IMG/VR virus record: IMGVR_UViG_3300005340_000005
DNA: 64,000 nucleotides
Direction: 5' to 3' (one strand)
Source of the DNA: an uncultured virus (IMG/VR IMGVR_UViG_3300005340_000005)
Taxonomy: Duplodnaviria > Heunggongvirae > Uroviricota > Caudoviricetes
Shown here: positions 1 to 64,000 of the stretch, in pieces
Layout: every line of letters starts with the position of its first letter
How positions within the stretch are numbered: the stretch's first letter is position 1
The notes under the pieces: model-generated
The model's database searches: none
What the model saw: the letters and a program-made list of their open reading frames with translations, nothing else
What the model was told of the DNA's origin: nothing
Made by a program: the position numbers and the translations under genes

Positions 1-87
1 CGTCGGGATGGTGCTCGCCAGGCGCTACGAGAAGCGTGTCTTCCGCGAACTCTTCGGGTGGCATCCTGACGACGACGAGGACGACAA

Positions 88-252
88 GTGAGCGGCTCAA
101 TCGACGACGACATACCGGAAAGCGGGCGCGGATTCTTCGGCCCTGGCTGCGGCTGTCTGACGCTCATCGTGGTCACGATTGGCACACCGCTCGTCGCGTT
201 CTGGGGCTTGTTTGAGCTTGCTCGAGCGATCGCGAGATGGTGGCTGAGGTAA
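88..252 (+). CDS. small membrane protein (54 aa)
   Basis: GTG overlaps the upstream TGA; hydrophobic segment CLTLIVVTIGTPLVAFWGLF; read by eye, not in the ORF track. Confidence 0.5.
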   Translation: MSGSIDDDIPESGRGFFGPGCGCLTLIVVTIGTPLVAFWGLFELARAIARWWLR

Positions 253-268
253 AATCTATGCGCGACTC

Positions 269-524
269 TTTCGGACTCCCCGAGATCTCGATCACACAAT
301 TTTACGGACTCCCTCTGGCGTCTTCACCCTCGGGGAAAACGAGGAATCTCGGGAACAATGGGACGGCCTGTGAATTTCCTCAAGTCGTTGTGCTGACTGT
401 AAGTTATAGTTGGAGCGGGTGATGGGACTCGAACCCACAACTTCCAGCTTGGGTGTTTCGAGGAATTTAGTTATCGGCCTGTTTTATTGGGGTATCCTCG
501 CATTACACCGTTTCGGACTCCCCG
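269..524. mobile_element. attP-like attachment site (tRNA-Gly core plus arm repeats)
   Basis: tRNA 3'-half core at 411-453, flanked by TTTCGGACTCCCCG at 269-282 and 511-524 and a variant TTTACGGACTCCC at 301-313. Confidence 0.8.
411..453 (-). tRNA. tRNA-Gly(CCC) 3' fragment (att core, not a complete tRNA)
   Basis: Reverse complement CCCAAGCTGGAAGTTGTGGGTTCGAGTCCCATCACCCGCTCCA: anticodon CCC, T-loop TTCGAGT, acceptor strand, U discriminator, CCA; no 5' half. Confidence 0.85.
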
Positions 525-650
525 TGGAATCCGCTATTCCTTGCAATCGGGCACTACCTGTGGTATTTCTCGCCTGTCACGATTCACCGGTCGGCGCCGG
601 AGCAGTGCACTTGCCCGCTCTCTTCGGCGCCAGCCTCCTCGGGAAAGCAA

Positions 651-1400
651 ATGCCAACGACTTGCACGGTTTGCACACATCCGAAGGCCAAACAGATCGA
701 CCTGGAGATCATCCGTGGCCAACTGTCGAACATCAAGCTCGCCAACAAGTACGGTTTCGCGTCTGAGCGAAATATCCGCGATCACAAGAAAAAACACTTA
801 GCCGCTCGCATTGAGGGCGCGCTCAAGCGCAACACCGAACGGCGCGAGATCGATCTGCAAGCCGAGCTCTCGGCCTGCTTTCGTCGGATCAACCTGCTGC
901 TGAACGCTTGTCACGAGTGGCTGCTTGATCCTGACAATCCCGAAGCCTATTCGCTAGACTCGAGAGCCGAAGAGATCACGGTGATTTACAACCAGCCGAA
1001 CGAAGAGGGCGGTCGAAGTCGGAGGGTAAAAGCCAAGTTGCAAGCGCTGTTGGATCAGATCAACGCGAAGCAAACAGCGGCGGGCAAACGCACGTTCGAA
1101 TGGATCGAGACGAAGCGCGCGGATCCCCGCCGGCTGATCCTCCAAGCGTCGGAAACTTTCGACAAGCACCTGCGAATGCTTGGCGATCTTACGGGAGTTT
1201 TCCGCCAACCGCAGAAGAACCCGCTGGATGTATCACGTGAAACGTACGAGGAGTTAATCGGGATGTTTCTGTCCTTGGCGCAGAGCGTGAATCCCGACGT
1301 TGAACGTCCTGCTGTAATCGAACTGCTTCGCGATATGCCGACCACGATTGGTGAGTTCTTGCCGTTCGTCGAGCAGGAGTTGAAAGCCTACGTGAACTGA
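651..1400 (+). CDS. putative terminase small subunit (CxxC + HTH)
   Basis: N-terminal CTVCTHP followed by a helical HTH-like segment; first gene of the morphogenesis block. Confidence 0.5.
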   Translation: MPTTCTVCTHPKAKQIDLEIIRGQLSNIKLANKYGFASERNIRDHKKKHLAARIEGALKRNTERREIDLQAELSACFRRINLLLNACHEWLLDPDNPEAYSLDSRAEEITVIYNQPNEEGGRSRRVKAKLQALLDQINAKQTAAGKRTFEWIETKRADPRRLILQASETFDKHLRMLGDLTGVFRQPQKNPLDVSRETYEELIGMFLSLAQSVNPDVERPAVIELLRDMPTTIGEFLPFVEQELKAYVN

Positions 1401-1404
1401 GCTT

Positions 1405-1620
1405 ATGAGCACAGCCGTCCTCCGAATCTACACTCCCCTGTCTGACCGTCGCAAGCGGCAGACCTTTCGTGCTGCTGGCGTTCAGTGGGCTGCGGTCAAC
1501 GGCGAAAAGGTTCACGTCAAGCCCAAAGACCTCGATGCCGAGTGGTTTGAGATCGTCGTTCCCGCGCCGCCCTGCGAGTGCCCAAAGTGCCTGCTCGAAG
1601 AGGGGACAATCGGATGCTGA
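1405..1620 (+). CDS. hypothetical protein, C-terminal CECPKC
   Basis: Tightly packed ORF. Confidence 0.55.
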   Translation: MSTAVLRIYTPLSDRRKRQTFRAAGVQWAAVNGEKVHVKPKDLDAEWFEIVVPAPPCECPKCLLEEGTIGC

Positions 1621-2117
1621 CTTCCGAACAGATCGCGGAAAAGGTTTATGTCGAGTGCTATGCCGTACTCGTTGGGACCCCGACTGTTAGCCTGAAAACC
1701 GGAGAGGTCGAGGGGTTGAGTCCTTCGGTTCCTTTCGACAAGTGGGAACACGCAGCCGATCTGATCAAGCTCACTGACTTCCGCCTGAACAACCCGAATC
1801 ACCCTCTCGGGTCGCACCATTTGCATTACGTTTCGCTGCTTGAGTCGCGAGGCCAGGATCACCCGCAAAAGCGATTTGAGTTGCTGACGCCCGAGGATGT
1901 CGAGCAGGACCTGCGGGTCACGAAGGCAATCATCGCACTACGTCCCCAGTGGGAACACGCCGCGTATTCGAATCCGCAGGAGGAGGCGCTGAAGGAACTC
2001 AAGCCCGATTGCGAATGTGGGCATCCGTATCACGTTGGCCTGTGTCCTGCGCTCGAGACAGGTGGCGCATTCACTCGCTGTTGCGCGTGCGACGAGTATG
2101 AGCCGGAGGAAGTATGA
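1614..2117 (+). CDS. hypothetical protein with C-terminal Cys/His zinc-binding motif
   Basis: ATG 1614 after GAGGGG; CECGHPYH...C...CCACDEY; stop overlaps the next ATG. Confidence 0.65.
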   Translation: MLTSEQIAEKVYVECYAVLVGTPTVSLKTGEVEGLSPSVPFDKWEHAADLIKLTDFRLNNPNHPLGSHHLHYVSLLESRGQDHPQKRFELLTPEDVEQDLRVTKAIIALRPQWEHAAYSNPQEEALKELKPDCECGHPYHVGLCPALETGGAFTRCCACDEYEPEEV

Positions 2118-3577
2118 ACATCGCAAGCGTTCTCTCCAGTCTTGGCCGCGTCCGGCAACGGCCGGGCGTTGTTCCCGACGATGAGACAGACAACCTGCCG
2201 TCGTACTCTCAGCCTCAGCCGGTGGACGCTGCTTCCGCTCGCGTTGCTTCGAGTGCTGGTATTCCAACTGCGCCAGACCTGACCCCTCAAGCTGCATTCA
2301 ATCGGTCAATGACCCGTGTTCAGGGAACGCCTGCTCCTGATCCATTCGCAACGCGCGTGTCCCCGGCGCCGGCAGTTGTTGCGCCGACAGCTGGCCAGGT
2401 CGATGGGCACGTTGCACAAGAACGCGTCCCCAGCTACGAAGACATTCCGATGCCGCCCAAAGCGCCGGAGCTCGCCGACGTAAAGCCTTCGACTCCGATG
2501 CCGACGCGCGAGATGCACCACGGCGGTGTAGGTTCGCGATTGAAAGACGCGGCGAAGTTCGGACTGCGCAATCTCCTTCTCTCGGGCTTGAATCCAATCT
2601 CCGCACTAGGCGCTTTCACCGGTGCAATGGTGAATCCGCAAGCTGAACACGATCAGAAATACAACCGGGAGATGGCAACTTGGGAGCCTCGAGCGCAGGC
2701 TGAGATGAGCGTGATCGAGCAGGCAAACAAGGGGAAGATTCAACAGGGCGCGGCGCAGAATCAGTACTACGACAATCTGACCGGGCGAGAGAAGCTCATC
2801 GACTCTCGGGTTGCCAGAACGCAGCGCGAACAGGATCGAGCGACTACCGCAGGAGAACGTGTCGCGACCCGTCAGGATACTGAAGCGCAACGCAAGCATG
2901 AGCAGGCCAAGGATCACGTAACGTTCAATGCGGCGCACGGTCTGCCGAATGACCCCGCGATCGTGAAGGGGACTGTGTACGAGAGCCTCGGGGGGAAGAC
3001 GATCTCGCCTGATAAGGTGCCTCATTTTGAAGCTGGCGGCCGGCTGATGTATGACCCGAACACGAAGGCGCTTGTTCCTTCGCCTGGCGCCGAGAATTTG
3101 CCGCCTGACTCCGGAGCCGCGGGGCGCGAGCAGTCCGAACGGCATTTCCAGGCCACACAAAGCCGCCAGGATCTGAAGGACGCGGAAGCGCAAGATGAGA
3201 AAGCCAAGAGTCTTGCATTGAAGTACAACGAGACTCGAGCCAAACACGCGCAAGCCAGCAAGGAATATGGCGAGATGATGACCGAGATCGGCAACCCCTC
3301 GGGTAAGGACACGAAGGGTAAGCCCCTGCCGGTGTGGAAGGGCAAAGTGATCAGCGAGGCCGATGCCAAAGAAAGGCAGATGGAAGCCGACAGGCTCGAA
3401 GAAGAACTGAGCGGCATCAAGCAGGTGGCTGGCGGACATCCAAGTCTTGAGTTTGATGACACTGGGGCTGTGAAGTTCAAGCCTCGCGCGAGTCAGTTCA
3501 CCAGTCCAGCCGCAAACTCGACCGCTGGGTCGAGAGTCGGCGGAACGAAGAAAAAGAACAGCGGATTACTCGATTGA
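2114..3577 (+). CDS. putative internal virion/ejection protein (487 aa)
   Basis: Pro/Ala-rich N-terminus, Gly-rich hydrophobic segment, Q/E/K-rich helices; shares motifs with the giant protein. Confidence 0.55.
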   Translation: MNIASVLSSLGRVRQRPGVVPDDETDNLPSYSQPQPVDAASARVASSAGIPTAPDLTPQAAFNRSMTRVQGTPAPDPFATRVSPAPAVVAPTAGQVDGHVAQERVPSYEDIPMPPKAPELADVKPSTPMPTREMHHGGVGSRLKDAAKFGLRNLLLSGLNPISALGAFTGAMVNPQAEHDQKYNREMATWEPRAQAEMSVIEQANKGKIQQGAAQNQYYDNLTGREKLIDSRVARTQREQDRATTAGERVATRQDTEAQRKHEQAKDHVTFNAAHGLPNDPAIVKGTVYESLGGKTISPDKVPHFEAGGRLMYDPNTKALVPSPGAENLPPDSGAAGREQSERHFQATQSRQDLKDAEAQDEKAKSLALKYNETRAKHAQASKEYGEMMTEIGNPSGKDTKGKPLPVWKGKVISEADAKERQMEADRLEEELSGIKQVAGGHPSLEFDDTGAVKFKPRASQFTSPAANSTAGSRVGGTKKKNSGLLD

Positions 3578-3957
3578 AAGTTGATGCTCAAATCATCATC
3601 ACTGCTCTCGGCAAAGGCTACGGTCGAGGCCGGCGCATCGAAGCCAAGTGGGTTGGTGGCCGGATCGCTCCTATCAATCGCGACCTCACCGCGATTCGAA
3701 TCTACAAACACAGTCCCAACCTGATTGAACGCCTCGATGGAGTCACGTTCGCCCTCGCCGGAGGACGATTATTTCTCGTCGACGAAGACGAGGTTGCCTT
3801 CTATGTCGCGCAGTCCGAACGGTGGGCAACGTGCTATCGGTTGCAACGTCGAGCACTCAGGGCTATTGTTTCAGTCGTACGCTATCGATCCCCGCGGCTG
3901 TTCGCCTGGCTGCACTCTCGACTTCTCCAACCCCGCCTGATACCCGTTTCCCGATGA
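3574..3957 (+). CDS. hypothetical protein
   Basis: TTG start overlaps the upstream stop; fills the gap between genes. Confidence 0.5.
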   Translation: MKVDAQIIITALGKGYGRGRRIEAKWVGGRIAPINRDLTAIRIYKHSPNLIERLDGVTFALAGGRLFLVDEDEVAFYVAQSERWATCYRLQRRALRAIVSVVRYRSPRLFAWLHSRLLQPRLIPVSR

Positions 3958-3963
3958 GCAAGC

Positions 3964-6900
3964 ATGGCCTTCAGCGCCTACGATGATCCGGAAGAACCCG
4001 ATTCCCCGCCTGCTAATACCGGCGTTGCCTTCACTCGCGTTAAACCAAACCTTAAAACCCCAGAGGGCCGCCAGCAATTTCTCGTAGACGAATCCATCCG
4101 CCAGAAGGTAGACCCGGCGTTTACGGGCGCGATCTTCAAGACTGAGAGCGGTCGCAATCTGAACCCGACAGCCCGGTCTCCGGTCGGGGCTCGAGGCGCT
4201 GCGCAGATAATGCCTGGCACCGCCGTTCGTATCGCGCGTGCGTTGAAGACTACTCCCGACAAGGTGCTCAACGATCCTGAAACGAATATGCGCGGCGGCG
4301 TGTACGAGCTTCATCGCCTGCTCGTCAACAATCAGCATCATCCTGACCCGAAGGCGGCGGCGGCCGTCGGCTACAACGCGGGCGAAGGTGCGATCCCGAA
4401 GTACAACCCGAAGACCGGCCGTCATCCGTATCCTGAAACGAACAACTACGTCGCGAAGGTGAAACAGGAGGATGCTCGCCTTGCGCCGAAACTATCGAGT
4501 TATGTACAGACGTATCAGCAGAGAGTGAGGACCCAGAATGGCACAGTACGATCCAGTAGTAGTGGAGGAAATGATACTCAGCGATCAACGCCGGGAATGC
4601 CGGGAAGTAATCAACCTCAACCGGGAGATCCGACTTCGACAACAGCACAGTCTCGGCCGGATGCTCCTGCGCAAACGCCTTTCCAACCTCTCAACTTCCC
4701 TTCCCCCGCGATCGAGCGAGGCGGATTCTTCAAGGGTGCCGATACTCCACAATCTGACCCGCGAGCAGGAGGACCGGCTTCTGGAACTGCTCAACCTCCG
4801 ATCTCCGTTGACCTACGAGGAGCGCAAAGCGGAACTCCGCAAGCTTCTGGGGCCTTTGCCCGAGTAGGCGGACCGCCCCCGCCAGAGGTCAAGCGAGCAG
4901 CGCTCGAAAGCGAGGCCGCCAATGGAACTGGCGCGCTGCGTCGCGATGCCAAAGGCGCGCCTCAAACTTGGGATGGCTACCCGGCGATCAAGAATGCTGA
5001 CGGCTCCATCACAACCGAACGCTCAATCACGATCACTGATCCGAGAGTCAACGGCGGGAAGCCGACAAACATTCCTTCGGTCTGGCAAGGCAAGCAGCTT
5101 TCGCAAGAGGATGCGATCGCGCAAGCCGCCGGATCGAAGCAGCCGTTCGCAGCGTTCGACTCGATCGATGAGGCGGTGAAGGCAGCAGAGGGACGTTCAG
5201 CGCAGAAAGGGAGGGAGCTTGACCAAACCAACCCTCCGCGACCTGTCGAAGGCGCTCAAGGATCCGTCGTTCCGCCCGTTCGAAGCGGGGCGCGGGCTGG
5301 AAGAAAACCTGCGGCTGTATCTCCAGCGCAAGCGCAGCTCCCTCTCCTCGACCTCACCCCAGAGGAAACAGCCGACGTCACTCGACGAGCAACCGCAGAA
5401 GGAGTGGCCCCGGAAGAGGCGCTGAAGTACGCGGCCGAGGAGAAGAAGGCAAAGGGCGCTCTCGCTCCCGTGAGTGCAGCAGGCCCACAGGTGACCGATG
5501 TGCCCGATCAGGCGGATGGACACGTCGCGCAGCACGTCGATCAAGTAGTCGCGCCAAAGCAATCAGGTGGCGATGGTTTCAGGATCAACGTCAAAGAATT
5601 TCAGTCTGCCGGCAAGGCCCCCACGATTCAGGATGTCAGCACGAAGATCGCCGAACGGATGGGATTCACTCCAGAAGAGGCGCAGGCCTACACCGAAGCG
5701 ACTGGTAAGAATCCGTTCTTTGAGTTGAATCCGGAATACGACGAGCCGACGGCAATGGCAAAGATGATTGGCCGCGCCGACGAAACCGGAGACGTAGCAA
5801 TCCCAGCCATGGCGCCGGACGTTGATGCTCGGGCGAAGTCCTGGCTGACTGAGTATCGAGCGAAGCAGGTTAAGCCTGCTCTGGCCGGACCTGCTACTCC
5901 ACCCGAAGAATCCATCGAAGGCCCACTTGAAGTTCCCGAACGCGCTTACGAGCTGCAGCATCCAGAGGAATCAGAAGACGCGCTCGATAAGCTGGAGAGC
6001 GGAATCAACACCGGTATCAAGGGCATCCGAACGTTTCTCAGTGAGCCAATGGCAACCGTCGGGAGCCTGATGAATGCTCCACAGGCGCTCACGAAAGCCA
6101 CTACTCCTGAAATGCAGCGCATAGCCGCTGAGCAATCGCAGGTTGACGCCGAGATGAAGCAGCTGCAGTCAAAGATGATACAGGCCGACGTCCAGCGCGG
6201 CGGGCCGGGAGATCGACCCGCGTCGCCCGATCCGATGATGGAAGGGCCGGATGCGGACCGCTATCGCGAACTGCAGGCGAAGCGCGATCAACTAACCGGA
6301 CAACTGGAAGCTGCCTCGCGTCCCGAGAACGGCATTGGTAATCGCGTTCTTCAGGGCGCCCAGAATATCGAGGAGCGGGGACTTCAGCCGGGACTCGCGA
6401 AAGACATAGTGAAGGGCGCAGGCGGCGCGGCGACAGCGTTGGGCGTGGGTATGGCGGCGGGCCCATATGCCGCCCCTGTCTTGGGCGGAATGCACACGCT
6501 CGAGCGGATCGGCCAAGGTGCGCCGACTGGTAAGGCGATCGGCGAAGGCATCGTTTCTGCCGGCAGCATGGGGGCAATGAGCGGCGCGGCCGGTGCGATA
6601 GATAAAACAGCGCTCAGCTACTTCTCGAAGCTCGCGGCTCGATCGCTGGCCAATACAGCAATCGGACTCGGGTCGCAAATGGTCGAGGGTGGCGACGTCG
6701 ATCTGAAGACGCCGGAGGGACGACGGGCATTTCTCACTGGCCGCATCTTCGACGTTGGGTGGGCGATCGCGCATTCCCCTGCGGGTCATGGGCTCAGCGA
6801 AAAGGAAATTGCAGAGAAAGCTCACGATCAAGTAGCCCGGGAGCTTCAAGGAGAACCCCATGCCGAAACAATACGAAGCGATAAAAGAGTCGTATCTCAA

Positions 6901-9900
6901 CCAGGGCGACTCGGAGAAGGAAGCGAAGTCAAAGGCGGCGGCGACGTTCATAGCGAAGGGCAAGGGAGGAAGCCGGTCGAGCCGGGCCAGGTCTCTACAC
7001 GCGGACCAGCCAGACCCAAAGAAACACCAGGCGGCGTATCAGCGGGTGAAGCCAAAGAAGTAGGACTTCAACCGGGCGACATCGTTAGTCGTCCCGGACT
7101 CTCGCACGGCCAGCCAATGACGGTCGAGTCGGTCGAGGGCAACACGGTGATGATCAGGCGCGCCGATGGAAAAGGCAGGGTGGTGTCCGCACCGGCCAAC
7201 AGGTTGAACGTCGTCACTAGGGTCGAGCCGTTACCTACGGTCGCGACAGAGACCGTGACAGCTTCGAACGTCGCACCGGAGCCAACCGTTACAACCGCTC
7301 CACCTGCGCGTGACAGAACGGATGACATCGAGAACCGGGCGGCTGACACCCTTCCTGTCGGTAAAACTCCTGAGGTGCCAAGCGGTGGGCAGCCTACGGA
7401 GCCTCAGCCCCCCGCGATACCTGAGCGTCGAGGAGTTGATCGTCGCACAGGCGATCAGGGGCCGCCGCGAGAGGGGGAGAGGCGCGGGCTATTTCGCCGG
7501 ATGCGGGATCGTGCGGGCGATCTGATTGCGCCTGAGAACGCCGCGATTCGAGAGGCGGCAAAACAGGAAGCGAGAACGGACGCTCTGACCGGAGTCGGGA
7601 ATCAGCGAGCGTGGCAGGATGTTCGCGAAAGCGTCGATGCCGACCCTGATCGCGCTATCGTTCACGGCGACTTGGACAACTTCAAGATCGTCAACGACAC
7701 GCATCCCGATAAGTACAGGGCTGGCGATAAAGCTCTCGCTGCCGCATTCGGCCAGGCTCAAAAGATCGCAACAGAGATCGACCCGACCGCGAAAGTCTAC
7801 CGCTCTGGTATCGGCGACGAAATGACCATCGATTCAGCGGCGGGTAAGGAAGCCGAGATCGCAAAGGCGATCAACGAAGGTGTCCGCGTCAAAATCGGCG
7901 AAGGGTTCGACGATGTAACGGTGTCCACCGGTCACGGGAAGACTTACGACGAAGCCACGGTCGCGATGGGTAAGAATAAGACTGCTGGCAAGGAGGCCCG
8001 CGCAGCTGCAAAGGCTGACGCTGAGCCCGGTAAGGTTCACAAGTTCAGTTCAACGCAGGTTGATCTTCCAAAGGAGCAAGCCGGACCGGTCCTCGATATG
8101 GGGCGCTCGATTCCGGACGCCGAACTCGCGGGCGACGGTCGAGAAACTACTCCGCACATCACCGTCAAATATGGACTCCACACCGCAGATTCCGAGAAGG
8201 TAAGAGCCGCTCTCGCTAACGCTGCACCGATCACGGCGACGATAGGAAAGACCTCCGCCTTCAAGGGCGTCGAGAACGGAACTGCCGATGCGGTGATCGC
8301 CGAGGTTGACAGTCCTGATCTTCATCGACTGAACAAGATCATCGCCGATGCTCTGCCGCATACCGACACTCACCCGGAGTACAAGCCACACGTGACAGTT
8401 GCGTACGTGAAGCCGGGGCTCGGCGAAAAGTACTCCGGCCGGAACGATCTCGAAGGCACGAAGATCACGCTCAAAGAAATCACATTCAGCAACAAGGATG
8501 GCGGGACGACAACAATTCCGCTGGGTGAAAAGACCGAACCTGCCGAGCCTCATCATTCAACCTTCCAACCTCGCGACGAGGGCGGTCACTTCGATGGTCC
8601 GCCTCGCGGTCCTGAGCGTCGACAAACTCTTTACGATCGACTGGCAGCCTCTCGACAAACCGAGCATCACATCCCTGAGACTCCAACGGCCGATGAACAC
8701 GCGGGACTATTCCAGGCGAGCGGCCTGAGTACTGTTGAGACCGATCGCGTTCGCGCCAAGTATGAGGACCTGAAGAAGCGCGGCGAATCTGTTGAGGATT
8801 ACCTGCGTCAGGGCGGTCTGTTTGGGGATGAGTTAAGCGAACCACAGCAACAGCTACTAAGGGAGATGGCGGCACCGAAGAGCAGGCGAGGGTCGGCTGC
8901 GGAGCAAGGCGCGCTGTTTGATGCGGCGCCAACGGTTGAGAGTCGAACGGCGGCCAAGGCGGAGCCCGTTGAGCGTGCGAAGTCTCCGCTGGAGATCGCT
9001 GGAGAGAAGGCAGAAGATCCCGGCTATGAAGAGGACTACCAGGAGTTCTTGGCTCTTCACAGTAAAGGGAGCAAGGCCCGGCTGAACGCCGAAGACTGGA
9101 AGCGCGCGCAGCATCTCCATAAACAACTCGGCCTCGACCAGCCCGATACCCGGCCTTTCAGCGAACTACTAACGGTTCCTAAGAGCCAAGCTGAGCGGTC
9201 TGGGAACAAAGAGGGGCTCTTCCAAGCCGATACCGAAGAGGGCCACCGCATTATGCGCGAGGTCGTTGACGACTTCCATAAGGAAGGCATTCGAGACTTT
9301 CGCGAAGCTGCTCGAAAGTTCCGCGAAGAGTTTGGGCCAGCCAACGAGTATTCCAAGATGTTCGAGCAGGCCTGGGACGCTCACGAGGGAGTTAAGAAGC
9401 GCGGGCGCCTGACCTACGATCGGGCAATGGAGGAACCCGCGGCGAGAGGCAAGCGCGCCGTCGAGGATATGACCCTGAGCCAATACGTGCGACGCGAAGG
9501 CGGCCTGAACCCTAACGAGTCCGACGAGGTACGAGAGCTTGTAGGTCAGAAGCAGTCGGGCACCTCCGGGCTGATGAATGAGAATCAGAAGACGAAGATT
9601 CACGAGCTGAAGGCGCAGGCCGAAGCCGAAGGGTTTGTCCAGGAGGGGATGACTGATCACGAGTTCATCCAGGCAGTGGCCGATGATGCGCTCGGGCGCA
9701 AGGTCAGCAGTCATCCCGGGAAGCAGGAGCGCGACGCCGATGCCGAGTGGGAACAAACGAAACAGGATGAGTTCGCGAAGGACTCCGATCACTCCGTTAT
9801 GAGTGCCGCATTTGACAAACCCAACGATCCCGCGTATAAGGAATGGACAGGTGCTTTCGAATCGCTGAACAAGACAGGGAGTGACGAGGATGCTCAATTC

Positions 9901-18670: not shown

Positions 18671-18903
18671 CAAGGTGGGAATGGGAATATCGAATCTGGA
18701 GAATCGGGCGCATTACCGGGCGACCGTTTCTTGCCATTCGGAGGATCTGGCGGAGTGACGGGCGCATTTCTCCAACGCTAGTGTTCAACGAATGCGCTCC
18801 TCGCTGGCTCTTCGAGCTGGTCGGGTATTTGGAACTTCGAAAGATCGAGATAGACGATCCCGAGACGTGGGCACGGTGGAAAACATACGGGATACTCAAG
18901 TAA
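18667..18903 (+). CDS. hypothetical Trp/Arg-rich protein
   Basis: GTGA overlap, GGAG SD. Confidence 0.5.
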   Translation: MTRWEWEYRIWRIGRITGRPFLAIRRIWRSDGRISPTLVFNECAPRWLFELVGYLELRKIEIDDPETWARWKTYGILK

Positions 18904-18920
18904 TCGCGCCGAATCTTTAA

Positions 18921-21374
18921 ATGGCAACATCACCCTTCCAGATCGCGCCAGATCAATTCGAATCCGTCAAAGCTGCGGCCAATCCTCCGCAGCAGGATCA
19001 AACCTCGCGCGTCGAAGACCGCCTCACCGAACGATTCAAGAAATACGAAGAGTCCACTCGGCTGAATCGCCGCGCGCGGCAGTTTATCGGCTTCCAGGCT
19101 GAAATGTTTTGGGGCGGCATCCAGCTCTTCACTTACGATTATATTCTCGGGTGTGCCCGCATCTGGGATCAGGAAGATCAGGATATGTATTGTCCGATCA
19201 ACCTGACTCGCTGGGCCGTCGAGATGATCGCCTCCGAATACGGCAACTCGGTTCCGAAGCTGGTACCTCACAGCGAACAGGGCGAGGATCGAAAGACAGA
19301 AGCGAGCATTCCCGATCTCGAATACTTGGCCGACTGCCTCTACTTCGATTTCTGGCGTTCAGATCCGGAGCTCGAACAGGAAGAAGCCCATCAAGTTCAG
19401 TTCAGAGGCGGGATTCTTGGACGTGTATCGTTCGACGCGAAGGCCGGACCAAAGCTGAAGGTGCCGCGATTCAAAGAGCAGCCGCAAACGTTACCGGGCA
19501 AACTCGCCTGTCCTGACTGTGGGACGTACGGAGAAGTGCCGCCCGAAATGACGCCTCAGATCACTCCTGCCGCTGAGGCTTCAGGGAGCTTGGGCGGTGC
19601 TTCTTCGATGCCGCCGCAGGAGCCGGACGCCGATCAAATGGGTGGGCCGCCGGACGCTGATGCCGACGATCAGCCGGGGTTTGCCGCAGTTCCCTGTCCT
19701 CAATGCGGATCAACAAACGCGAAGGTCAGTCCGCCGACTACGGTCAGCACGCTCGCCGTCGAGGGTTATGACGAGGTCCCGCAGGGCGCGCTCAAGTACG
19801 AGAAGTTTGATCTGTTACAGGTGACGATATCCGATCGCGTCAAGCGGGTTGCGCAAGCGCCGTGGGTACGAATCGATGAAGTATGCTTCCGCTCGAAGAT
19901 CCGCGAGGAGTACGGCTGGGTTCAGATCGAAGACTACGCACCGAGTGGCGCCCAGGATAAATCCGGCTTGCGATTCCTGCGACTGCTTCAGATCGCCGCC
20001 GGCAATAGCGGAGAACTCGATCAGAGCCGCGGCTATACTCTCGGCCAGGGCTTACAGTTGACCGACGAACTCACGTGCGTCCGCAGTTACGTATACATGG
20101 ACACCTGCGAGTATGCTGAGTGGCCACCTTCGATGGTGCCCTGGCAGATTCCCGGTACCGATACAATCATCCCCGCCGGCGTGACAACCATCAAGGTATT
20201 CCCCAAAGGTCTTCTCTGCCACCTCGTCAACGACCAGGTCGTGAAGATGGAGGACGTCGATAAGAACGACGAACTCGACGCCTTCAAGTACTCGCCGGGG
20301 CGAAGTGGCTTCTTCTCCAGCGGCATCGACAACATCGTCTCGATCAACAAGGCTCGCAACGAAGCGAACTCGATTCAGATAACCTGGATGAAGAACTCGA
20401 GCTTCGGCGTAACGTTGGTGGATGAGGACGTGAAGGTTATCGAGAATCGGGCGGGCTGGGTAGGGACGGTGGCCGATAGGCGAGTCGAAGAGCCCCTGTC
20501 GAACCACATCTTTCATCAGTCTACTCCGGGGCCGAATGCCGAGATGCAGATGATGAAGGATTCTTTCACCGCCGATGCCCAACTGGTCGAGGGCGTTCGC
20601 AACTCGAATATAAGCGGCCTGCCGGGCCCGGGAATGCGGACCGCGACAGGTGTCCAGTATCAGAGCGCAACTGCCGACAGCTACGCGGCTCAGCGATTGA
20701 TTCTGCGTGCTGCTTACCGGGCGCGAATGATGAACAAGGCCACGAAGCAATGGAAAGCTCGAGCGCTCAGACCTCAGTGGTTCACAAAGTACGGTGAGAC
20801 TCGTGGCAAGTACATTGACCCGCTCAATCTCCCGGGCGATGTTAGCTTCCGCGTTGAAGAAGACTCCCATCAGCCACGCACCAACGACGATCAGCGGGCG
20901 GACACGCTAGCGTTTCTGAAAGCAGGCGGCGGCTCTGGCCAACATCAGCCGCAAGTCGAGGAGAATCTAGCGAGAGTGTTTCGGCAGAACGCCGGACCTG
21001 ATGACTACGACTCGTGGAAGACGAAGATCGAGAAGCGGCTGGATGCGATGAAACAGATCGCCGAGATGTTCGCCCAGCAACCCGGTATCGAGCAGGACCC
21101 GCAGGCGCTCGAGTTGCTGATGCAGCCGATGATGCCACGTCCGCTCGACAAGCCGATGATGTTCATCCGGTTCTTTGACGCACTCTACCTGTCGGACGAA
21201 TACGATAACTTTCCGCCGATTATGCAACTCGCGCTCGATCAGCTTGTGATGGCGTTCAAGATGGACGGAGCGCAAAAGATGGCAATGGATCAGGGGCTCG
21301 CCGCTGCAGCGATGCCGGCGCCACCAGAAGGCAGCAATCCAAAGGATTCCAAAGGAGAGCAACCAAATGGCTGA
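18921..21374 (+). CDS. portal protein (podovirus type) with zinc-ribbon insertion
   Basis: Size and position between terL and scaffold; RTATG motif; Q/M/A-rich C-terminus; CPDC...CPQC insert. Confidence 0.8.
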   Translation: MATSPFQIAPDQFESVKAAANPPQQDQTSRVEDRLTERFKKYEESTRLNRRARQFIGFQAEMFWGGIQLFTYDYILGCARIWDQEDQDMYCPINLTRWAVEMIASEYGNSVPKLVPHSEQGEDRKTEASIPDLEYLADCLYFDFWRSDPELEQEEAHQVQFRGGILGRVSFDAKAGPKLKVPRFKEQPQTLPGKLACPDCGTYGEVPPEMTPQITPAAEASGSLGGASSMPPQEPDADQMGGPPDADADDQPGFAAVPCPQCGSTNAKVSPPTTVSTLAVEGYDEVPQGALKYEKFDLLQVTISDRVKRVAQAPWVRIDEVCFRSKIREEYGWVQIEDYAPSGAQDKSGLRFLRLLQIAAGNSGELDQSRGYTLGQGLQLTDELTCVRSYVYMDTCEYAEWPPSMVPWQIPGTDTIIPAGVTTIKVFPKGLLCHLVNDQVVKMEDVDKNDELDAFKYSPGRSGFFSSGIDNIVSINKARNEANSIQITWMKNSSFGVTLVDEDVKVIENRAGWVGTVADRRVEEPLSNHIFHQSTPGPNAEMQMMKDSFTADAQLVEGVRNSNISGLPGPGMRTATGVQYQSATADSYAAQRLILRAAYRARMMNKATKQWKARALRPQWFTKYGETRGKYIDPLNLPGDVSFRVEEDSHQPRTNDDQRADTLAFLKAGGGSGQHQPQVEENLARVFRQNAGPDDYDSWKTKIEKRLDAMKQIAEMFAQQPGIEQDPQALELLMQPMMPRPLDKPMMFIRFFDALYLSDEYDNFPPIMQLALDQLVMAFKMDGAQKMAMDQGLAAAAMPAPPEGSNPKDSKGEQPNG

Positions 21375-22002
21375 GACTGAAAAATCCACCACTCCACCAA
21401 AAGCCGACCCTCCGCCGGCCCCGAAGGCCGAAGCCGGGGCGAGGTCCAATCCGCTCGTCCAGGGCCGAATCATCATTGCGGTACTTCCTGACGGCACAAC
21501 TCGGCCGGGCATCGTCGTCGACGCGCCAGATCCGGAGAACGAGAGGCCGACCGTTCACGCCGTGCTGTTCTATCTCAATAGCGATGCCGGAGCGCATCAC
21601 TCTGGAACCGGGAAGTTCGTCGGGCGATTCGCGGATACTGAAAGCGCGGTTGGTTCGGGAACGTTTCCGGCTCACAGTTGGCACTGGCCGCAGCAGACGG
21701 AACCGAAGGCCTTAACCGTCGCCGACGTGGAAGCGGCCGCGAAGCCGAGGCCGCCCGTGGCAGAGGTCGGCGACATCGTCTTCTTGGACGGTGACGGCAA
21801 CAAGCGAGGACAGATCACCGCGGTAGACAAGGGTGTCGCGACTGTTGTCAGGCTTGAGGACGGTACCGAAGTCGCGAACCCGACGTTCACTTATTTCAAC
21901 GAGCAGAAGGCTCAGGCGCAAAGCGACTTTGACGCATTCGAGAAGGCTGCCGCTGAAGCCCCGAAGGCCGCAACCGCGACGAAAGCCGACAAGAAGAAAT
22001 GA
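21367..22002 (+). CDS. hypothetical protein with SH3/KOW-like segments
   Basis: PLVQGRIII..RPGIVV..SWHWP and EVGDIVFL segments. Confidence 0.7.
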   Translation: MAETEKSTTPPKADPPPAPKAEAGARSNPLVQGRIIIAVLPDGTTRPGIVVDAPDPENERPTVHAVLFYLNSDAGAHHSGTGKFVGRFADTESAVGSGTFPAHSWHWPQQTEPKALTVADVEAAAKPRPPVAEVGDIVFLDGDGNKRGQITAVDKGVATVVRLEDGTEVANPTFTYFNEQKAQAQSDFDAFEKAAAEAPKAATATKADKKK

Positions 22003-22190
22003 GTCGAGCGCCTATCATATACGAGGACGGAACGGGGCGGCGGGCGTCCGTAGAGGCGCCACCCCGGACCGTTCTCGAATCGACACTGCAAGCCTTCCTG
22101 CTCTCGCGACGGCGAGCGGTTAAGAGCGAGCTTATCGAGATTGAGAGACTTTTGAGGGAACTTGGAGTAGACTTACGCCCGATGACTTGA
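21999..22190 (+). CDS. hypothetical protein
   Basis: ATGA overlap. Confidence 0.55.
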   Translation: MSRAPIIYEDGTGRRASVEAPPRTVLESTLQAFLLSRRRAVKSELIEIERLLRELGVDLRPMT

Positions 22191-22280
22191 CGAACTAATA
22201 CAATTTATCCGGGTCCCCTGATACCCTGAAGCGCGAGCCCGCCGTCTGGAAGCGGCCACACTCGCAAAACTCAATCGGGC

Positions 22281-22353
22281 ACACCCAGCTAACTCGACAC
22301 GACCACGCGCACAATGCGCCCGTCGAACCGAGTTCGCTGGGTGTTTTCTTTTT
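22281..22353 (+). terminator. long hairpin with U-tract upstream of the scaffold gene
   Basis: ACACCCAGC(22281)/GCTGGGTGT(22336) stem with inner AACTCG/CGAGTT, then TTTTCTTTTT. Confidence 0.55.
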
Positions 22354-22367
22354 GGAACAAGGACACA

Positions 22368-23603
22368 ATGGAAAACGAAGGCAACATCACTGGCGGCGCG
22401 GATACGGGCACATCAACAACTGACAGCGGCGGTGGATCGCCCGAGGCTCAACAGGTCGATTACGGTGCGATGTTCGAGTTCGGCGCAGAGGACTTCAAGG
22501 ATCCAGCAACGCCCGTTGATCCAGCCGCTCCCGTAGTCGAAGCGCAACCAGCGGATCCAGCGGCTCCTCCCGCGGAAGCCCCCGCGGTCGATCCGAACGC
22601 TCCGGCAGCTGAGGCAGCGCCAGCGACGGAACAGCCCGCACAGCCAGCGGTCGATGACCCGATTGTCCAACAACAGACGCTCGTGGCTCCTCTCTTTCAA
22701 CCGTTCGACACTCCGCAGGCTGGTGTTGATAATGCGCAGAAGGTCATCCTGGATTTGGTTGCTTACGATCAAGGTTCCGCCCGGAGCCTTTTGAATGCGG
22801 CGTACGAGGTCAACAAGCCCAACTATCAAACGTGGGCGTTGCAAGACCTGGGAATCGACCCGGCCCTCCGTCCCGCGTTCGAAGAAAAGGCAAGCATCAT
22901 CAACGAGTGGCTCGCGAAAGGCGGAGACCTGCCGGACCCGGGCGTGCCGCAGTTTCCAGTCCCGGACTCTCTGGGCATGGTCACCCTTCCCGATGGGATG
23001 GAGCTCGATACAACGCGACCTGCCGAGAAGCTCGCCTACGACTCTCAAAAGGCTCTATTCGATCAGGAGCAGGCAGGCATCAAGGCTCAGGCCGATGCAG
23101 CGGCTCAAGCCGCGAAGACTCAACAGGACCAGGCTGTACAACAGGCCGACGATCGAGAACGGGACTTCGGGTCCGCTCGCACGAAGACCTTCAACGACAG
23201 CATTGCGAGTCTGAACCTGGACTACGGCGTCGGAAACGAGAAAGGCGCTCAAATGGTCAAGGCATCCGCGATGGCGGCAATCATCAACGATCCGCAGTTG
23301 CGCGCGCTCGATGCTGAAGGTGCGCGGGTCGCTCGAGAAGGCGGCTCCAAGAGCGCGCTCATCGCTCAGCAGATGGATGACCGCATCAACTCGCTGATTA
23401 AAGAATGGGTCGAGTACGGAAACTCGATCTTCAAGAACGTAGCCCGCGTTGAAGCTGGCGCACGTCTAAACGATCCCAAAGTACCCGAAGGCGTGAAGAC
23501 GATCGTCGCCGGAGGTACAAAGCCAACCCCGCCATCCGAAGTGCGCTCTCCCAGCCAGGTAGCTGACAGCTTCGCCGATGAATTCCGGCAGTCAGTGTCC
23601 TGA
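22368..23603 (+). CDS. capsid scaffolding protein
   Basis: Acidic Pro/Ala-rich N-terminus, helical body, immediately before the capsid gene; ATG 22368 with AAGGA. Confidence 0.7.
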   Translation: MENEGNITGGADTGTSTTDSGGGSPEAQQVDYGAMFEFGAEDFKDPATPVDPAAPVVEAQPADPAAPPAEAPAVDPNAPAAEAAPATEQPAQPAVDDPIVQQQTLVAPLFQPFDTPQAGVDNAQKVILDLVAYDQGSARSLLNAAYEVNKPNYQTWALQDLGIDPALRPAFEEKASIINEWLAKGGDLPDPGVPQFPVPDSLGMVTLPDGMELDTTRPAEKLAYDSQKALFDQEQAGIKAQADAAAQAAKTQQDQAVQQADDRERDFGSARTKTFNDSIASLNLDYGVGNEKGAQMVKASAMAAIINDPQLRALDAEGARVAREGGSKSALIAQQMDDRINSLIKEWVEYGNSIFKNVARVEAGARLNDPKVPEGVKTIVAGGTKPTPPSEVRSPSQVADSFADEFRQSVS

Positions 23604-23654
23604 GAGGGACCGCAAAGGTAAGCAACTTCACCCACCCAGTAAGGAGATACCAAG

Positions 23655-24929
23655 ATGGCGGTACAGATCAGCGACGTGAACGCGATGTTCCCCCAGATCA
23701 AACTCAAAGTGAACGAGAAGATCACTGAGTTGCAGGCATTCCCGGACCACGCGGTCCGGCTGGTCAAGAAGGGAACTCCAAAAGCAACCAACCCCAAAGG
23801 CGCTCGCGAGATCCTGAAGATTGGCGAGAACACTGAAATTGGCGCGATCGGTGAGGGCGGAACCTATCCGCCAGGCGGCGGCCGACGTGCCGTCGAAATG
23901 CTCATCGGCTACGTGCCCTTGTCGATCTCAGGCAAGGTCACCGGCGACCGCATCGCCGCGGCGAAAGACGCAATCGGCGCCGGCGGGATGATCGGCGGCC
24001 TGATGATGGATGATTACAAATCGCTCAGAAAACAGGAGGACATCAACTTCTGCCTGGGGGACGGACTCTTCCGGCGCGGCACAGTGCTGTCGTTCTCGGT
24101 CTCGACCAATACGACCGTAACATTTGAGAGCGCGGCTGGCGCGTATTACATCGTGGTCGGACAGTTCTACTTCATTCATCACCCGACCACCTTCGCTCTA
24201 CACGGTGGCGGCACGGCCTTCCAGTGCTTGTCGAAGACCAAAACTACAGCCGTCTTCGCCGGGGATATGACGGTGGCGACCACGATCGCGGCCGGTGACT
24301 ACCTGGTACCGCGAGCGTCGGGTGGCGCCTCACCTGAGTCTGCGGTCAACCGGGCCTGCCGTGGCTTCTCGTACTTCGCGGCGGCATCGGGCGACTACTA
24401 CGGCGTGGACAAGGACAACATCTCCGAGGCGCGCGGGCTCAGGCTTAACGCTGGCGGCGACATGATCAGCCATCCGCTGATGGAGCAGACGAACTCGCTC
24501 TATTCCTTCCGCTGGGGATCCGCTCCGGTGATGTCCTCTCAGACGGACTTTACGTCTCCGACCCAGATCGAGGGCTACAAGCTCAACGGCTACCCGCTTC
24601 GACGCGTCGATGGGCCGAGCTACAAGAACTACGACGGCGCGATAGAGCGCGTGACCGACGGAAACCGGATGCAGGTCATTGATCCGTTCTTCGCGGACAC
24701 GGTCTGGTATCGGGTGATGATGGAGTACGTCAGCCAGTATGTCTTTATCGAAGAGGGCACCTGGGATCTGGACGGACTCGAAGCCAGAGCACCACAGGAC
24801 ACGGGCGGCATCGTCGACGCGTTGCTCTACATTATCCGCAAGAAGAATCAGTTTGCGGACATCAACCCGGGTAGCTTAATCGAAATTTTCGGCCTTGGCA
24901 CCAGCGGTTTGGTCACCAAGACAACGTAG
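23655..24929 (+). CDS. major capsid protein
   Basis: 424 aa, strong SD TAAGGAG, position after scaffold; HK97-like pattern (GAIGEGGTYP, FCLGDG). Confidence 0.8.
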   Translation: MAVQISDVNAMFPQIKLKVNEKITELQAFPDHAVRLVKKGTPKATNPKGAREILKIGENTEIGAIGEGGTYPPGGGRRAVEMLIGYVPLSISGKVTGDRIAAAKDAIGAGGMIGGLMMDDYKSLRKQEDINFCLGDGLFRRGTVLSFSVSTNTTVTFESAAGAYYIVVGQFYFIHHPTTFALHGGGTAFQCLSKTKTTAVFAGDMTVATTIAAGDYLVPRASGGASPESAVNRACRGFSYFAAASGDYYGVDKDNISEARGLRLNAGGDMISHPLMEQTNSLYSFRWGSAPVMSSQTDFTSPTQIEGYKLNGYPLRRVDGPSYKNYDGAIERVTDGNRMQVIDPFFADTVWYRVMMEYVSQYVFIEEGTWDLDGLEARAPQDTGGIVDALLYIIRKKNQFADINPGSLIEIFGLGTSGLVTKTT

Positions 24930-24962
24930 TTTTCGCAGGCTCAAGAAGAAGGAGGTATTGCG

Positions 24963-25535
24963 ATGAGATTCAACAATGGGGCCTTCCCCTTCCTGCCTGC
25001 GACCGACAAGGACCAGCTAAAGCCCGGCGCACTCGGCGTCGGAATGGGTGGCCGAGATACGCTGTGGGTGCCGCGTAGGGATGTATTTCTCGCGAAAGAG
25101 ATTTCTATTCCGATCACGGACTCGGGCGGCGCGGCGGGCGGGCAGGGCGGACTGCAAATCTTCCAGTTTCCGGAAGGCGTCATCCAGATCATGGGTGCCT
25201 ACTACGACCTGACCATCAGGCGCAGCAGCACCGGCATCGCTGCTGGTGCTGCGGTAGTTGGCGCACTTGGATCGGTAGTGGCGGGCGCCGCCGATTCGAC
25301 CCTGACCACGACGGAAGCTGACATGATCGCGTCAACTGTCGGGACCCTCACCGCCGGCGCGGGCTTGCTTCAGAAACACGGTTCGCTGGTAGCGGCGGCC
25401 TTCGATGGCCACACGACGCCGCTGAAGGCGTTCCTGAACCTCGCGATACCAGACGCCGACATAAGCGCGACCGATGCGATCATCGTCAACGGGGTTATCG
25501 CGGTGAACTGGTATCTGATTGGTGACTGGACCTAA
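24963..25535 (+). CDS. putative capsid decoration/minor structural protein
   Basis: AAGGAGG SD; beta-rich and Ala/Gly-rich; follows the capsid gene. Confidence 0.55.
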   Translation: MRFNNGAFPFLPATDKDQLKPGALGVGMGGRDTLWVPRRDVFLAKEISIPITDSGGAAGGQGGLQIFQFPEGVIQIMGAYYDLTIRRSSTGIAAGAAVVGALGSVVAGAADSTLTTTEADMIASTVGTLTAGAGLLQKHGSLVAAAFDGHTTPLKAFLNLAIPDADISATDAIIVNGVIAVNWYLIGDWT

Positions 25536-26533
25536 TGCGTGAGCTGAATGGATCGCAACCGCCAGGCCCCTCTTTCACGGAGGGGCCACTCTCCTCTGCT
25601 GGGCTTCAGCAGATTAACCCTCCGCGTCCTTACGACTGCCGAGAATTCCAAAGAGAGCTTGACCGTCTCGGCAAGGATCACGACGTAGAGCTAAGAATCG
25701 TTTGGGGCCCTGAACAGGATCAGTGGATCCTCGACGGGCAGTGCTTCAAGAAGTACCGACTGATTCAGGGCTTCATCCCACGCAAGAAGGGCGACATCAT
25801 CACCCGCGACCGGCGGCGCGTGGGATATATCAGCGCGAACGGCGTGATAACCGGAGAGCCCCCTGGGCGCGGATGCGTCATTCTGCCGGATATCGAATTC
25901 GTGCAGCCCGCAATGGACCGGTGGATCATAGAGCAGCGCCTCCGGGACGGCATAGCAAAGAGACAGCACGCCGCGGCGCGATACGCGACAGTCCAGCAGG
26001 TTCTTCAATATCGCTGTCGTGACTGTGACCACGAGTGGAAGCCGGACGGTCCGAAGAGATGCCCACGGTGCGGCAACGACTACCCGGGTCGTCTCGAGGC
26101 AATGCAGGTGGGCGGCCGGAAGATAGACGCGCTGGGGCCGTTCCCAAATGAAGGCTGGTGGATGTGCTTCCTCGTCGTGGCCCAACACGACAACGATGCT
26201 CTTTGCTGTAATCACTTCGCGGACCTCGGCCAGATCTGCATCGGGTCCGGTCCTCGGATGCCGGACCGTCGAGACCTCGACATCGTCCAGCAGTCACTTG
26301 CCGAACGTGACTCACGCGCGATCTATCGGGACCTTGATGAATTCCCTCGCGAACTTGTCGAGCGCTCTGCCGACTCTCTCACTGAAAAGCTTATCAATCG
26401 CGATGACGCCCACTGGGACAACATCAAGAAAGAGGTCGGAGAGGACATCGCGCTTCTCTTGAATAAGGAAGTTGGACCAACCTTCGACATCGGCGCTTCG
26501 ACTCAACAATCGACTCAAAAGGAGACCCAATGA
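25535..26533 (+). CDS. hypothetical protein with zinc ribbon
   Basis: CRDCDHEW...CPRCG. Confidence 0.7.
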   Translation: MRELNGSQPPGPSFTEGPLSSAGLQQINPPRPYDCREFQRELDRLGKDHDVELRIVWGPEQDQWILDGQCFKKYRLIQGFIPRKKGDIITRDRRRVGYISANGVITGEPPGRGCVILPDIEFVQPAMDRWIIEQRLRDGIAKRQHAAARYATVQQVLQYRCRDCDHEWKPDGPKRCPRCGNDYPGRLEAMQVGGRKIDALGPFPNEGWWMCFLVVAQHDNDALCCNHFADLGQICIGSGPRMPDRRDLDIVQQSLAERDSRAIYRDLDEFPRELVERSADSLTEKLINRDDAHWDNIKKEVGEDIALLLNKEVGPTFDIGASTQQSTQKETQ

Positions 26534-27555
26534 GCACCGCCATACTGTCCGTTGAACGCCTGAAATCTCAGCTTGGAACGCTGAGGAAAAAGACCGTCGT
26601 CGAGAAACAAAACCCGCAGGCCAGGCGCTTCATCTTTAACCCTTTCAATCCTCCTCCGCGGCCGCCTGAAACCGAACGGTACGAACAGCTTGATTCTATA
26701 CTTGCCAGGATCAGCGGGTTTGACCGCATCCCGGCTGGCCAGCTATTCCCCGTGGACAACCATTCCTATATCGACACGAACTATCAGGCGATCGGCTTGT
26801 CCGAGTTAATAGCCGCTTCGGAATCGGTCAATCAGCCGCGCGATAAGACATTCACCCGAAGTGCGCTGATCATTGCGGATTCGGTTGTGAGGGAGCTCGG
26901 CGGCGAAGGGGCGTCTCCCAAGGGGCTCGCGATTCTCGAGGCCCTTACGGGGCTTGAAGATGACGCGATTGTAATCGATATGCAGCAAACGTTCTTCCCG
27001 GTGCAATTCGGAACCGTGGACGAACAGATGGCGCACCTGGGCAGTGCGGAGATGAGAAGGGATCTGGCCACGGTCGCCCCAATCTGGGAGATGACCAGAT
27101 CGCGGCTTTATCTGGCGAGCGCTCAGAACAAGCGATGGTGCGAGAAAGCGCTTGAGGCGACGAAGGCGTCAATGGAGGAGCGCGCGGGCACTCGCGGAAT
27201 CGGCAAGCGCGAACCTTCGGATCTTGACCACGACATCTGCGCGTGGCTCGGGCTCGAGGTTCCTCGTGCTCTCACGAAGCTGGACCTGGGCGAGAAGCCC
27301 AAGGAGAAGGAGCCGTATCAGATCACCGTTCAGACTCAAGCTCCGGAAGGTGACGGCCTCGAGCGCAGGCAGTGCCGTGTATGCGGCGAAAAGGTTGCTC
27401 TGATCGATGGGGACTTCCCGCCGATCTGTCGCTTCGGAGACCACGACCCCAGAGGCGTGAAGGCGAAACCCGCAGCGGTGGCGCCGAAACCGCCGGCATC
27501 CCCAGCCCCGGCGAAGCCACCGGCTCAAACTCCGAAACTCGAAGGAACCGCTTAA
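26530..27555 (+). CDS. hypothetical protein with C-terminal zinc ribbon
   Basis: CRVCGE...ICRFG.H; ATGA overlap. Confidence 0.7.
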   Translation: MSTAILSVERLKSQLGTLRKKTVVEKQNPQARRFIFNPFNPPPRPPETERYEQLDSILARISGFDRIPAGQLFPVDNHSYIDTNYQAIGLSELIAASESVNQPRDKTFTRSALIIADSVVRELGGEGASPKGLAILEALTGLEDDAIVIDMQQTFFPVQFGTVDEQMAHLGSAEMRRDLATVAPIWEMTRSRLYLASAQNKRWCEKALEATKASMEERAGTRGIGKREPSDLDHDICAWLGLEVPRALTKLDLGEKPKEKEPYQITVQTQAPEGDGLERRQCRVCGEKVALIDGDFPPICRFGDHDPRGVKAKPAAVAPKPPASPAPAKPPAQTPKLEGTA

Positions 27556-27558
27556 TCA

Positions 27559-28347
27559 GTGGCGTCACTCTCCAAACATCGAGGCGACGTTCGGTGGCGA
27601 CTCGGCTACCCGAACGAGACCAAGCTCTCTGACGGTGTGATAGATGCCGCCGTCGTCGACGTCGTCGACGAGACCGTGACCGAGTTCAACCAGACCAACG
27701 AGGATTGGTTTCTTCAGCCGGTTCCCTTCTCTACCGTGATCAACCAGGACACTTATAACATCGACAACATCGCTCCGGGCTTCGGCAAGGCGCACTTCGT
27801 CTATACCGCCGACTCGTCGGACCCAAATCACAACCGGCGGGCTATTCCGATTGTTGGCCTCAATGACCTCACGGTGAACTTTGGCGGTGGGGACCCGGGC
27901 GAATCGTTTCAGGGCGGCGGCGTCGGCGTTGGAGTCTGGAAGCATTCCGCGCGAGGCTTCGCGTTCTACTACGACCAGATGGCCGGAGTTCAGAAGATGG
28001 TCATCGGTCCGAGGCCGCAGAACGTGGCGCAGTATGTCCTGATAGTTGAGCCGGCCATAGTGAGGCCGCAGGCAGTTCAGGAGCAGGCGCTTCGATTCTC
28101 CCAGTTCGATGGATACGTGAACGACGCGGCGGCCTACAAGCTGGTGCACCTCTGTTCCTGGCAGGACTTCGATTTGATTTCAGACGCAAGTGAGCGAGCA
28201 TCCGCGAATTTGCGAATGCGCAACGACGTGCGGAAACCGTTGGAGATGGGTATAGCGGTAGGCAGAGAGCAGCTTCGAAGATTCAAGAAGAGTAGCAACT
28301 CGGCGAACAGTTTCAGGACAGTGCCCTTCGGGCGGGGACGAAACTAA
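27559..28347 (+). CDS. putative head-tail adaptor/ring protein
   Basis: Helical N-terminus, FSTVINQDTY beta segment, IGPRP motif. Confidence 0.55.
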   Translation: MASLSKHRGDVRWRLGYPNETKLSDGVIDAAVVDVVDETVTEFNQTNEDWFLQPVPFSTVINQDTYNIDNIAPGFGKAHFVYTADSSDPNHNRRAIPIVGLNDLTVNFGGGDPGESFQGGGVGVGVWKHSARGFAFYYDQMAGVQKMVIGPRPQNVAQYVLIVEPAIVRPQAVQEQALRFSQFDGYVNDAAAYKLVHLCSWQDFDLISDASERASANLRMRNDVRKPLEMGIAVGREQLRRFKKSSNSANSFRTVPFGRGRN

Positions 28348-28361
28348 GGGAGGCGACGGCT

Positions 28362-28754
28362 ATGGGCGGAGCAATGCAGAAGGGGAACCAGCGGACGCTG
28401 CTTGATACCGGGACACCGCTTCCTGTCGGGACTCTGAATTCCCCCGACTACTGGCTGGTGGACGGTGGCGGCCTGCTCATCACGCTTATCGTCGAAGTGC
28501 CGAACGGGGCCACAATCACGGATGTGAATTTACAGTCCCAGCACGGCGGCAACTATGACACCGTTTGGGCAAACAGCGCGCAAGCGATCACCACGGCCGG
28601 TCGCTATCAGTATTTGATTGCTCCCGGCGCACCCGGAGCGGCCACATATAAGGCAAAGCTTGAATCCGTTCCGCCGACAACCGGGCGTATTCAGATCGTC
28701 AACACCGTGGCTCAAGCGACCATCTCGCTCAAGGTGGAATCGGTTGGGCCGTAA
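28362..28754 (+). CDS. hypothetical beta-rich structural protein
   Basis: GGGAGG SD; jelly-roll-like composition. Confidence 0.6.
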   Translation: MGGAMQKGNQRTLLDTGTPLPVGTLNSPDYWLVDGGGLLITLIVEVPNGATITDVNLQSQHGGNYDTVWANSAQAITTAGRYQYLIAPGAPGAATYKAKLESVPPTTGRIQIVNTVAQATISLKVESVGP

Positions 28755-28857
28755 GGATTCCGGCTGCTCGCAAATTATCGTCGCCGCGAGGCTCTTGGCG
28801 GGGTTACTTGCGGTCACAAAGCCTGCTGAGTAGCCGGATAATTTTACTGAAAACACC

Positions 28858-29547
28858 ATGGCCCTGTCGATCACGCAAATTGAAGCCCTGATTGTTGAAA
28901 TCCTCAACGCGTCGCAGCCGGGGAGCGCGTACGGCGCGATCGTGTCCAGACGCTTCAAGGATGGCGAACTCAAGGACGTGATTGTTGCGGGCGACACATC
29001 GGTAGTCCGGTCGATTCTCAACACTCGCGGTCACGGACGCCGCAAAGACTTTATGACCGGTTCCGCTTCGGGGCTCGCCCACGGCGCACAGCTTGCCACC
29101 CGTTGCGGACCAATTGAGGCAATCACGTTCGTTATAACCAGCGGCAAGTATGCCGGGACTGTCTTCCCGCAGGAGTGGGGGGACACTAACGAAAACCGGC
29201 TAGAACTCGAGCAGGACATCCGCAACCCTCTCAATAATCCCTTCGTCTTTCCTACCTTCATCTTGAGCGGTGACACCATCTTCCATAACGGAGCCGGGCT
29301 GATTCGCGGCGGCGCGTCGGTCGTGAGTGTAGCCGCAACCTGGTGCAACTTTGCTCAGATCGCAAACACCTGTCAGGCGCCTGATGAATTCCTTCGACCG
29401 GTAGCCCTGGCGGCGATCGCGATCGCGGTCCAGAAGGACGGGCAGCGAACCAATGCCGGTCAGATGTTTCACGCGATGTACTCGGCAGAGATGCAGGAGC
29501 GAGACGTACCTGGCGCGGAGATACCGCAGGAGGCACAAGCGGCCTAA
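28858..29547 (+). CDS. putative adaptor-like structural protein
   Basis: Helix-beta-helix layout like the neighbouring adaptors. Confidence 0.5.
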   Translation: MALSITQIEALIVEILNASQPGSAYGAIVSRRFKDGELKDVIVAGDTSVVRSILNTRGHGRRKDFMTGSASGLAHGAQLATRCGPIEAITFVITSGKYAGTVFPQEWGDTNENRLELEQDIRNPLNNPFVFPTFILSGDTIFHNGAGLIRGGASVVSVAATWCNFAQIANTCQAPDEFLRPVALAAIAIAVQKDGQRTNAGQMFHAMYSAEMQERDVPGAEIPQEAQAA

Positions 29548-29792
29548 TGGCGAAACAAGCTTTCAGAGTCGGTTCTAAGGCGAAGGTCAAACTCGATGGA
29601 ACCTGGACTCTCGCACGCATAGCGGCATTCGAAGACGGCGGCCTTGCCAGGCTGGAGAGGCTCGATCAGGAGAAGGGCATACCGGCTGAGCACCGAACGG
29701 TTTACGCGAGAGTTGCCGACCTGAGAACGGTAAAGGATCCGCCCGTGAAGACACCGGAGCCTCAGCCTCAGATGGAAGAGGAGCAACCTTGA
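29547..29792 (+). CDS. small SH3-like protein
   Basis: FRVGSKAKV..WTLARI pattern. Confidence 0.6.
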   Translation: MAKQAFRVGSKAKVKLDGTWTLARIAAFEDGGLARLERLDQEKGIPAEHRTVYARVADLRTVKDPPVKTPEPQPQMEEEQP

Positions 29793-30319
29793 CCGACGAT
29801 GAGTTTGTCCAAAAGGTACGCGACCGGGGCAAGCTGCTCGGCCTGACGCTTGCGCCCGACACGCTATGGACGGCGATGGATGACGCGCTCGCCGAACTGA
29901 GCGAGGAGGCCTCGAACGGTCGGTATCCGCTTCTCCAAAAGGATTTTACCGTTGCGATGGTCTCGGGCGTGGCCGACATGAGCGCGATTAGCGACGCGAC
30001 TCTTAGCAGTATCCTGGTGAAGTCCATTCGTAACGTCCGTGGCGCAGACGGGACCGAGTGGCTACGCGACTACTCGCGAGCCGGTCTCAGCCACGAAAAG
30101 CTAGCCTTGGGGCGAATCTGGTTTGCCGTAACGAACAACAGCCTTTACGGGATGCTCGATGACGGCCTGACCCTTCCTGACGATCAAAACGTCACCTTCA
30201 ACGCCCATTTCTGCCCGGTCATTACTTCGGTTCCTCCGGAGCTTGAGAATGAACTAATTGACATCGGGCTTTCTTACGCGATTCGCCCGACGCCAGAGGT
30301 GGCAGTAGACACAGTATGA
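29789..30319 (+). CDS. putative adaptor-like structural protein
   Basis: TTGA overlap; VPPELENELIDI C-terminal helix. Confidence 0.5.
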   Translation: MTDDEFVQKVRDRGKLLGLTLAPDTLWTAMDDALAELSEEASNGRYPLLQKDFTVAMVSGVADMSAISDATLSSILVKSIRNVRGADGTEWLRDYSRAGLSHEKLALGRIWFAVTNNSLYGMLDDGLTLPDDQNVTFNAHFCPVITSVPPELENELIDIGLSYAIRPTPEVAVDTV

Positions 30320-31026
30320 GTGACGAAGTGTACGATCCAGCCAGGCCGCCCTGGGATAAGTCCATTCCCGGCACACATCCAGCACTGCGGTCGCTCAAGG
30401 CGACAAAGGCGGAGGTTCGGAAGTTTCGCGACGAGGCTATCAAGATGGCTCAGTCGTCGGAGGCCACGGACAAACAACGGTTTCTCTCTAATGCCGAGTT
30501 TCAGGAGTTTCACAATCGAACCCAGCTGGCCTCCGCTCTTCAATACCGTGAGCCCAAAATCACCCTCATCAAGTACCGGCGAGGGCTGATCACTGCGCTG
30601 CTCGAGCAGGGCAAGTTTGATGAAGCCAGAACTGAAGCCGAAGCATCACGTCCAAAGGCGGCATTCAAGGATCTGAGACACCGCGCCGACGAGTGGGAAG
30701 CGGCCGACAGTCTTGCCGATGATCACGAGTGCGGATGTGAACGCGAGCAGACATCAATCACCGTCGGGACGAAGGAAGTTCCGATTGAGCTTCCACGGCG
30801 ATTCGTAGACGGGCGGATGTACTCCCGCGGCCGCGACGAAGTAATTGATCTCTGGCGCTGCCGGCATTGTCGAACATTGAACGGGCACGATCTCGGGCCG
30901 CCAACTCATCAGGCGGGCATTCATCAGGTTCGCGCTGAACTCGCGCGCGTGTCTGAAAGACAGATCCTCGAGAAGGGCATCCCGGCAAATATGGGGGACG
31001 CGGTCTTATTGAAGCCTCGCACTTGA
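30316..31026 (+). CDS. hypothetical protein with Cys motifs
   Basis: HECGC...CRHC. Confidence 0.65.
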   Translation: MSDEVYDPARPPWDKSIPGTHPALRSLKATKAEVRKFRDEAIKMAQSSEATDKQRFLSNAEFQEFHNRTQLASALQYREPKITLIKYRRGLITALLEQGKFDEARTEAEASRPKAAFKDLRHRADEWEAADSLADDHECGCEREQTSITVGTKEVPIELPRRFVDGRMYSRGRDEVIDLWRCRHCRTLNGHDLGPPTHQAGIHQVRAELARVSERQILEKGIPANMGDAVLLKPRT

Positions 31027-32702
31027 TACCTGGCACTATGGACCCACAACCCTTCCAAATTGACTGGAGTTTCAGTAACGGGTTCTACAATGCGCCCGCG
31101 TGGGCCGTGGTGCCCGGAACCTACCGCGACTCGCTCAATCTATGGCTGAAGGCTCAAAACTCTGTCTCCGACCGGGGCTACTCGACGGCCGGTACCGGCG
31201 GCGGCTTTCCTCTCTACAACTGTAACGAGCAAGCGGGGGGGATGTCGGGCGGCATCGGCAACGGCCTGATTCATCTCGACATCCCCTGGTTTGCTGGATC
31301 CGGTAACTTCCTGCTGGACGGGGCCTCACAGGGCGCATCAACTGGCAAAGTCATGCTCCGTATCGGCGGCGTCACTTACGCCGCAGGCCTGAGCAAGCCA
31401 GGCGCGGCCCCCGGCCTTGCCGCAAGCGCTGCTGCCAGTTCCCTGATCAACGGAGCGTATGCAGTCGCCTATTCCAAGTACCGACAGACCACGGGCGCTG
31501 TCTCCTCGAGAAGTCCGATCAGCCTGGCGGTGGCGGCCAGGAACAAGAAGCTCACAGTCACCCTGCCGGCTGATCCCGGGGATGGGACGACTCACTATCT
31601 GCTCTATGGCACGCGCAAGAACTTCGGCGGGTCCGGAGTCGTCTTCAGGATTACCACGGTTGCCGCTATCCCGGTCACTGCTGGCGTCCAAACCGTAGAC
31701 ATTGAGTATCAGGATGGGGACCTTGGAGGGCTCGCGCCTCTCGCGAATGATCCTTCCCCGACCTGTACACACGTCGCAGTTCTGGGCGACGTGGTTTGCG
31801 CAATCACCGTCGGCGGTCTGATCTATCCATCTCTGATCGGCCAGCCTGAAGCGTTCGATCTGACAAAGGTCGTTCGGTTGCCCAACGGACAAGCTCCGAC
31901 CGGAGTGCTGCACGGAGTTGACGGCGGTGTCTTTGTTTCAACGCGGTCGTCGTTGGTCATCCTAATCCTGACAGGTGTGCCTGACTTTCCGGTTCTTCCC
32001 CGTGGTGTCTGGTCGAATACCGGTTTCTCTCACGGGAATGCTTTCTGCCTGGCGGGGCCGGAGCTCTACGGGATGTCGAGCTCCGGGTTGCCGGTTCGCA
32101 CGCAGGGTAGCAAGGAGCCTGACTACTCTTTCGGCGAAGCGGTTGCGAAGCGGATGAAGGATGACGGTTTCACCGGGGCGAATGCCGTAGTCGTTCACGA
32201 CGAGGCAAATGGCTGCGTTCTCTACTGCGGCCCGAGTGCGAGCCTCGGCGGATCGGTCGCGTGGCCCTTTATGCTCAACAACAATCGATGGGGGGGGCCA
32301 ATCAGAATCGCGGGAACTCCCAATGCGGCGGTTGCAATTGGGGGGCTGGGGAAGGTTCAGGTTGGAAGTCAGTTGTACTCGTTAGATAGCGCCGGTGGGA
32401 ATCCCTCTGGTGGCTGGTTTGGTCAATCGGCACACCAAGGGGCGAACGGCAAGATTATGACCATCGATTCCTATAGAGCTCAGGCGAGCGGCGCGATGAT
32501 TCACGACCTGTTGAAGGACCTGACGAATACTACAATCGGTGGTCCCTTCCCGCTGAACTTCACCCCTCCTCACGGTGATCCCGCTGTTCAAAAGCTCAAC
32601 GACAAATGCGACAGCATCGCCCTGAAGATCTCCGGCACCATCGGCAACCAGCAGTTCTACGAAGCGCACATCGAAGGAACTGTTGAACCGGGTACGCACT
32701 AA
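31023..32702 (+). CDS. putative tail nozzle/stabilisation protein
   Basis: 559 aa, beta-propeller-like (YPSLIGQPEAF), position in the tail block; start may be ATG 31038. Confidence 0.6.
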   Translation: MIPGTMDPQPFQIDWSFSNGFYNAPAWAVVPGTYRDSLNLWLKAQNSVSDRGYSTAGTGGGFPLYNCNEQAGGMSGGIGNGLIHLDIPWFAGSGNFLLDGASQGASTGKVMLRIGGVTYAAGLSKPGAAPGLAASAAASSLINGAYAVAYSKYRQTTGAVSSRSPISLAVAARNKKLTVTLPADPGDGTTHYLLYGTRKNFGGSGVVFRITTVAAIPVTAGVQTVDIEYQDGDLGGLAPLANDPSPTCTHVAVLGDVVCAITVGGLIYPSLIGQPEAFDLTKVVRLPNGQAPTGVLHGVDGGVFVSTRSSLVILILTGVPDFPVLPRGVWSNTGFSHGNAFCLAGPELYGMSSSGLPVRTQGSKEPDYSFGEAVAKRMKDDGFTGANAVVVHDEANGCVLYCGPSASLGGSVAWPFMLNNNRWGGPIRIAGTPNAAVAIGGLGKVQVGSQLYSLDSAGGNPSGGWFGQSAHQGANGKIMTIDSYRAQASGAMIHDLLKDLTNTTIGGPFPLNFTPPHGDPAVQKLNDKCDSIALKISGTIGNQQFYEAHIEGTVEPGTH

Positions 32703-35132
32703 ATGGCAGTCAAACAACAGAGTGGTGGAAATCAGCCAGGCAATACCGCTGCAGTTGATCTCCTTGGCGTGTCCCTCGCAGGGATGCAGAATCAGATCAA
32801 CGCGCTCGGCGAAGTCGACCGCTCGCTTACGAGTTCCGTCTCCGAGCCGGAAATTGATACAAGCTTCACTCCGGTCTTCCGCCTCGACAACAAGGGTGCC
32901 TGGGTCACGATAGGAATCCTCTTCCCGCCGGGAACGATTGAAATCAAAGTCCTGATGGTCATCACGTCACTTAGGACCAACCAGGCCGCATTCGAAACCG
33001 CCAGCTTCCACGTTTCCATCAAAGACCTTCAAGCCGACGAGATCGCCATCGGCCGATGCGTACGCGAGCTCAATAAGCGGCTCTACTTCGAAACTCAATA
33101 CGACATCTACCGGCTGAAGTCATTCACGCTTGCGGTGGGTGCGGCGGCAGAGGTCAGCAATCCAGACGGTGACGTGCTCTTCAACGACGTGCCACTTTTA
33201 CAGTTCACGACACCGGGCCTTTTCGGTCTACCTTCGTCGCCGGCGCTCGCGTTGATCAAGGACAATAAGCTTGATCTGAAGACGCGAGAACACGATGCGT
33301 ATGTTGTGCTCAGGGTGTGGGCGCCCACGACACTGGCCGGAGCGGCGCAGACCTGGGCCGCTTCGGGATGCGACCAGCTGACGGTGGTAGTCCGAAGGGA
33401 CGATGTTTCTCCGACGGTGCTGATCAAGAAAGAAATTCAGATCACCGCCGCGGAGACTCTTGTAGATGCCGCCTCGACGCCCGTCGCCAATCGTGGCTAT
33501 ATCGACGTTCTCTTCGACGCTCTTCGAGTCGGCGGCGATTATTCGTGGCTGAAGAATGTCGCCTATACCAACGGAGAGAAGAAGGAATCGACGGGCTCGT
33601 TAGTAACGTTTATCGGCGGCAATCTTGGAGTCAATCCGGCAGCACTGGCGAGCGTTTCCTTTACGGTCCAGGATACTGACCCCTTCGACGGGAAGCACCG
33701 GAACGTGAGTTTGAACCTGACCCAGCCTGCCGCGGTGGTCGCGTTGAAGCATTTAAAGATCGAGGTATCGGTATTCGGTTCTGGGATATTCGACACGAGA
33801 GTTGCGAAGTTCACGCTCCGAGATGACGAGTGGCACACGGTCGGCGCAAAGATCATTCCCGTCCGGACCATTAAGCTGAAGCACAACAAGAGCTATACGC
33901 TGCGGGGAACGATTACGGCTCTGGGAGGACTGCCGCTCGTCTTCACCCAGAACATAGGAGTTGCCGGCAGCGAGGATGTTCTTAGCGATACTGGAGTACC
34001 AACGGGGCTTGCCGCGCCGATCATTGACTGGACAGCCGAAGGACGGTTGCAGGTGCGCAACCTGAACTTTGGGACGTTGACGCCGGATCAGTCGCAAACA
34101 AACACGATACAAAAGAAGTATCTGCTCATTTGGGACGGAGCGGGTAACTACCTGGATATTGTCAACAAGGCGCTGACAACGAATCCGGTGCTGGCCCTGT
34201 TCGAAGTTGGCCTGAAATCCCATCTCAATCTCGATAGCATCAAAAAAAAGATCTACAAGAACGTATTTGGTTCGGGTGGCAATTTTTGCGCAGCGTGGCT
34301 CGCGTCCAACAGTCTCTTGCCGTCGCTCGGATTCAGCGCGCAGAGCGCGAATAGCAACTTTCTGAACGTCGCCACGATGAATGACGTGATAGCTGACGGC
34401 TCGGATGGAATCGCAGGACTCGACGCGACCGCCGTTATGAACACTCGCGGCCAGCTGTTCCCGAACAGCGACTATACGTTTTCGCGCGCATCTGCCACAT
34501 CGCTCGCTTCCGTGACCCGCAGGGTGGCGCCGTTCACGGCGGATACTACGATTACGACAACAACGACGGATGCCGTGTTCTGGGATACGGCCAACGACTG
34601 GATCGTATGGCGAGATAGTTCCAATGAAATCTGGGTGCCGCTCAAAAAGAACATAAAGGGAAGAGAGATTCTGACCTGTTCGTTTCAGGTGAAGACTGAC
34701 GGGAGTTTCGGCGCGGTGCCAATCATAACGATGCGGCTTTCGGACAACTCGCCGACGGACCTGACCGTGACGCCTGCTCCAATCACGCTTACTGGGTTAA
34801 CCACCTCATTTCTGGTGTTCGGGGGAACAATAGAGATTATTCCAAACCTTTCTGCGATTGGTAATCGGTTTTTGGTCTTCAAGACCACGGCGACTCTCGG
34901 CGCACTTAACAATATCATCATGGATAAAGACATGCTGGTGCGCGGCCGACAGATGGCGGCGTGGGCTCCGCGTCCGCAGTATGAACTAGGACAGGGCGGC
35001 ACGGAAGACCCCGACACGACCCCAACAGCAACCCCGCCCGTGATGGTCGATCTTGGGCGAGCCATTGGAATACAGGGTGGGGGATGGCCAGGTGAGGGGT
35101 TCGGGGGACCGCTGACATTTTCACCGCAGTGA
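32703..35132 (+). CDS. tail protein (beta-rich, C-terminal carbohydrate-binding-like segment)
   Basis: 809 aa, T/V/S-rich; QLFPNSDY...MLVRG..AAWAP pattern. Confidence 0.6.
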   Translation: MAVKQQSGGNQPGNTAAVDLLGVSLAGMQNQINALGEVDRSLTSSVSEPEIDTSFTPVFRLDNKGAWVTIGILFPPGTIEIKVLMVITSLRTNQAAFETASFHVSIKDLQADEIAIGRCVRELNKRLYFETQYDIYRLKSFTLAVGAAAEVSNPDGDVLFNDVPLLQFTTPGLFGLPSSPALALIKDNKLDLKTREHDAYVVLRVWAPTTLAGAAQTWAASGCDQLTVVVRRDDVSPTVLIKKEIQITAAETLVDAASTPVANRGYIDVLFDALRVGGDYSWLKNVAYTNGEKKESTGSLVTFIGGNLGVNPAALASVSFTVQDTDPFDGKHRNVSLNLTQPAAVVALKHLKIEVSVFGSGIFDTRVAKFTLRDDEWHTVGAKIIPVRTIKLKHNKSYTLRGTITALGGLPLVFTQNIGVAGSEDVLSDTGVPTGLAAPIIDWTAEGRLQVRNLNFGTLTPDQSQTNTIQKKYLLIWDGAGNYLDIVNKALTTNPVLALFEVGLKSHLNLDSIKKKIYKNVFGSGGNFCAAWLASNSLLPSLGFSAQSANSNFLNVATMNDVIADGSDGIAGLDATAVMNTRGQLFPNSDYTFSRASATSLASVTRRVAPFTADTTITTTTTDAVFWDTANDWIVWRDSSNEIWVPLKKNIKGREILTCSFQVKTDGSFGAVPIITMRLSDNSPTDLTVTPAPITLTGLTTSFLVFGGTIEIIPNLSAIGNRFLVFKTTATLGALNNIIMDKDMLVRGRQMAAWAPRPQYELGQGGTEDPDTTPTATPPVMVDLGRAIGIQGGGWPGEGFGGPLTFSPQ

Positions 35133-35138
35133 GGAACT

Positions 35139-35603
35139 ATGGTACATCCAAGTAAAAAGGCGGCGGCGATTGCAACCGCGGAGAGCCAGCGTCAAGCGGC
35201 GTTTCTTACGCGAGATCTCGTTGCTTACACGGAGGCCGAATCCAAGATGGCCGCACTTGAGGCGATGGCCGATGAGTACACGTGCCTCCACTGCGGACAA
35301 GACTGTCCGGCTGACACTCCCCATGTGGAGCTTCTTATCGCCGCGATGGTGGTCTTTGATCTTGCCGTCCCGACGATGCCGAATGCGGAGTTCATTCAAT
35401 TGCATATGGCGGGGGCGGATACCGACGGAGTGGAGCAGCAAATCCCGATTCCAGACGCGAAACCGGAACTGGCCGCTCGGGAGCGTTACGATTTCGGAAT
35501 TCAGAACGTTGCCAACGGCGGGCTCGGACGGCGGATCAAGATATGCGCCAGGTGCGTGAAGAAACTGAAGATCCACCCTCGAGATTACATTGAGATGAGG
35601 TAG
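35139..35603 (+). CDS. hypothetical zinc-binding protein
   Basis: GAGGA SD; CLHCG...CARC. Confidence 0.6.
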   Translation: MVHPSKKAAAIATAESQRQAAFLTRDLVAYTEAESKMAALEAMADEYTCLHCGQDCPADTPHVELLIAAMVVFDLAVPTMPNAEFIQLHMAGADTDGVEQQIPIPDAKPELAARERYDFGIQNVANGGLGRRIKICARCVKKLKIHPRDYIEMR

Positions 35604-35607
35604 TTAT

Positions 35608-35636
35608 TTGACCTTGAGCGGCTTTGACCGTAGAAT
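35608..35636 (+). promoter_or_regulatory. sigma70-like promoter
   Basis: TTGACC-N17-TAGAAT. Confidence 0.6.
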
Positions 35637-35713
35637 GCGGACCAGCAGGCTACCGCTAGTTTTTCCAACCCCGCCTTTAAAGCTTTCCGCTTTTCCCTCA
35701 GAAGGAGCCCTCT

Positions 35714-36556
35714 ATGTCGTTCCTCGGTGATTTGTTCCTGGGCGCCAGACCTGATATGCGACTCCCCGGTTACGCCGAAGGCATGATCAATAAGATCGAC
35801 ACCAACGTAAATCCAAAGATGTCGTGGGCCGGGAAACAGTACAAGCACATCGGCCACCAGTATGAACAGGACCCGATGAGCCTCGCCTCCGTTTCTCAGG
35901 CGCAAGGTGCGGGGGATCTCCGAGACTTCGACGAGTCGGGAATGGAAGGGGCGAATCAGCTTATTGCGAATAGCGGTGGCGAGCAGGGGCTCGCGATGTC
36001 GAATGCTCGCTCTGTCGGCCGGGAGCGGATCAAGGAGCGGACCGGGCTCAATTCGATCAACGAGGCGAACTCGAAATACTTCAACGCGCTCGGCGGCCAG
36101 GCTGACGCCTCGAACGCGCTCCAGCAGCAGATTATGGCGAAGTACGGCTTGATGTCCAACCTGATGAATACCGGGTATGACGCGACGAGGAAGGGTGGCG
36201 TTTTCAATCCGCAGACGATCGCAAACACGATGCAGGCTTTTGCTGGCGGCGCGGGTTCGGCAATCGGCGCTGGTAAGGGCGGAGGGGGTTCCTGTTGGGT
36301 GGCCATGGCTCTGTACGGCGACGACGATGCGCGCACTCACCTGCTGCGCCACTGGATCAACAGCGTCTGGGCGAAGGAGTCCTGCGTCGGGGCTGCATTC
36401 CTCAGTCTATATCTGCGCTTCGGCGTAAAAGCGGCGGTGATCGTGAAGCGCAACCGGCTCGCGCGGTGGGCGGCGCGGCTCGTGTTCGACCGACTGCTAG
36501 AAGCGGCTACGGTTCGGTATCTCGCCGATCGGCGGGAGGCGGCGTACGCACTATGA
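35714..36556 (+). CDS. putative DNA-ejection/pilot protein with CFI-box-like C-terminal domain
   Basis: G/A/Q/N-rich body, then [29 protein letters not shown]. Confidence 0.65.
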
Positions 36557-39500
36557 AGACTCTCACCCGAATCTGCCTCCTGGTCTGCGTGCTAAGCCTG
36601 TCGGCGCTCGCGACTCACGCGAAGACAATCACCATACCCCAGCAGACGGGCCTGCCCTGGGCTCGCACCGCAGCGCCCTTGGTCTACGTCTTCTCCGACA
36701 AAACCTATCTCGCCGTCGACTATCCCTCGAACGGTGTGAACACAATCATCTTCGCGGGCTCGCCGACCAATCTCAACGCGTTCAAGAAGGTGACCTGCAC
36801 TCTGCTCTCCGGAACGGTGACGATTCCGACGTTCACCATTCCCTCGACGATCGACGGCCAGGACGCGACCGATGCGCATTTGAGCTTCTACCTGTACGAT
36901 AGCGTAAGCAAGGCAAAGATCGGGCCGTTCGGTGATTACGTAAACCTGATGGTCCCGAATACGATCGCGTCGGCCAGTAGCTGTAGCCCGGTTGGGACCT
37001 GCGCGACTCTTTCGGACCTCAAGATCTACAATGCGGGTTCGCCTTCGCTTCCGCCTGACACCTATTACACTCGGCGCGACGTTGATCAAAAGATTGCTGC
37101 CGTCTCCAATTCTGGCCTGCAGGATCCGGGCTCGAATGGGATCGTCGTCCGGACTGGCGCGCTCACTACTGTGCCGGTGTCGATTGCTGTCGGCTCGAAC
37201 TTGTCGATCGCGAACGCGAATGGGACGACTGGTAATCCAACAATCAGCCTCGGGACTTTGGTACCTGTCTCCGTTGTCAATGACACGAACATTCAGGGCT
37301 CAATCGCAGGGAATGCTCTGACTCTCAGCTTTGCGGGGACGCTCAGCAAGGCGAGGCAAAACGCGACAACGGTCTACGCCGATCAGGCCAACACCTTCGG
37401 GGCGTTCATCCAAACCTTTCAGGCCGGCGCGAATCATCTTCTCGTCGATCCGTCTGACCTCACGAAGAAGTTCCAATTCGATGCCTCGAACGTCGGGACC
37501 GGGGCGACTCGAACGGTCAACATCCCCAACGCGAACAGCACGACGGTGCAGAGCTCGAGCGCTGGGGCCAATCAGTTTGCGAATGCGATCTCGGCTCAGG
37601 GCGTGGTGGGTTACGCTCAGCCTGCCTTCTCAAATCTGTCGGGTACGGCGGGCGTCACGCAGGGAGGCACGGGCTTAGCCTCCGGGACTTCTGGCGGAGT
37701 GCTCTACTTCTCGGCGGGTACGACAATCGCCTCGTCGGCAGCGCTGGCAGCGAATCAACTCGTTCTGGGAGGTGGCGCAGGAGTCGCGCCGACAACGCTC
37801 GGATCGCTGGGCACCACGACCACTGTTTACCACGGCAACGCGGCCGGCGCGGGCTCCTTTGCGGCGGTCAATCTGGCGGCCGACGTGTCGGGGAATCTCC
37901 CCGTCACCAACCTCAACAGCGGCACAAGCGCGTCGAGTTCGACATTCTGGAGAGGCGACGGACAGTGGGCAACGCCTTCGGGTTCAGGTGATGTCTCCTC
38001 GAACACAGCGACCTCAGTTGATTCCGAGATCGCCCTGTTCAACGGGACCTCTGGGAAGTCCATCAAACGTGGGACGGGGTCGGGAATAGCAAAGGTCGCT
38101 TCTGGCGTCTTCTCCGTCGTCGCGGCTCCCGCTGGCGCGATCGTCGGCGACACCGACGTCCAGACCCTTACCAACAAGGCCCTGACCGCAAGCACCAATG
38201 TCCTGGGCGGCGTCTTGATGACGCTGGGGTCGGATGCCACGGGCGATATCTACTACCGAAACAGCGGCGGCCTGTTGACTCGCCTCGGAGTGGGCGCGAA
38301 CGGAAACGTGCTGACTCTTGCGGGCGGCATTCCCTCGTGGGCTGGCTCGACCTCCGGTATCACGACGCTCAACACTCTCGTTGCTGCGACTCAAACCTTT
38401 GCGGTAGGCACGGCCGGAACTGACTTTGCGATTTCGTCGGTCACCTCAACCCACACTTTCAACATTCCAAGCGCGTCGGCTACAGCTCGAGGACTGATCA
38501 CAACTGGAGCGCAAACCATCGCGGGGTCGAAGACTTTCACCGGTCAGACGGTGATGGCGGCCACGACTCCAAGCGACCTGGTTGGAACTCAGCTGCGGAT
38601 CGACGGGACGCTGACCAAAGACAACGCGACGGTCTTCATCTCGACGGATAACAGGACCTCTCAGATTGCTTCCACGGACGCTGTGGGACTACACATCGTC
38701 GACGGAAATGCTTCAGCTAAGCTTGCCGCCTGGGGCGCAAATATCGTCACGGTCAAGGACGTGGCAGACCCGGCCTCCTACGTGATGGGGCTGGATGTCG
38801 ATGTCTCGAACAATACGGCAGAGACCGGAATTCACACGGTAGGCCCGACTGCTCTGATCGGAGTCATCACCGGGTACATCTTCAGCGCGAATCACGCGAC
38901 TGCAGCCTTTGCTTCCTCCGCTATTTCGGGCGTGAACTCCACCAAGAGCTGGTACACAGGTTTCCTTGTGGACGGCATCACCACGACCGGAGAAGCGGTC
39001 TACGTAATGGATGGCCAGTCAAGCGGCGGCGGCCTTGGAAACGGATTCCAAACAACTGGCGTAGTTGGGGGATTCACTGGCGGCGGCATCTACCTGGGTA
39101 ATAATCACAAGATTACCCAGAACGACAACGGCGGTGTTCAGCGAACAATCCTCAATCTCGACACCTCCAACATTCTGCAAATCGGGGGCGCTGGAATAGC
39201 GAAGGTCGCGATCACTAAGCCCGCGTCTACAAGCGGCCCTGCGGTGGCGCTGACCGTCACTCAAATAACGCCGAACAGCACCGATACGAGCGATGCGGCC
39301 CTGACCCTGACCCACACTCTCTCGGCGGTTTCCGCGACGAACGAGCTGATCACTCGAGTGTTCCAGCTAAGCGCCGGAAATAGCCTGACGGGTGGCGGCG
39401 CGATGTCGAATCTGCGGGTCTTGAACCTGGCAACAAACACAAGCGCCTCGACGACGACGACGGCGCTGGCTCACATCTATCTCGAGACCGGCTCGACGGC

Positions 39501-39966
39501 AGGCACGGTTGGAACTGGCTACGGAATCTTCATAGGCGGCGTGCAGGGAACGGCCAAGTTTGGAATCTTTGATAACTCTGCCTCGCCTTGGTTTATGGGG
39601 GGTACGTTCGTATCGCTTCACCTTCAAGGCGGATCGGCTGCGCCTTCCATTGCGGCGAACACCGGCGCTGGCACCACCCCAACGGTGAGTTTGACCACGG
39701 CTACCGATGAGGCGGGGGTAGTGAACGTGACGACCGGTACCGGTCCGGTCGGCGGCGTGTCCGTGGTGACGATCACCTTTAACACGACCTTTGGCGTCGC
39801 GCCGATCGTGGTACTCACCCCTATCAATAATTTCGCGGCGGCGCTCTCTGGAGTCGCGCAGGTGTATGTATCATCGACCAGCACGACTCAGTTTGTTATC
39901 AGCGTGGGATCGAGTGCGCTGGCCGCTTCCACGGCTTACAAGTGGGCCTATCACGTTATTCAGTAA
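36553..39966 (+). CDS. tail fibre/adhesin-like protein (1137 aa) with N-terminal signal peptide
   Basis: ATG 36553 (ATGA overlap, GGAGG SD); [23 protein letters not shown]; fibre motifs [28 protein letters not shown]. Confidence 0.8.
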
Positions 39967-39975
39967 GGAGAGACA

Positions 39976-40326
39976 GTGAAACGACTTCTTGCAATCGCAT
40001 TTGTTCTTTGTGCAACCATCGCGCTCTGCGCACAGACTGTGACACCGCCCGAGATGGCCGCGATTGCGAAACTCCCACCTCCTGCGGTCGTGCTGGTCTA
40101 TCGCACGCTCGGCATCCAGAGGGTGCCTCGCTTCGAACAGGTGTGGGTCTACAGCTATCGAGGCTTCGCAACAGAAGCGGAGGCGCTCAAATTCCTCGGC
40201 GACGAGGATATGCCCGATGATCGCTTCGTCGGGCTCTACAAGGTAGGCGCCAAGGTCGAGGTTCAGGTGCAAGAGACCACTGAAGTAGTCGCGCCGAAGA
40301 AGGTTAGAAAGTGGAGGAAACCATGA
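39976..40326 (+). CDS. secreted protein
   Basis: Signal peptide MKRLLAIAFVLCATIALCA. Confidence 0.7.
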   Translation: MKRLLAIAFVLCATIALCAQTVTPPEMAAIAKLPPPAVVLVYRTLGIQRVPRFEQVWVYSYRGFATEAEALKFLGDEDMPDDRFVGLYKVGAKVEVQVQETTEVVAPKKVRKWRKP

Positions 40327-40724
40327 AGAGCAAAGTATTTCATTACGCGTTGAAACGCATTCTTGTTCTATGTGTCGCGGCACTTATCGGCGCTGCCGTT
40401 GGTACGGTCACGCCGAAACTGGCCAATGTCGCGGACGATTCGAAGACAGCCGTCAAGACCGCGCCGGCAGCGATCCCCATTCCCGAAGTCGATGTCTTGC
40501 GATGGAGTAATCTGCGCCTCGATGCTCAAGCGCGCCAGGCTCGATCTGATTCGCTCAGACTCGAAGCGGCAACCCTCAACGAGCAGGCCGATAAGTTTCT
40601 GGCCGCGAAGAAGCAGGAGGTCTGCAAAGCGGCCGGCGTCGATCCGGAACTCTACGATCTCTCGCAGAAGAAGGATGGAGGAATCGAGCTGATATTGAAG
40701 AAGCCGGACGTGCCGAAACCGTAA
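40323..40724 (+). CDS. membrane-anchored coiled-coil protein
   Basis: GGAGG SD; N-terminal TM segment then coiled coil. Confidence 0.7.
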   Translation: MKSKVFHYALKRILVLCVAALIGAAVGTVTPKLANVADDSKTAVKTAPAAIPIPEVDVLRWSNLRLDAQARQARSDSLRLEAATLNEQADKFLAAKKQEVCKAAGVDPELYDLSQKKDGGIELILKKPDVPKP

Positions 40725-40727
40725 GGG

Positions 40728-40763
40728 GACCGACCGGACTAACCGAAGTCAATCCGGCCGGCC
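40728..40763. terminator. strong hairpin (cUUCGg loop on the minus strand)
   Basis: Minus strand GGCCGGCCGGATTGAC-TTCG-GTTAGTCCGGTCGGTCC. Confidence 0.55.
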
Positions 40764-40913
40764 AGTCAACGCAGTGAGGCTGCGACCCTCACCGCGAAGA
40801 CGGCCAGCATTTATCACGCGTTACCTCACGTCGTCAACCAGTCGCAACCTTCTGAATCCGTCCCGTTTGGGAGGCCGCGATGCTCACCACGATCCACACA
40901 GAGGAGCGTTCAA

Positions 40914-41477
40914 ATGGAAACGGTAGCAAGCGTCACGCCCAATACAAATCATCGCCTGCAGAGATGGGCAAAAGGATTCTTCCTAATGCCCTTCTTGAAA
41001 GAGGGTTCAATGTATAACAGAAATGGAACTCCTCACGGGGATCCTCAAGAGCCTCGCCTGCCCGCCCTCTCGTATGAAGGCGGCAAGATTAACGCGCGGA
41101 ATATTGACCTTGCGAAGCTGGTGGCGCTGGTGAAAAACGTCTTGCTTTCAGTGGCGGCGCTGACGTTTTTCGTGCCCGGGCTACGACTTCCCCAGTCTAC
41201 ACCGGCGATCACCGCCGAGGCTTTCCAGACAGCAGTAGCCAACGCGATGACTCAGGTACTGGACGCGCGGGACGCTGCCGACGCGGAGAAGATGAATGCC
41301 AAGCCCTCCCCGGCTAAGAGCACGTCCAAGACAAGGGCGCGCGTGCCGCCGGCCGCGAAAAGGCCGGAGCCGCTGATAAACCTCCTACGGGATGAGTACA
41401 TAACCACAAGAGACCACGAACCGCCCATATTCAGTCTCAATCAGATGAGCATCCCCGCGATGAGGTTACCTCGATGA
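40914..41477 (+). CDS. hypothetical membrane protein
   Basis: One TM segment; start uncertain (40914 or 41010). Confidence 0.6.
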   Translation: METVASVTPNTNHRLQRWAKGFFLMPFLKEGSMYNRNGTPHGDPQEPRLPALSYEGGKINARNIDLAKLVALVKNVLLSVAALTFFVPGLRLPQSTPAITAEAFQTAVANAMTQVLDARDAADAEKMNAKPSPAKSTSKTRARVPPAAKRPEPLINLLRDEYITTRDHEPPIFSLNQMSIPAMRLPR

Positions 41478-41932
41478 GATACCTTCTAATCTGCACCGCC
41501 TTCGTGTTCCTACTGGCTCTCCCCGCTAAATCTCAGGTTGTAGTGGACTGCTCAAACTGCACTAACGCCGAGTGGGGCGCGGAATACAACCCTGCGACCG
41601 GAGGGTGTGCCAGCAATCCTCTGAAGGGGTGTGGCCCGGGTTGCAACTGCCAGATGGGATTCCAGGTTGTTATCACGGTCGACGGCGACGCGGCCGCAGG
41701 CGTGAAGTCGAAGGTCGACTTCTTTGGTGGCGCGTTCACTCCGGATGGTGGATTCCGTATCGATCGTCCGGGACCGTTAGCGCGCAACCATGTCAAGCCT
41801 GGCGACGTCGTTTATAGGGTCAACGGAAGAATCCCCAAACGCTCTCAGTTCGGCACGCCGAAGCGACCGATACGCAGGGCCGAGGCTACCTGGGGCGATG
41901 ACGGGATGTTGAGACTACGATTCTACTACTGA
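41474..41932 (+). CDS. secreted Cys-rich protein with PDZ-like segment
   Basis: Signal peptide; Cys cluster; PGPLARNHVKPGDVVYRVNG. Confidence 0.65.
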   Translation: MRYLLICTAFVFLLALPAKSQVVVDCSNCTNAEWGAEYNPATGGCASNPLKGCGPGCNCQMGFQVVITVDGDAAAGVKSKVDFFGGAFTPDGGFRIDRPGPLARNHVKPGDVVYRVNGRIPKRSQFGTPKRPIRRAEATWGDDGMLRLRFYY

Positions 41933-41947
41933 CCGCCGGGATTTCTT

Positions 41948-42487
41948 ATGCCTGTCTGGATGCAAGTCGTTCTCGGGGCTGCCGCGCTCGCAACGGCCTT
42001 TGGAGTGCTATGGGCCAAGGTAGTTAAACCCGGTGCCGCATTTATTACCCTCGTCGGCAAGCTCCATCCTCTTCTGCAAAATCTGGTCGATGCGTTTTCC
42101 GGGGAAGCAAATCTGCTCCAAGTTTTGCACGAAATCGCAGGCGAGTTCAAAACGGATAGCGGATCGTCGCTGAGGGACGTTATCAACCGCTTGGACGTGG
42201 CAGCAGCTGCGAACGCTGTGGCAGTCGAGGAAACGCGGAGGGCTACCGATCTACTCAAGATCGCGGTTGAATCCGCGCGCCAGTTAGCGGAAGGCGATCG
42301 TGCGGAAGTGCGACAAATTCGTATCGATCAAGGGAAAGCTGACACCAAGGGTGATGAAAGAGCGGAAACGGGACACCGTATTGAGCAGGCGGTTGACAAG
42401 GCTGCCGAGAAGTCAGAGCCCAAAGTGGCCACGCTGGACGTAAAGATACTCAATGCGGACGTATTGAATGTACCGGCGAAGAAGTGA
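41948..42487 (+). CDS. membrane protein, holin-like
   Basis: N-terminal TM; FKTDSGSSLRDVINRL motif. Confidence 0.55.
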   Translation: MPVWMQVVLGAAALATAFGVLWAKVVKPGAAFITLVGKLHPLLQNLVDAFSGEANLLQVLHEIAGEFKTDSGSSLRDVINRLDVAAAANAVAVEETRRATDLLKIAVESARQLAEGDRAEVRQIRIDQGKADTKGDERAETGHRIEQAVDKAAEKSEPKVATLDVKILNADVLNVPAKK

Positions 42488-42498
42488 AAGGGGAAATT

Positions 42499-42702
42499 AT
42501 GACGATTCTATTGCTTGCGGTCGGGGGCGGTCTCTCCGGTGCCCTGCCTGTGATTCTCGTCGTCGCGGCCTGCATCTTCTTCCTGCTCGCTTGCGGGACT
42601 GCATGGGCTCCGGCGCCGTCTCCGTGGTATCCGCGGCTCGTTCCTGCAGGCCTGCTCTGCCTCTCACTGGCTCAATTGATTACGATGCTCGGAGGCTTGT
42701 GA
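42499..42702 (+). CDS. small multi-TM protein
   Basis: Strongly hydrophobic; AAGGGG SD. Confidence 0.6.
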   Translation: MTILLLAVGGGLSGALPVILVVAACIFFLLACGTAWAPAPSPWYPRLVPAGLLCLSLAQLITMLGGL

Positions 42703-42902
42703 AAAGGTATAAAGCGCGGGATAACGAAATCTGGTCAACCGCAGGACACGGCCATCTCGCTGCAGTCATCCGTCCAGTCGGCGGCGATCTGAACAGGGAA
42801 ACGAGCCGCTTGGCGAGACTGTGCGCCAACGAACTGAATAAGGACGCCGATAGAACGGCGACCAGTCTTCATAATCGAATCGACCGAAAATCAAAGGAGT
42901 GA
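42699..42902 (+). CDS. hypothetical protein
   Basis: GTGA overlap, GGAGG upstream. Confidence 0.5.
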   Translation: MKRYKARDNEIWSTAGHGHLAAVIRPVGGDLNRETSRLARLCANELNKDADRTATSLHNRIDRKSKE

Positions 42903-42905
42903 ATA

Positions 42906-43436
42906 ATGTCTTTCCAGAACTCAGGAACAACCCCAGACGGCCAGGTCTTCTATCGCGGCGACGCGATCCTGGTACTACACTTGAGCCACCTACTCTCGGG
43001 TCGGGTCTCGGAAATCTCAACCGGCGATGGCGGCGAAGTTATCGTCTTCCCGACTGTCGATCAGGGTGTGCTCAATACGATGGGCACTGCCAAGGACGGC
43101 CCTGCCGTCCCTGACACAAAGTATCTGGCCGAAGGGTTTCATCATCAGTCAACCAGTCAGACACGGGTGGGCGGTGCGAAGCCCAGCCTCTTTTGCTTTG
43201 CTCACGAAACGCCAATCTTCGCCATGGGCGGCGCACCGCCGGTACCTTCAGAGGTCACTCAGGAGGTTCCGGCCACTGAAGGCAATGCGCCTGCGACAGC
43301 GCCGCTGCCAGCAACGCCTCCTCCCGCCGCGCACGAAGATTCAAAGGACCTCGACCACGATGGTGTTGTTAGTCGCAAGGAACAAAAGGAATTCAACCGG
43401 ACGCATCCGCATGAGGCACCCGCGAAGAAGAAGTAG
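42906..43436 (+). CDS. hypothetical protein with a single EF-hand-like loop
   Basis: AAGGAG SD; DLDHDGVVSRKE. Confidence 0.65.
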   Translation: MSFQNSGTTPDGQVFYRGDAILVLHLSHLLSGRVSEISTGDGGEVIVFPTVDQGVLNTMGTAKDGPAVPDTKYLAEGFHHQSTSQTRVGGAKPSLFCFAHETPIFAMGGAPPVPSEVTQEVPATEGNAPATAPLPATPPPAAHEDSKDLDHDGVVSRKEQKEFNRTHPHEAPAKKK

Positions 43437-43521
43437 TAGGACGGCCTAAGTGCGGGAGCCGTTGAAGACGGCGATGGAAATAAAATTCGAAATTTCGAAA
43501 TCAACAGGAAGGTGAAACAAA

Positions 43522-43773
43522 GTGAGTAAGAACTCGAATCCGAAACTCGAAGCGGCAGCGCTAAAACTGGGAAGGTTTCTCGCGAAGCCAACGGCGGCCG
43601 CAGCCTCGGCAACGGTCAGTATGCTGATAACGCTCTTTACGAGCATCCTCGTCCCGGTTCTGGCGGACCTGTTGACGGCGGTGCTCGCGAAGCCAGGCGC
43701 GCAGCAGAAGTACGGGAAGTTCCTTATCCCGGCTCGCGACGTCCTGAACGGCGCGAACCTGGGCGATAAGTGA
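43522..43773 (+). CDS. small hydrophobic protein
   Basis: Hydrophobic helix; last gene of the late block. Confidence 0.55.
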   Translation: MSKNSNPKLEAAALKLGRFLAKPTAAAASATVSMLITLFTSILVPVLADLLTAVLAKPGAQQKYGKFLIPARDVLNGANLGDK

Positions 43774-43923
43774 ATTCACGTATCGCGTATCACGGATTCC
43801 TACTCGCCCGGGGAATGGTCGGGCGCAGCTTACGAAGGAGCAGTACTCACTATGGCAACCGCAAAGAAAGCCTAAAAACAAGAGGACGCTACGCAAACAC
43901 GGGGGTTCTCTGTTAGAGGACGC

Positions 43924-43947
43924 GGGGAGGGAAACCTCCCCTTTTTT
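43924..43947 (+). terminator. rho-independent terminator
   Basis: GGGGAGG-GAAA-CCTCCCC followed by TTTTTT, at the convergence with the integrase. Confidence 0.85.
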
Positions 43948-45025
43948 ATTCCCCGATCTCTCCCAACTTCCCCATCGCCTCTCCGATCGCCCTGCTCGAC
44001 GCGTGCGTGTACTTCATGAGCATATGCGCGCTCGAATGCCGGGTGATCGCCTTCAACACGTGTGACGGCACTCCAAGATCCGCCAGATAGCTCGCGGCGC
44101 TGTGCCTCAGCGTGTGAATCGTCATCCCGTCTTCTCGCCCGTAGGGTATCTCTGCTCTCTTACAGGCATCCGCAAAAGCCCTCCTCGCCGAATGGTAGGA
44201 AACATCAAAGACCAGATCGTCGGGTCTTCCGTCGTACGCAAGCCGGCGCCGAAGTATCCCAGCTGCCTGGGCGGTGAGGGGCAAGCTCGCCTCCCTCTTT
44301 CCCTTCTCCCCGATGAACCTGAGCCGGCCGCAGCTGGAATCGACCCCTTCAGTGAAATCGACGTGGCGCCGCTGAAGCGCGCGGAGCTCGCCGATGCGCA
44401 TTGCGGTGTGAAGCCCGAGCAGGATCAGATCGCGTGTGTCTCCGGTTGCCGCCGCCAGCAGGTTAGTAATCTGACCGCTACTCAATACCACTTCCCTGCC
44501 CTGGTGGACCGACTTCACCTCCGGCATAACCGGTGGCTCCCAATTCATATCAAACAGCCGCCTGGCCGAAAGGAACACGGTCCGGAGTCGCTTCAGTTCA
44601 TACTTGATTGTATGCGGGTGCCTTTCATCCTCGAGCCGCTGGCTCCGATATCGGCGCAGGTCCTCGCCGGTGAGGCTGGTCAGCTTGACGTCTTCGGGTA
44701 GGAGTTCGGCGAAGCGCTCGAGCGTGCGCTTCGTGTTTGAGAGGACAGAGGCGGATACCCCGCGATCCCGTGCGTCCGCGAGATAGAGGTCAACGAGCTC
44801 CGCATAGGTGACCGGCGGCATAGGCGGGGCGACACCCAGACTCTGCATGTGGTGTTGGTGAATCAGCGCGGAGAGGGCCTCCTCGGCCTGCTTCCTGTTT
44901 GAGAAGCCTGTGAACGTGCGCTTCTTCCCGTCGAGAGTCTTAACATATCCCCAGTGAATTTTCTGGGTTCGGCGATCGCGCGTTTTGACAAGGTTGCCCT
45001 GGCGCCAGATTATGTCTGCCGGCAT
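43946..45025 (-). CDS. int: tyrosine integrase
   Basis: Arm-binding-like N-terminus; catalytic MRIGE, HTLRH, RHSS, KYTH. Confidence 0.93.
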   Translation of the reverse strand: MPADIIWRQGNLVKTRDRRTQKIHWGYVKTLDGKKRTFTGFSNRKQAEEALSALIHQHHMQSLGVAPPMPPVTYAELVDLYLADARDRGVSASVLSNTKRTLERFAELLPEDVKLTSLTGEDLRRYRSQRLEDERHPHTIKYELKRLRTVFLSARRLFDMNWEPPVMPEVKSVHQGREVVLSSGQITNLLAAATGDTRDLILLGLHTAMRIGELRALQRRHVDFTEGVDSSCGRLRFIGEKGKREASLPLTAQAAGILRRRLAYDGRPDDLVFDVSYHSARRAFADACKRAEIPYGREDGMTIHTLRHSAASYLADLGVPSHVLKAITRHSSAHMLMKYTHASSRAIGEAMGKLGEIGE

Positions 45026-45031
45026 TCAGTT

Positions 45032-45274
45032 CTATTCCTGTATCCATTCCATCGGAGGTAAGTAGACAAAGGACAGCGGCCGTCCCAGTCGCACAATCAG
45101 ATTGTGATATGCCTGTTTACACGCGGCACGCTCGAGTTCCCGTTCGGTGAGGTTCGGCCACTGTGTTCGAAAGGCCTCGTCGAGAACCACGAATTCAACT
45201 TCGCCCGACCCGAGATCTTCGCCGAGAAGCGCGCAGCCGCAGTTACCGTCCATAAAGAGCTTGACTCTGTCCAT
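45032..45274 (-). CDS. hypothetical phage protein
   Basis: DGNCGCALLGEDL..G..EF motif; trimmed from the 170-aa track ORF. Confidence 0.5.
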   Translation of the reverse strand: MDRVKLFMDGNCGCALLGEDLGSGEVEFVVLDEAFRTQWPNLTERELERAACKQAYHNLIVRLGRPLSFVYLPPMEWIQE

Positions 45275-45312
45275 TTCAAACCCCATTGACATCGGGCGTA
45301 TAATCTTCAGCC

Positions 45313-45612
45313 ATGAGCGAAGACGAGAAGGCGCTTCAGCTTGGCCGCATAATGCGCGATTGGCAACAGGCCAAAGAGGAGTGCATCCTGCTCGAAACCA
45401 AAGCGAGGTCAATAGGCAGCGCCCTCCACCATATTCAGCTTTACCTTTCTGGGTCCCCCCATTCAGCAACAACCGATTCAAGCCTCGACACGATGCCGAC
45501 CGGTGCCGAGATTCGTTCTCTTCGAGCGGAGATTGAGGCTGCAACCTCCCGACGGGATTCGCTGGCCGCGAGGCTCGACGAGTTGGGCCTGATGGTCAAA
45601 CCTCAAAAGTAA
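45313..45612 (+). CDS. hypothetical coiled-coil protein, probably leaderless
   Basis: TATAAT at 45299-45304, 8 nt before the ATG; no SD. Confidence 0.6.
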   Translation: MSEDEKALQLGRIMRDWQQAKEECILLETKARSIGSALHHIQLYLSGSPHSATTDSSLDTMPTGAEIRSLRAEIEAATSRRDSLAARLDELGLMVKPQK

Positions 45613-45614
45613 CC

Positions 45615-46121
45615 TCACTTCTTCGGGTTCGCCGCAAGGTAGTCGTTGATGAATTCATCTACGCGGTCCCCGACGATTCCTCTCAGGTCGTCTATCACCT
45701 TCCGGCCCAAGATTCCTACTTGGCCTCTTTGCCAAGTCGTCGAGAGACAAGTAATCGAGCGGTCCCTCGATAGCGTCGTTATCTGCTTGGCGGTAACGTC
45801 AAGTCCGTAGGCAATGCCAGGGTCGTCCAACATTCGGACGATGGTAAGTTCTACCTGCAGGATACAGCTACGCTCCTCTTGAGAAGGCGGCACCATGATC
45901 GGAACACCCGCCTTGCGGAGTCTTAGCTCGACGCTGGTTTGCAGGTCGCTTTGGGTTAAGCCCGGCGGGTGCTGCTCCACCTTGGGCACCTGGACGATTA
46001 CGAGGACCGAGACGATACCCTTGAGCGACTCGCGCTCGCCCGGTTTTTGCTGGGCCTTCACGTCGCCCGTCTCCACCGACAACAGCGCGAGCATTACCGT
46101 AAGGATAAGGATTCTCTTCAT
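45615..46121 (-). CDS. secreted/periplasmic protein (superinfection-exclusion candidate)
   Basis: Signal peptide MKRILILTVMLALLSV; downstream of the repressor on the same strand. Confidence 0.65.
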   Translation of the reverse strand: MKRILILTVMLALLSVETGDVKAQQKPGERESLKGIVSVLVIVQVPKVEQHPPGLTQSDLQTSVELRLRKAGVPIMVPPSQEERSCILQVELTIVRMLDDPGIAYGLDVTAKQITTLSRDRSITCLSTTWQRGQVGILGRKVIDDLRGIVGDRVDEFINDYLAANPKK

Positions 46122-46327
46122 TTCAAACTCCAATCTACAAAGAGGGCGAAAGCGAACAGTAAGCCGCTCCCCTTTGCGACCTGCTCTGCCAGGACTCGCA
46201 AGACTTCCTGAACCTGTTCATCTGTCGCGCTTTCAAGAATCTGGCGCGCTGCGCTAATGCGATCGAGGTCAAGTGCTTCTGCAATCACGAGTTGCAGAAT
46301 TCTCAAGCGGTCACGAGGGCTAGTCAT
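46118..46327 (-). CDS. hypothetical protein
   Basis: GGAGGAG SD; overlaps the next start. Confidence 0.6.
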   Translation of the reverse strand: MTSPRDRLRILQLVIAEALDLDRISAARQILESATDEQVQEVLRVLAEQVAKGSGLLFAFALFVDWSLK

Positions 46328-46395
46328 ATCGCTCCTCCCTGACCACCCGGGGGGAGTGCGGCCAAAAAGAGTTGTGGCGTTTCTCTGTTGTGTAC

Positions 46396-46833
46396 CTACT
46401 TTCTTCCCAGGAGTGGCTCTTTGTCTTCTGACGTGGTTGGCGGCTGGCTCGGCCGCGTTTTTTCGATCCGGTCGAGTAGCATTTCTATCGTTTGGTCGAT
46501 TAGTTTCCGAGTTTCTTCGTCTGCGGTAAGCCGTTGTTGATAAAGGAAATATAATGCGGAGTCTTGGAATTCGGCCTCGCTGGTCGGCTCACCCGTGGCC
46601 GCTGCCTGAATCTCGCGGAGCGACACCCCAAGGCCGGCCGCTATCGCTGCGAGCTTATCGCCGGTTGGATTACGGGCGTGACCACCCAGAAGCTTGCTGA
46701 TATAGGAATTGCTGACGCGGCCCCCGCTCCGCTCCTCGACGTCCCGAAGCTTCAGACCCTTGTCGCGCATCGTACGTCTAATGAAATCAGCAAGTTGAGT
46801 CTGCTTCCCGTCGTACACGCCAAAACATAACAT
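46396..46833 (-). CDS. XRE-family HTH repressor (CI-like)
   Basis: LKLRDVEERSGGRVSNSYISKLLGGHARNPT HTH; divergent from the early operon. Confidence 0.85.
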   Translation of the reverse strand: MLCFGVYDGKQTQLADFIRRTMRDKGLKLRDVEERSGGRVSNSYISKLLGGHARNPTGDKLAAIAAGLGVSLREIQAAATGEPTSEAEFQDSALYFLYQQRLTADEETRKLIDQTIEMLLDRIEKTRPSQPPTTSEDKEPLLGRK

Positions 46834-46839
46834 ATTCCA

Positions 46840-46925
46840 CTTTCAAAATAATCTAATTTATCTAGAATTTAATGCTTGACATAGAAATCGTATGAGCGTA
46901 TAACGAAGATGCTTTCAAAATAATC
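46840..46925. promoter_or_regulatory. divergent switch: PR-like promoter and two operator repeats
   Basis: TTGACA(46876)-N17-TATAAC(46899); CTTTCAAAATAATC at 46840-46853 and 46912-46925. Confidence 0.8.
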
Positions 46926-46943
46926 AGCACGGGGCGGAATAAA

Positions 46944-47129
46944 ATGCAAGAACGTGAAGAAGAGGGGCTGGACAAAGTGCAGATCAACTTCCAGCTTTCC
47001 GGTAGGGATGCCGCCAACTTTCTCCGGGTCAAGAGGGCTCGCTTTATCAACGCGAACGCGGAGTTTGCTCGAATGTTGATTCTTGAGCGGCTCTCCGAGA
47101 TCGGCGAAAAACCGGCGGAGGTGGCGTGA
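46944..47129 (+). CDS. Cro-position small regulator (ribbon-helix-helix-like)
   Basis: KVQINFQL strand plus two helices; first gene after the promoter. Confidence 0.6.
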   Translation: MQEREEEGLDKVQINFQLSGRDAANFLRVKRARFINANAEFARMLILERLSEIGEKPAEVA

Positions 47130-47398
47130 TGAGCCGCCAACTTTCCCGACAGCCCACCGACGCCGAACTCTTCGCGATTGCCTCGACGGCAGAGAGCCTG
47201 GGCGAAGCCTTTAAGGTCCGGTCCAGCGATGGAAAGACCGACTACGTCGTTACCGCGCGGACCTGCACCTGCCCGAGCTGGGTGCACAACAAATCGTTCA
47301 CGGGCGAGAAGTGCAAACACCAACTCGCCCTGGAGCTGATCTGCCCCCCGCAGAAGGCGAAGCCGTACAAGGGTGACCCCTGGGAAGGCTTCGCCTAA
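47126..47398 (+). CDS. SWIM zinc-finger protein
   Basis: CTCP...CKH. Confidence 0.75.
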   Translation: MMSRQLSRQPTDAELFAIASTAESLGEAFKVRSSDGKTDYVVTARTCTCPSWVHNKSFTGEKCKHQLALELICPPQKAKPYKGDPWEGFA

Positions 47399-47487
47399 CG
47401 AGTAACGCGGGAGCCTCCTACACGCCCGCGCGAGGCCGGTCCTCCAAATCCCACGGTGGGGGACCGGCAAGAGAAAGAAGTACAACG

Positions 47488-47652
47488 ATGAAAGAGCAAA
47501 TGGTGACCGTGAAGTGTCGAGACTGCAGCGGCAGCGGCAAAGCGAGCGATGCTCATAGCCGGGAGTGCGCCTGTGGTCGATGCGAGGGACGCGGATCGGT
47601 GTGCGTCCCAATTTCAGTGGCGAGCAATGCCGCGGCAAGGCGAGCGGCTTAA
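47488..47652 (+). CDS. small DnaJ-type zinc-finger protein
   Basis: CRDCSGSG...CGRCEGRG; read by eye. Confidence 0.55.
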   Translation: MKEQMVTVKCRDCSGSGKASDAHSRECACGRCEGRGSVCVPISVASNAAARRAA

Positions 47653-47698
47653 TCCAAGATCGAATCGGAGTTGGGAGGGTTGAAAGTGAGAGAGTGCT

Positions 47699-47950
47699 AT
47701 GTCTCAGTTGAGCACAAAACGAACGAAGAAAATGAAGTTCGGCGACGGGCCGGGCGAAGTTCAGGAGTGGCTGCCTGAAGATGTTCACTTTGGACTTTCG
47801 ATTGACAATCAGCATTTCGGTTTTAAGCGCCTCCAAGATCTAAATATCTTCATCCTTCGACGCGTGTACAGCCTAACTCAAGAAGAGCGGAACCGGTTGT
47901 ACGCAATTCGGAACGAAGTGGAAAAAGCAGGAACGGGAGCAAGACGATGA
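47699..47950 (+). CDS. hypothetical protein
   Basis: ORF coupled to the next gene. Confidence 0.55.
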   Translation: MSQLSTKRTKKMKFGDGPGEVQEWLPEDVHFGLSIDNQHFGFKRLQDLNIFILRRVYSLTQEERNRLYAIRNEVEKAGTGARR

Positions 47951-48228
47951 GCACACCAGCAACCAGATTCTCCAAAGAAGTTCAGGCCGATATCAACCGG
48001 CGCGTGCAGGCCGGAATGAGCGTCGAGCTCGCTGAACAGCTCGCGGATGACAAGGCGAAACAGAGCCAGCGAGAGACACGACTGCGCCTGGCGTGGGAGG
48101 AGTTCACCGAACACCACGGGCGAGAGGCTGCGCTTGCAGCGATTGCCCGCTCTGAAGAGGTTCATTGCCCGAATGCTGCTGAGTGGTTCTTTAGCCTGAG
48201 CGAGCAGGTAGAGGGGATGGGACTATGA
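47947..48228 (+). CDS. hypothetical protein
   Basis: ATGA overlaps at both ends. Confidence 0.6.
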   Translation: MSTPATRFSKEVQADINRRVQAGMSVELAEQLADDKAKQSQRETRLRLAWEEFTEHHGREAALAAIARSEEVHCPNAAEWFFSLSEQVEGMGL

Positions 48229-48500
48229 AGAAGCCACGCCCCTTCTTGAATGCGAGTCAAGTTGCCGAGCGTGTCGGCGGTTACTCAATGAAGACCGTGC
48301 TGAACGGTAATCCGCCTTTTGGAAGCCTGACGCGGCATCACCTGCCTGGAAGCAGACGCCCGCTCTTTGATGCCGATGAGGTTGACGCTCTGATTACTCA
48401 GGCGCGAGAGGATGCGCAGCAGGAGAAAGTCGAGATGCGCCGGCAAGAGAAGCGAGCTTCGGAGATAGTCCGAAGGCATCTGCGAGCGGTTGGTCAATGA
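48225..48500 (+). CDS. excisionase-like HTH protein
   Basis: FLNASQVAERVG...RPLFDADEVDALI. Confidence 0.6.
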   Translation: MKKPRPFLNASQVAERVGGYSMKTVLNGNPPFGSLTRHHLPGSRRPLFDADEVDALITQAREDAQQEKVEMRRQEKRASEIVRRHLRAVGQ

Positions 48501-48842
48501 ACGACATTCCCTCTCGTCGGTGAGTAACCCCTGTACTCAGTTCGACGAGACGCCGGCGGGAGGGATTCTAAGGATGACGACGATGGGCAAGCGAATGAAT
48601 GCGGCACAGATAGCTCGAACGAATCAGAGACGCACGGGGCTGCACAACATGCCCGACCGGGTTGAAGTTGGGAGGCTGGCGCCGGTTCGAGACTGCGCGC
48701 ACTACCAATGCTCACCGCCGTTTCATAATCCGTCGTGCGAAACGATGGGGGTGTTCAGCACTGGCCCGGGGCTTCAGCGCCCGTTCGTCGATGCGCGTGA
48801 GGCGGTTGACCGGGTGAGAAACGGCAGACGCGGGGTTGATCA

Positions 48843-49028
48843 GTGAGCAAAGAAGAGATGACGGCATTTCTGAAATCGAAGGGCTGGGAGTACGGCGAAA
48901 CGCGACAGCACGGCTGGGCGTGGAAGCATCGGGTTACAGGGCCGGGGGTCTGCTTCACGCTGCAGGCGGCATTCGACATTGAGACGAGAGAGCGGATCTC
49001 GGAGAAGGAGCTTGTATGCCACAGGTGA
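48843..49028 (+). CDS. hypothetical protein
   Basis: FLKSKGWE motif; GTGA overlap. Confidence 0.5.
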   Translation: MSKEEMTAFLKSKGWEYGETRQHGWAWKHRVTGPGVCFTLQAAFDIETRERISEKELVCHR

Positions 49029-49198
49029 AGCACCACTTCAACGTGTACATCGGCGAGTCGACGGGCGGATATGTCTCGTCCAGCAAGTTAAGGTTCCTCG
49101 AAGTTGCGATCAAATCCGCTATCAAAGAAGGTTTCGTCACCAAAGAAACGGTCGAGGTCACGTTTGTCGAGACCTTCGACGCGGACAAAGAGAAATGA
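49016..49198 (+). CDS. hypothetical protein
   Basis: AAGGAG SD. Confidence 0.55.
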   Translation: MPQVKHHFNVYIGESTGGYVSSSKLRFLEVAIKSAIKEGFVTKETVEVTFVETFDADKEK

Positions 49199-49307
49199 CA
49201 ACTCTTGAATTCATTGAAGCGGTGCTCGCGACGTTCGGCCTGCTTGCATTCGCGGCGGTTCTCAAAGTGTGGGCGGCTCGAAGGCTTCGAACCCCAGGGA
49301 GAAAGAG

Positions 49308-49631
49308 ATGAAACGGGTCAGGAAAAGGCCAGCGATCAATTTTGCGCAGGAGGCTGTAAGGCAAGCCTTGCTCGCCTCTGGCTACCCTGAAGACATCGCC
49401 ACCAGTGCGAGTTATCGCGTCCCGTCGCATCTGTCACCTGAGTTTGCCGGAATCGAGATCGAGTTGAGAGGTGCCGAGGCGATGGCGGCAGAAGAGCTTG
49501 AAATGCAAATCGAGCGGGCCGAGTGTGAGCTGATGGATTGCACTTGCCAGCACGACGCAGAACGAAAACTGAACGACCTACGGCAGGTCTGCGAGGCGAT
49601 TCAGACAAGGGCAGTGGAGGTATCAGGATGA
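49308..49631 (+). CDS. hypothetical protein
   Basis: ATG 49308 (MKRVRK), coupled to neighbours. Confidence 0.55.
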   Translation: MKRVRKRPAINFAQEAVRQALLASGYPEDIATSASYRVPSHLSPEFAGIEIELRGAEAMAAEELEMQIERAECELMDCTCQHDAERKLNDLRQVCEAIQTRAVEVSG

Positions 49632-49805
49632 GCAAGGAAACAGATCGAAAGGTTGAGTATGTGACTTCCCTGTACACGCAGACTCGCCACACTTTGGAGA
49701 CGAGAGCTCACACGTGCACGCCGGACACGAACGGACGCTGCAAGTACTGCCCGGTTGTAATGGTCCCCGCGCTTGCCGCACAGGCCCGAACTGGAGAGTT
49801 AACCA

Positions 49806-50054
49806 ATGCCTAAGACTGCGGACATAGCCAAACGATACGAGAAGCGAGAGCAACGTGCAGCGCGCCTCGCAGGCCGCATTCAGAGCGCCGCCCCGTTCCG
49901 TACCAGCTCCGAAATAACCGGTCTTCCGAATCACGAGTACGCGGAGACCACTAAAACTGTCGAGCGACGCGGCCGCAAGAAGCAAAGCTTCAAGGCGCTG
50001 ACTCACAGTAAGAGCTGTCACCGATGTTTTTTAGAGCACGGTCTTCCGTTTTGA
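49806..50054 (+). CDS. hypothetical basic protein
   Basis: GGAG SD. Confidence 0.5.
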   Translation: MPKTADIAKRYEKREQRAARLAGRIQSAAPFRTSSEITGLPNHEYAETTKTVERRGRKKQSFKALTHSKSCHRCFLEHGLPF

Positions 50055-50056
50055 AA

Positions 50057-50211
50057 TTGGCTCGCCTCGGCACGGAGCAATAGCGCCGAGGTGCTCGAAA
50101 GAGGCAACGTGGGCGAGTCAAACAGTAAGGGGCGCTGCCGGTTCTCTTGTTGTATTGAAGCACAAGAGAGTAACCCAATCGGGAGTTAGAAACCAGACCG
50201 GCAGCGCGCCC
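50057..50211 (+). ncRNA. structured intergenic RNA (two multibranch domains)
   Basis: Stems TTGGCTCGCC/GGCGAGTCAA, CTCGGC/GCCGAG, CTC-GAAA-GAG, GCGCTGCCGGT/ACCGGCAGCGC, CTCTTGT/ACAAGAG. Confidence 0.5.
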
Positions 50212-50228
50212 TCGGTAAGGAGAAAGTT

Positions 50229-51773
50229 ATGGCAACCAGAACATCAGCAAAACCAAAGAGCGGCGGCGGCGAGCTCGCTGTAAAGAAGATCCGCGCCGAG
50301 AACGTGGGCCCAATCTCCGAGTTTGAAGATAACGTCGCTCTTGGAGTCAACGAGGTTCAGGCTGGAAACGGCCAGGGGAAATCCAACTTTATCGACTGGA
50401 TCGCAGCATCAAGTGGGGCGCCGATTCCGCTCTCCGTGCTCGACGGTGAGAATGCCGGCAGGCTGATCATTGATGGCTCTGTCGTTCTTGAGTACCAGCG
50501 GAAAAAGGGTAAGCAGCCTCACGTATCGCTCGCGTCAGTGAGTTCGGTTGCGCTGGTCGTCGATCCCGGGATCAAGGATCCGGCCAGCGCCGAAGAGGCG
50601 CGGCTCAAGAACCTACTCAAGATGGTCGAGGCGGAGACCACGGAAGAGATGATCGAGTTCTTCCTCACGCACGAGGCGAAGAGCGATGAGGATGAGCCGC
50701 GGTTAGATACCGAGGCTTACGACTACGTGGACCTGCATTACGGCGTCGACAAGCTGAGGGAGCTCGACCCGGTTGCTGCCGCCGACGTGCTGATCAAGGG
50801 CACGGGCGGTCTTATCCACAAGCTGAAGCGCGAATACCGGGACGAGGCGGCGAATGCACAGGCCCGGTACCAGGTAGCGCATCCGGAGAAACCGGAGAAG
50901 TTGTCCGACGTGAGCCTGCTTGATGCTGATGCTGAGTATCGGAATGCGGTGGGTGATCATCGCCAGGTGCAGGGCGAGGCTTCGCAACGGGCGCAGCTTG
51001 AGAGGCAGAGAGCGGAGATTGAACAGACCCTCGGGGACAGGCCGGACGTGTTCGCGGCTGACGCACTCGTGGAAGGGGCGCAGGAAGGATACGACGAAGT
51101 TGCCGCCGAGATTATGGAGCTTGAAAAACGGCTCTCTGCCGCCCGTCAAAAGGCAATCTCGGCAAAGGTGACGCTCGATCAGTTCAAGAAGGATGCCACC
51201 GAAGCTCGCCGGGCCGCGGAGTCCTGGGATCGTCGACAGGCGATTCTCGAGACTCCAATCACTGGCGCGACAGCGGCGGACGTACTGAAGGCCGCGAATC
51301 GCGTCGACCTCGCCAAGTCTGCACTCGATCTCGCCAGAGAGACCACTGAGTACCGCAAGAAATTGGAAGTTGCACAGGCGGCGCGTGAAGAACGCGACCG
51401 GGCAACCGCTCGAGAGTCGGAGATCGAGAAGCTCGCGGACGGCGTTCCCGCGCGACTCGGTGCGCAATTCAACTCCCTGGGTATTCCGGATGCCAGGGTC
51501 AACAACGGCGTCCTCGAAGTGAAAAACGAGAAAGGTAAGTGGGAGCCGTTCCATCGGCGCAGCAAGGGCCAGCAGTGGCGATGGGCGCTGCCGATCTATG
51601 TGAAGCATAACCCCGGCGCGATGGTCGCCCTGCTCAAGGAAGCGTGGAACGAACTGGACCTTGAGAGCAAGGGCGAGATCCATAAAGCCTTCGTTGAGGC
51701 TGCGGTAATCGGGGTGGTCGAAGTGACAACGAAGCGCGGCGAGGATCTCCACATCGAGAGATTCGTGGCGTAA
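50229..51773 (+). CDS. SbcC/Rad50-like coiled-coil ATPase
   Basis: Walker A GNGQGKS, long coiled coil, signature-like SKGQ. Confidence 0.75.
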   Translation: MATRTSAKPKSGGGELAVKKIRAENVGPISEFEDNVALGVNEVQAGNGQGKSNFIDWIAASSGAPIPLSVLDGENAGRLIIDGSVVLEYQRKKGKQPHVSLASVSSVALVVDPGIKDPASAEEARLKNLLKMVEAETTEEMIEFFLTHEAKSDEDEPRLDTEAYDYVDLHYGVDKLRELDPVAAADVLIKGTGGLIHKLKREYRDEAANAQARYQVAHPEKPEKLSDVSLLDADAEYRNAVGDHRQVQGEASQRAQLERQRAEIEQTLGDRPDVFAADALVEGAQEGYDEVAAEIMELEKRLSAARQKAISAKVTLDQFKKDATEARRAAESWDRRQAILETPITGATAADVLKAANRVDLAKSALDLARETTEYRKKLEVAQAAREERDRATARESEIEKLADGVPARLGAQFNSLGIPDARVNNGVLEVKNEKGKWEPFHRRSKGQQWRWALPIYVKHNPGAMVALLKEAWNELDLESKGEIHKAFVEAAVIGVVEVTTKRGEDLHIERFVA

Positions 51774-51855
51774 CGAGAAGGCCTCCTCTCCCGTTGGACC
51801 TGCCACATCCTTTGCTCTGGGGTTCGCGGGAGAGGGGCTGAATAGAGAGGAAGCA

Positions 51856-52467
51856 ATGAACGCCTTCTATCTTCACAAGCCCGACGGAACGCGGACTGAA
51901 GTCTCTGCGTGTGGGGGCTGTGGCCTGGTCGCTGCCGCTGGGAACTACGATATTTCCGAGCGGTGCTGCACTTGCTACCACTGCGGGCAGCCTCTATCAG
52001 ACGATGACAAGAAGGCGCGGAGGCAGGGCCATTCCGAATGCGACCAGGGAGCGCGTGCGCAGAGAGGGATTGAGAGGCTGGAGAAAGCGACTCTGGTTCC
52101 GGAGTACGACGGGCCGGTGTACTTCGAAGGTGGCCACGGCAGCCTCGGCGATGACTACTTCGCTACTCCCGATGAGTTGGCCGAATACCTGGATGATTAC
52201 TGCGAAGACGACTCGTCGCGGCCTGAGTTCGCATTCTGCTGCACGTCACGTCCGATAGCTCTCAGCGTCGACGACATCATCTATTCGGCAACCGAAGAAG
52301 CTTACGAAGATGCGAGCGGCGACCTTAGCGGAGTCGACGAACTGCGAGAGGCTGTGAGGTTGTTTAACGAGGCGAATAAGGCGCTGCTGACCTGGGATAT
52401 GGACCCGAAGTTCAAGGCGGCGATTCCGGCGAGGGCGATGAGTTATGCCGATCGCGTGGATCGATGA
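51856..52467 (+). CDS. hypothetical zinc-binding protein
   Basis: CGGCG, CCTCYHCG; GAGG SD. Confidence 0.65.
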   Translation: MNAFYLHKPDGTRTEVSACGGCGLVAAAGNYDISERCCTCYHCGQPLSDDDKKARRQGHSECDQGARAQRGIERLEKATLVPEYDGPVYFEGGHGSLGDDYFATPDELAEYLDDYCEDDSSRPEFAFCCTSRPIALSVDDIIYSATEEAYEDASGDLSGVDELREAVRLFNEANKALLTWDMDPKFKAAIPARAMSYADRVDR

Positions 52468-52636
52468 AGCGCCGCGACCAGACGAGCGAGAGCCCGGGCT
52501 GCTCGACAAGAGCGAACTCGATTGGGCGGCGCAGTTTGACATCGAGATTCGAGAGGCACAACGCCGTGCTTACCTGGCCGTTCAGGAGTGCCACGACGAG
52601 TTGTACGCGAGGTTAGAAGAAGATGAGCGCACCTAA
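52445..52636 (+). CDS. hypothetical acidic protein
   Basis: Fills the gap between genes. Confidence 0.45.
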   Translation: MPIAWIDEAPRPDEREPGLLDKSELDWAAQFDIEIREAQRRAYLAVQECHDELYARLEEDERT

Positions 52637-53507
52637 GAAGATTCAAGCGATCAATGGTCTGTGGCAGGCTACGGCCACCGAATACCACTCGGACAACGAG
52701 TACATCTCGCATTCGATGCTCGAGGACTTCCGGGACTCCATTCCGCGATTCGCCGGCCTGTTCGTTACGAAGACCATTGCAGCCGATGAGAGCAGTCAGG
52801 CGCAGGCGCTCGGCACTGCCTTCCACGCGTTCCTGCTCGAACCGGACATAGTTAACGATCTGCTGGTCAAGTGGCCCGAAGGTGACGGTAAGACCGCAGA
52901 GGTACAGCGTGCACGTAAGAACGTTTGCCCGCAGGCCGGTAACGCCGCAACTCCAAAAGTAAGACACGTTGGCGCGCGGACAATAGTGACCGCCGACCAG
53001 TGGGACCAGGCGCAGAGGATGGCCGATTCAGCAAGACAGCATCCGCTTGTGCGCTCGATGGTCGACCTACCCGGCTACTGCGAGCAGGCAGTCAGAGTTG
53101 AGTGCTCGGAGCTCGGCAAGCGCAAGGCGCGATTCGATAAGCTTTTCGAAGCTGGCCACATTCTTGACCTGAAGTCGACTCGCCACATGGATCCGAAGGC
53201 ATTCGCGAAAGACGCATATAACCTTGGGTACTTCCGACAGGCCGCGACCTACGAGGACGTTCGCGACATCGCGATGGGCGCAGGACAGGCGGTCTTCATC
53301 TACGTGGCTACCTGCTCTGAGGAACCGTTCGAGACCATTGTCTACGAAGTGGAGCGGGAGGCGCTGGCCCTGGGTCGTGAGGAGAATCGCGAGTTGCTCT
53401 TTGAGTTGAGGGATCGTCAACGGCGGGATGATTGGTCAAGCCGATGGTCAGGATTGCAGAGATTGAACGCGCCGCAGTGGGCGCGAAGGCAAAGCGAAAG
53501 AGAATAA
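52623..53507 (+). CDS. PD-(D/E)xK exonuclease (RecE/ExoVIII-like)
   Basis: YH..ISHSML, LGTAFH, KARFD..ILDLKST, YFRQAATY. Confidence 0.85.
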   Translation: MSAPKKIQAINGLWQATATEYHSDNEYISHSMLEDFRDSIPRFAGLFVTKTIAADESSQAQALGTAFHAFLLEPDIVNDLLVKWPEGDGKTAEVQRARKNVCPQAGNAATPKVRHVGARTIVTADQWDQAQRMADSARQHPLVRSMVDLPGYCEQAVRVECSELGKRKARFDKLFEAGHILDLKSTRHMDPKAFAKDAYNLGYFRQAATYEDVRDIAMGAGQAVFIYVATCSEEPFETIVYEVEREALALGREENRELLFELRDRQRRDDWSSRWSGLQRLNAPQWARRQSERE

Positions 53508-53521
53508 AGGAGACGATAGAT

Positions 53522-54577
53522 ATGAGCGCTGAAAATCAGCAGACCGAAACAAAGCCAAACGGACAGACGCCTGAGGATAAGGCGATTGAGAAGAAGAAGC
53601 CGCGAGAGCCGAAGCTCGGCGACGCCGCGACCGCGATGGATTTCAGCAACGGGGAAAACTTTGCGCTGCTGCAGCGAGTCGCAGGGGTACTGGCCGACAG
53701 CGATCTTGTTCCCGCGATCTACAAGGGCAAGCTTGCCAATTGTTTAATAGCCTTGAATATGGCCGAGCGGCTACGGGCCGACCCGTTGATGGTGATGCAG
53801 AACCTCTACATAGTCCAAGGGAAGCCTGGATGGTCTGCCAAGTTCCTCATCGCCACTGTCAACCAGAGCGGTAAATTCACAAAGCTACGCTACGAATGGG
53901 CCGGCGCGCCGAATACTCCCGAATGGGGCTGTCGCGCCTGGGCCATTGAGCTATTGACCAACGAGCGCCTCGATGGTCCGTGGATCACTTGGAAGCTGGC
54001 GAACGACGAGGGGTGGGTCAACAAGAGCGGTTCAAAGTGGAGGACGATGCCGCTCAAGATGTTTATGTATCGCGCGGGCGCGTGGTTCGTGGATGTCTAT
54101 TGCCCGGAACTGTCGATGGGCCTTCCTACCAGCGAGGACCTTGAAGACGCGCCGATTATCGATCTCACCCGGACTGGCGATGGATATGGTTTTCAAGAGG
54201 CCCCCGACGATCAGCCCGCGAAACCCAACGGAAGTACGCAAGCTCAGAGTTTCGCGGATCGATTGACGCAGCCTCGCGAGGGCGCAGCGCCGCTTCAGAC
54301 CGAAGAGGAGCCAGAGCCCGTTGCCTCTTTTTCGCCCTCACCTGAGCCACAAGAAGAAGCAACCGAACAGCCCGCTGGCGACGGCGGGATGGCCGCTGAA
54401 GATGACCTCCGCGCCACAGCGCAGGCGCTTCTTGACAAATGCCTCGCAACATCGGGCAAGAAGATGACTACCCGCGAAAAGATGAAGACCGCTTTCAAGA
54501 CGGAACTGGTCAAGGAGATCCCCGCTGCGAAGTTGGGCGCGGCAATCGACCTGCTCAATTCGATTCTCGAAAGCTAA
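53522..54577 (+). CDS. RecT-like single-strand annealing protein
   Basis: SDLVP.YKGK.ANC, MVMQNLYIVQGKP, W.TMP..M..YRA; adjacent to the exonuclease. Confidence 0.75.
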   Translation: MSAENQQTETKPNGQTPEDKAIEKKKPREPKLGDAATAMDFSNGENFALLQRVAGVLADSDLVPAIYKGKLANCLIALNMAERLRADPLMVMQNLYIVQGKPGWSAKFLIATVNQSGKFTKLRYEWAGAPNTPEWGCRAWAIELLTNERLDGPWITWKLANDEGWVNKSGSKWRTMPLKMFMYRAGAWFVDVYCPELSMGLPTSEDLEDAPIIDLTRTGDGYGFQEAPDDQPAKPNGSTQAQSFADRLTQPREGAAPLQTEEEPEPVASFSPSPEPQEEATEQPAGDGGMAAEDDLRATAQALLDKCLATSGKKMTTREKMKTAFKTELVKEIPAAKLGAAIDLLNSILES

Positions 54578-54690
54578 CAAGATCTTGCGTGGCCGGGTAA
54601 CGGGGGCTGAACGGGCACGCGGGAAAGGGCATCGTGGCTCGATGTGCAGCGAACTTCAAAGAGCTGCGGTGCCCTGAATGAGAGGAAGAA

Positions 54691-54957
54691 ATGGCGAAAT
54701 TCAGAAAGAAGCCAGTCGTGATTGAAGCCATTAAATATCAAGCCGAACTTGGCAATAATCGAATCGTGAATTGGCTTGCTCAACAGGGTGCAAATATCAG
54801 TGATTGGCTCTTCTTTGATGGCGAAATCACTATCCCAACGCTAGAGGGTCGCATGAACGTGTCTGATGGCGATTGGATCATCAAGGGCGTCAAGGGTGAA
54901 TTTTACCCGTGCAAAGATGACATTTTTCAAACCACGTATGAGCTGGCAGGCGATTAG
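54691..54957 (+). CDS. conserved phage protein (FRKKPVVIEA...GEFYPCK..IF..TYE family)
   Basis: Recognisable motif. Confidence 0.8.
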   Translation: MAKFRKKPVVIEAIKYQAELGNNRIVNWLAQQGANISDWLFFDGEITIPTLEGRMNVSDGDWIIKGVKGEFYPCKDDIFQTTYELAGD

Positions 54958-54966
54958 GAGGGAGAG

Positions 54967-55608
54967 ATGGAAAGCGAAGTGATTCTCACGCACGAAGGCT
55001 TTATAAGGTCGCGGGGCTGGCTGCCAGCTGATGCTGCGTGCACGCTCTGGTGGAAACGGGGAGACTACGACCTCACCAGCTACAAGACCTTGAGCGGTGC
55101 TTACCAGGATGAGATCGAGCGAGCCCAACGTGAGGGGATTGAACTGCCAGCGACAGTGAAGGCCCACCTTCTGAAGCGGGCGGGATGGACGGTTAACGCT
55201 GGCGGCCTGCTTTGGTATCAGCAGGAGGGAGAGGGGCACGGCGGCGTGTATTACACGCTGCGGGATGCCTACCGAATCCAGGTGCACCGCGATCGGTTTG
55301 AGCCAACACCCGAATCGCCTAAAGAGCAGCAACGGTTTGACGCTGTCGAATCGTTCCCCCCTTCTCCCGCATCCGCGGGCTATCCCTACGCTGAGGATTC
55401 AACCGACGAAGAGTGGACGACCTGCGCGAAGTGTCACGGCTCCGGCAAGACAGAGGTTGAGCCTCCGCACGCGAGCATTGAACGTGCGATCGCTATCTTG
55501 CTGCAAGCGCATACGAAGATGGACGTGGCGCAACGTGAGTTAGCTGAAGCCGAGAACGCCTTCAAACGCATCGGGGAGCAGTTTCTTTTCGAGGAGCGAG
55601 GCAAATGA
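54967..55608 (+). CDS. hypothetical protein with internal repeat and CxxCxGxG
   Basis: Two GW...W...Y.TL..AY units; CAKCHGSG. Confidence 0.65.
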   Translation: MESEVILTHEGFIRSRGWLPADAACTLWWKRGDYDLTSYKTLSGAYQDEIERAQREGIELPATVKAHLLKRAGWTVNAGGLLWYQQEGEGHGGVYYTLRDAYRIQVHRDRFEPTPESPKEQQRFDAVESFPPSPASAGYPYAEDSTDEEWTTCAKCHGSGKTEVEPPHASIERAIAILLQAHTKMDVAQRELAEAENAFKRIGEQFLFEERGK

Positions 55609-56252
55609 GCGCATCGACTCTTTTCGAGCAGGACGTTGCGCCTGTCAGGCCGCAAGCTCGGCCAGCTAATCATAGGCTCGCGGGAATCGATCCCGGTGTC
55701 ACCGCTGGCGCTATCGTCGTCCTTGAGCCAGGCCAGCCGCCGGTCAAGTTCCCTCTTCCCACGATCGAGATCAAACAGACCGACGGCAAGAAGAAGACCT
55801 TCTATGATCTGCCTGCGATTCGCCGCTTCCTGGTCGAACAGGATGTCGCCTTCTGCTATCTCGAGACTCAGCAGCCACAGTCGAAGCCGGAAGTTCACCA
55901 CTGCCCGAAATGCCATATCCCGGTTACCGTCGCGCCCTCGCAGGGGATTACAAGCACCTTTATGACCGGCCGCGGATTCGGCGCGCTCGAAGGGCTGCTC
56001 GCGGGAATTCCGATCGGATACAAACTTGTTCATCCGCGTTCGTGGCAGCCGAGGATGCTGCCGGCCGGGAGTGGAGACACGAAGGCCCGCGCCAAGTTCG
56101 CAGCAAAGGCGATGTTCCCGACGATGGATTTAAGAGCGAACGAGCGCTGCAGGATCGATCACACCGGAGTGGTAGATGCTTTATTGATTGCCACCTTTGG
56201 CGCGCGAGAAATGATGTGGACTGCTCCAGAAGATCCGGAGCTTGGATTTTAG
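55605..56252 (+). CDS. RuvC-like Holliday junction resolvase with zinc-ribbon insert
   Basis: GIDPG, CYLE, VHPRSW, VDALLIA; CPKC insert. Confidence 0.8.
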   Translation: MSASTLFEQDVAPVRPQARPANHRLAGIDPGVTAGAIVVLEPGQPPVKFPLPTIEIKQTDGKKKTFYDLPAIRRFLVEQDVAFCYLETQQPQSKPEVHHCPKCHIPVTVAPSQGITSTFMTGRGFGALEGLLAGIPIGYKLVHPRSWQPRMLPAGSGDTKARAKFAAKAMFPTMDLRANERCRIDHTGVVDALLIATFGAREMMWTAPEDPELGF

Positions 56253-56263
56253 GAAGAACAGTT

Positions 56264-56564
56264 ATGAGCACTAAGTTTAGCGAACGAACACAGAAGATCA
56301 TCGATCGGCTTGCCGCTCTCGACTATTCGGAGGCGAAGATTGATAAGGCGCGAGTGGAACTGGCCCTGGTGGCCCATTATGAGGCGCTCGGCCTGCCACC
56401 TCCGAAAGATCTCCGAAGGCTTCAAGACAACGCCCGGAATGCACACGGTGATGGTTGCTATCGGATCGATCGACGAGAAGGAAGAGATAACGGAAGAGTG
56501 GGTCAAAGCGCAAATGAAGGGACTCGGATGGTGGCCGCTTAACGGACCCAAGGAGGCAGAATGA
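56264..56564 (+). pseudogene. frameshifted or fused hypothetical gene
   Basis: Protein-like translation switches to the +1 frame near 56405; the second frame ends in an ATGA overlap with the next gene. Confidence 0.45.
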
Positions 56565-56713
56565 AGCAATCAATCCTTTGGCACGAAGACGGCGACACCG
56601 CTGTTATCACGCCCCAGCCAGGGCAAAAGGTTCGGGTGGAACTGCCGCCGACTCACTATGCCGGTCCCTCCGACAAAGTGGATAACGCAATAGAGATCAG
56701 GCCGAAGGAGTAA
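56561..56713 (+). CDS. small hypothetical protein
   Basis: AAGGAGG SD; read by eye. Confidence 0.55.
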   Translation: MKQSILWHEDGDTAVITPQPGQKVRVELPPTHYAGPSDKVDNAIEIRPKE

Positions 56714-56715
56714 CC

Positions 56716-57369
56716 GTGAGTCTCGATTATCGTTGCAAGCCTATCATTGAGTGGCCGGACAAGCTGACGCCTCACGGCCGGCGCAAGCGAGGGACATTCT
56801 CGACCTCTTACTCGCGCACGCTCATTCATCTCGAGCGCGAGTTGAATCATCTCAACGCGAAGCAGATCCTCTTTCAGCTTGCTCTCGACGAAAGCGAAAT
56901 TCGCCTCGACGGTCGACCTCGAGCGGATGCCCGACCTTCTCACCCGGGCGTGATCGTTACCTTCAATTCAAAGCACGGGCCGCTCTCCTACTGGACCGAT
57001 CAATACACCGACTGGCAGTCGAACGTGAGGGCGATCAGTCTGGCGCTCGAAGCCCTGCGCGCTGTCGATCGTCACGGAGTCAATAAGAGTGGCAGCCAGT
57101 ATCAGGGATACAAGAGGCTGGGGACCAGCGAAGAGGCGAAGGCGAATGGATTCGCCGACTGGTCTCAGGCTGCCGCCTTCATCGCCTCACATACGGGACT
57201 TGCCAGGATCTTCTCGGCCGACATCGGGACGTCGGAGGTGATGTTTAAAGCAGCCTACAAGGAAGCCGCGAAGCGATTGCATCCCGACAATATTCAGACC
57301 GGGAATAATGAACTCTTTGTGAAGCTTCAGGACGCCGCAGCGGTCGTGCGGAAGAGGTTGGGATTGTGA
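56716..57369 (+). CDS. phage protein with C-terminal J-domain-like segment
   Basis: NVRAISLALEALRAVDRHGV; AYKEAAKRLHPD. Confidence 0.8.
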   Translation: MSLDYRCKPIIEWPDKLTPHGRRKRGTFSTSYSRTLIHLERELNHLNAKQILFQLALDESEIRLDGRPRADARPSHPGVIVTFNSKHGPLSYWTDQYTDWQSNVRAISLALEALRAVDRHGVNKSGSQYQGYKRLGTSEEAKANGFADWSQAAAFIASHTGLARIFSADIGTSEVMFKAAYKEAAKRLHPDNIQTGNNELFVKLQDAAAVVRKRLGL

Positions 57370-57767
57370 AAGAGCGGCCAACGGGAATCATTCGAACGCT
57401 GCCTTACTTCGGCGCCGGTGGCACTGGCGACGAGGCGACAGACGCACGTGCTCGCGCGTATCGCCGGATGATGCGCGCCTTCAAAGAGATGGAGAGCGGA
57501 GACGGCAAGTACGTCCTTATCGCGTTCGGACAGAAGCCGACCGTTGAGGTCCTGCATTGCTACATTCTGGTGGGCGGCGAGATTCGAGTCCGCGCGAACA
57601 TCGCAGGCTGGGAGCCAGGTGACTCGATCGCAGGATTGCATTGTTGGGATGACACGACGCGACATCCGAAGTGGCTTGCGGTGTTGACCGGTCCGGTGGT
57701 CTGGCCTGACGAGCCGGTGAAGAGACGCGGGTTCCAAGGGTTCAGATACACGGAGGAGCTGTTCTGA
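57366..57767 (+). CDS. hypothetical protein
   Basis: GTGA overlap; RGFQGFRY C-terminus. Confidence 0.65.
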   Translation: MKERPTGIIRTLPYFGAGGTGDEATDARARAYRRMMRAFKEMESGDGKYVLIAFGQKPTVEVLHCYILVGGEIRVRANIAGWEPGDSIAGLHCWDDTTRHPKWLAVLTGPVVWPDEPVKRRGFQGFRYTEELF

Positions 57768-58135
57768 TGCCACGCAATATGAGCTTCTCCAAAACTACTC
57801 CACAGGTTCGCGCCCGCACAAAAACGGTCACTCGGCGCACCGGTTGGTGGTTCCTGAAGCCTGGCGAAATCGTGAACGCGATCGAGAAGGGGCAGGGGCT
57901 CAAGAAGGGCGAGGAGGTAGTTGTCATCTGTCAGATTCGTATCGTCAGCACGCGGCCTGAGCCTCTGTCTCGCCTCATAAAAGACACTGCGTATGGATTC
58001 GGCGAAACCACTAAGGAGGGATTCAAGGACCATCCTGAATTGCAGTGGCCCGGGGTCTTCGCTGAGTTCTTCTGCGCCCTCAACGGGTGCGAGTTGGATA
58101 CAGAAGTCAACCGGATCGAGTTTGAATATGTCTGA
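57767..58135 (+). CDS. ASCH/PUA-like protein
   Basis: MSF..T..Q...KTVTRR, EGF, RIEFEY. Confidence 0.75.
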   Translation: MPRNMSFSKTTPQVRARTKTVTRRTGWWFLKPGEIVNAIEKGQGLKKGEEVVVICQIRIVSTRPEPLSRLIKDTAYGFGETTKEGFKDHPELQWPGVFAEFFCALNGCELDTEVNRIEFEYV

Positions 58136-59690
58136 CAAATCAGCAATCGAATGGACCGAGGCGACCTGGAATCCGACGCGCGGATGCTCGATGGTCTCGC
58201 CGGGCTGCACGAACTGTTATGCCATGAAGCAGGCGCACCGCTTCTCTGGCGACAGCAGGACTACGAAGGCGGGCACGCGCACTGGGCCTCAGGCGTACTC
58301 GGGGCTCACTCGCTTGACCAGCAACGGGCCTGTTTGGACGGGCGAGGTCCGCCTTGTCGAGGCAAAGCTAGAAGTACCACTGCGTTGGAAGCGGCCGCGC
58401 CGAATCTTTGTCAACTCGATGAGCGACCTGTTCCACGAAAGACTGAGCGACGAGCAGATTGATCGAGTCTTCGCCGTGATGGCGCTCTGCCCGCAGCATA
58501 CCTTTCAAGTGCTCACTAAGCGCGCAGAGAGGATGCGCGACTACCTCTGCAGCCGCGATACCTGGATTCGTCTGACCGAGCGGATCTTCAGAACCGTCTC
58601 GAAGTACAAGCTCGATGAATTCCTTCTTCTGCAATGCACCTTCGAACAAGACGAGCGATCCTTTGTCAACATACCGATTTCCAACGCTTGGCTCGGCGTC
58701 TCCGTTGAAGACCAGAAGACCGCAGACGAGAGAATCCCCTGGCTCCTCAAGACTCCTGCCGCTGTTCGGTGGGTGAGCGCGGAACCTTTACTCTCGTCCG
58801 TGGATCTGTCAGAATATCTCAAAGGACACACACCGAATGACAAAGGACGATCAGGCATTCTTGGCGCTGTTGGCGATCGGCGTATTCTCGATAGACGACA
58901 AGGGGCGTATCTGGCGACACCGGCGGCTGATAGCCGGGAGCAAAATCGGGTCGCCCCCGTTTTGGAAGGATTTGCCCAAGAAACGCCGGGCGGAAACCAG
59001 CAGTTCCGGGAAGAGGCGGGAGAACTCCAGCATTTATCTACGAGTGATGTTCACGACTGTCGGGGACAAGCGATGGAGCGTGGATGCGCATCGGGTTGTC
59101 TGGATGACAGCCAACCAAAAGGATATTCCGCCAGCAATGGAACCCAACCACAAAAACGGGAACGGAGCCGACAACAGACCGGAGAATCTCGAACTCCTGA
59201 CCCATCCGCAGAACACTCTCCACGCGATCCACGAATTGGGCAAGATCGCTCGACCTCGGAAGATGAACGGCGACAAGCTGACACCCGCTCAAGTGTTAGA
59301 GGTTCGCAGTCTCTGCGACCAGAAGGCGATGGCGCGGAGCGAGATAGCGAAGCTGTACGGTCTGAGTCTCAATTCAATCGTCAACATAGCCAACCGCAAG
59401 ACCTGGAAATATATCCCCGAGTTGACTGGGTAATAATCGGCGGAGAATCCGGACCTCATTCCAGACCCTTCGATGTCCAGTGGGCGCGAGACACCATCGC
59501 GCAATTCCGAGCCGCCGGCGTGCCCGTGTTTGTGAAGCAAATGGGCAGCAAGCCAACTACCGACCACCGGACGCGACCCAAAGACGAAGGAGCTCACTGG
59601 ACGACTCTTCTCAAAGACAAGAAGGGCGGCAACCCGGATGAATGGCCAGCGGATCTACGCGTCCGCGAATTTCCGGAGGTCGCAAAGTGA
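58128..59690 (+). CDS. DUF5131 (Gp37/Gp68-like) protein with a ~200-aa insertion
   Basis: IEWTEATWNPTRGC..VSPGCTNCYA, FVNSMSDLFH, LTKR, SAEPLL, DWVIIGGESG, FVKQMG. Confidence 0.88.
   Translation: MSDKSAIEWTEATWNPTRGCSMVSPGCTNCYAMKQAHRFSGDSRTTKAGTRTGPQAYSGLTRLTSNGPVWTGEVRLVEAKLEVPLRWKRPRRIFVNSMSDLFHERLSDEQIDRVFAVMALCPQHTFQVLTKRAERMRDYLCSRDTWIRLTERIFRTVSKYKLDEFLLLQCTFEQDERSFVNIPISNAWLGVSVEDQKTADERIPWLLKTPAAVRWVSAEPLLSSVDLSEYLKGHTPNDKGRSGILGAVGDRRILDRRQGAYLATPAADSREQNRVAPVLEGFAQETPGGNQQFREEAGELQHLSTSDVHDCRGQAMERGCASGCLDDSQPKGYSASNGTQPQKRERSRQQTGESRTPDPSAEHSPRDPRIGQDRSTSEDERRQADTRSSVRGSQSLRPEGDGAERDSEAVRSESQFNRQHSQPQDLEIYPRVDWVIIGGESGPHSRPFDVQWARDTIAQFRAAGVPVFVKQMGSKPTTDHRTRPKDEGAHWTTLLKDKKGGNPDEWPADLRVREFPEVAK
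58837..59433 (+). CDS. HNH homing endonuclease nested in the +1 frame of the DUF5131 gene
   Basis: AHRVVW...NHKNGNGADNRPENLE...N..H; C-terminal HTH (KLT..QV.E...EIAKLYG......I...TWKYI); AAAGGA upstream. Confidence 0.88.
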   Translation: MTKDDQAFLALLAIGVFSIDDKGRIWRHRRLIAGSKIGSPPFWKDLPKKRRAETSSSGKRRENSSIYLRVMFTTVGDKRWSVDAHRVVWMTANQKDIPPAMEPNHKNGNGADNRPENLELLTHPQNTLHAIHELGKIARPRKMNGDKLTPAQVLEVRSLCDQKAMARSEIAKLYGLSLNSIVNIANRKTWKYIPELTG

Positions 59691-60142
59691 ACCACAAACA
59701 ACGTGTGGCGCTCGAGAATCACTGCCGCTTCGCTTTTGAGACGATGAACCCCGCGTTCCATCACCTGAGCGACGAAGGCTACAGTCTGATCATCACCGTC
59801 AATTCCGGTTATGAGTGAATCGAAGAAGGTTACGGCGGGCCAGTTTGGCACGCGAGCGCATCGAGCGGTTTGATCCAGATTCACAGTCGAATTCTCAGAG
59901 GCGTTGTCCATCACGCTCTGGAGGGTGTGGGCCTTCCACTATTGGGCGAGTGGGAAGAATGGACGGGCAAAGCATTCCATCTTCGTCGACGGCTTCGGCG
60001 CACGGAGGAAGAGATCATCGGTGCTGCGTGCGACTTGAGAGGAACTCCTGAAGCAAAGAGGCGCTATCAAGCTTCACTTTGGTTCTTGCCACCAGCCGGG
60101 TTGGAAGTGGCACTGCAAGAAATGTCGGAGGTCGCACGTTGA
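59687..60142 (+). pseudogene. hypothetical gene interrupted by an in-frame TGA at 59816-59818
   Basis: GTG start (GGAGG SD, GTGA overlap) is in frame with the 59870-60142 ORF across a single TGA. Confidence 0.55.
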
Positions 60143-61344
60143 CCAAGCAAGGAAACATCTTCGACGACGTCCGAATGAAGCTCCCAGAGGCGATCGACCT
60201 TACTGTCGAGTCACTCAAGGCCTATGGTCTGAAGTATCGGCACTGGGCCATGGCCTTCTCTGGCGGCAAGGACTCGTCGGCGCTGGTTTCCTTGGTTGCT
60301 GTCCTGATCGAACAGGAACGGATTCCCGCTCCCGAAAGCCTCACGGTCTTCTACGCGGACACGCGCCAGGAGCTGCCACCGCTCTGGGTCTCAGCGATGG
60401 GCATTATGGACGCCCTGGGCGAGCGCGGCATTGAGACTCACGTCGTTCTGCCTCCGATGGACAAACGCTATTTCGTGTACATCCTCGGTCGAGGAGTTCC
60501 TCCACCAAACAACAACACGCTTCGATGGTGCACGCGACAAATCAAAGTTGATCCGATGGTTGCAGCTCTACGCGGTCAACGTGAACGCGCCGGCGAGAAA
60601 CTCTTGATGCTGACCGGCGTTCGAGTCGGAGAGTCGGCCGCTCGAGATCAGAGGATCGCTCTCTCGTGCTCGAGAGACGGCGGCGAATGTGGGCAAGGTT
60701 GGTTTCAACAGAGCACACCTGAAAGCGTCGCAGATACATTGGCGCCGCTTCTTCACTGGAGAGTGTGTCACGTCTGGGCGTGGCTGGCCTCGCACGCACC
60801 GCTTGAAGGCTTCCCGACTCGGACAGTGGCGACGGTATACGGCGGCGATGAAGCAGAAGAGATGAACGCGCGGACAGGTTGCATCGGTTGTCCGCTTGCA
60901 ACGAAAGACACTGCGCTTGACGCAATCCTAAAGCTACCTGAGTGGGCTTACCTCTGCCCGTTGAAGCGACTGCGGCCGCTCTACCGTGAACTAAGAGAGC
61001 CACGGTGGAGACTTCGACAGGCGGGAGCCGAGCGACTCAAGGACGGTTCTATCGCGGCCAACCCACAGAGGATGGGGCCGCTCACGATGGATGCCCGCCG
61101 GCACGGCCTATCAATTGTCCTCGGAGTTCAGGACGAGATCAACGCCGCGGCTCGGGCCACCGGTAGACCTTTAATCAGTCTCATCAACGACGAAGAGCAA
61201 TCCCGAATCGAGCAATTGATCGAAGAGAACACCTGGCCAGAGAAGTGGTCGGGTGACGAACCGGTTGCCGACGTGATGCTCGAAAAGATCTTCGGCGACG
61301 GATCTGCGCAGCCGTTGCTCGGAGAGGACTGGGGGCAGCTATGA
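60139..61344 (+). CDS. PAPS reductase-family (DndC-like) protein
   Basis: AFSGGKDS, ADT..E, RWCT..IK, GVR..ES..R, RTGCIGC; TTG start with GGAGG. Confidence 0.85.
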   Translation: MTKQGNIFDDVRMKLPEAIDLTVESLKAYGLKYRHWAMAFSGGKDSSALVSLVAVLIEQERIPAPESLTVFYADTRQELPPLWVSAMGIMDALGERGIETHVVLPPMDKRYFVYILGRGVPPPNNNTLRWCTRQIKVDPMVAALRGQRERAGEKLLMLTGVRVGESAARDQRIALSCSRDGGECGQGWFQQSTPESVADTLAPLLHWRVCHVWAWLASHAPLEGFPTRTVATVYGGDEAEEMNARTGCIGCPLATKDTALDAILKLPEWAYLCPLKRLRPLYRELREPRWRLRQAGAERLKDGSIAANPQRMGPLTMDARRHGLSIVLGVQDEINAAARATGRPLISLINDEEQSRIEQLIEENTWPEKWSGDEPVADVMLEKIFGDGSAQPLLGEDWGQL

Positions 61345-61592
61345 GAACACCAACCGCTCGACAGCTGGCGCGCCTCGCCGTGCTCGCACATCGCAAACGC
61401 GCATCAGGCATTCGCACTGACGCCGCCGGCAGCCCCAGCGAAAGCTTCAATCGGCCGCTGCTGAATCAGATTCGCCAGGCACGCTCGGAACTCTTCGACC
61501 TGGGACCGGCTCCGAGGTATGAGATCGCGGCGCTCGACAAGTGGAATATGCGTGGAATTGAGAAGCGCGTGAGGAAGGCTTTGTATGGCTGA
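61341..61592 (+). CDS. hypothetical protein
   Basis: ATGA overlap. Confidence 0.5.
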   Translation: MRTPTARQLARLAVLAHRKRASGIRTDAAGSPSESFNRPLLNQIRQARSELFDLGPAPRYEIAALDKWNMRGIEKRVRKALYG

Positions 61593-61737
61593 GGACGGCC
61601 CTTCCTGCCCAACCTGCGGGGAACCAGCGGAGTGGCGCGACTGCCCGGAGTGCGGCGGTGCGGGAACCATTGAATGCGTCTGCCAGGGAGATGGCGGCGA
61701 GTACTACTGCCCGCTGGGGTGCGAGGGGTATGAATAG
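61585..61737 (+). CDS. small Cys-rich zinc-finger protein
   Basis: CPTCG..CPECGGAG..C.C..CP; read by eye. Confidence 0.5.
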   Translation: MAEDGPSCPTCGEPAEWRDCPECGGAGTIECVCQGDGGEYYCPLGCEGYE

Positions 61738-61745
61738 GAGGAATC

Positions 61746-62108
61746 GTGAGTAAGTCCTACGAACAGCATCTTGACGAGAGGTTGCGAACAGAGGCGGAAC
61801 GCTTGGCCTACCTGCAAGCCTGCCTTGAACTCGGCGATGCGGATGTATTGCAGCTGGCTGTCCGGGATGTGCTTCGGGCCGCGGAACAGCCAGTGGCGTT
61901 ACCGACGACTGGGTCGCTTGATCTTGAGGCGATAAGGGATATGCGGAAATTTCAGGCGAAGCTTCGCAAGGGTTTTATGACCTGCGTATCCAGCTCGCCC
62001 GATTACTACGTGAGGATTCAATTTACAAAGCTAGAGGATGCCCAAACCCTTTTTGGGGAAATGGCCCGTATCAAGGACTGGCCGACTGCGGGGGAGGCCG
62101 AAGCTTGA
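61746..62108 (+). CDS. protein with an addiction-module antidote-like N-terminus
   Basis: AYLQACLELGDADVLQLAVRDVLRA; AGGAGG SD. Confidence 0.6.
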   Translation: MSKSYEQHLDERLRTEAERLAYLQACLELGDADVLQLAVRDVLRAAEQPVALPTTGSLDLEAIRDMRKFQAKLRKGFMTCVSSSPDYYVRIQFTKLEDAQTLFGEMARIKDWPTAGEAEA

Positions 62109-62422
62109 CCTCCAAAAACCACTTCACAAAGGCGATCACAATCGCCACCTCGGCCTTCAATCGCGTCGTCGCAACCAACGAGCGGCTCGCCGAAGACCTG
62201 CGCCAGCGCAAGCAGCTGGTCATCAGCGACACCGCGGCGGTAGCAATCCTTCGTGAAGCCCTGGCCGGCGCTGTCGGCTGGCGCGAAAGAGCCCGGGCGC
62301 TGTTGGGGTTGAGCGAGCAGATTGAGTGTAGGAAGTGCGGTGACCTCTTTCCGAGCGGTGGGAAGCGGAAGAAGAGTTGTGGGAAATGCCGGTGGGATTA
62401 TGCCACCAGGAGCTTTAAGTAG
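62105..62422 (+). CDS. hypothetical protein with zinc ribbon
   Basis: CRKCG...CGKC. Confidence 0.6.
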   Translation: MTSKNHFTKAITIATSAFNRVVATNERLAEDLRQRKQLVISDTAAVAILREALAGAVGWRERARALLGLSEQIECRKCGDLFPSGGKRKKSCGKCRWDYATRSFK

Positions 62423-62428
62423 CCAGTT

Positions 62429-64000
62429 ATGCGTCGAGATAACAAACGCCAGAAGAAGATTGCGACTGACGACTATCAGGAGTTCTTGCGCAACAAGATC
62501 AACCTGGAGCACGAGTCTGGCTTTGTTGTCTCCGATGAGGATATTAACCCTGTCCTGATGCCTCACCAGAGGGACGGGGTCAGATGGGGGCTACGCGGCG
62601 GTCAGCGAGCGCTGTTCGAGGCCTTTGGACTCGGCAAGAGTGTTCAGCAGCTCGAGATCTGCAGGCTCGTCCTGAAGCATTTGGGTATCGGCCGGGCCCT
62701 AATCGTTACCCCTCTCGGCGTGCGCCAGGAATTCAAGCACGACGCGGTTGAGCTCCTCGGCTGGGACCAGGCGCCGACCTTCGTTCGGTTCAGCGAAGAA
62801 GTACTCGCGGCCGATGCCGTCAACATCTTTTTGACCAACTATGAATCGATCAGAGATGGTCGCTTGGACGTCAATCTCTTCGATTGCATTAGTCTCGATG
62901 AGGCGAGCTGCTTGCGCGGCTTCGGCGGGACGAAGACCTTCCGGGAGTTTATGCGACTCTTCGAAGGGAACCAGAAGCTGAAGTATCGCTTCGTTGCAAC
63001 TGCTACTCCCTCACCGAACGACTACATTGAACTACTGGCCTATGCCGCATTCCTCGAGATCTCCGATGTCTCGGCCGCGAAGACTCGCTTCTTCAAACGC
63101 GACTCCACCAAAGCTGATCACCTGACTATTCATCCGCACAAAACCAGAGAGTTTTGGTTGTGGGTTTCGACCTGGGCGCTCTTCCTGCAGTCGCCGGCGG
63201 ATCTCGGTTATGACGCCACCGGCTACGATCTCCCTGAACTCGAGGTTGTCTATCACGAGGTTAACGTTGATCACACGACCGCGCTCCCAGAACCTGACGG
63301 CCAATACCGAATGTATCGCGACTCCACTCACGGGGTCGTAGAAGCGGCCAGAGAGAAGCGAGATACATTGCCGCAGCGTGTTGCGAAGATGCAAGAGATC
63401 CTGGCTGAGAGTCCGGATGATCATTTCCTGCTCTGGCACGATCTGGAGGATGAGCGGCGCGCAATCGAGAAAGCTGTCCCATCGGCCGTCACGGTTTACG
63501 GGACACAGGACCTCGACGAAAGAGAACGCGCGGTAATCGACTTCAGCGAGGGGCGTACTAAATATCTGGCTGGCAAGCCCGTCCTCGTTGGCTCAGGTTG
63601 CAACTTTCAATACCACTGCCACAGGGCAATCTTTGTTGGCATCGGTTTCAAGTTCAATGACTTCATCCAGGCCTGCCATCGGATCCGGCGATACCTTCAG
63701 CCACATCGGGTAAGAATCGACATCATATACGCAGAGAGCGAGCGATCGGTCCTTCAGACTCTTCAACGCAAGTGGGCGCAGCACGAAGAGATGTGCAAGA
63801 CGATGACCGACATCATTCGTGAATACGGGCTCTCTCAGGAAGCGATGATGAAAGAGCTCACCCGCGGCTTCGGCGTCGAGCGAGTGGAGATCAAGGGCCC
63901 GAACCACACGATCGTAAACAACGACAGCATTCTTGAGTGCCGGGAGATGGAGAGCAACAGCGTTCATCTGATTCTGACCTCGATACCGTTCTCCACACAG
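62429..64000 (+). CDS. SNF2-like helicase fused to a DNA methyltransferase (truncated by the window end)
   Basis: Read by eye: LMPHQ, FGLGKS, TNYE, LDEAS, TATPSPND, GCNFQ, then SVHLILTSIPF (MTase motif IV-like). Confidence 0.85.
   Translation, partial: MRRDNKRQKKIATDDYQEFLRNKINLEHESGFVVSDEDINPVLMPHQRDGVRWGLRGGQRALFEAFGLGKSVQQLEICRLVLKHLGIGRALIVTPLGVRQEFKHDAVELLGWDQAPTFVRFSEEVLAADAVNIFLTNYESIRDGRLDVNLFDCISLDEASCLRGFGGTKTFREFMRLFEGNQKLKYRFVATATPSPNDYIELLAYAAFLEISDVSAAKTRFFKRDSTKADHLTIHPHKTREFWLWVSTWALFLQSPADLGYDATGYDLPELEVVYHEVNVDHTTALPEPDGQYRMYRDSTHGVVEAAREKRDTLPQRVAKMQEILAESPDDHFLLWHDLEDERRAIEKAVPSAVTVYGTQDLDERERAVIDFSEGRTKYLAGKPVLVGSGCNFQYHCHRAIFVGIGFKFNDFIQACHRIRRYLQPHRVRIDIIYAESERSVLQTLQRKWAQHEEMCKTMTDIIREYGLSQEAMMKELTRGFGVERVEIKGPNHTIVNNDSILECREMESNSVHLILTSIPFSTQ

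What the first reader, a model, noticed from the sequence alone, without database searches (positions are those of the whole stretch)
4538..7063. Series of SD-equipped genes nested in the +1 frame of the giant protein's linkers
Seen: ORFs 4538-4867 (GAGG), 5219-5425 (AAGGGAGG, TTG start) and 6860-7063 (AAGGAG) are all in the +1 frame. Each lies where the host frame becomes low-complexity, and each translates to a helical, protein-like sequence. A weaker candidate is 9983-10075. The frame relation matches the nested HNH gene. Inference: GC-rich third codon positions keep the -1 frame of a gene open, so the polyprotein may have grown by reading through small genes that are still expressed. This would be a recurring overprinting strategy in this genome.
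Basis: partly seen in the sequence, partly recalled or inferred. Interest (0 to 1): 0.72.

Follow-up and report, generated by a model that had tools for sequence, protein, structure and literature searches.

The report
Small gene nested in giant gene
Inside the gene for a 3957-residue phage protein, a second reading frame carries at least one real, conserved small-protein gene with its own ribosome-binding site, and the same small gene sits the same way inside giant genes of many unrelated phages, so one stretch of DNA appears to serve two proteins.

Summary
The three ORFs exist as described, each in the +1 frame of the giant ORF 3964-15837 with the stated SD-like motifs. ORF length is unremarkable and the SD count is only marginally above chance. 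The real signal is codon usage: in these stretches the host frame uses atypical codons and the +1 frame typical ones.

ORF3 (6860-7063) is a genuine gene. It has 16 small homologues (53-74 aa, E down to 6e-12) and a confident three-helix model. In 15 other contigs the same family lies wholly inside 1005-3099+ aa polyvalent-protein ORFs in the same +1 relation.

In nested copies:
- The small-gene frame is the one under purifying selection.
- An SD is kept in 12 of 16.
- The host frame is kept open against odds of 0.0005-0.14 per locus.

ORF2 (5219-5425) is probably real over its first ~37 codons. The evidence is codon usage, a strong SD, one 77% homologue conserved only there, and a switch of substitution phase.

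ORF1 (4538-4867) is not conserved in a close relative. Its helical part is a 34-codon strain-specific insertion, most likely a captured coding fragment. 9983-10075 has no support.

Expression is untested. Verdict: interpretation partly supported, and for ORF3 strongly.

The parts
3964..15837 (+). Host gene: a 3957-aa multidomain (polyvalent-type) phage protein. Domains found are SLT lytic transglycosylase 46-152, GGDEF-like 1204-1295 and 2'-5' RNA ligase/Acb1-like 1395-1483.
   Evidence: ORF, Pfam. One large homologue, P0006 (2612 aa, 44-48% identity), is continuous across the regions matching linkers 2 and 3. L023 is continuous across linkers 1 and 2.
6848..6853 (+). Shine-Dalgarno AAGGAG of nested gene ORF3, 6 nt before the ATG.
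   Evidence: Read. It is the same type as the SDs of the phage's ordinary genes. An SD core is present in 12 of 16 nested family copies, against a base rate of 22 of 197 (p=4e-9).
6860..7063 (+). Nested gene ORF3 (67 aa, +1 frame of the host). It belongs to an uncharacterised small-protein family, MPxQYExI...AKxxAAxTF/IYN, with three helices and a basic tail. In the host frame the same bases encode a low-complexity linker, residues 966-1033.
   Evidence: 16 homologues of 53-74 aa, E 6e-12 to 2.4e-4, aligned from M1. AF2 pLDDT is 83.7 with helices 3-14, 19-33 and 39-48. Host codon z is -3.7 and +1 z is +0.4. It is nested in 15 other giant ORFs. Selection acts on the nested frame.
5207..5214 (+). 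SD-like AAGGGAGG before the TTG start of ORF2. It is also the point where the relative L023 changes from about 90% to 100% identity with the window.
5219..5425 (+). Nested ORF2 (68 aa, TTG, +1 frame), probably a real nested coding sequence over codons 1-38 (5219-5332). From about 5333 the host frame again carries the normal signal.
   Evidence: N part: host z -2.0 and GC3 0.42, +1 z +2.4 and GC3 0.82. C part: host z +0.4. Homologue P0023 (67 aa) is identical at 35 of 36 N-terminal residues but only 16 of 30 C-terminal (Fisher p=2e-5). Variant contigs: 16 of 16 listed substitutions in 5076-5199 fall at host position 3. In 5245-5301, 5 of the 7 listed for run X9 fall at nested position 3.
4538..4867 (+). 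Nested ORF1 (109 aa, ATG, weak GAGG SD at 4527-4530). It is not conserved as a protein. It is best read as a host linker containing a captured coding-like fragment.
   Evidence: In L023 the +1 ORF is 70 aa and diverged, while the host-frame motif PFQPLxFPSPAIExGGFFKGA is kept. No homologues were found other than itself.
4753..4854 (+). 34-codon in-frame insertion relative to L023. It reads in the +1 frame as the helical segment ...LTREQEDRLLELLNLRSPLTYEERKAELRK...
   Evidence: Protein alignment. Over 4736-4864 host z is -3.4 and GC3 0.33, while +1 z is +0.9 and GC3 0.77. Contigs in two runs skip 4737-4959 (table 5).
9881..10075 (+).
   Evidence: Host z -2.4, +1 z -1.3. The host translation looks like a folded helical domain. 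Pfam and PHROG gave only E about 0.1.
7259..7522 (+). Further +1 open stretch with the same codon-usage anomaly (host z -2.7, +1 z +0.8) and no SD. It lies in a segment absent from P0006. Status unknown.

Best explanation
The giant gene is a polyvalent-type phage protein gene, and some of its inter-domain linkers are laid over small coding sequences in the +1 frame.

ORF3 (6860-7063)
- It is a functional overlapping gene. Ribosomes start at its own AAGGAG-ATG inside the giant mRNA and make a 67-aa, three-helix, basic-tailed protein.
- Ribosomes translating the giant gene read the same bases one position earlier, as a disordered linker.
- The small gene's frame is the older, constrained one. 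The giant gene's frame over it is the younger one, required only to contain no stop codon.
- The small gene belongs to a mobile family that occurs free-standing or nested in many phages. The giant ORF therefore most likely came to include it by insertion or read-through (inferred).

ORF2 probably works the same way over its first ~37 codons.

ORF1 is a strain-specific linker expansion made from a coding-like fragment, not a conserved gene.

Shown: dual-frame openness, homology, the selected frame and SD conservation. Inferred: actual translation of both frames, the direction of evolution, and the function. My guess at function is an accessory nucleic-acid-binding or counter-defence factor co-transcribed with the polyvalent protein, held at low confidence.
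For: 1. Homology. P0004 has 16 homologues of 53-74 aa in 1.84e9 proteins, aligned from Met1. Invariant columns are M1, P2, Y5, K23, I31, G34 and L46. The N-terminal 33 aa also match PHROG 32268.

2. Fold. AF2 gives pLDDT 83.7 and three helices.

3. Codon usage. Host-frame synonymous z is -3.7 and +1 z is +0.4. Host GC3 is 0.43 against 0.65+-0.06 expected.

4. Recurrence. A scan for MPKQYExI gave 31 viral loci plus one MAG contig. In 16 loci (15 contigs) the 44-67 aa ORF (14 aa in L054) lies wholly inside an ORF of 1005-3099+ aa in the same frame relation. Those hosts carry polyvalent-protein domains (SLT, ddrB-ParB, InPase, ART-PolyVal, LPD38, Zeta toxin, N6_Mtase, AAA_34) on both sides of the nested gene. 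Their flanks are not homologous to one another.

5. The host frame is kept open by selection. P(open) per locus is 0.0005-0.14, with a product of 2e-30 over 16 loci. T at nested position 3 is 3%, against 22% in free copies. T before AA/AG/GA occurs in 0 of 138 cases against 42 of 143 (p=2e-14).

6. The nested frame is under purifying selection while nested. Nucleotide entropy at positions 1/2/3 is 0.73/0.75/1.10, and amino-acid entropy is 1.13 (nested) against 1.64 (host). Within all-nested clades, position 3 carries about twice the differences, and host amino-acid differences are about twice the nested ones.

7. An SD is kept in 12 of 16 nested copies (p=4e-9).

8. P0006, 44-48% identical in the giant protein, can encode PKKYEAIRDQLVQKGEQEKQAKTKGAKTF in its +1 frame at exactly the homologous site. 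That is the best of 2560 positions.

9. Contigs in runs X7 and X9 share only 6859-7051 with the window (about 87-91% identity, other flanks). 13 of the 15 listed differences are at nested position 3 (p=3e-5).

10. ORF2: as listed under parts.
Against: - No RNA, ribosome or protein data were seen, so translation of either frame is inferred.
- The scan pattern required MPKQYExI, so the start codon and N-terminal motif are conserved by construction. Confirmation by tblastn favours intact copies.
- One nested copy (L054) is cut to 14 aa, and 4 of 16 lack an SD core.
- The contexts of the 16 library homologues are unknown, so some may themselves be nested.
- P0006's best possible +1 peptide scores 40.7 against 92-102 for an intact copy, so its third helix may be lost.
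- ORF2 rests on one close homologue without DNA and on a truncated list of variants (17 differences not shown). Counting the variants of both runs, only 5 of 9 changes are at nested position 3. A mosaic, recently exchanged segment could mimic its conservation.
- ORF1 has no homologues and is not conserved in L023.
- Pfam, PHROG beyond the N-terminal module, and Foldseek all give no function.
Confidence: 0.78

Rival explanations
1. Fossil gene starts. The +1 ORFs are dead remnants of once-separate genes that were swallowed when neighbouring genes fused into the giant ORF. SD, start codon and codon bias simply have not decayed yet.
For: - The host frame has the younger-looking codon usage.
- ORF1 is not conserved in L023.
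- ORF2's +1 signal stops after about 38 codons, where the host frame takes over.
- One nested family copy is truncated (L054).
- P0006 can encode only part of the family motif.
Against: For ORF3:
- 15 of 16 nested copies keep a full-length ORF.
- 12 of 16 keep an SD.
- Differences within nested-only clades concentrate at nested third positions, with half as many amino-acid changes as in the host frame.

An unselected relic would not survive at 36-65% protein identity.
Confidence: 0.12
2. Chance ORFs. Hydrophilic, low-complexity linkers have few T at codon position 2, so the +1 frame cannot form stops. Purine-rich coding sequence throws up SD-like words.
For: - +1 stretches of >=60 codons are common in this gene: 22 of them, up to 164 codons.
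- The SD excess is marginal.
- This reading fits 9881-10075 and the first two thirds of ORF1.
Against: - It does not explain host GC3 of 0.39-0.51 against about 0.66 expected, nor the normal +1 codon usage.
- It does not explain the 16 homologues of ORF3.
- It does not explain the recurrence in 15 other contigs.
Confidence: 0.05
3. The giant ORF is not one gene. Separate genes flank the small genes, and the host frame merely happens to stay open across them.
For: No direct evidence that the 3957-aa product is made. Free-standing arrangements of the small gene exist, for example L044, just behind a giant ORF's stop.
Against: - The host frame is open across the small gene in 16 loci, with per-locus chance 0.0005-0.14.
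- T is purged from nested third positions.
- P0006 and L023 are continuous over the same junctions.
Confidence: 0.03
4. Frameshift isoform. Ribosomes on the giant gene shift +1 near 6860 and terminate at 7063, giving a truncated giant protein tipped with the small domain. There is then no independent small protein.
For: Nothing specific. The frames and the stop codon would allow it.
Against: - Family members begin with Met exactly at this point when free-standing.
- An SD precedes the ATG in 12 of 16 nested copies.
- No shift-prone motif was looked for or seen.
Confidence: 0.02

Closest known systems
Rz/Rz1 spanin genes of phage lambda (recalled from general knowledge, not from a call)
   Same: A small gene with its own start lies wholly embedded in the +1 frame of a larger gene on the same strand, and both are translated from one mRNA.
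   Different: Rz1 and Rz are two subunits of one machine, and the host gene is small. Here the host is a 1000-4000-aa multidomain protein, and the overlapped part is a disordered linker. The nested gene is a mobile family that is also found free-standing in unrelated contexts.
Overprinting in small viruses, e.g. phiX174 E in D and B in A (recalled); review PMC8227390 (abstract seen)
   Same: Two proteins are read from one DNA stretch in different frames. One frame is constrained, and the other is compositionally odd and likely disordered.
   Different: In classical overprinting the nested frame is the new one. Here codon usage and free homologues indicate that the nested small gene is the old frame. 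The large gene's linker is the new frame, laid over it by read-through or insertion.
Polyvalent proteins of phages and conjugative elements (Iyer et al. 2017, PMC5512222; abstract and two passages seen)
   Same: The host ORFs are very long arrays of conflict-related domains (SLT, ART-PolyVal, InPase, ddrB-ParB, LPD38, Zeta toxin, methylase) joined by linkers.
   Different: The text contains 0 occurrences of 'frameshift', 'overlapping' or 'linker', and its one 'reading frame' passage concerns neighbouring cassettes. It does not describe genes nested in another frame.
PHROG 32268 (361-aa profile, function unknown)
   Same: Its first 33-45 positions match the N-terminal two helices of the small protein. 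L029 and L034 carry 174-178-aa forms.
   Different: Only the N-terminal module is shared. ORF3 and most relatives are 44-74 aa.
HNH gene inside the DUF5131 gene of this same window
   Same: A recognisable gene (HNH_3, E 3.8e-12) sits in the +1 frame of a host ORF that stays open across it, with P(open)=0.0001.
   Different: It interrupts a folded domain rather than a linker, and it is a homing-endonuclease-type gene. No group I intron model matched.

Membership tests
Same-strand nested (overlapping) gene pair | Both reading frames are open over the whole nested ORF. | tested here: met
   for all three ORFs. for 15 other contigs.
Same-strand nested (overlapping) gene pair | The nested frame encodes a protein with independent homologues. 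| tested here: met
   ORF3 has 16 homologues, plus free-standing copies with stops in the host-equivalent frame. ORF2 has only one homologue, at 77% identity. ORF1 has none.
Same-strand nested (overlapping) gene pair | Purifying selection acts on the nested frame while it is nested. | tested here: met
   For the ORF3 family, variation by codon position and amino-acid differences within nested-only clades show this. No formal overlapping-gene dN/dS model was run. ORF2 is suggestive only. ORF1 does not meet the criterion.
Same-strand nested (overlapping) gene pair | The host frame is maintained, i.e. translated through. | tested here: met
   P(open) is 0.0005-0.14 per locus, with product 2e-30. 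T is depleted at nested position 3.
Same-strand nested (overlapping) gene pair | Both products are detected (RNA, ribosome footprints, peptides). | not testable with these tools
   Only DNA runs were found and laid.
MPxQYExI small-protein family (unnamed) | Invariant M1, P2, Y5, K23, I31, G34 and L46; length 44-74 aa; helix-helix-helix plus a basic tail. | tested here: met
   Alignment A3 and model.
PHROG 32268 | Match over most of the 361-position profile. | tested here: not met
   Only profile positions 1-33 match (E 6.7e-5). ORF3 shares a module and is not a member.
Polyvalent protein (host ORF) | One polypeptide carries several unrelated conflict-related domains, in a phage. | tested here: met
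   SLT, GGDEF-like and 2'-5' RNA ligase/Acb1-like domains were found. Homologue P0006 lists PF18760 (ART-PolyVal, named), PF08291 and PF00990 (GGDEF, named). GGDEF and Acb1 score below Pfam's cut-offs.
Pfam/NCBI-named family for the nested proteins | Any curated family hit. | tested here: not met
   Pfam gave 0 families for P0002-P0004. It gave nothing below E 0.046 for the 17 family members. NCBIfam was not searched.

The most novel reading that the evidence does not exclude
Giant polyvalent-protein genes of phages are built over independent small genes as a rule. Mobile small genes with their own ribosome-binding sites sit in the +1 frame of the linkers, and the giant ORF grows by reading through them. 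The small proteins are made by internal initiation from the same mRNA, so they are an unannotated second layer of the phage's injected or early arsenal. ORF3's family would be the first recognised member. ORF2, the ORF1 fragment, the nested HNH gene, and the candidates L043 6129-6419 and L042 6639-7100 would be further instances.
Probability: 0.35. Interest if true: 0.9.

Novelty: new variant of a known kind. Interest (0 to 1): 0.8.

Why it matters
Gene callers forbid same-strand nested genes, so this small-protein family is invisible wherever it lies inside a giant ORF. The finding gives a sequence-level case, replicated across 16 contigs, in which a long gene has been laid over an older small gene. 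That is the reverse of textbook overprinting.

It suggests how polyvalent proteins gain linkers and length. It points to a hidden set of small proteins co-transcribed with phage counter-defence arsenals.

It also makes a testable prediction: internal initiation at AAGGAG-ATG, with both frames needed. This can be checked with reporters or metaproteomics.

Tried and rejected
Searches that found nothing useful
- DNA similarity of 3964-7300 to 50,697 phage records: no match.
- First scan of viral contigs with the N-terminal 1113 aa: no relatives. P0006 as query: none.
- No whole genome is held for this window, and there are no earlier notes on it.
- tblastn of P0002, P0003 and P0004 against phage records: nothing, or one chance hit at E 0.7.
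- Paralogue search of all six +1 products in the window and the loci: only self hits and E>0.008 noise. The repeated weak ORF1 hits were judged low-complexity noise, because the host N-terminus shares only residues ~283-430 with those loci.
- P0002 near-length search: only itself. Viral scan: none.
- P0003 viral scan: five loci, L060-L064. One of them, L060, was opened, and the match there lies in a 62-aa ORF that overlaps a longer opposite-strand ORF. All five share the same 26-residue match at ~50% identity and were judged chance.
- ESM Atlas for the ORF1 C-part and for ORF2: no usable hit.
- Foldseek of the ORF3 model against PDB and BFVD: nothing at E<=0.001. RuvA and integrase rows at E about 1 were ignored.
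- Pfam and PHROG on other codon-anomalous +1 stretches: nothing.
- Rfam over the HNH region: no intron model.
- Exact search for the upstream flank of the 6859-7051 look-alike contig in viral contigs: 0 matches.

Tests that were inconclusive
- Threading ORF2 and the ORF1 C-part through P0006: the homologous site was not the top score.
- Neighbours of free-standing family copies are structural, replication or packaging genes, with no consistent context, so they give no functional clue.

Limits of the read-laying data
- Parts of 4400-7400 had no contig cover in some runs. This is not interpreted.
- Whether the look-alike contig is itself nested cannot be told. The host-equivalent frame is open in the 30 nt shown on each side.

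A complex prediction was not run, because no binding partner is claimed.

Full report
**Setting.** The window is a phage-like contig. L022, from a metagenome collection, is the same DNA. Runs holding it are rhizosphere or soil metagenomes.

ORF 3964-15837 encodes 3957 aa. Pfam finds an SLT lytic transglycosylase (46-152), a 2'-5' RNA ligase-superfamily/Acb1-like domain (1395-1483) and a weak GGDEF-like region. The only large homologue found is P0006 (2612 aa, 44-48% identity). Its precomputed Pfam entries are PF18760 (ART-PolyVal), PF08291 and PF00990 (GGDEF). This is the polyvalent-protein type described by Iyer et al. 2017 (PMC5512222; abstract and passages seen).

**Observation.** 9983-10075 is the tail of the +1 ORF 9881-10075.

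Three tests against chance:
- ORF length is unremarkable. The +1 frame has 22 open stretches of >=60 codons in this gene, up to 164.
- SD evidence is marginal. 22 of 197 +1 starts have a 4-mer SD and 7 have a 5-mer. Only 5219 and 6860 combine a 5-mer or better with >=40 codons. The phage's ordinary genes use the same AAGGAG-type sites.
- Codon usage is the real anomaly. With the host protein held fixed and codons redrawn from the phage's usage, host GC3 should be about 0.66. It is 0.39, 0.51 and 0.43 in the three ORFs. The +1 minus host likelihood beats all 5000 resamples.

Among the 22 long +1 stretches, only five have host synonymous z <= -2.1. These are 4529-4864, 5180-5422, 6836-7060, 7259-7522 and 9869-10072. 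In four of them the +1 z is normal (-0.2 to +1.9). At 9869-10072 the +1 z is -1.3, which is inside the range of the 17 control stretches. Those controls show a normal host z and mostly negative +1 z. A sliding comparison against other genes is less striking. The +1 frame wins in 21 of 391 windows of the giant gene and in 31 of 1126 windows of 39 other ORFs, some of which I may have mis-chosen.

**ORF3 is a real gene.** An exhaustive phmmer search of 1.84e9 representative proteins with the 67-aa product found 16 proteins of 53-74 aa. E-values run from 6e-12 to 2.4e-4 and identity from 50 to 66%. All are aligned from Met1 through about residue 50. The consensus is MPxQYExIKxSYxxxGxSxKxAKxxAAxTFIAxGKGGxRSSRAKSLHxD. 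With that alignment AlphaFold gives pLDDT 83.7, with helices 3-14, 19-33 and 39-48 and a floppy basic tail. No Pfam family matches. PHROG 32268 shares only its first ~33 positions. Foldseek finds nothing significant. A full-text search for the motif found no paper.

**The arrangement recurs.** I scanned IMG/VR for MPKQYExI with an alignment of seven members. 39 stretches matched, 33 were confirmed, and these gave 31 loci. A scan of species genomes gave one contig, from a Planctomycetota MAG.

In 16 of these 32 loci (15 contigs, since L036 and L037 are one contig) the small ORF lies entirely inside an ORF of 1005 to more than 3099 aa. That ORF is in the frame one base earlier, which is the window's arrangement. 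The small ORF is 44-67 aa, except in L054, where it is cut to 14 aa.

Those host ORFs carry polyvalent-protein domains. The domains found are SLT, ddrB-ParB, InPase, ART-PolyVal, LPD38, Zeta toxin, N6_Mtase/Eco57I and AAA_34/Helicase_C_4. By my arithmetic from the coordinates, these domains lie on both sides of the nested gene in L028 and L043. The host sequences flanking the nested gene are not homologous between loci.

The other loci hold free-standing copies, or 174-178-aa forms, in structural, replication or packaging neighbourhoods. In L044 the small gene starts 19 nt after the stop of a >=1659-aa ORF. That ORF's C-terminal part matches the part of the L030 host that lies downstream of L030's nested copy.

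On a short-sequence tree, nested and free copies intermix. It needs 7 changes (bootstrap range 5-8), and well-supported branches force at least 2. The window's copy falls in a supported clade of five nested copies.

**Both frames are maintained.** For WIN plus 29 loci (duplicates L037, L048 and L053 dropped), I redrew the small protein's codons from each locus's usage. The host frame then stays open with probability 0.0005-0.14 in the 16 nested cases, and the product is 2e-30.

Nested copies have 3% T at their third positions, against 22% in 13 free copies. T before AA/AG/GA occurs in 0 of 138 cases in nested copies and 42 of 143 in free copies (p=2e-14).

The small-gene frame nevertheless carries the constraint:
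- Nucleotide entropy at nested positions 1/2/3 is 0.73/0.75/1.10.
- Amino-acid entropy is 1.13 in the nested frame and 1.64 in the host frame.
- Within nested-only clades, third positions carry about twice the differences. Nested amino-acid differences (10-18) are about half the host ones (21-26).
- An SD core lies 5-18 nt upstream in 12 of 16 nested copies. The base rate in the window is 22 of 197 under a slightly different spacing rule (p=4e-9).

The scan pattern forces the Met and the first eight residues, so those are not independent evidence.

**Relatives of the window itself.** P0006's DNA could not be fetched. I threaded a family profile through all +1 peptides that its protein sequence permits. 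The homologous site came first of 2560 positions (40.7; next best 24.5; an intact copy scores 92-102). The best encodable peptide is PKKYEAIRDQLVQKGEQEKQAKTKGAKTF. The nested gene is therefore probably old at this site, perhaps with a changed tail.

Contigs of two runs match the window only over 6859-7051 (18 and 24 differences) and have different flanks. 13 of the 15 listed differences are at nested third positions. Whether that copy is itself nested cannot be told.

**ORF2.**
- Codons 1-38 (5219-5332) show host z -2.0 and GC3 0.42, against +1 z +2.4 and GC3 0.82. After that the host frame is normal.
- The strongest SD-like site in the gene precedes it.
- L023, a 2.2-kb contig of a close relative, is about 90% identical up to 5205 and 100% identical from 5206 on. 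A recombination boundary therefore lies at the SD.
- Its only homologue, P0023 (67 aa), is identical at 35 of 36 N-terminal residues and at 16 of 30 C-terminal residues (p=2e-5).
- In variant contigs, all 16 listed substitutions in 5076-5199 are at host third positions. In 5245-5301, 5 of the 7 listed for X9 are at nested third positions (p=0.045). Pooling both runs gives 5 of 9, and 17 differences were not shown.

I put the chance that ORF2 is a live nested gene at about 0.55.

**ORF1.** L023 keeps the host-frame motif PFQPLxFPSPAIExGGFFKGA. Its +1 ORF, however, is a diverged 70 aa. The window's helical +1 segment corresponds to a 34-codon in-frame insertion that is absent from L023. That insertion has a strong +1 coding signature: over 4736-4864, host GC3 is 0.33 and +1 GC3 is 0.77. 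No homologues were found. It is best read as a captured coding fragment that enlarges the linker. I put the chance of a functional gene at about 0.15.

**How it most likely works.** One mRNA is read in two ways. Elongating ribosomes read frame 0 through a disordered linker. Other ribosomes initiate at the internal SD-ATG and make the small protein, as in lambda Rz/Rz1 (recalled).

Codon usage and the free homologues make the small gene the older frame and the linker the newer one. This is the reverse of classical overprinting (review PMC8227390, abstract only).

GC-rich third positions alone do not keep the host frame open: P(open) is 0.02 for ORF3 and 0.0001 for the HNH gene. Selection does.

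The small protein's function is unknown. My low-confidence guess is a co-transcribed accessory or counter-defence factor with a nucleic-acid-binding tail.

**Not in print, as far as searched.** This rests only.

Noticed in passing
window 57993-59690 and 58837-59433: An HNH_3 endonuclease gene (198 aa, E 3.8e-12) lies in the +1 frame inside a DUF5131 ORF, whose Pfam match is split into two stretches. The host frame stays open across all 198 codons, although resampling gives P=0.0001, and it reads there as about 200 aa of low-complexity sequence. No group I intron model matched.
   Followed up: partly
L043 6129-6419; L042 6639-7100: A blind codon-usage scan of the other giant ORFs recovered the MPKQYE cassette in 7 of 16 hosts. 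It also flagged these two further +1 stretches (97 and 154 codons, host z -5.5 and -4.7). The first translates to a protein-like sequence. Pfam and PHROG found nothing.
   Followed up: partly
window 4950-5200 (host residues ~330-415); L001-L027: A small host-frame domain (WDGYPAIKN.DGS..TE.SIT....NGGKPTNIPS) is shared at 42-64% identity with 26 other viral or metagenome loci that otherwise do not resemble the giant gene. It has no Pfam hit here.
   Followed up: no
window 5206-5675 vs L023 1753-2222: There is a sharp mosaic boundary. L023 is 100% identical to the window over 470 nt, directly after a stretch at about 90% identity. Upstream, the linker 1 region differs by in-frame indels of 34 and 14 codons. 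This indicates recent recombination inside the giant gene.
   Followed up: partly
window 7259-7522 and 8411-8725: Two more +1 open stretches lie over host low-complexity segments. One has a host codon-usage anomaly (z -2.7). The other wins the sliding likelihood comparison at 8494-8733. Neither has a convincing SD or any family hit.
   Followed up: partly
L044 3-4982 and 5001-5204: A free-standing family member begins 19 nt after the stop of a >=1659-aa ORF. On the tree it sits inside a well-supported clade of nested copies (L030, L032, L038). This looks like an unfused or re-split state of the same association.
   Followed up: partly
L029 5001-5525; L034 5001-5537: Longer forms (174-178 aa) carry the same N-terminal module, followed by an HPGHPM-containing extension that several short nested copies also have. 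They sit in a head and structural gene neighbourhood.
   Followed up: no

Follow-up and report, generated by a model that had tools for sequence, protein, structure and literature searches.

The window, that is, the whole stretch of 64,000 nucleotides that was analysed (IMG/VR virus record IMGVR_UViG_3300005340_000005, an uncultured virus of the Caudoviricetes), carries a DUF5131 gene in which an HNH endonuclease gene is nested in another frame. The features of the locus are as follows.

58128..59690, plus strand: host gene DUF5131 (phage Gp37/Gp68 family), 520 aa, open through the insert
58128..58826, plus strand: host gene, N-terminal part (residues 1-233, with ...WVSAEPLLSSVDLSEYLKG at its end), from Pfam and AF2
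58821..58826, plus strand: AAAGGA, a Shine-Dalgarno-like motif separated by 10 nt from the downstream start codon of the HNH gene, from the sequence
58827..59420, plus strand: insert, host residues 234-431, about 594 nt, from the alignment with insert-free homologues
58837..59433, plus strand: nested HNH endonuclease gene, 198 aa, +1 to the host frame, from Pfam and PHROG
59421..59690, plus strand: host gene, C-terminal part (residues 432-520, VDWVIIGGESGP... through the stop codon), the second DUF5131 stretch, in the same frame as the first
59431..59433, plus strand: HNH stop codon TAA, within the W-V-I codons (TGG-GTA-ATA) of the host, where the DUF5131 strand resumes

The host gene was assigned to PF07505 (DUF5131; E = 4.9e-77, split into two profile stretches) and to PHROG 2045 (E = 6.9e-93). 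The DUF5131 profile was matched over its full length with an interruption at about profile position 173; the stretch in the N-terminal part covered residues 5-228 (profile positions 2-173). The start codon that agrees with DUF5131 is the ATG at 58128, a second in-frame ATG being present upstream at 57993, and according to the ORF list and the sequence the frame is open up to the terminator at 59688-59690. The N-terminal cysteine motif of DUF5131 was present (C20, C27 and C30, invariant in the homologue alignment). PMC9477430 places DUF5131 among the subgroups of the radical SAM superfamily. Since the host is one continuous ORF and not two, a split gene (genes in pieces) was ruled out.

The junctions were mapped against insert-free DUF5131 homologues, which set the insert at residues 234-431 (58827-59420), between the strands WVSAEPLL and DWVIIGGESG. 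As the preliminary description had claimed, the DUF5131 ORF stays open across this region of about 600 nt: within 58800-59440 there were no stops in the host frame and 14 in the third frame, and the sole stop in the HNH frame was its own terminal TAA, with a second in-frame TAA directly after it. Read in the host frame, the insert is a polar, poorly conserved, stop-free linker with a hydrophobic fraction of 0.13, compared with 0.30 in the core. In the AF2 model residues 241-426 had pLDDT below 50 and no secondary structure, whereas the DUF5131 core was confident (mostly above 90 in the N-terminal part and about 85-96 in the C-terminal part). A Pfam search of the host-frame insert at E <= 1 gave no domain except a chance-level match to Phage_B (E = 0.14). 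The loop at the insert site has 1-64 residues in insert-free homologues. These results support the placement of the insert in a permissive, length-variable loop, which is predicted to be disordered here. A phmmer search with the host-frame insert against 1.84 billion representatives gave only five matches at E <= 0.001, namely three read-through DUF5131 proteins of 467-491 aa, one 125-aa fragment, and a 2582-aa repetitive protein that is probably spurious. Note that the linker is too poorly conserved for such a search to gauge prevalence.

The nested ORF (58837-59433) had been described as a full HNH plus HTH endonuclease. The HNH part stood (HNH_3, PF13392, E = 3.8e-12; PHROG 59 HNH endonuclease, E = 5.9e-24), and the HTH part was weak, with a match to HTH_7 (E = 0.0063) below the cut-off. 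The profile of the HNH family matched PDB 1U3E, an HNH homing endonuclease (E = 9.4e-7), and the family-invariant residues H85, R86, H105, N117 and H129 were all present; H85, H105, N117 and H129 were invariant in 31 HNH-family sequences. By profile and residue matches, the gene is thus a putative I-HmuI-like HNH_3 homing endonuclease with a C-terminal HTH-like region. The Shine-Dalgarno-like motif proposed upstream of its ATG was found where expected, and a motif of this kind lies at positions -18 to -5 in 10 of the 14 nested copies and is lacking in the other four; in the same host ORFs it occurs at 6.6% of positions. The HNH stop codon falls within the DWVI codons, as had been observed, and the same overlap with W-V-I is common to L012b, L083, L013 and L009. 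A frameshift fusion of the DUF5131 N-terminus with the HNH was rejected, because the HNH has its own Shine-Dalgarno site and ATG, and also because the HNH family is called as a stand-alone protein in 32 database entries.

Four sequencing runs were compared with the locus, and a joint skipping the insert was not seen in them. DNA contigs bridged both junctions (X7, 58713-59183 and 59352-60100; X8, 59125-59468). The RNA-library run X14 gave two 100%-identical contigs, 58831-59019 and 59116-59337, which lie inside the insert and bridge no junction; DNA carry-over is possible for them. The sole joint reported in the runs (58174 to 58404, side 29) probably stems from a different organism.

The open host frame was evaluated by randomization of the HNH gene. 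Synonymous permutation of the window's HNH codons left the host frame stop-free in 3/20000 cases (7-10 stops expected), codon resampling with the window's codon usage did so in 1/20000, and among 199-codon windows taken at the same offset in the window's 32 long ORFs, 0/1133 were open. Relatives were retrieved by HNH similarity alone, disregarding the host frame, and 111 loci were then scanned with HMMs. The HNH-family matches on the plus strand numbered 115 (111 loci). The host-type frame was open across the HNH in 21 of them, and all 21 sit in a host gene, which is a C5 methyltransferase in L067 and L099 and DUF5131 in the others; the frame was closed in the 94 free-standing relatives without exception (mean, 5.9 stops per 100 codons). 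The search for other DUF5131 genes with a nested HNH yielded 12 further distinct copies (lowest HNH identity, about 36%). Together with the window, 13/13 distinct copies at site 1 of DUF5131 keep the host frame open, and host-frame stops were not found across the insert in related genomes of this set, chosen regardless of that frame. In per-locus synonymous shuffles, 0 host-frame stops were observed against expected means of 2.0-8.4. The probability of 0 stops was 0-16/5000 in 13 of the 15 nested copies shuffled, the exceptions being L083 (411/5000) and L067 (127/5000); the test for L083, taken alone, is weak. The third frame of the nested copies contained 4-23 stops.

The mark left by this selection is seen at the third positions of the HNH codons. 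At the +1 offset, a host stop arises only where an HNH codon ends in T and the next one is AAN, AGN or GAN; because no amino acid has T-ending codons only, every such T has a synonymous C, and silent removal of the stop is possible. In the nested copies, T before AAN/AGN/GAN was found at 0/757 positions, compared with 18.2% in other contexts and 624/3110 (20.1%) in free-standing relatives. With the other offset, host stops that no synonymous change can remove would average 2.0 per HNH, and the HNH of the window would have three. The nucleotide differences at HNH codon positions 1, 2 and 3 were 0.448, 0.359 and 0.594, respectively, and the amino-acid identity over 66 pairs was 0.463 in the HNH frame versus 0.239 in the host frame, a pattern indicating protein-level constraint in the HNH frame only. 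The second base of each host codon is the purine-rich first base of a nuclease codon, and the linker is therefore hydrophilic. Selection for an open host frame in all 13 distinct site-1 copies is supported by these data.

As for the distribution, the HNH of the window is 86% identical to that of L002; at the nucleotide level the identity was 0.67-0.83 in the HNH gene versus 0.20-0.48 in the N-terminal host DNA. The HNH exceeded the host in identity by more than 0.08 in 22/55 pairs. The closest host relative, P0002, which is 67% identical to the window's DUF5131 in a host-only comparison, has no insert. A host-only tree required six changes of insert state, at least three of them forced by well-supported branches; this tree was a quick one with long branches, and its insert-free members were chosen as the best matches to the host of the window. 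The disjunct, patchy distribution, with the HNH often more alike than the hosts, fits homing. There is, however, a partial correlation between the identities of HNH and host (r = 0.61), so vertical descent and loss, rather than active homing, may account for much of the distribution. In L012, one DUF5131 gene contains two nested HNH copies at two sites, and both inserts are open. The N-terminal part of this host has an in-frame TGA, so that an open insert alone does not prove a live host gene; a pseudogene or faulty assembly may account for this copy. In L032, a free-standing HNH relative adjoins an intact DUF5131 gene, which could be a precursor state. When 50,697 phage records were searched by tblastn with the HNH as query, 143 records matched, all with less than 60% identity. 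The 40 matches listed were annotated as free-standing HNH or hypothetical or were unannotated, barring two that were labelled nucleoside 2-deoxyribosyltransferase and DNA endonuclease I, and neither a close isolate relative nor a mycobacteriophage was among these 40. A scan of viral contigs with the single protein as query gave no relatives; the alignment-based scan did find them.

The preliminary description had proposed a non-splicing homing element, dual-coded within a permissive loop. Every computational result obtained here (the nesting of the HNH gene, the selection that keeps the host frame open, the missing intron and intein signatures detailed below and the patchy distribution) fits such an element, as far as can be judged from sequence. 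We consider it probable that a mobile HNH gene of about 600 bp, placed +1 to the DUF5131 frame in the region coding for a loop, spreads by homing while nothing is spliced and both frames are translated. In the mechanism we propose, a DUF5131 gene of a temperate phage would carry the element of about 600 bp, shifted by +1, in a surface-loop region, and the RNA would remain unspliced. Ribosomes starting at the host ATG (58128) would traverse the insert in the host frame and produce a 520-aa DUF5131 protein, the core of which would fold normally and work, with an additional polar disordered loop of roughly 198 residues. Internal initiation at the Shine-Dalgarno site and ATG (58837) of the element would yield the 198-aa I-HmuI-like HNH protein from the +1 frame, and silent T-to-C choices would keep stops out of the host frame without harm to the nuclease. 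The nuclease would presumably be active and cut or nick insert-free DUF5131 alleles, and repair would copy the element into them.

We weighed this reading against others in which the insert is removed from the RNA or from the protein. An intron was rejected. An Rfam search of 57500-60500 at E <= 10 gave five chance-level matches, none of which was an intron; the fold energy of the insert RNA resembled that of shuffled sequences (z = +0.31, with 11/20 shuffles folding at least as well), which gives no ribozyme signal; and the ORF fills the insert, leaving about 10 nt outside it on the 5' side and none on the 3' side, so the earlier statement that there is no room for a ribozyme held. A group I ribozyme core (P3-P9) around or overlapping the HNH ORF was not found. 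It is true that I-HmuI-type HNH genes are classic passengers of group I introns (the match to 1U3E), that Rfam covers described families only, and that the RNA-library contigs cross neither junction. Removal of the insert by an unrecognised self-splicing or host-assisted intron, with the HNH as an ordinary intron ORF, is still highly improbable, because a spliced insert needs no open host frame, yet all 13 copies are open and none of the 757 dangerous positions has a T. The insert might instead be translated in the host frame and then cut or removed from the protein, by a non-canonical intein or by loop proteolysis, so that DUF5131 would end up ligated or as two chains. Proteases would have access to the loop, given its length, its exposure and its predicted disorder; moreover, non-canonical inteins with out-of-frame endonuclease genes are reported from phages in a 2025 bioRxiv preprint. 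The statement that intein termini are absent was borne out: the junctions read ...LKG/HTPND and ...IYPR/VDW, so that the N-junction lacks a Cys, Ser or Thr and the C-junction lacks His-Asn with a following nucleophile, and a Hint or intein domain was absent at E <= 1 from 9/9 host-frame inserts. An intein was rejected on this basis and on that of the predicted disorder of the host-frame insert. We judge removal at the protein level to be very unlikely; the junctions lack the required residues, the AF2 model shows no folded domain in the insert, and the host-frame identity is merely 0.239.

The remaining alternatives accept that the insert is retained. An open frame arising as a by-product of composition or codon usage, without selection, is hardly conceivable: some copies have a GC content of 56-65%, which lowers the stop frequency, and for L083 alone 411/5000 shuffles were stop-free, but shuffles preserving each gene's own codons almost never yielded 0 stops, all 94 free-standing relatives are closed in the host-type frame, and the third frame has its 4-23 stops. 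A chance open frame was rejected by these shuffles and relatives. Alternatively, the host protein could be non-functional with the insert, and the frame could be open to avoid premature termination, polarity or mRNA decay, which would affect expression of the HNH or of downstream genes. In PMC11855218 the methylase host is described as dispensable, and L012 has a TGA upstream in the host frame, yet both of its inserts are open. We regard a non-functional host as distinctly improbable, since both host halves are strongly conserved and share one frame in all nested loci according to the HMM scan (C-terminal DUF5131 matches, E = 1e-11 to 1e-37), and the host of the window is 67% identical to its insert-free homologue outside the insert. 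In addition, translation of the HNH itself would already shield the RNA. The dual-coded, unspliced element is thus the reading that we retain.

By the usual view, homing endonuclease genes persist in essential or conserved genes only by means of self-splicing introns or inteins, and otherwise occupy intergenic positions. No splicing machinery would be required by a nuclease gene that overprints a loop which is translated and tolerated. Because this lifestyle was described in 2025 for phage methylases (PMC11855218), the DUF5131 case is not a new principle; it is a well-supported new example. It differs from the methylase case in its unrelated HNH family, its new host gene and a mostly clear Shine-Dalgarno site. 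The design, published so far for mycobacteriophage methylases only, would thereby extend to an unrelated nuclease and a widespread phage gene. The settings that show it are an HNH_3 lineage at two DUF5131 sites, related HNH_3 genes in C5 methyltransferases (L067 and L099) and, in N6/N4 methylases (Applejack), an HNH of the unrelated PF01844 family, with L032 as a possible precursor. We tentatively suggest that out-of-frame nesting at +1 may be a general third lifestyle of homing endonucleases besides introns and inteins, arisen repeatedly under a rule set by the genetic code. If this were true, +1 would be the sole offset at which silent T-to-C changes remove every host-frame stop, and the read-through peptide would be polar and disordered. 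The mark of selection is clean and measurable, namely no T before AAN, AGN or GAN. Gene callers would either overlook the nested nuclease or predict an unusually long host protein that contains a low-complexity stretch; at least four read-through DUF5131 proteins were among the 120 matches listed. For engineering, the DUF5131 loop would appear to accommodate about 200 additional residues, and in L012 two sites together take about 400.

The closest known system is the 'ShiLan domain', a hidden out-of-frame HNH in DNA methylases of mycobacteriophages, also found as an insert in Pacc40 gp60 (Arsenault, Gosselin & Gogarten 2025, Genes 16:178, PMC11855218). Applejack gp54/gp55 is a further ShiLan-type element (PMC12613952), for which we measured a +1 offset, 0 host-frame stops and 8/10000 open shuffles. 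Literature on DUF5131 as the host of a nested HNH was not found; the survey files of PMC11855218 may list other hosts. The ShiLan type is like the present element in that a conserved gene contains an insert filled by an HNH gene of about 200 codons, no stops interrupt the host frame, and intron and intein signatures are lacking. In both, a loop is predicted for the product read in the host frame, the element is disjunctly distributed, and the nuclease stop lies at the extreme 3' end of the insert. The nucleases differ: that of the ShiLan type is PF01844/HNH_5 with zinc fingers, whereas the DUF5131-nested one is HNH_3/I-HmuI-like with an HTH. The two showed no homology (BLASTP E = 13 between the nested HNH and the ShiLan/Applejack HNH; different Pfam families), and the likeness lies in design rather than in descent. 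The host gene is an N6_N4 methylase in the ShiLan type and DUF5131 here; ShiLan hosts are actinophages, whereas the DUF5131 set comes from environmental phages and prophages, with MAGs titled as Planctomycetota, Binatia and Clostridia. For the ShiLan type, no RBS was found and a GTG start with leaderless initiation was proposed (PMC11855218), whereas 10/14 copies of the DUF5131 set have a Shine-Dalgarno-like motif before ATG or GTG. In the accessible text of the same paper, no statistics were found that test whether the open frame is under selection.

I-HmuI of Bacillus phage SPO1 (PDB 1U3E) resembles the present element in its nuclease family, in being inserted where a phage gene is conserved, and in its presumed homing; unlike its group I intron, the insert of the window has no ribozyme, is filled by the ORF, and has a host frame kept open under selection. 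Inteins with a homing endonuclease are similar in that the insert is translated with the host protein and lies beside conserved host motifs; they differ in that here Hint and splice residues are absent, the nuclease is in another frame and the in-frame product is predicted to be disordered. In Aeromonas phage Aeh1, the HNH gene mobE splits nrdA into two ORFs, the products of which reassemble. There too, a host coding region harbours an HNH gene that has its own start, and neither intron nor intein is involved, whereas the host ORF of the window is continuous.

The DUF5131 gene of the window (the host gene) contains an extra stretch (the insert) in which an HNH gene lies out of frame. The features are as follows.

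58128-59690, + strand: DUF5131 host ORF, 520 aa, from the DUF5131-consistent ATG at 58128 to the stop at 59688-59690
58821-58826, + strand: AAAGGA, ending 10 nt 5' of the HNH ATG
58827-59420, + strand: insert, host residues 234-431
58837-59433, + strand: nested HNH ORF, 198 aa, +1 frame, within the DUF5131 interruption
59431-59433, + strand: HNH stop TAA, embedded in the host codons TGG GTA ATA
60079-61344: DndC-like gene of the PAPS-reductase family (PHROG 12882, E 1.1e-176)

The host ORF matched PF07505 (DUF5131; Pfam, E 4.9e-77) in two stretches; residues 5-228 corresponded to profile positions 2-173, and the rest resumed past the interruption. The nested ORF was assigned to HNH_3 (PF13392; E 3.8e-12) with Pfam and to HNH endonuclease (E 5.9e-24) with PHROGs, and the HTH_7 match in it was weak (Pfam, E 0.0063, under the cut-off). 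Among solved structures, the HNH family profile hit one nuclease, the HNH homing endonuclease PDB 1U3E (E 9.4e-7). Across 58800-59440, stops numbered 0 in the host frame and 14 in the third frame, and the HNH frame had only its own terminal TAA and a second TAA directly after it. The preliminary description of an HNH gene in another frame of an open DUF5131 ORF, with an SD-like AAAGGA upstream and its end within the DWVI codons, was thus confirmed. The junctions, which were to be mapped with insert-free DUF5131 homologues, were set by such an alignment and fall between the strands WVSAEPLL..VDL and DWVIIGGESG.

Three other explanations of the interruption were considered. For an intron, Rfam search over 57500-60500 at E<=10 gave five chance-level matches and no intron family, the insert RNA folded like its shuffles (z = +0.31; 11/20 shuffles folded at least as well), and the HNH ORF takes up all but about 10 nt of the insert; an intron was rejected. 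An intein was rejected as well: no Hint/intein domain was detected at E<=1 in the host-frame inserts of 9/9 loci tested, and the junctions (...LKG/HTPND and ...IYPR/VDW) carry neither intein nucleophiles nor His-Asn, as had been noted from the sequence. A split gene was rejected because the host ORF is single and continuous. DNA contigs span both insert junctions, and an insert-free joint was not seen in four sequencing runs. One RNA-library run gave two perfect contigs, both within the insert and neither spanning a junction. These reads are compatible with a spliced as well as with an unspliced RNA.

With the full-length host as query, the matches listed included four DUF5131 proteins of 481-511 aa (P0001, P0016, P0065, and P0066) whose alignments run through the insert and cover 98-100% of the query. 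Such a search is biased, since open frames are all it can return; the DNA of relatives (loci with L-numbers) was therefore retrieved by HNH similarity alone. In metagenomes, the HNH-based scan recovered L002 besides the contig of the window itself. An alignment of 31 HNH sequences was then used as query against viral contigs (167/266 stretches confirmed, 80 of the 167 kept) and one genome per GTDB species (30/73 confirmed, in 29 loci). HMM scans on stop-to-stop pieces of 111 loci gave 115 HNH-family matches on the + strand. In 21/115 the host-type frame, which trails that of the HNH by one base, was open across the whole HNH, and in 94/115 it was closed; all 21 open-frame copies sit within a larger gene. 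After removal of apparent duplicates (L005 = L006; L008, L009, and L010; L011 = L085; L014 and L015), 13 distinct copies remained at the usual insertion place in DUF5131, site 1: window, L002 (ending at a contig edge after 137 HNH codons), L003, L004, L005, L007, L009, L011, L012b (the nested copy of L012 at this site), L013, L015, L083, and L084. The search for further DUF5131 genes with a nested HNH thus added 12 copies to the window's, with HNH identity to it from 86% down to about 36%. In 13/13 the place (family HMM position about 215-225), the offset (+1), and the open host frame were the same; host-frame stops in related inserts, named beforehand as evidence against dual coding, were found in none.

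The chance of an open host frame was evaluated by fixing the HNH protein, permuting its synonymous codons, and counting host-frame stops. For the window, the host frame was stop-free in 3/20000 permutations (mode, 7 stops) and in 1/20000 resamplings by window codon usage, and 0/1133 equal-offset 199-codon windows in its 32 long ORFs were open; the open host frame is beyond chance. In the per-locus shuffles, 0 stops were observed against expected means of 2.0-8.4, and zero stops occurred in 0-16/5000 trials for 13/15 copies tested, the exceptions being L083 (411/5000) and L067 (127/5000). At the +1 offset, a host stop arises when T at the HNH third position is followed by a codon beginning AA, AG, or GA. 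The frequency of T at the third position was as follows.

Nested copies, before AAN/AGN/GAN: 0/757
Nested copies, other contexts: 18.2%
Free-standing relatives, before AAN/AGN/GAN: 624/3110 (20.1%)

The host-type frame of free-standing relatives averaged 5.9 stops per 100 codons. Since no amino acid has T-ending codons only, silent changes suffice to keep the host frame free of stops. With the other offset, a host stop would be unavoidable wherever Met precedes I, M, T, N, or K (mean, 2.0 places in the family; 3 in the window's HNH).

Nucleotide differences at HNH codon positions 1, 2, and 3 were 0.448, 0.359, and 0.594, and amino-acid identity over the same columns (66 pairs) was 0.463 in the HNH frame versus 0.239 in the host frame; protein-level constraint is confined to the HNH frame. 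The host-frame linker matched only 5 proteins by phmmer against 1.84 billion representatives, which fits an unconstrained linker. In the DUF5131 alignment (15 insert-bearing and 33 insert-free proteins), insert-free homologues had 1-64 residues in the insert columns, so the loop is naturally variable in length. AlphaFold2 with this alignment placed 242 residues at pLDDT >= 90; the sole low-confidence segment was residues 241-426, with no secondary structure predicted. The hydrophobic fraction was 0.10-0.17 in the linker versus 0.25-0.35 in the cores. Note that this polarity comes largely from the frame itself, because the same frame of free-standing relatives gave 0.19 (nested copies, 0.14).

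An SD-like motif was found 5-18 nt 5' of the HNH start in 10/14 nested copies (background within the same host ORFs, 6.6%); L007, L009, L015, and L084 had none, and the L007 start may be mis-set. In L007 (2460-2510), ACG occupies the usual ATG position, and translation may begin instead at a GTG in frame with it, three codons upstream.

Between the window and L002, the HNH is 86% identical; at nucleotide level, identity rises from 0.20-0.48 in the DNA for the host N-terminus through 0.65 in the conserved flank to 0.67-0.83 in the junction and HNH. Among 11 loci, HNH identity exceeded host identity by >0.08 in 22/55 pairs (L003-L007, 0.87 vs 0.62; L005-L011, 0.83 vs 0.61), and the two were correlated (r = 0.61). 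P0002, the nearest relative of the window's host (67% identity outside the insert), has no insert, and identity to the window host is 31-60% among insert-bearing hosts. A host-only tree, a quick one with long branches and with the window's best matches as its insert-free rows, required 6 insert-state changes (shuffled mean, 13), and well-supported branches made at least 3 of the 6 necessary. These comparisons would fit homing together with vertical descent and loss. Just 5' of the insert, insert-bearing alleles share the host codons D-L-S/T-K/E-W/Y-L (window, 58803-58826; nucleotides ..GA(C/T)(C/T)TGTCA(A/G)AAT(A/G).. in the alignment of 5' junctions), where insert-free homologues are variable; this may be a co-converted flank or a piece of the homing site.

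Other arrangements were also observed. L012 (980-3049) has a single DUF5131 gene with two nested HNH_3 genes, both +1, its host frame open through both: one at the usual site (2190-2771) and one at a second site (about 1515-2036), just before the WPLP..LGVS motif, which lacks an ATG and matches the family profile from position 18 only. An in-frame TGA in this host (1259-1261; Gly in homologues) could mark a pseudogene, stem from misassembly, or be read through. P0116, a 481-aa DUF5131 protein, carries HNH_3 in the DUF5131 frame at this second site, ahead of ...WPLPNCWKGVSVEDQ, and is a different non-spliced placement. Related HNH_3+HTH genes are nested at +1 in C5 cytosine DNA methyltransferase genes (PF00145) of L067 (1351-3342; nested gene, 2489-2995; shuffles, 127/5000) and L099 (2-667; truncated at the contig start), with the host frame open in both. 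In L032 (1210-3178), an unbroken DUF5131 gene is directly followed by a free-standing HNH of the window's family overlapping its 3' end, with a second HNH_3 gene at 3372-3914; this may represent a precursor of the nested form and resembles the Tiff81/Sashimi situation of PMC11855218.

The window has integrase, terminase, RecT/exonuclease pair, and helicase genes and is a temperate phage or prophage. On its + strand, upstream of the terminase-like gene, one frame stays open for 3959 codons (3958-15834). The DndC-like gene (TIGR03183 DndC, E 2.6e-30, under its cut-off) follows the DUF5131 gene after 390 nt and hints that DUF5131 here is part of a DNA-modification module.

All the available computational tests speak for the putative non-splicing, dual-coded homing element in a permissive loop, as first proposed. 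We found no paper linking DUF5131, counted among radical SAM subgroups in PMC9477430, to a hidden out-of-frame HNH element. Arsenault, Gosselin and Gogarten 2025 (PMC11855218) describe such an element, the ShiLan domain, in DNA methylases of mycobacteriophages. It is a 202-aa insert without host-frame stops; a 195-aa HNH is encoded in a different frame and terminates within the final four bases. No intron or intein is detectable, the in-frame structure is a predicted loop, and the distribution is disjunct; Pacc40 gp60 is a second case there. That paper proposes leaderless initiation for the ShiLan-type HNH, whereas an SD is visible in most of the present copies. The same arrangement is annotated in the phage Applejack genome announcement (PMC12613952): gp54/gp55 pair an N6_N4 methylase host with a PF01844/HNH_5 nuclease, likewise with offset +1 and 0 host-frame stops (shuffles open in 8/10000). 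The Applejack nuclease is unrelated to the window HNH (BLASTP E = 13), yet the offset is the same; the window element is thus an independent lineage of a known design. The design itself was first described in 2025; new here are DUF5131 as host family and a different nuclease family, and the main added value lies in how cleanly the data show selection and convergence on a single frame offset.
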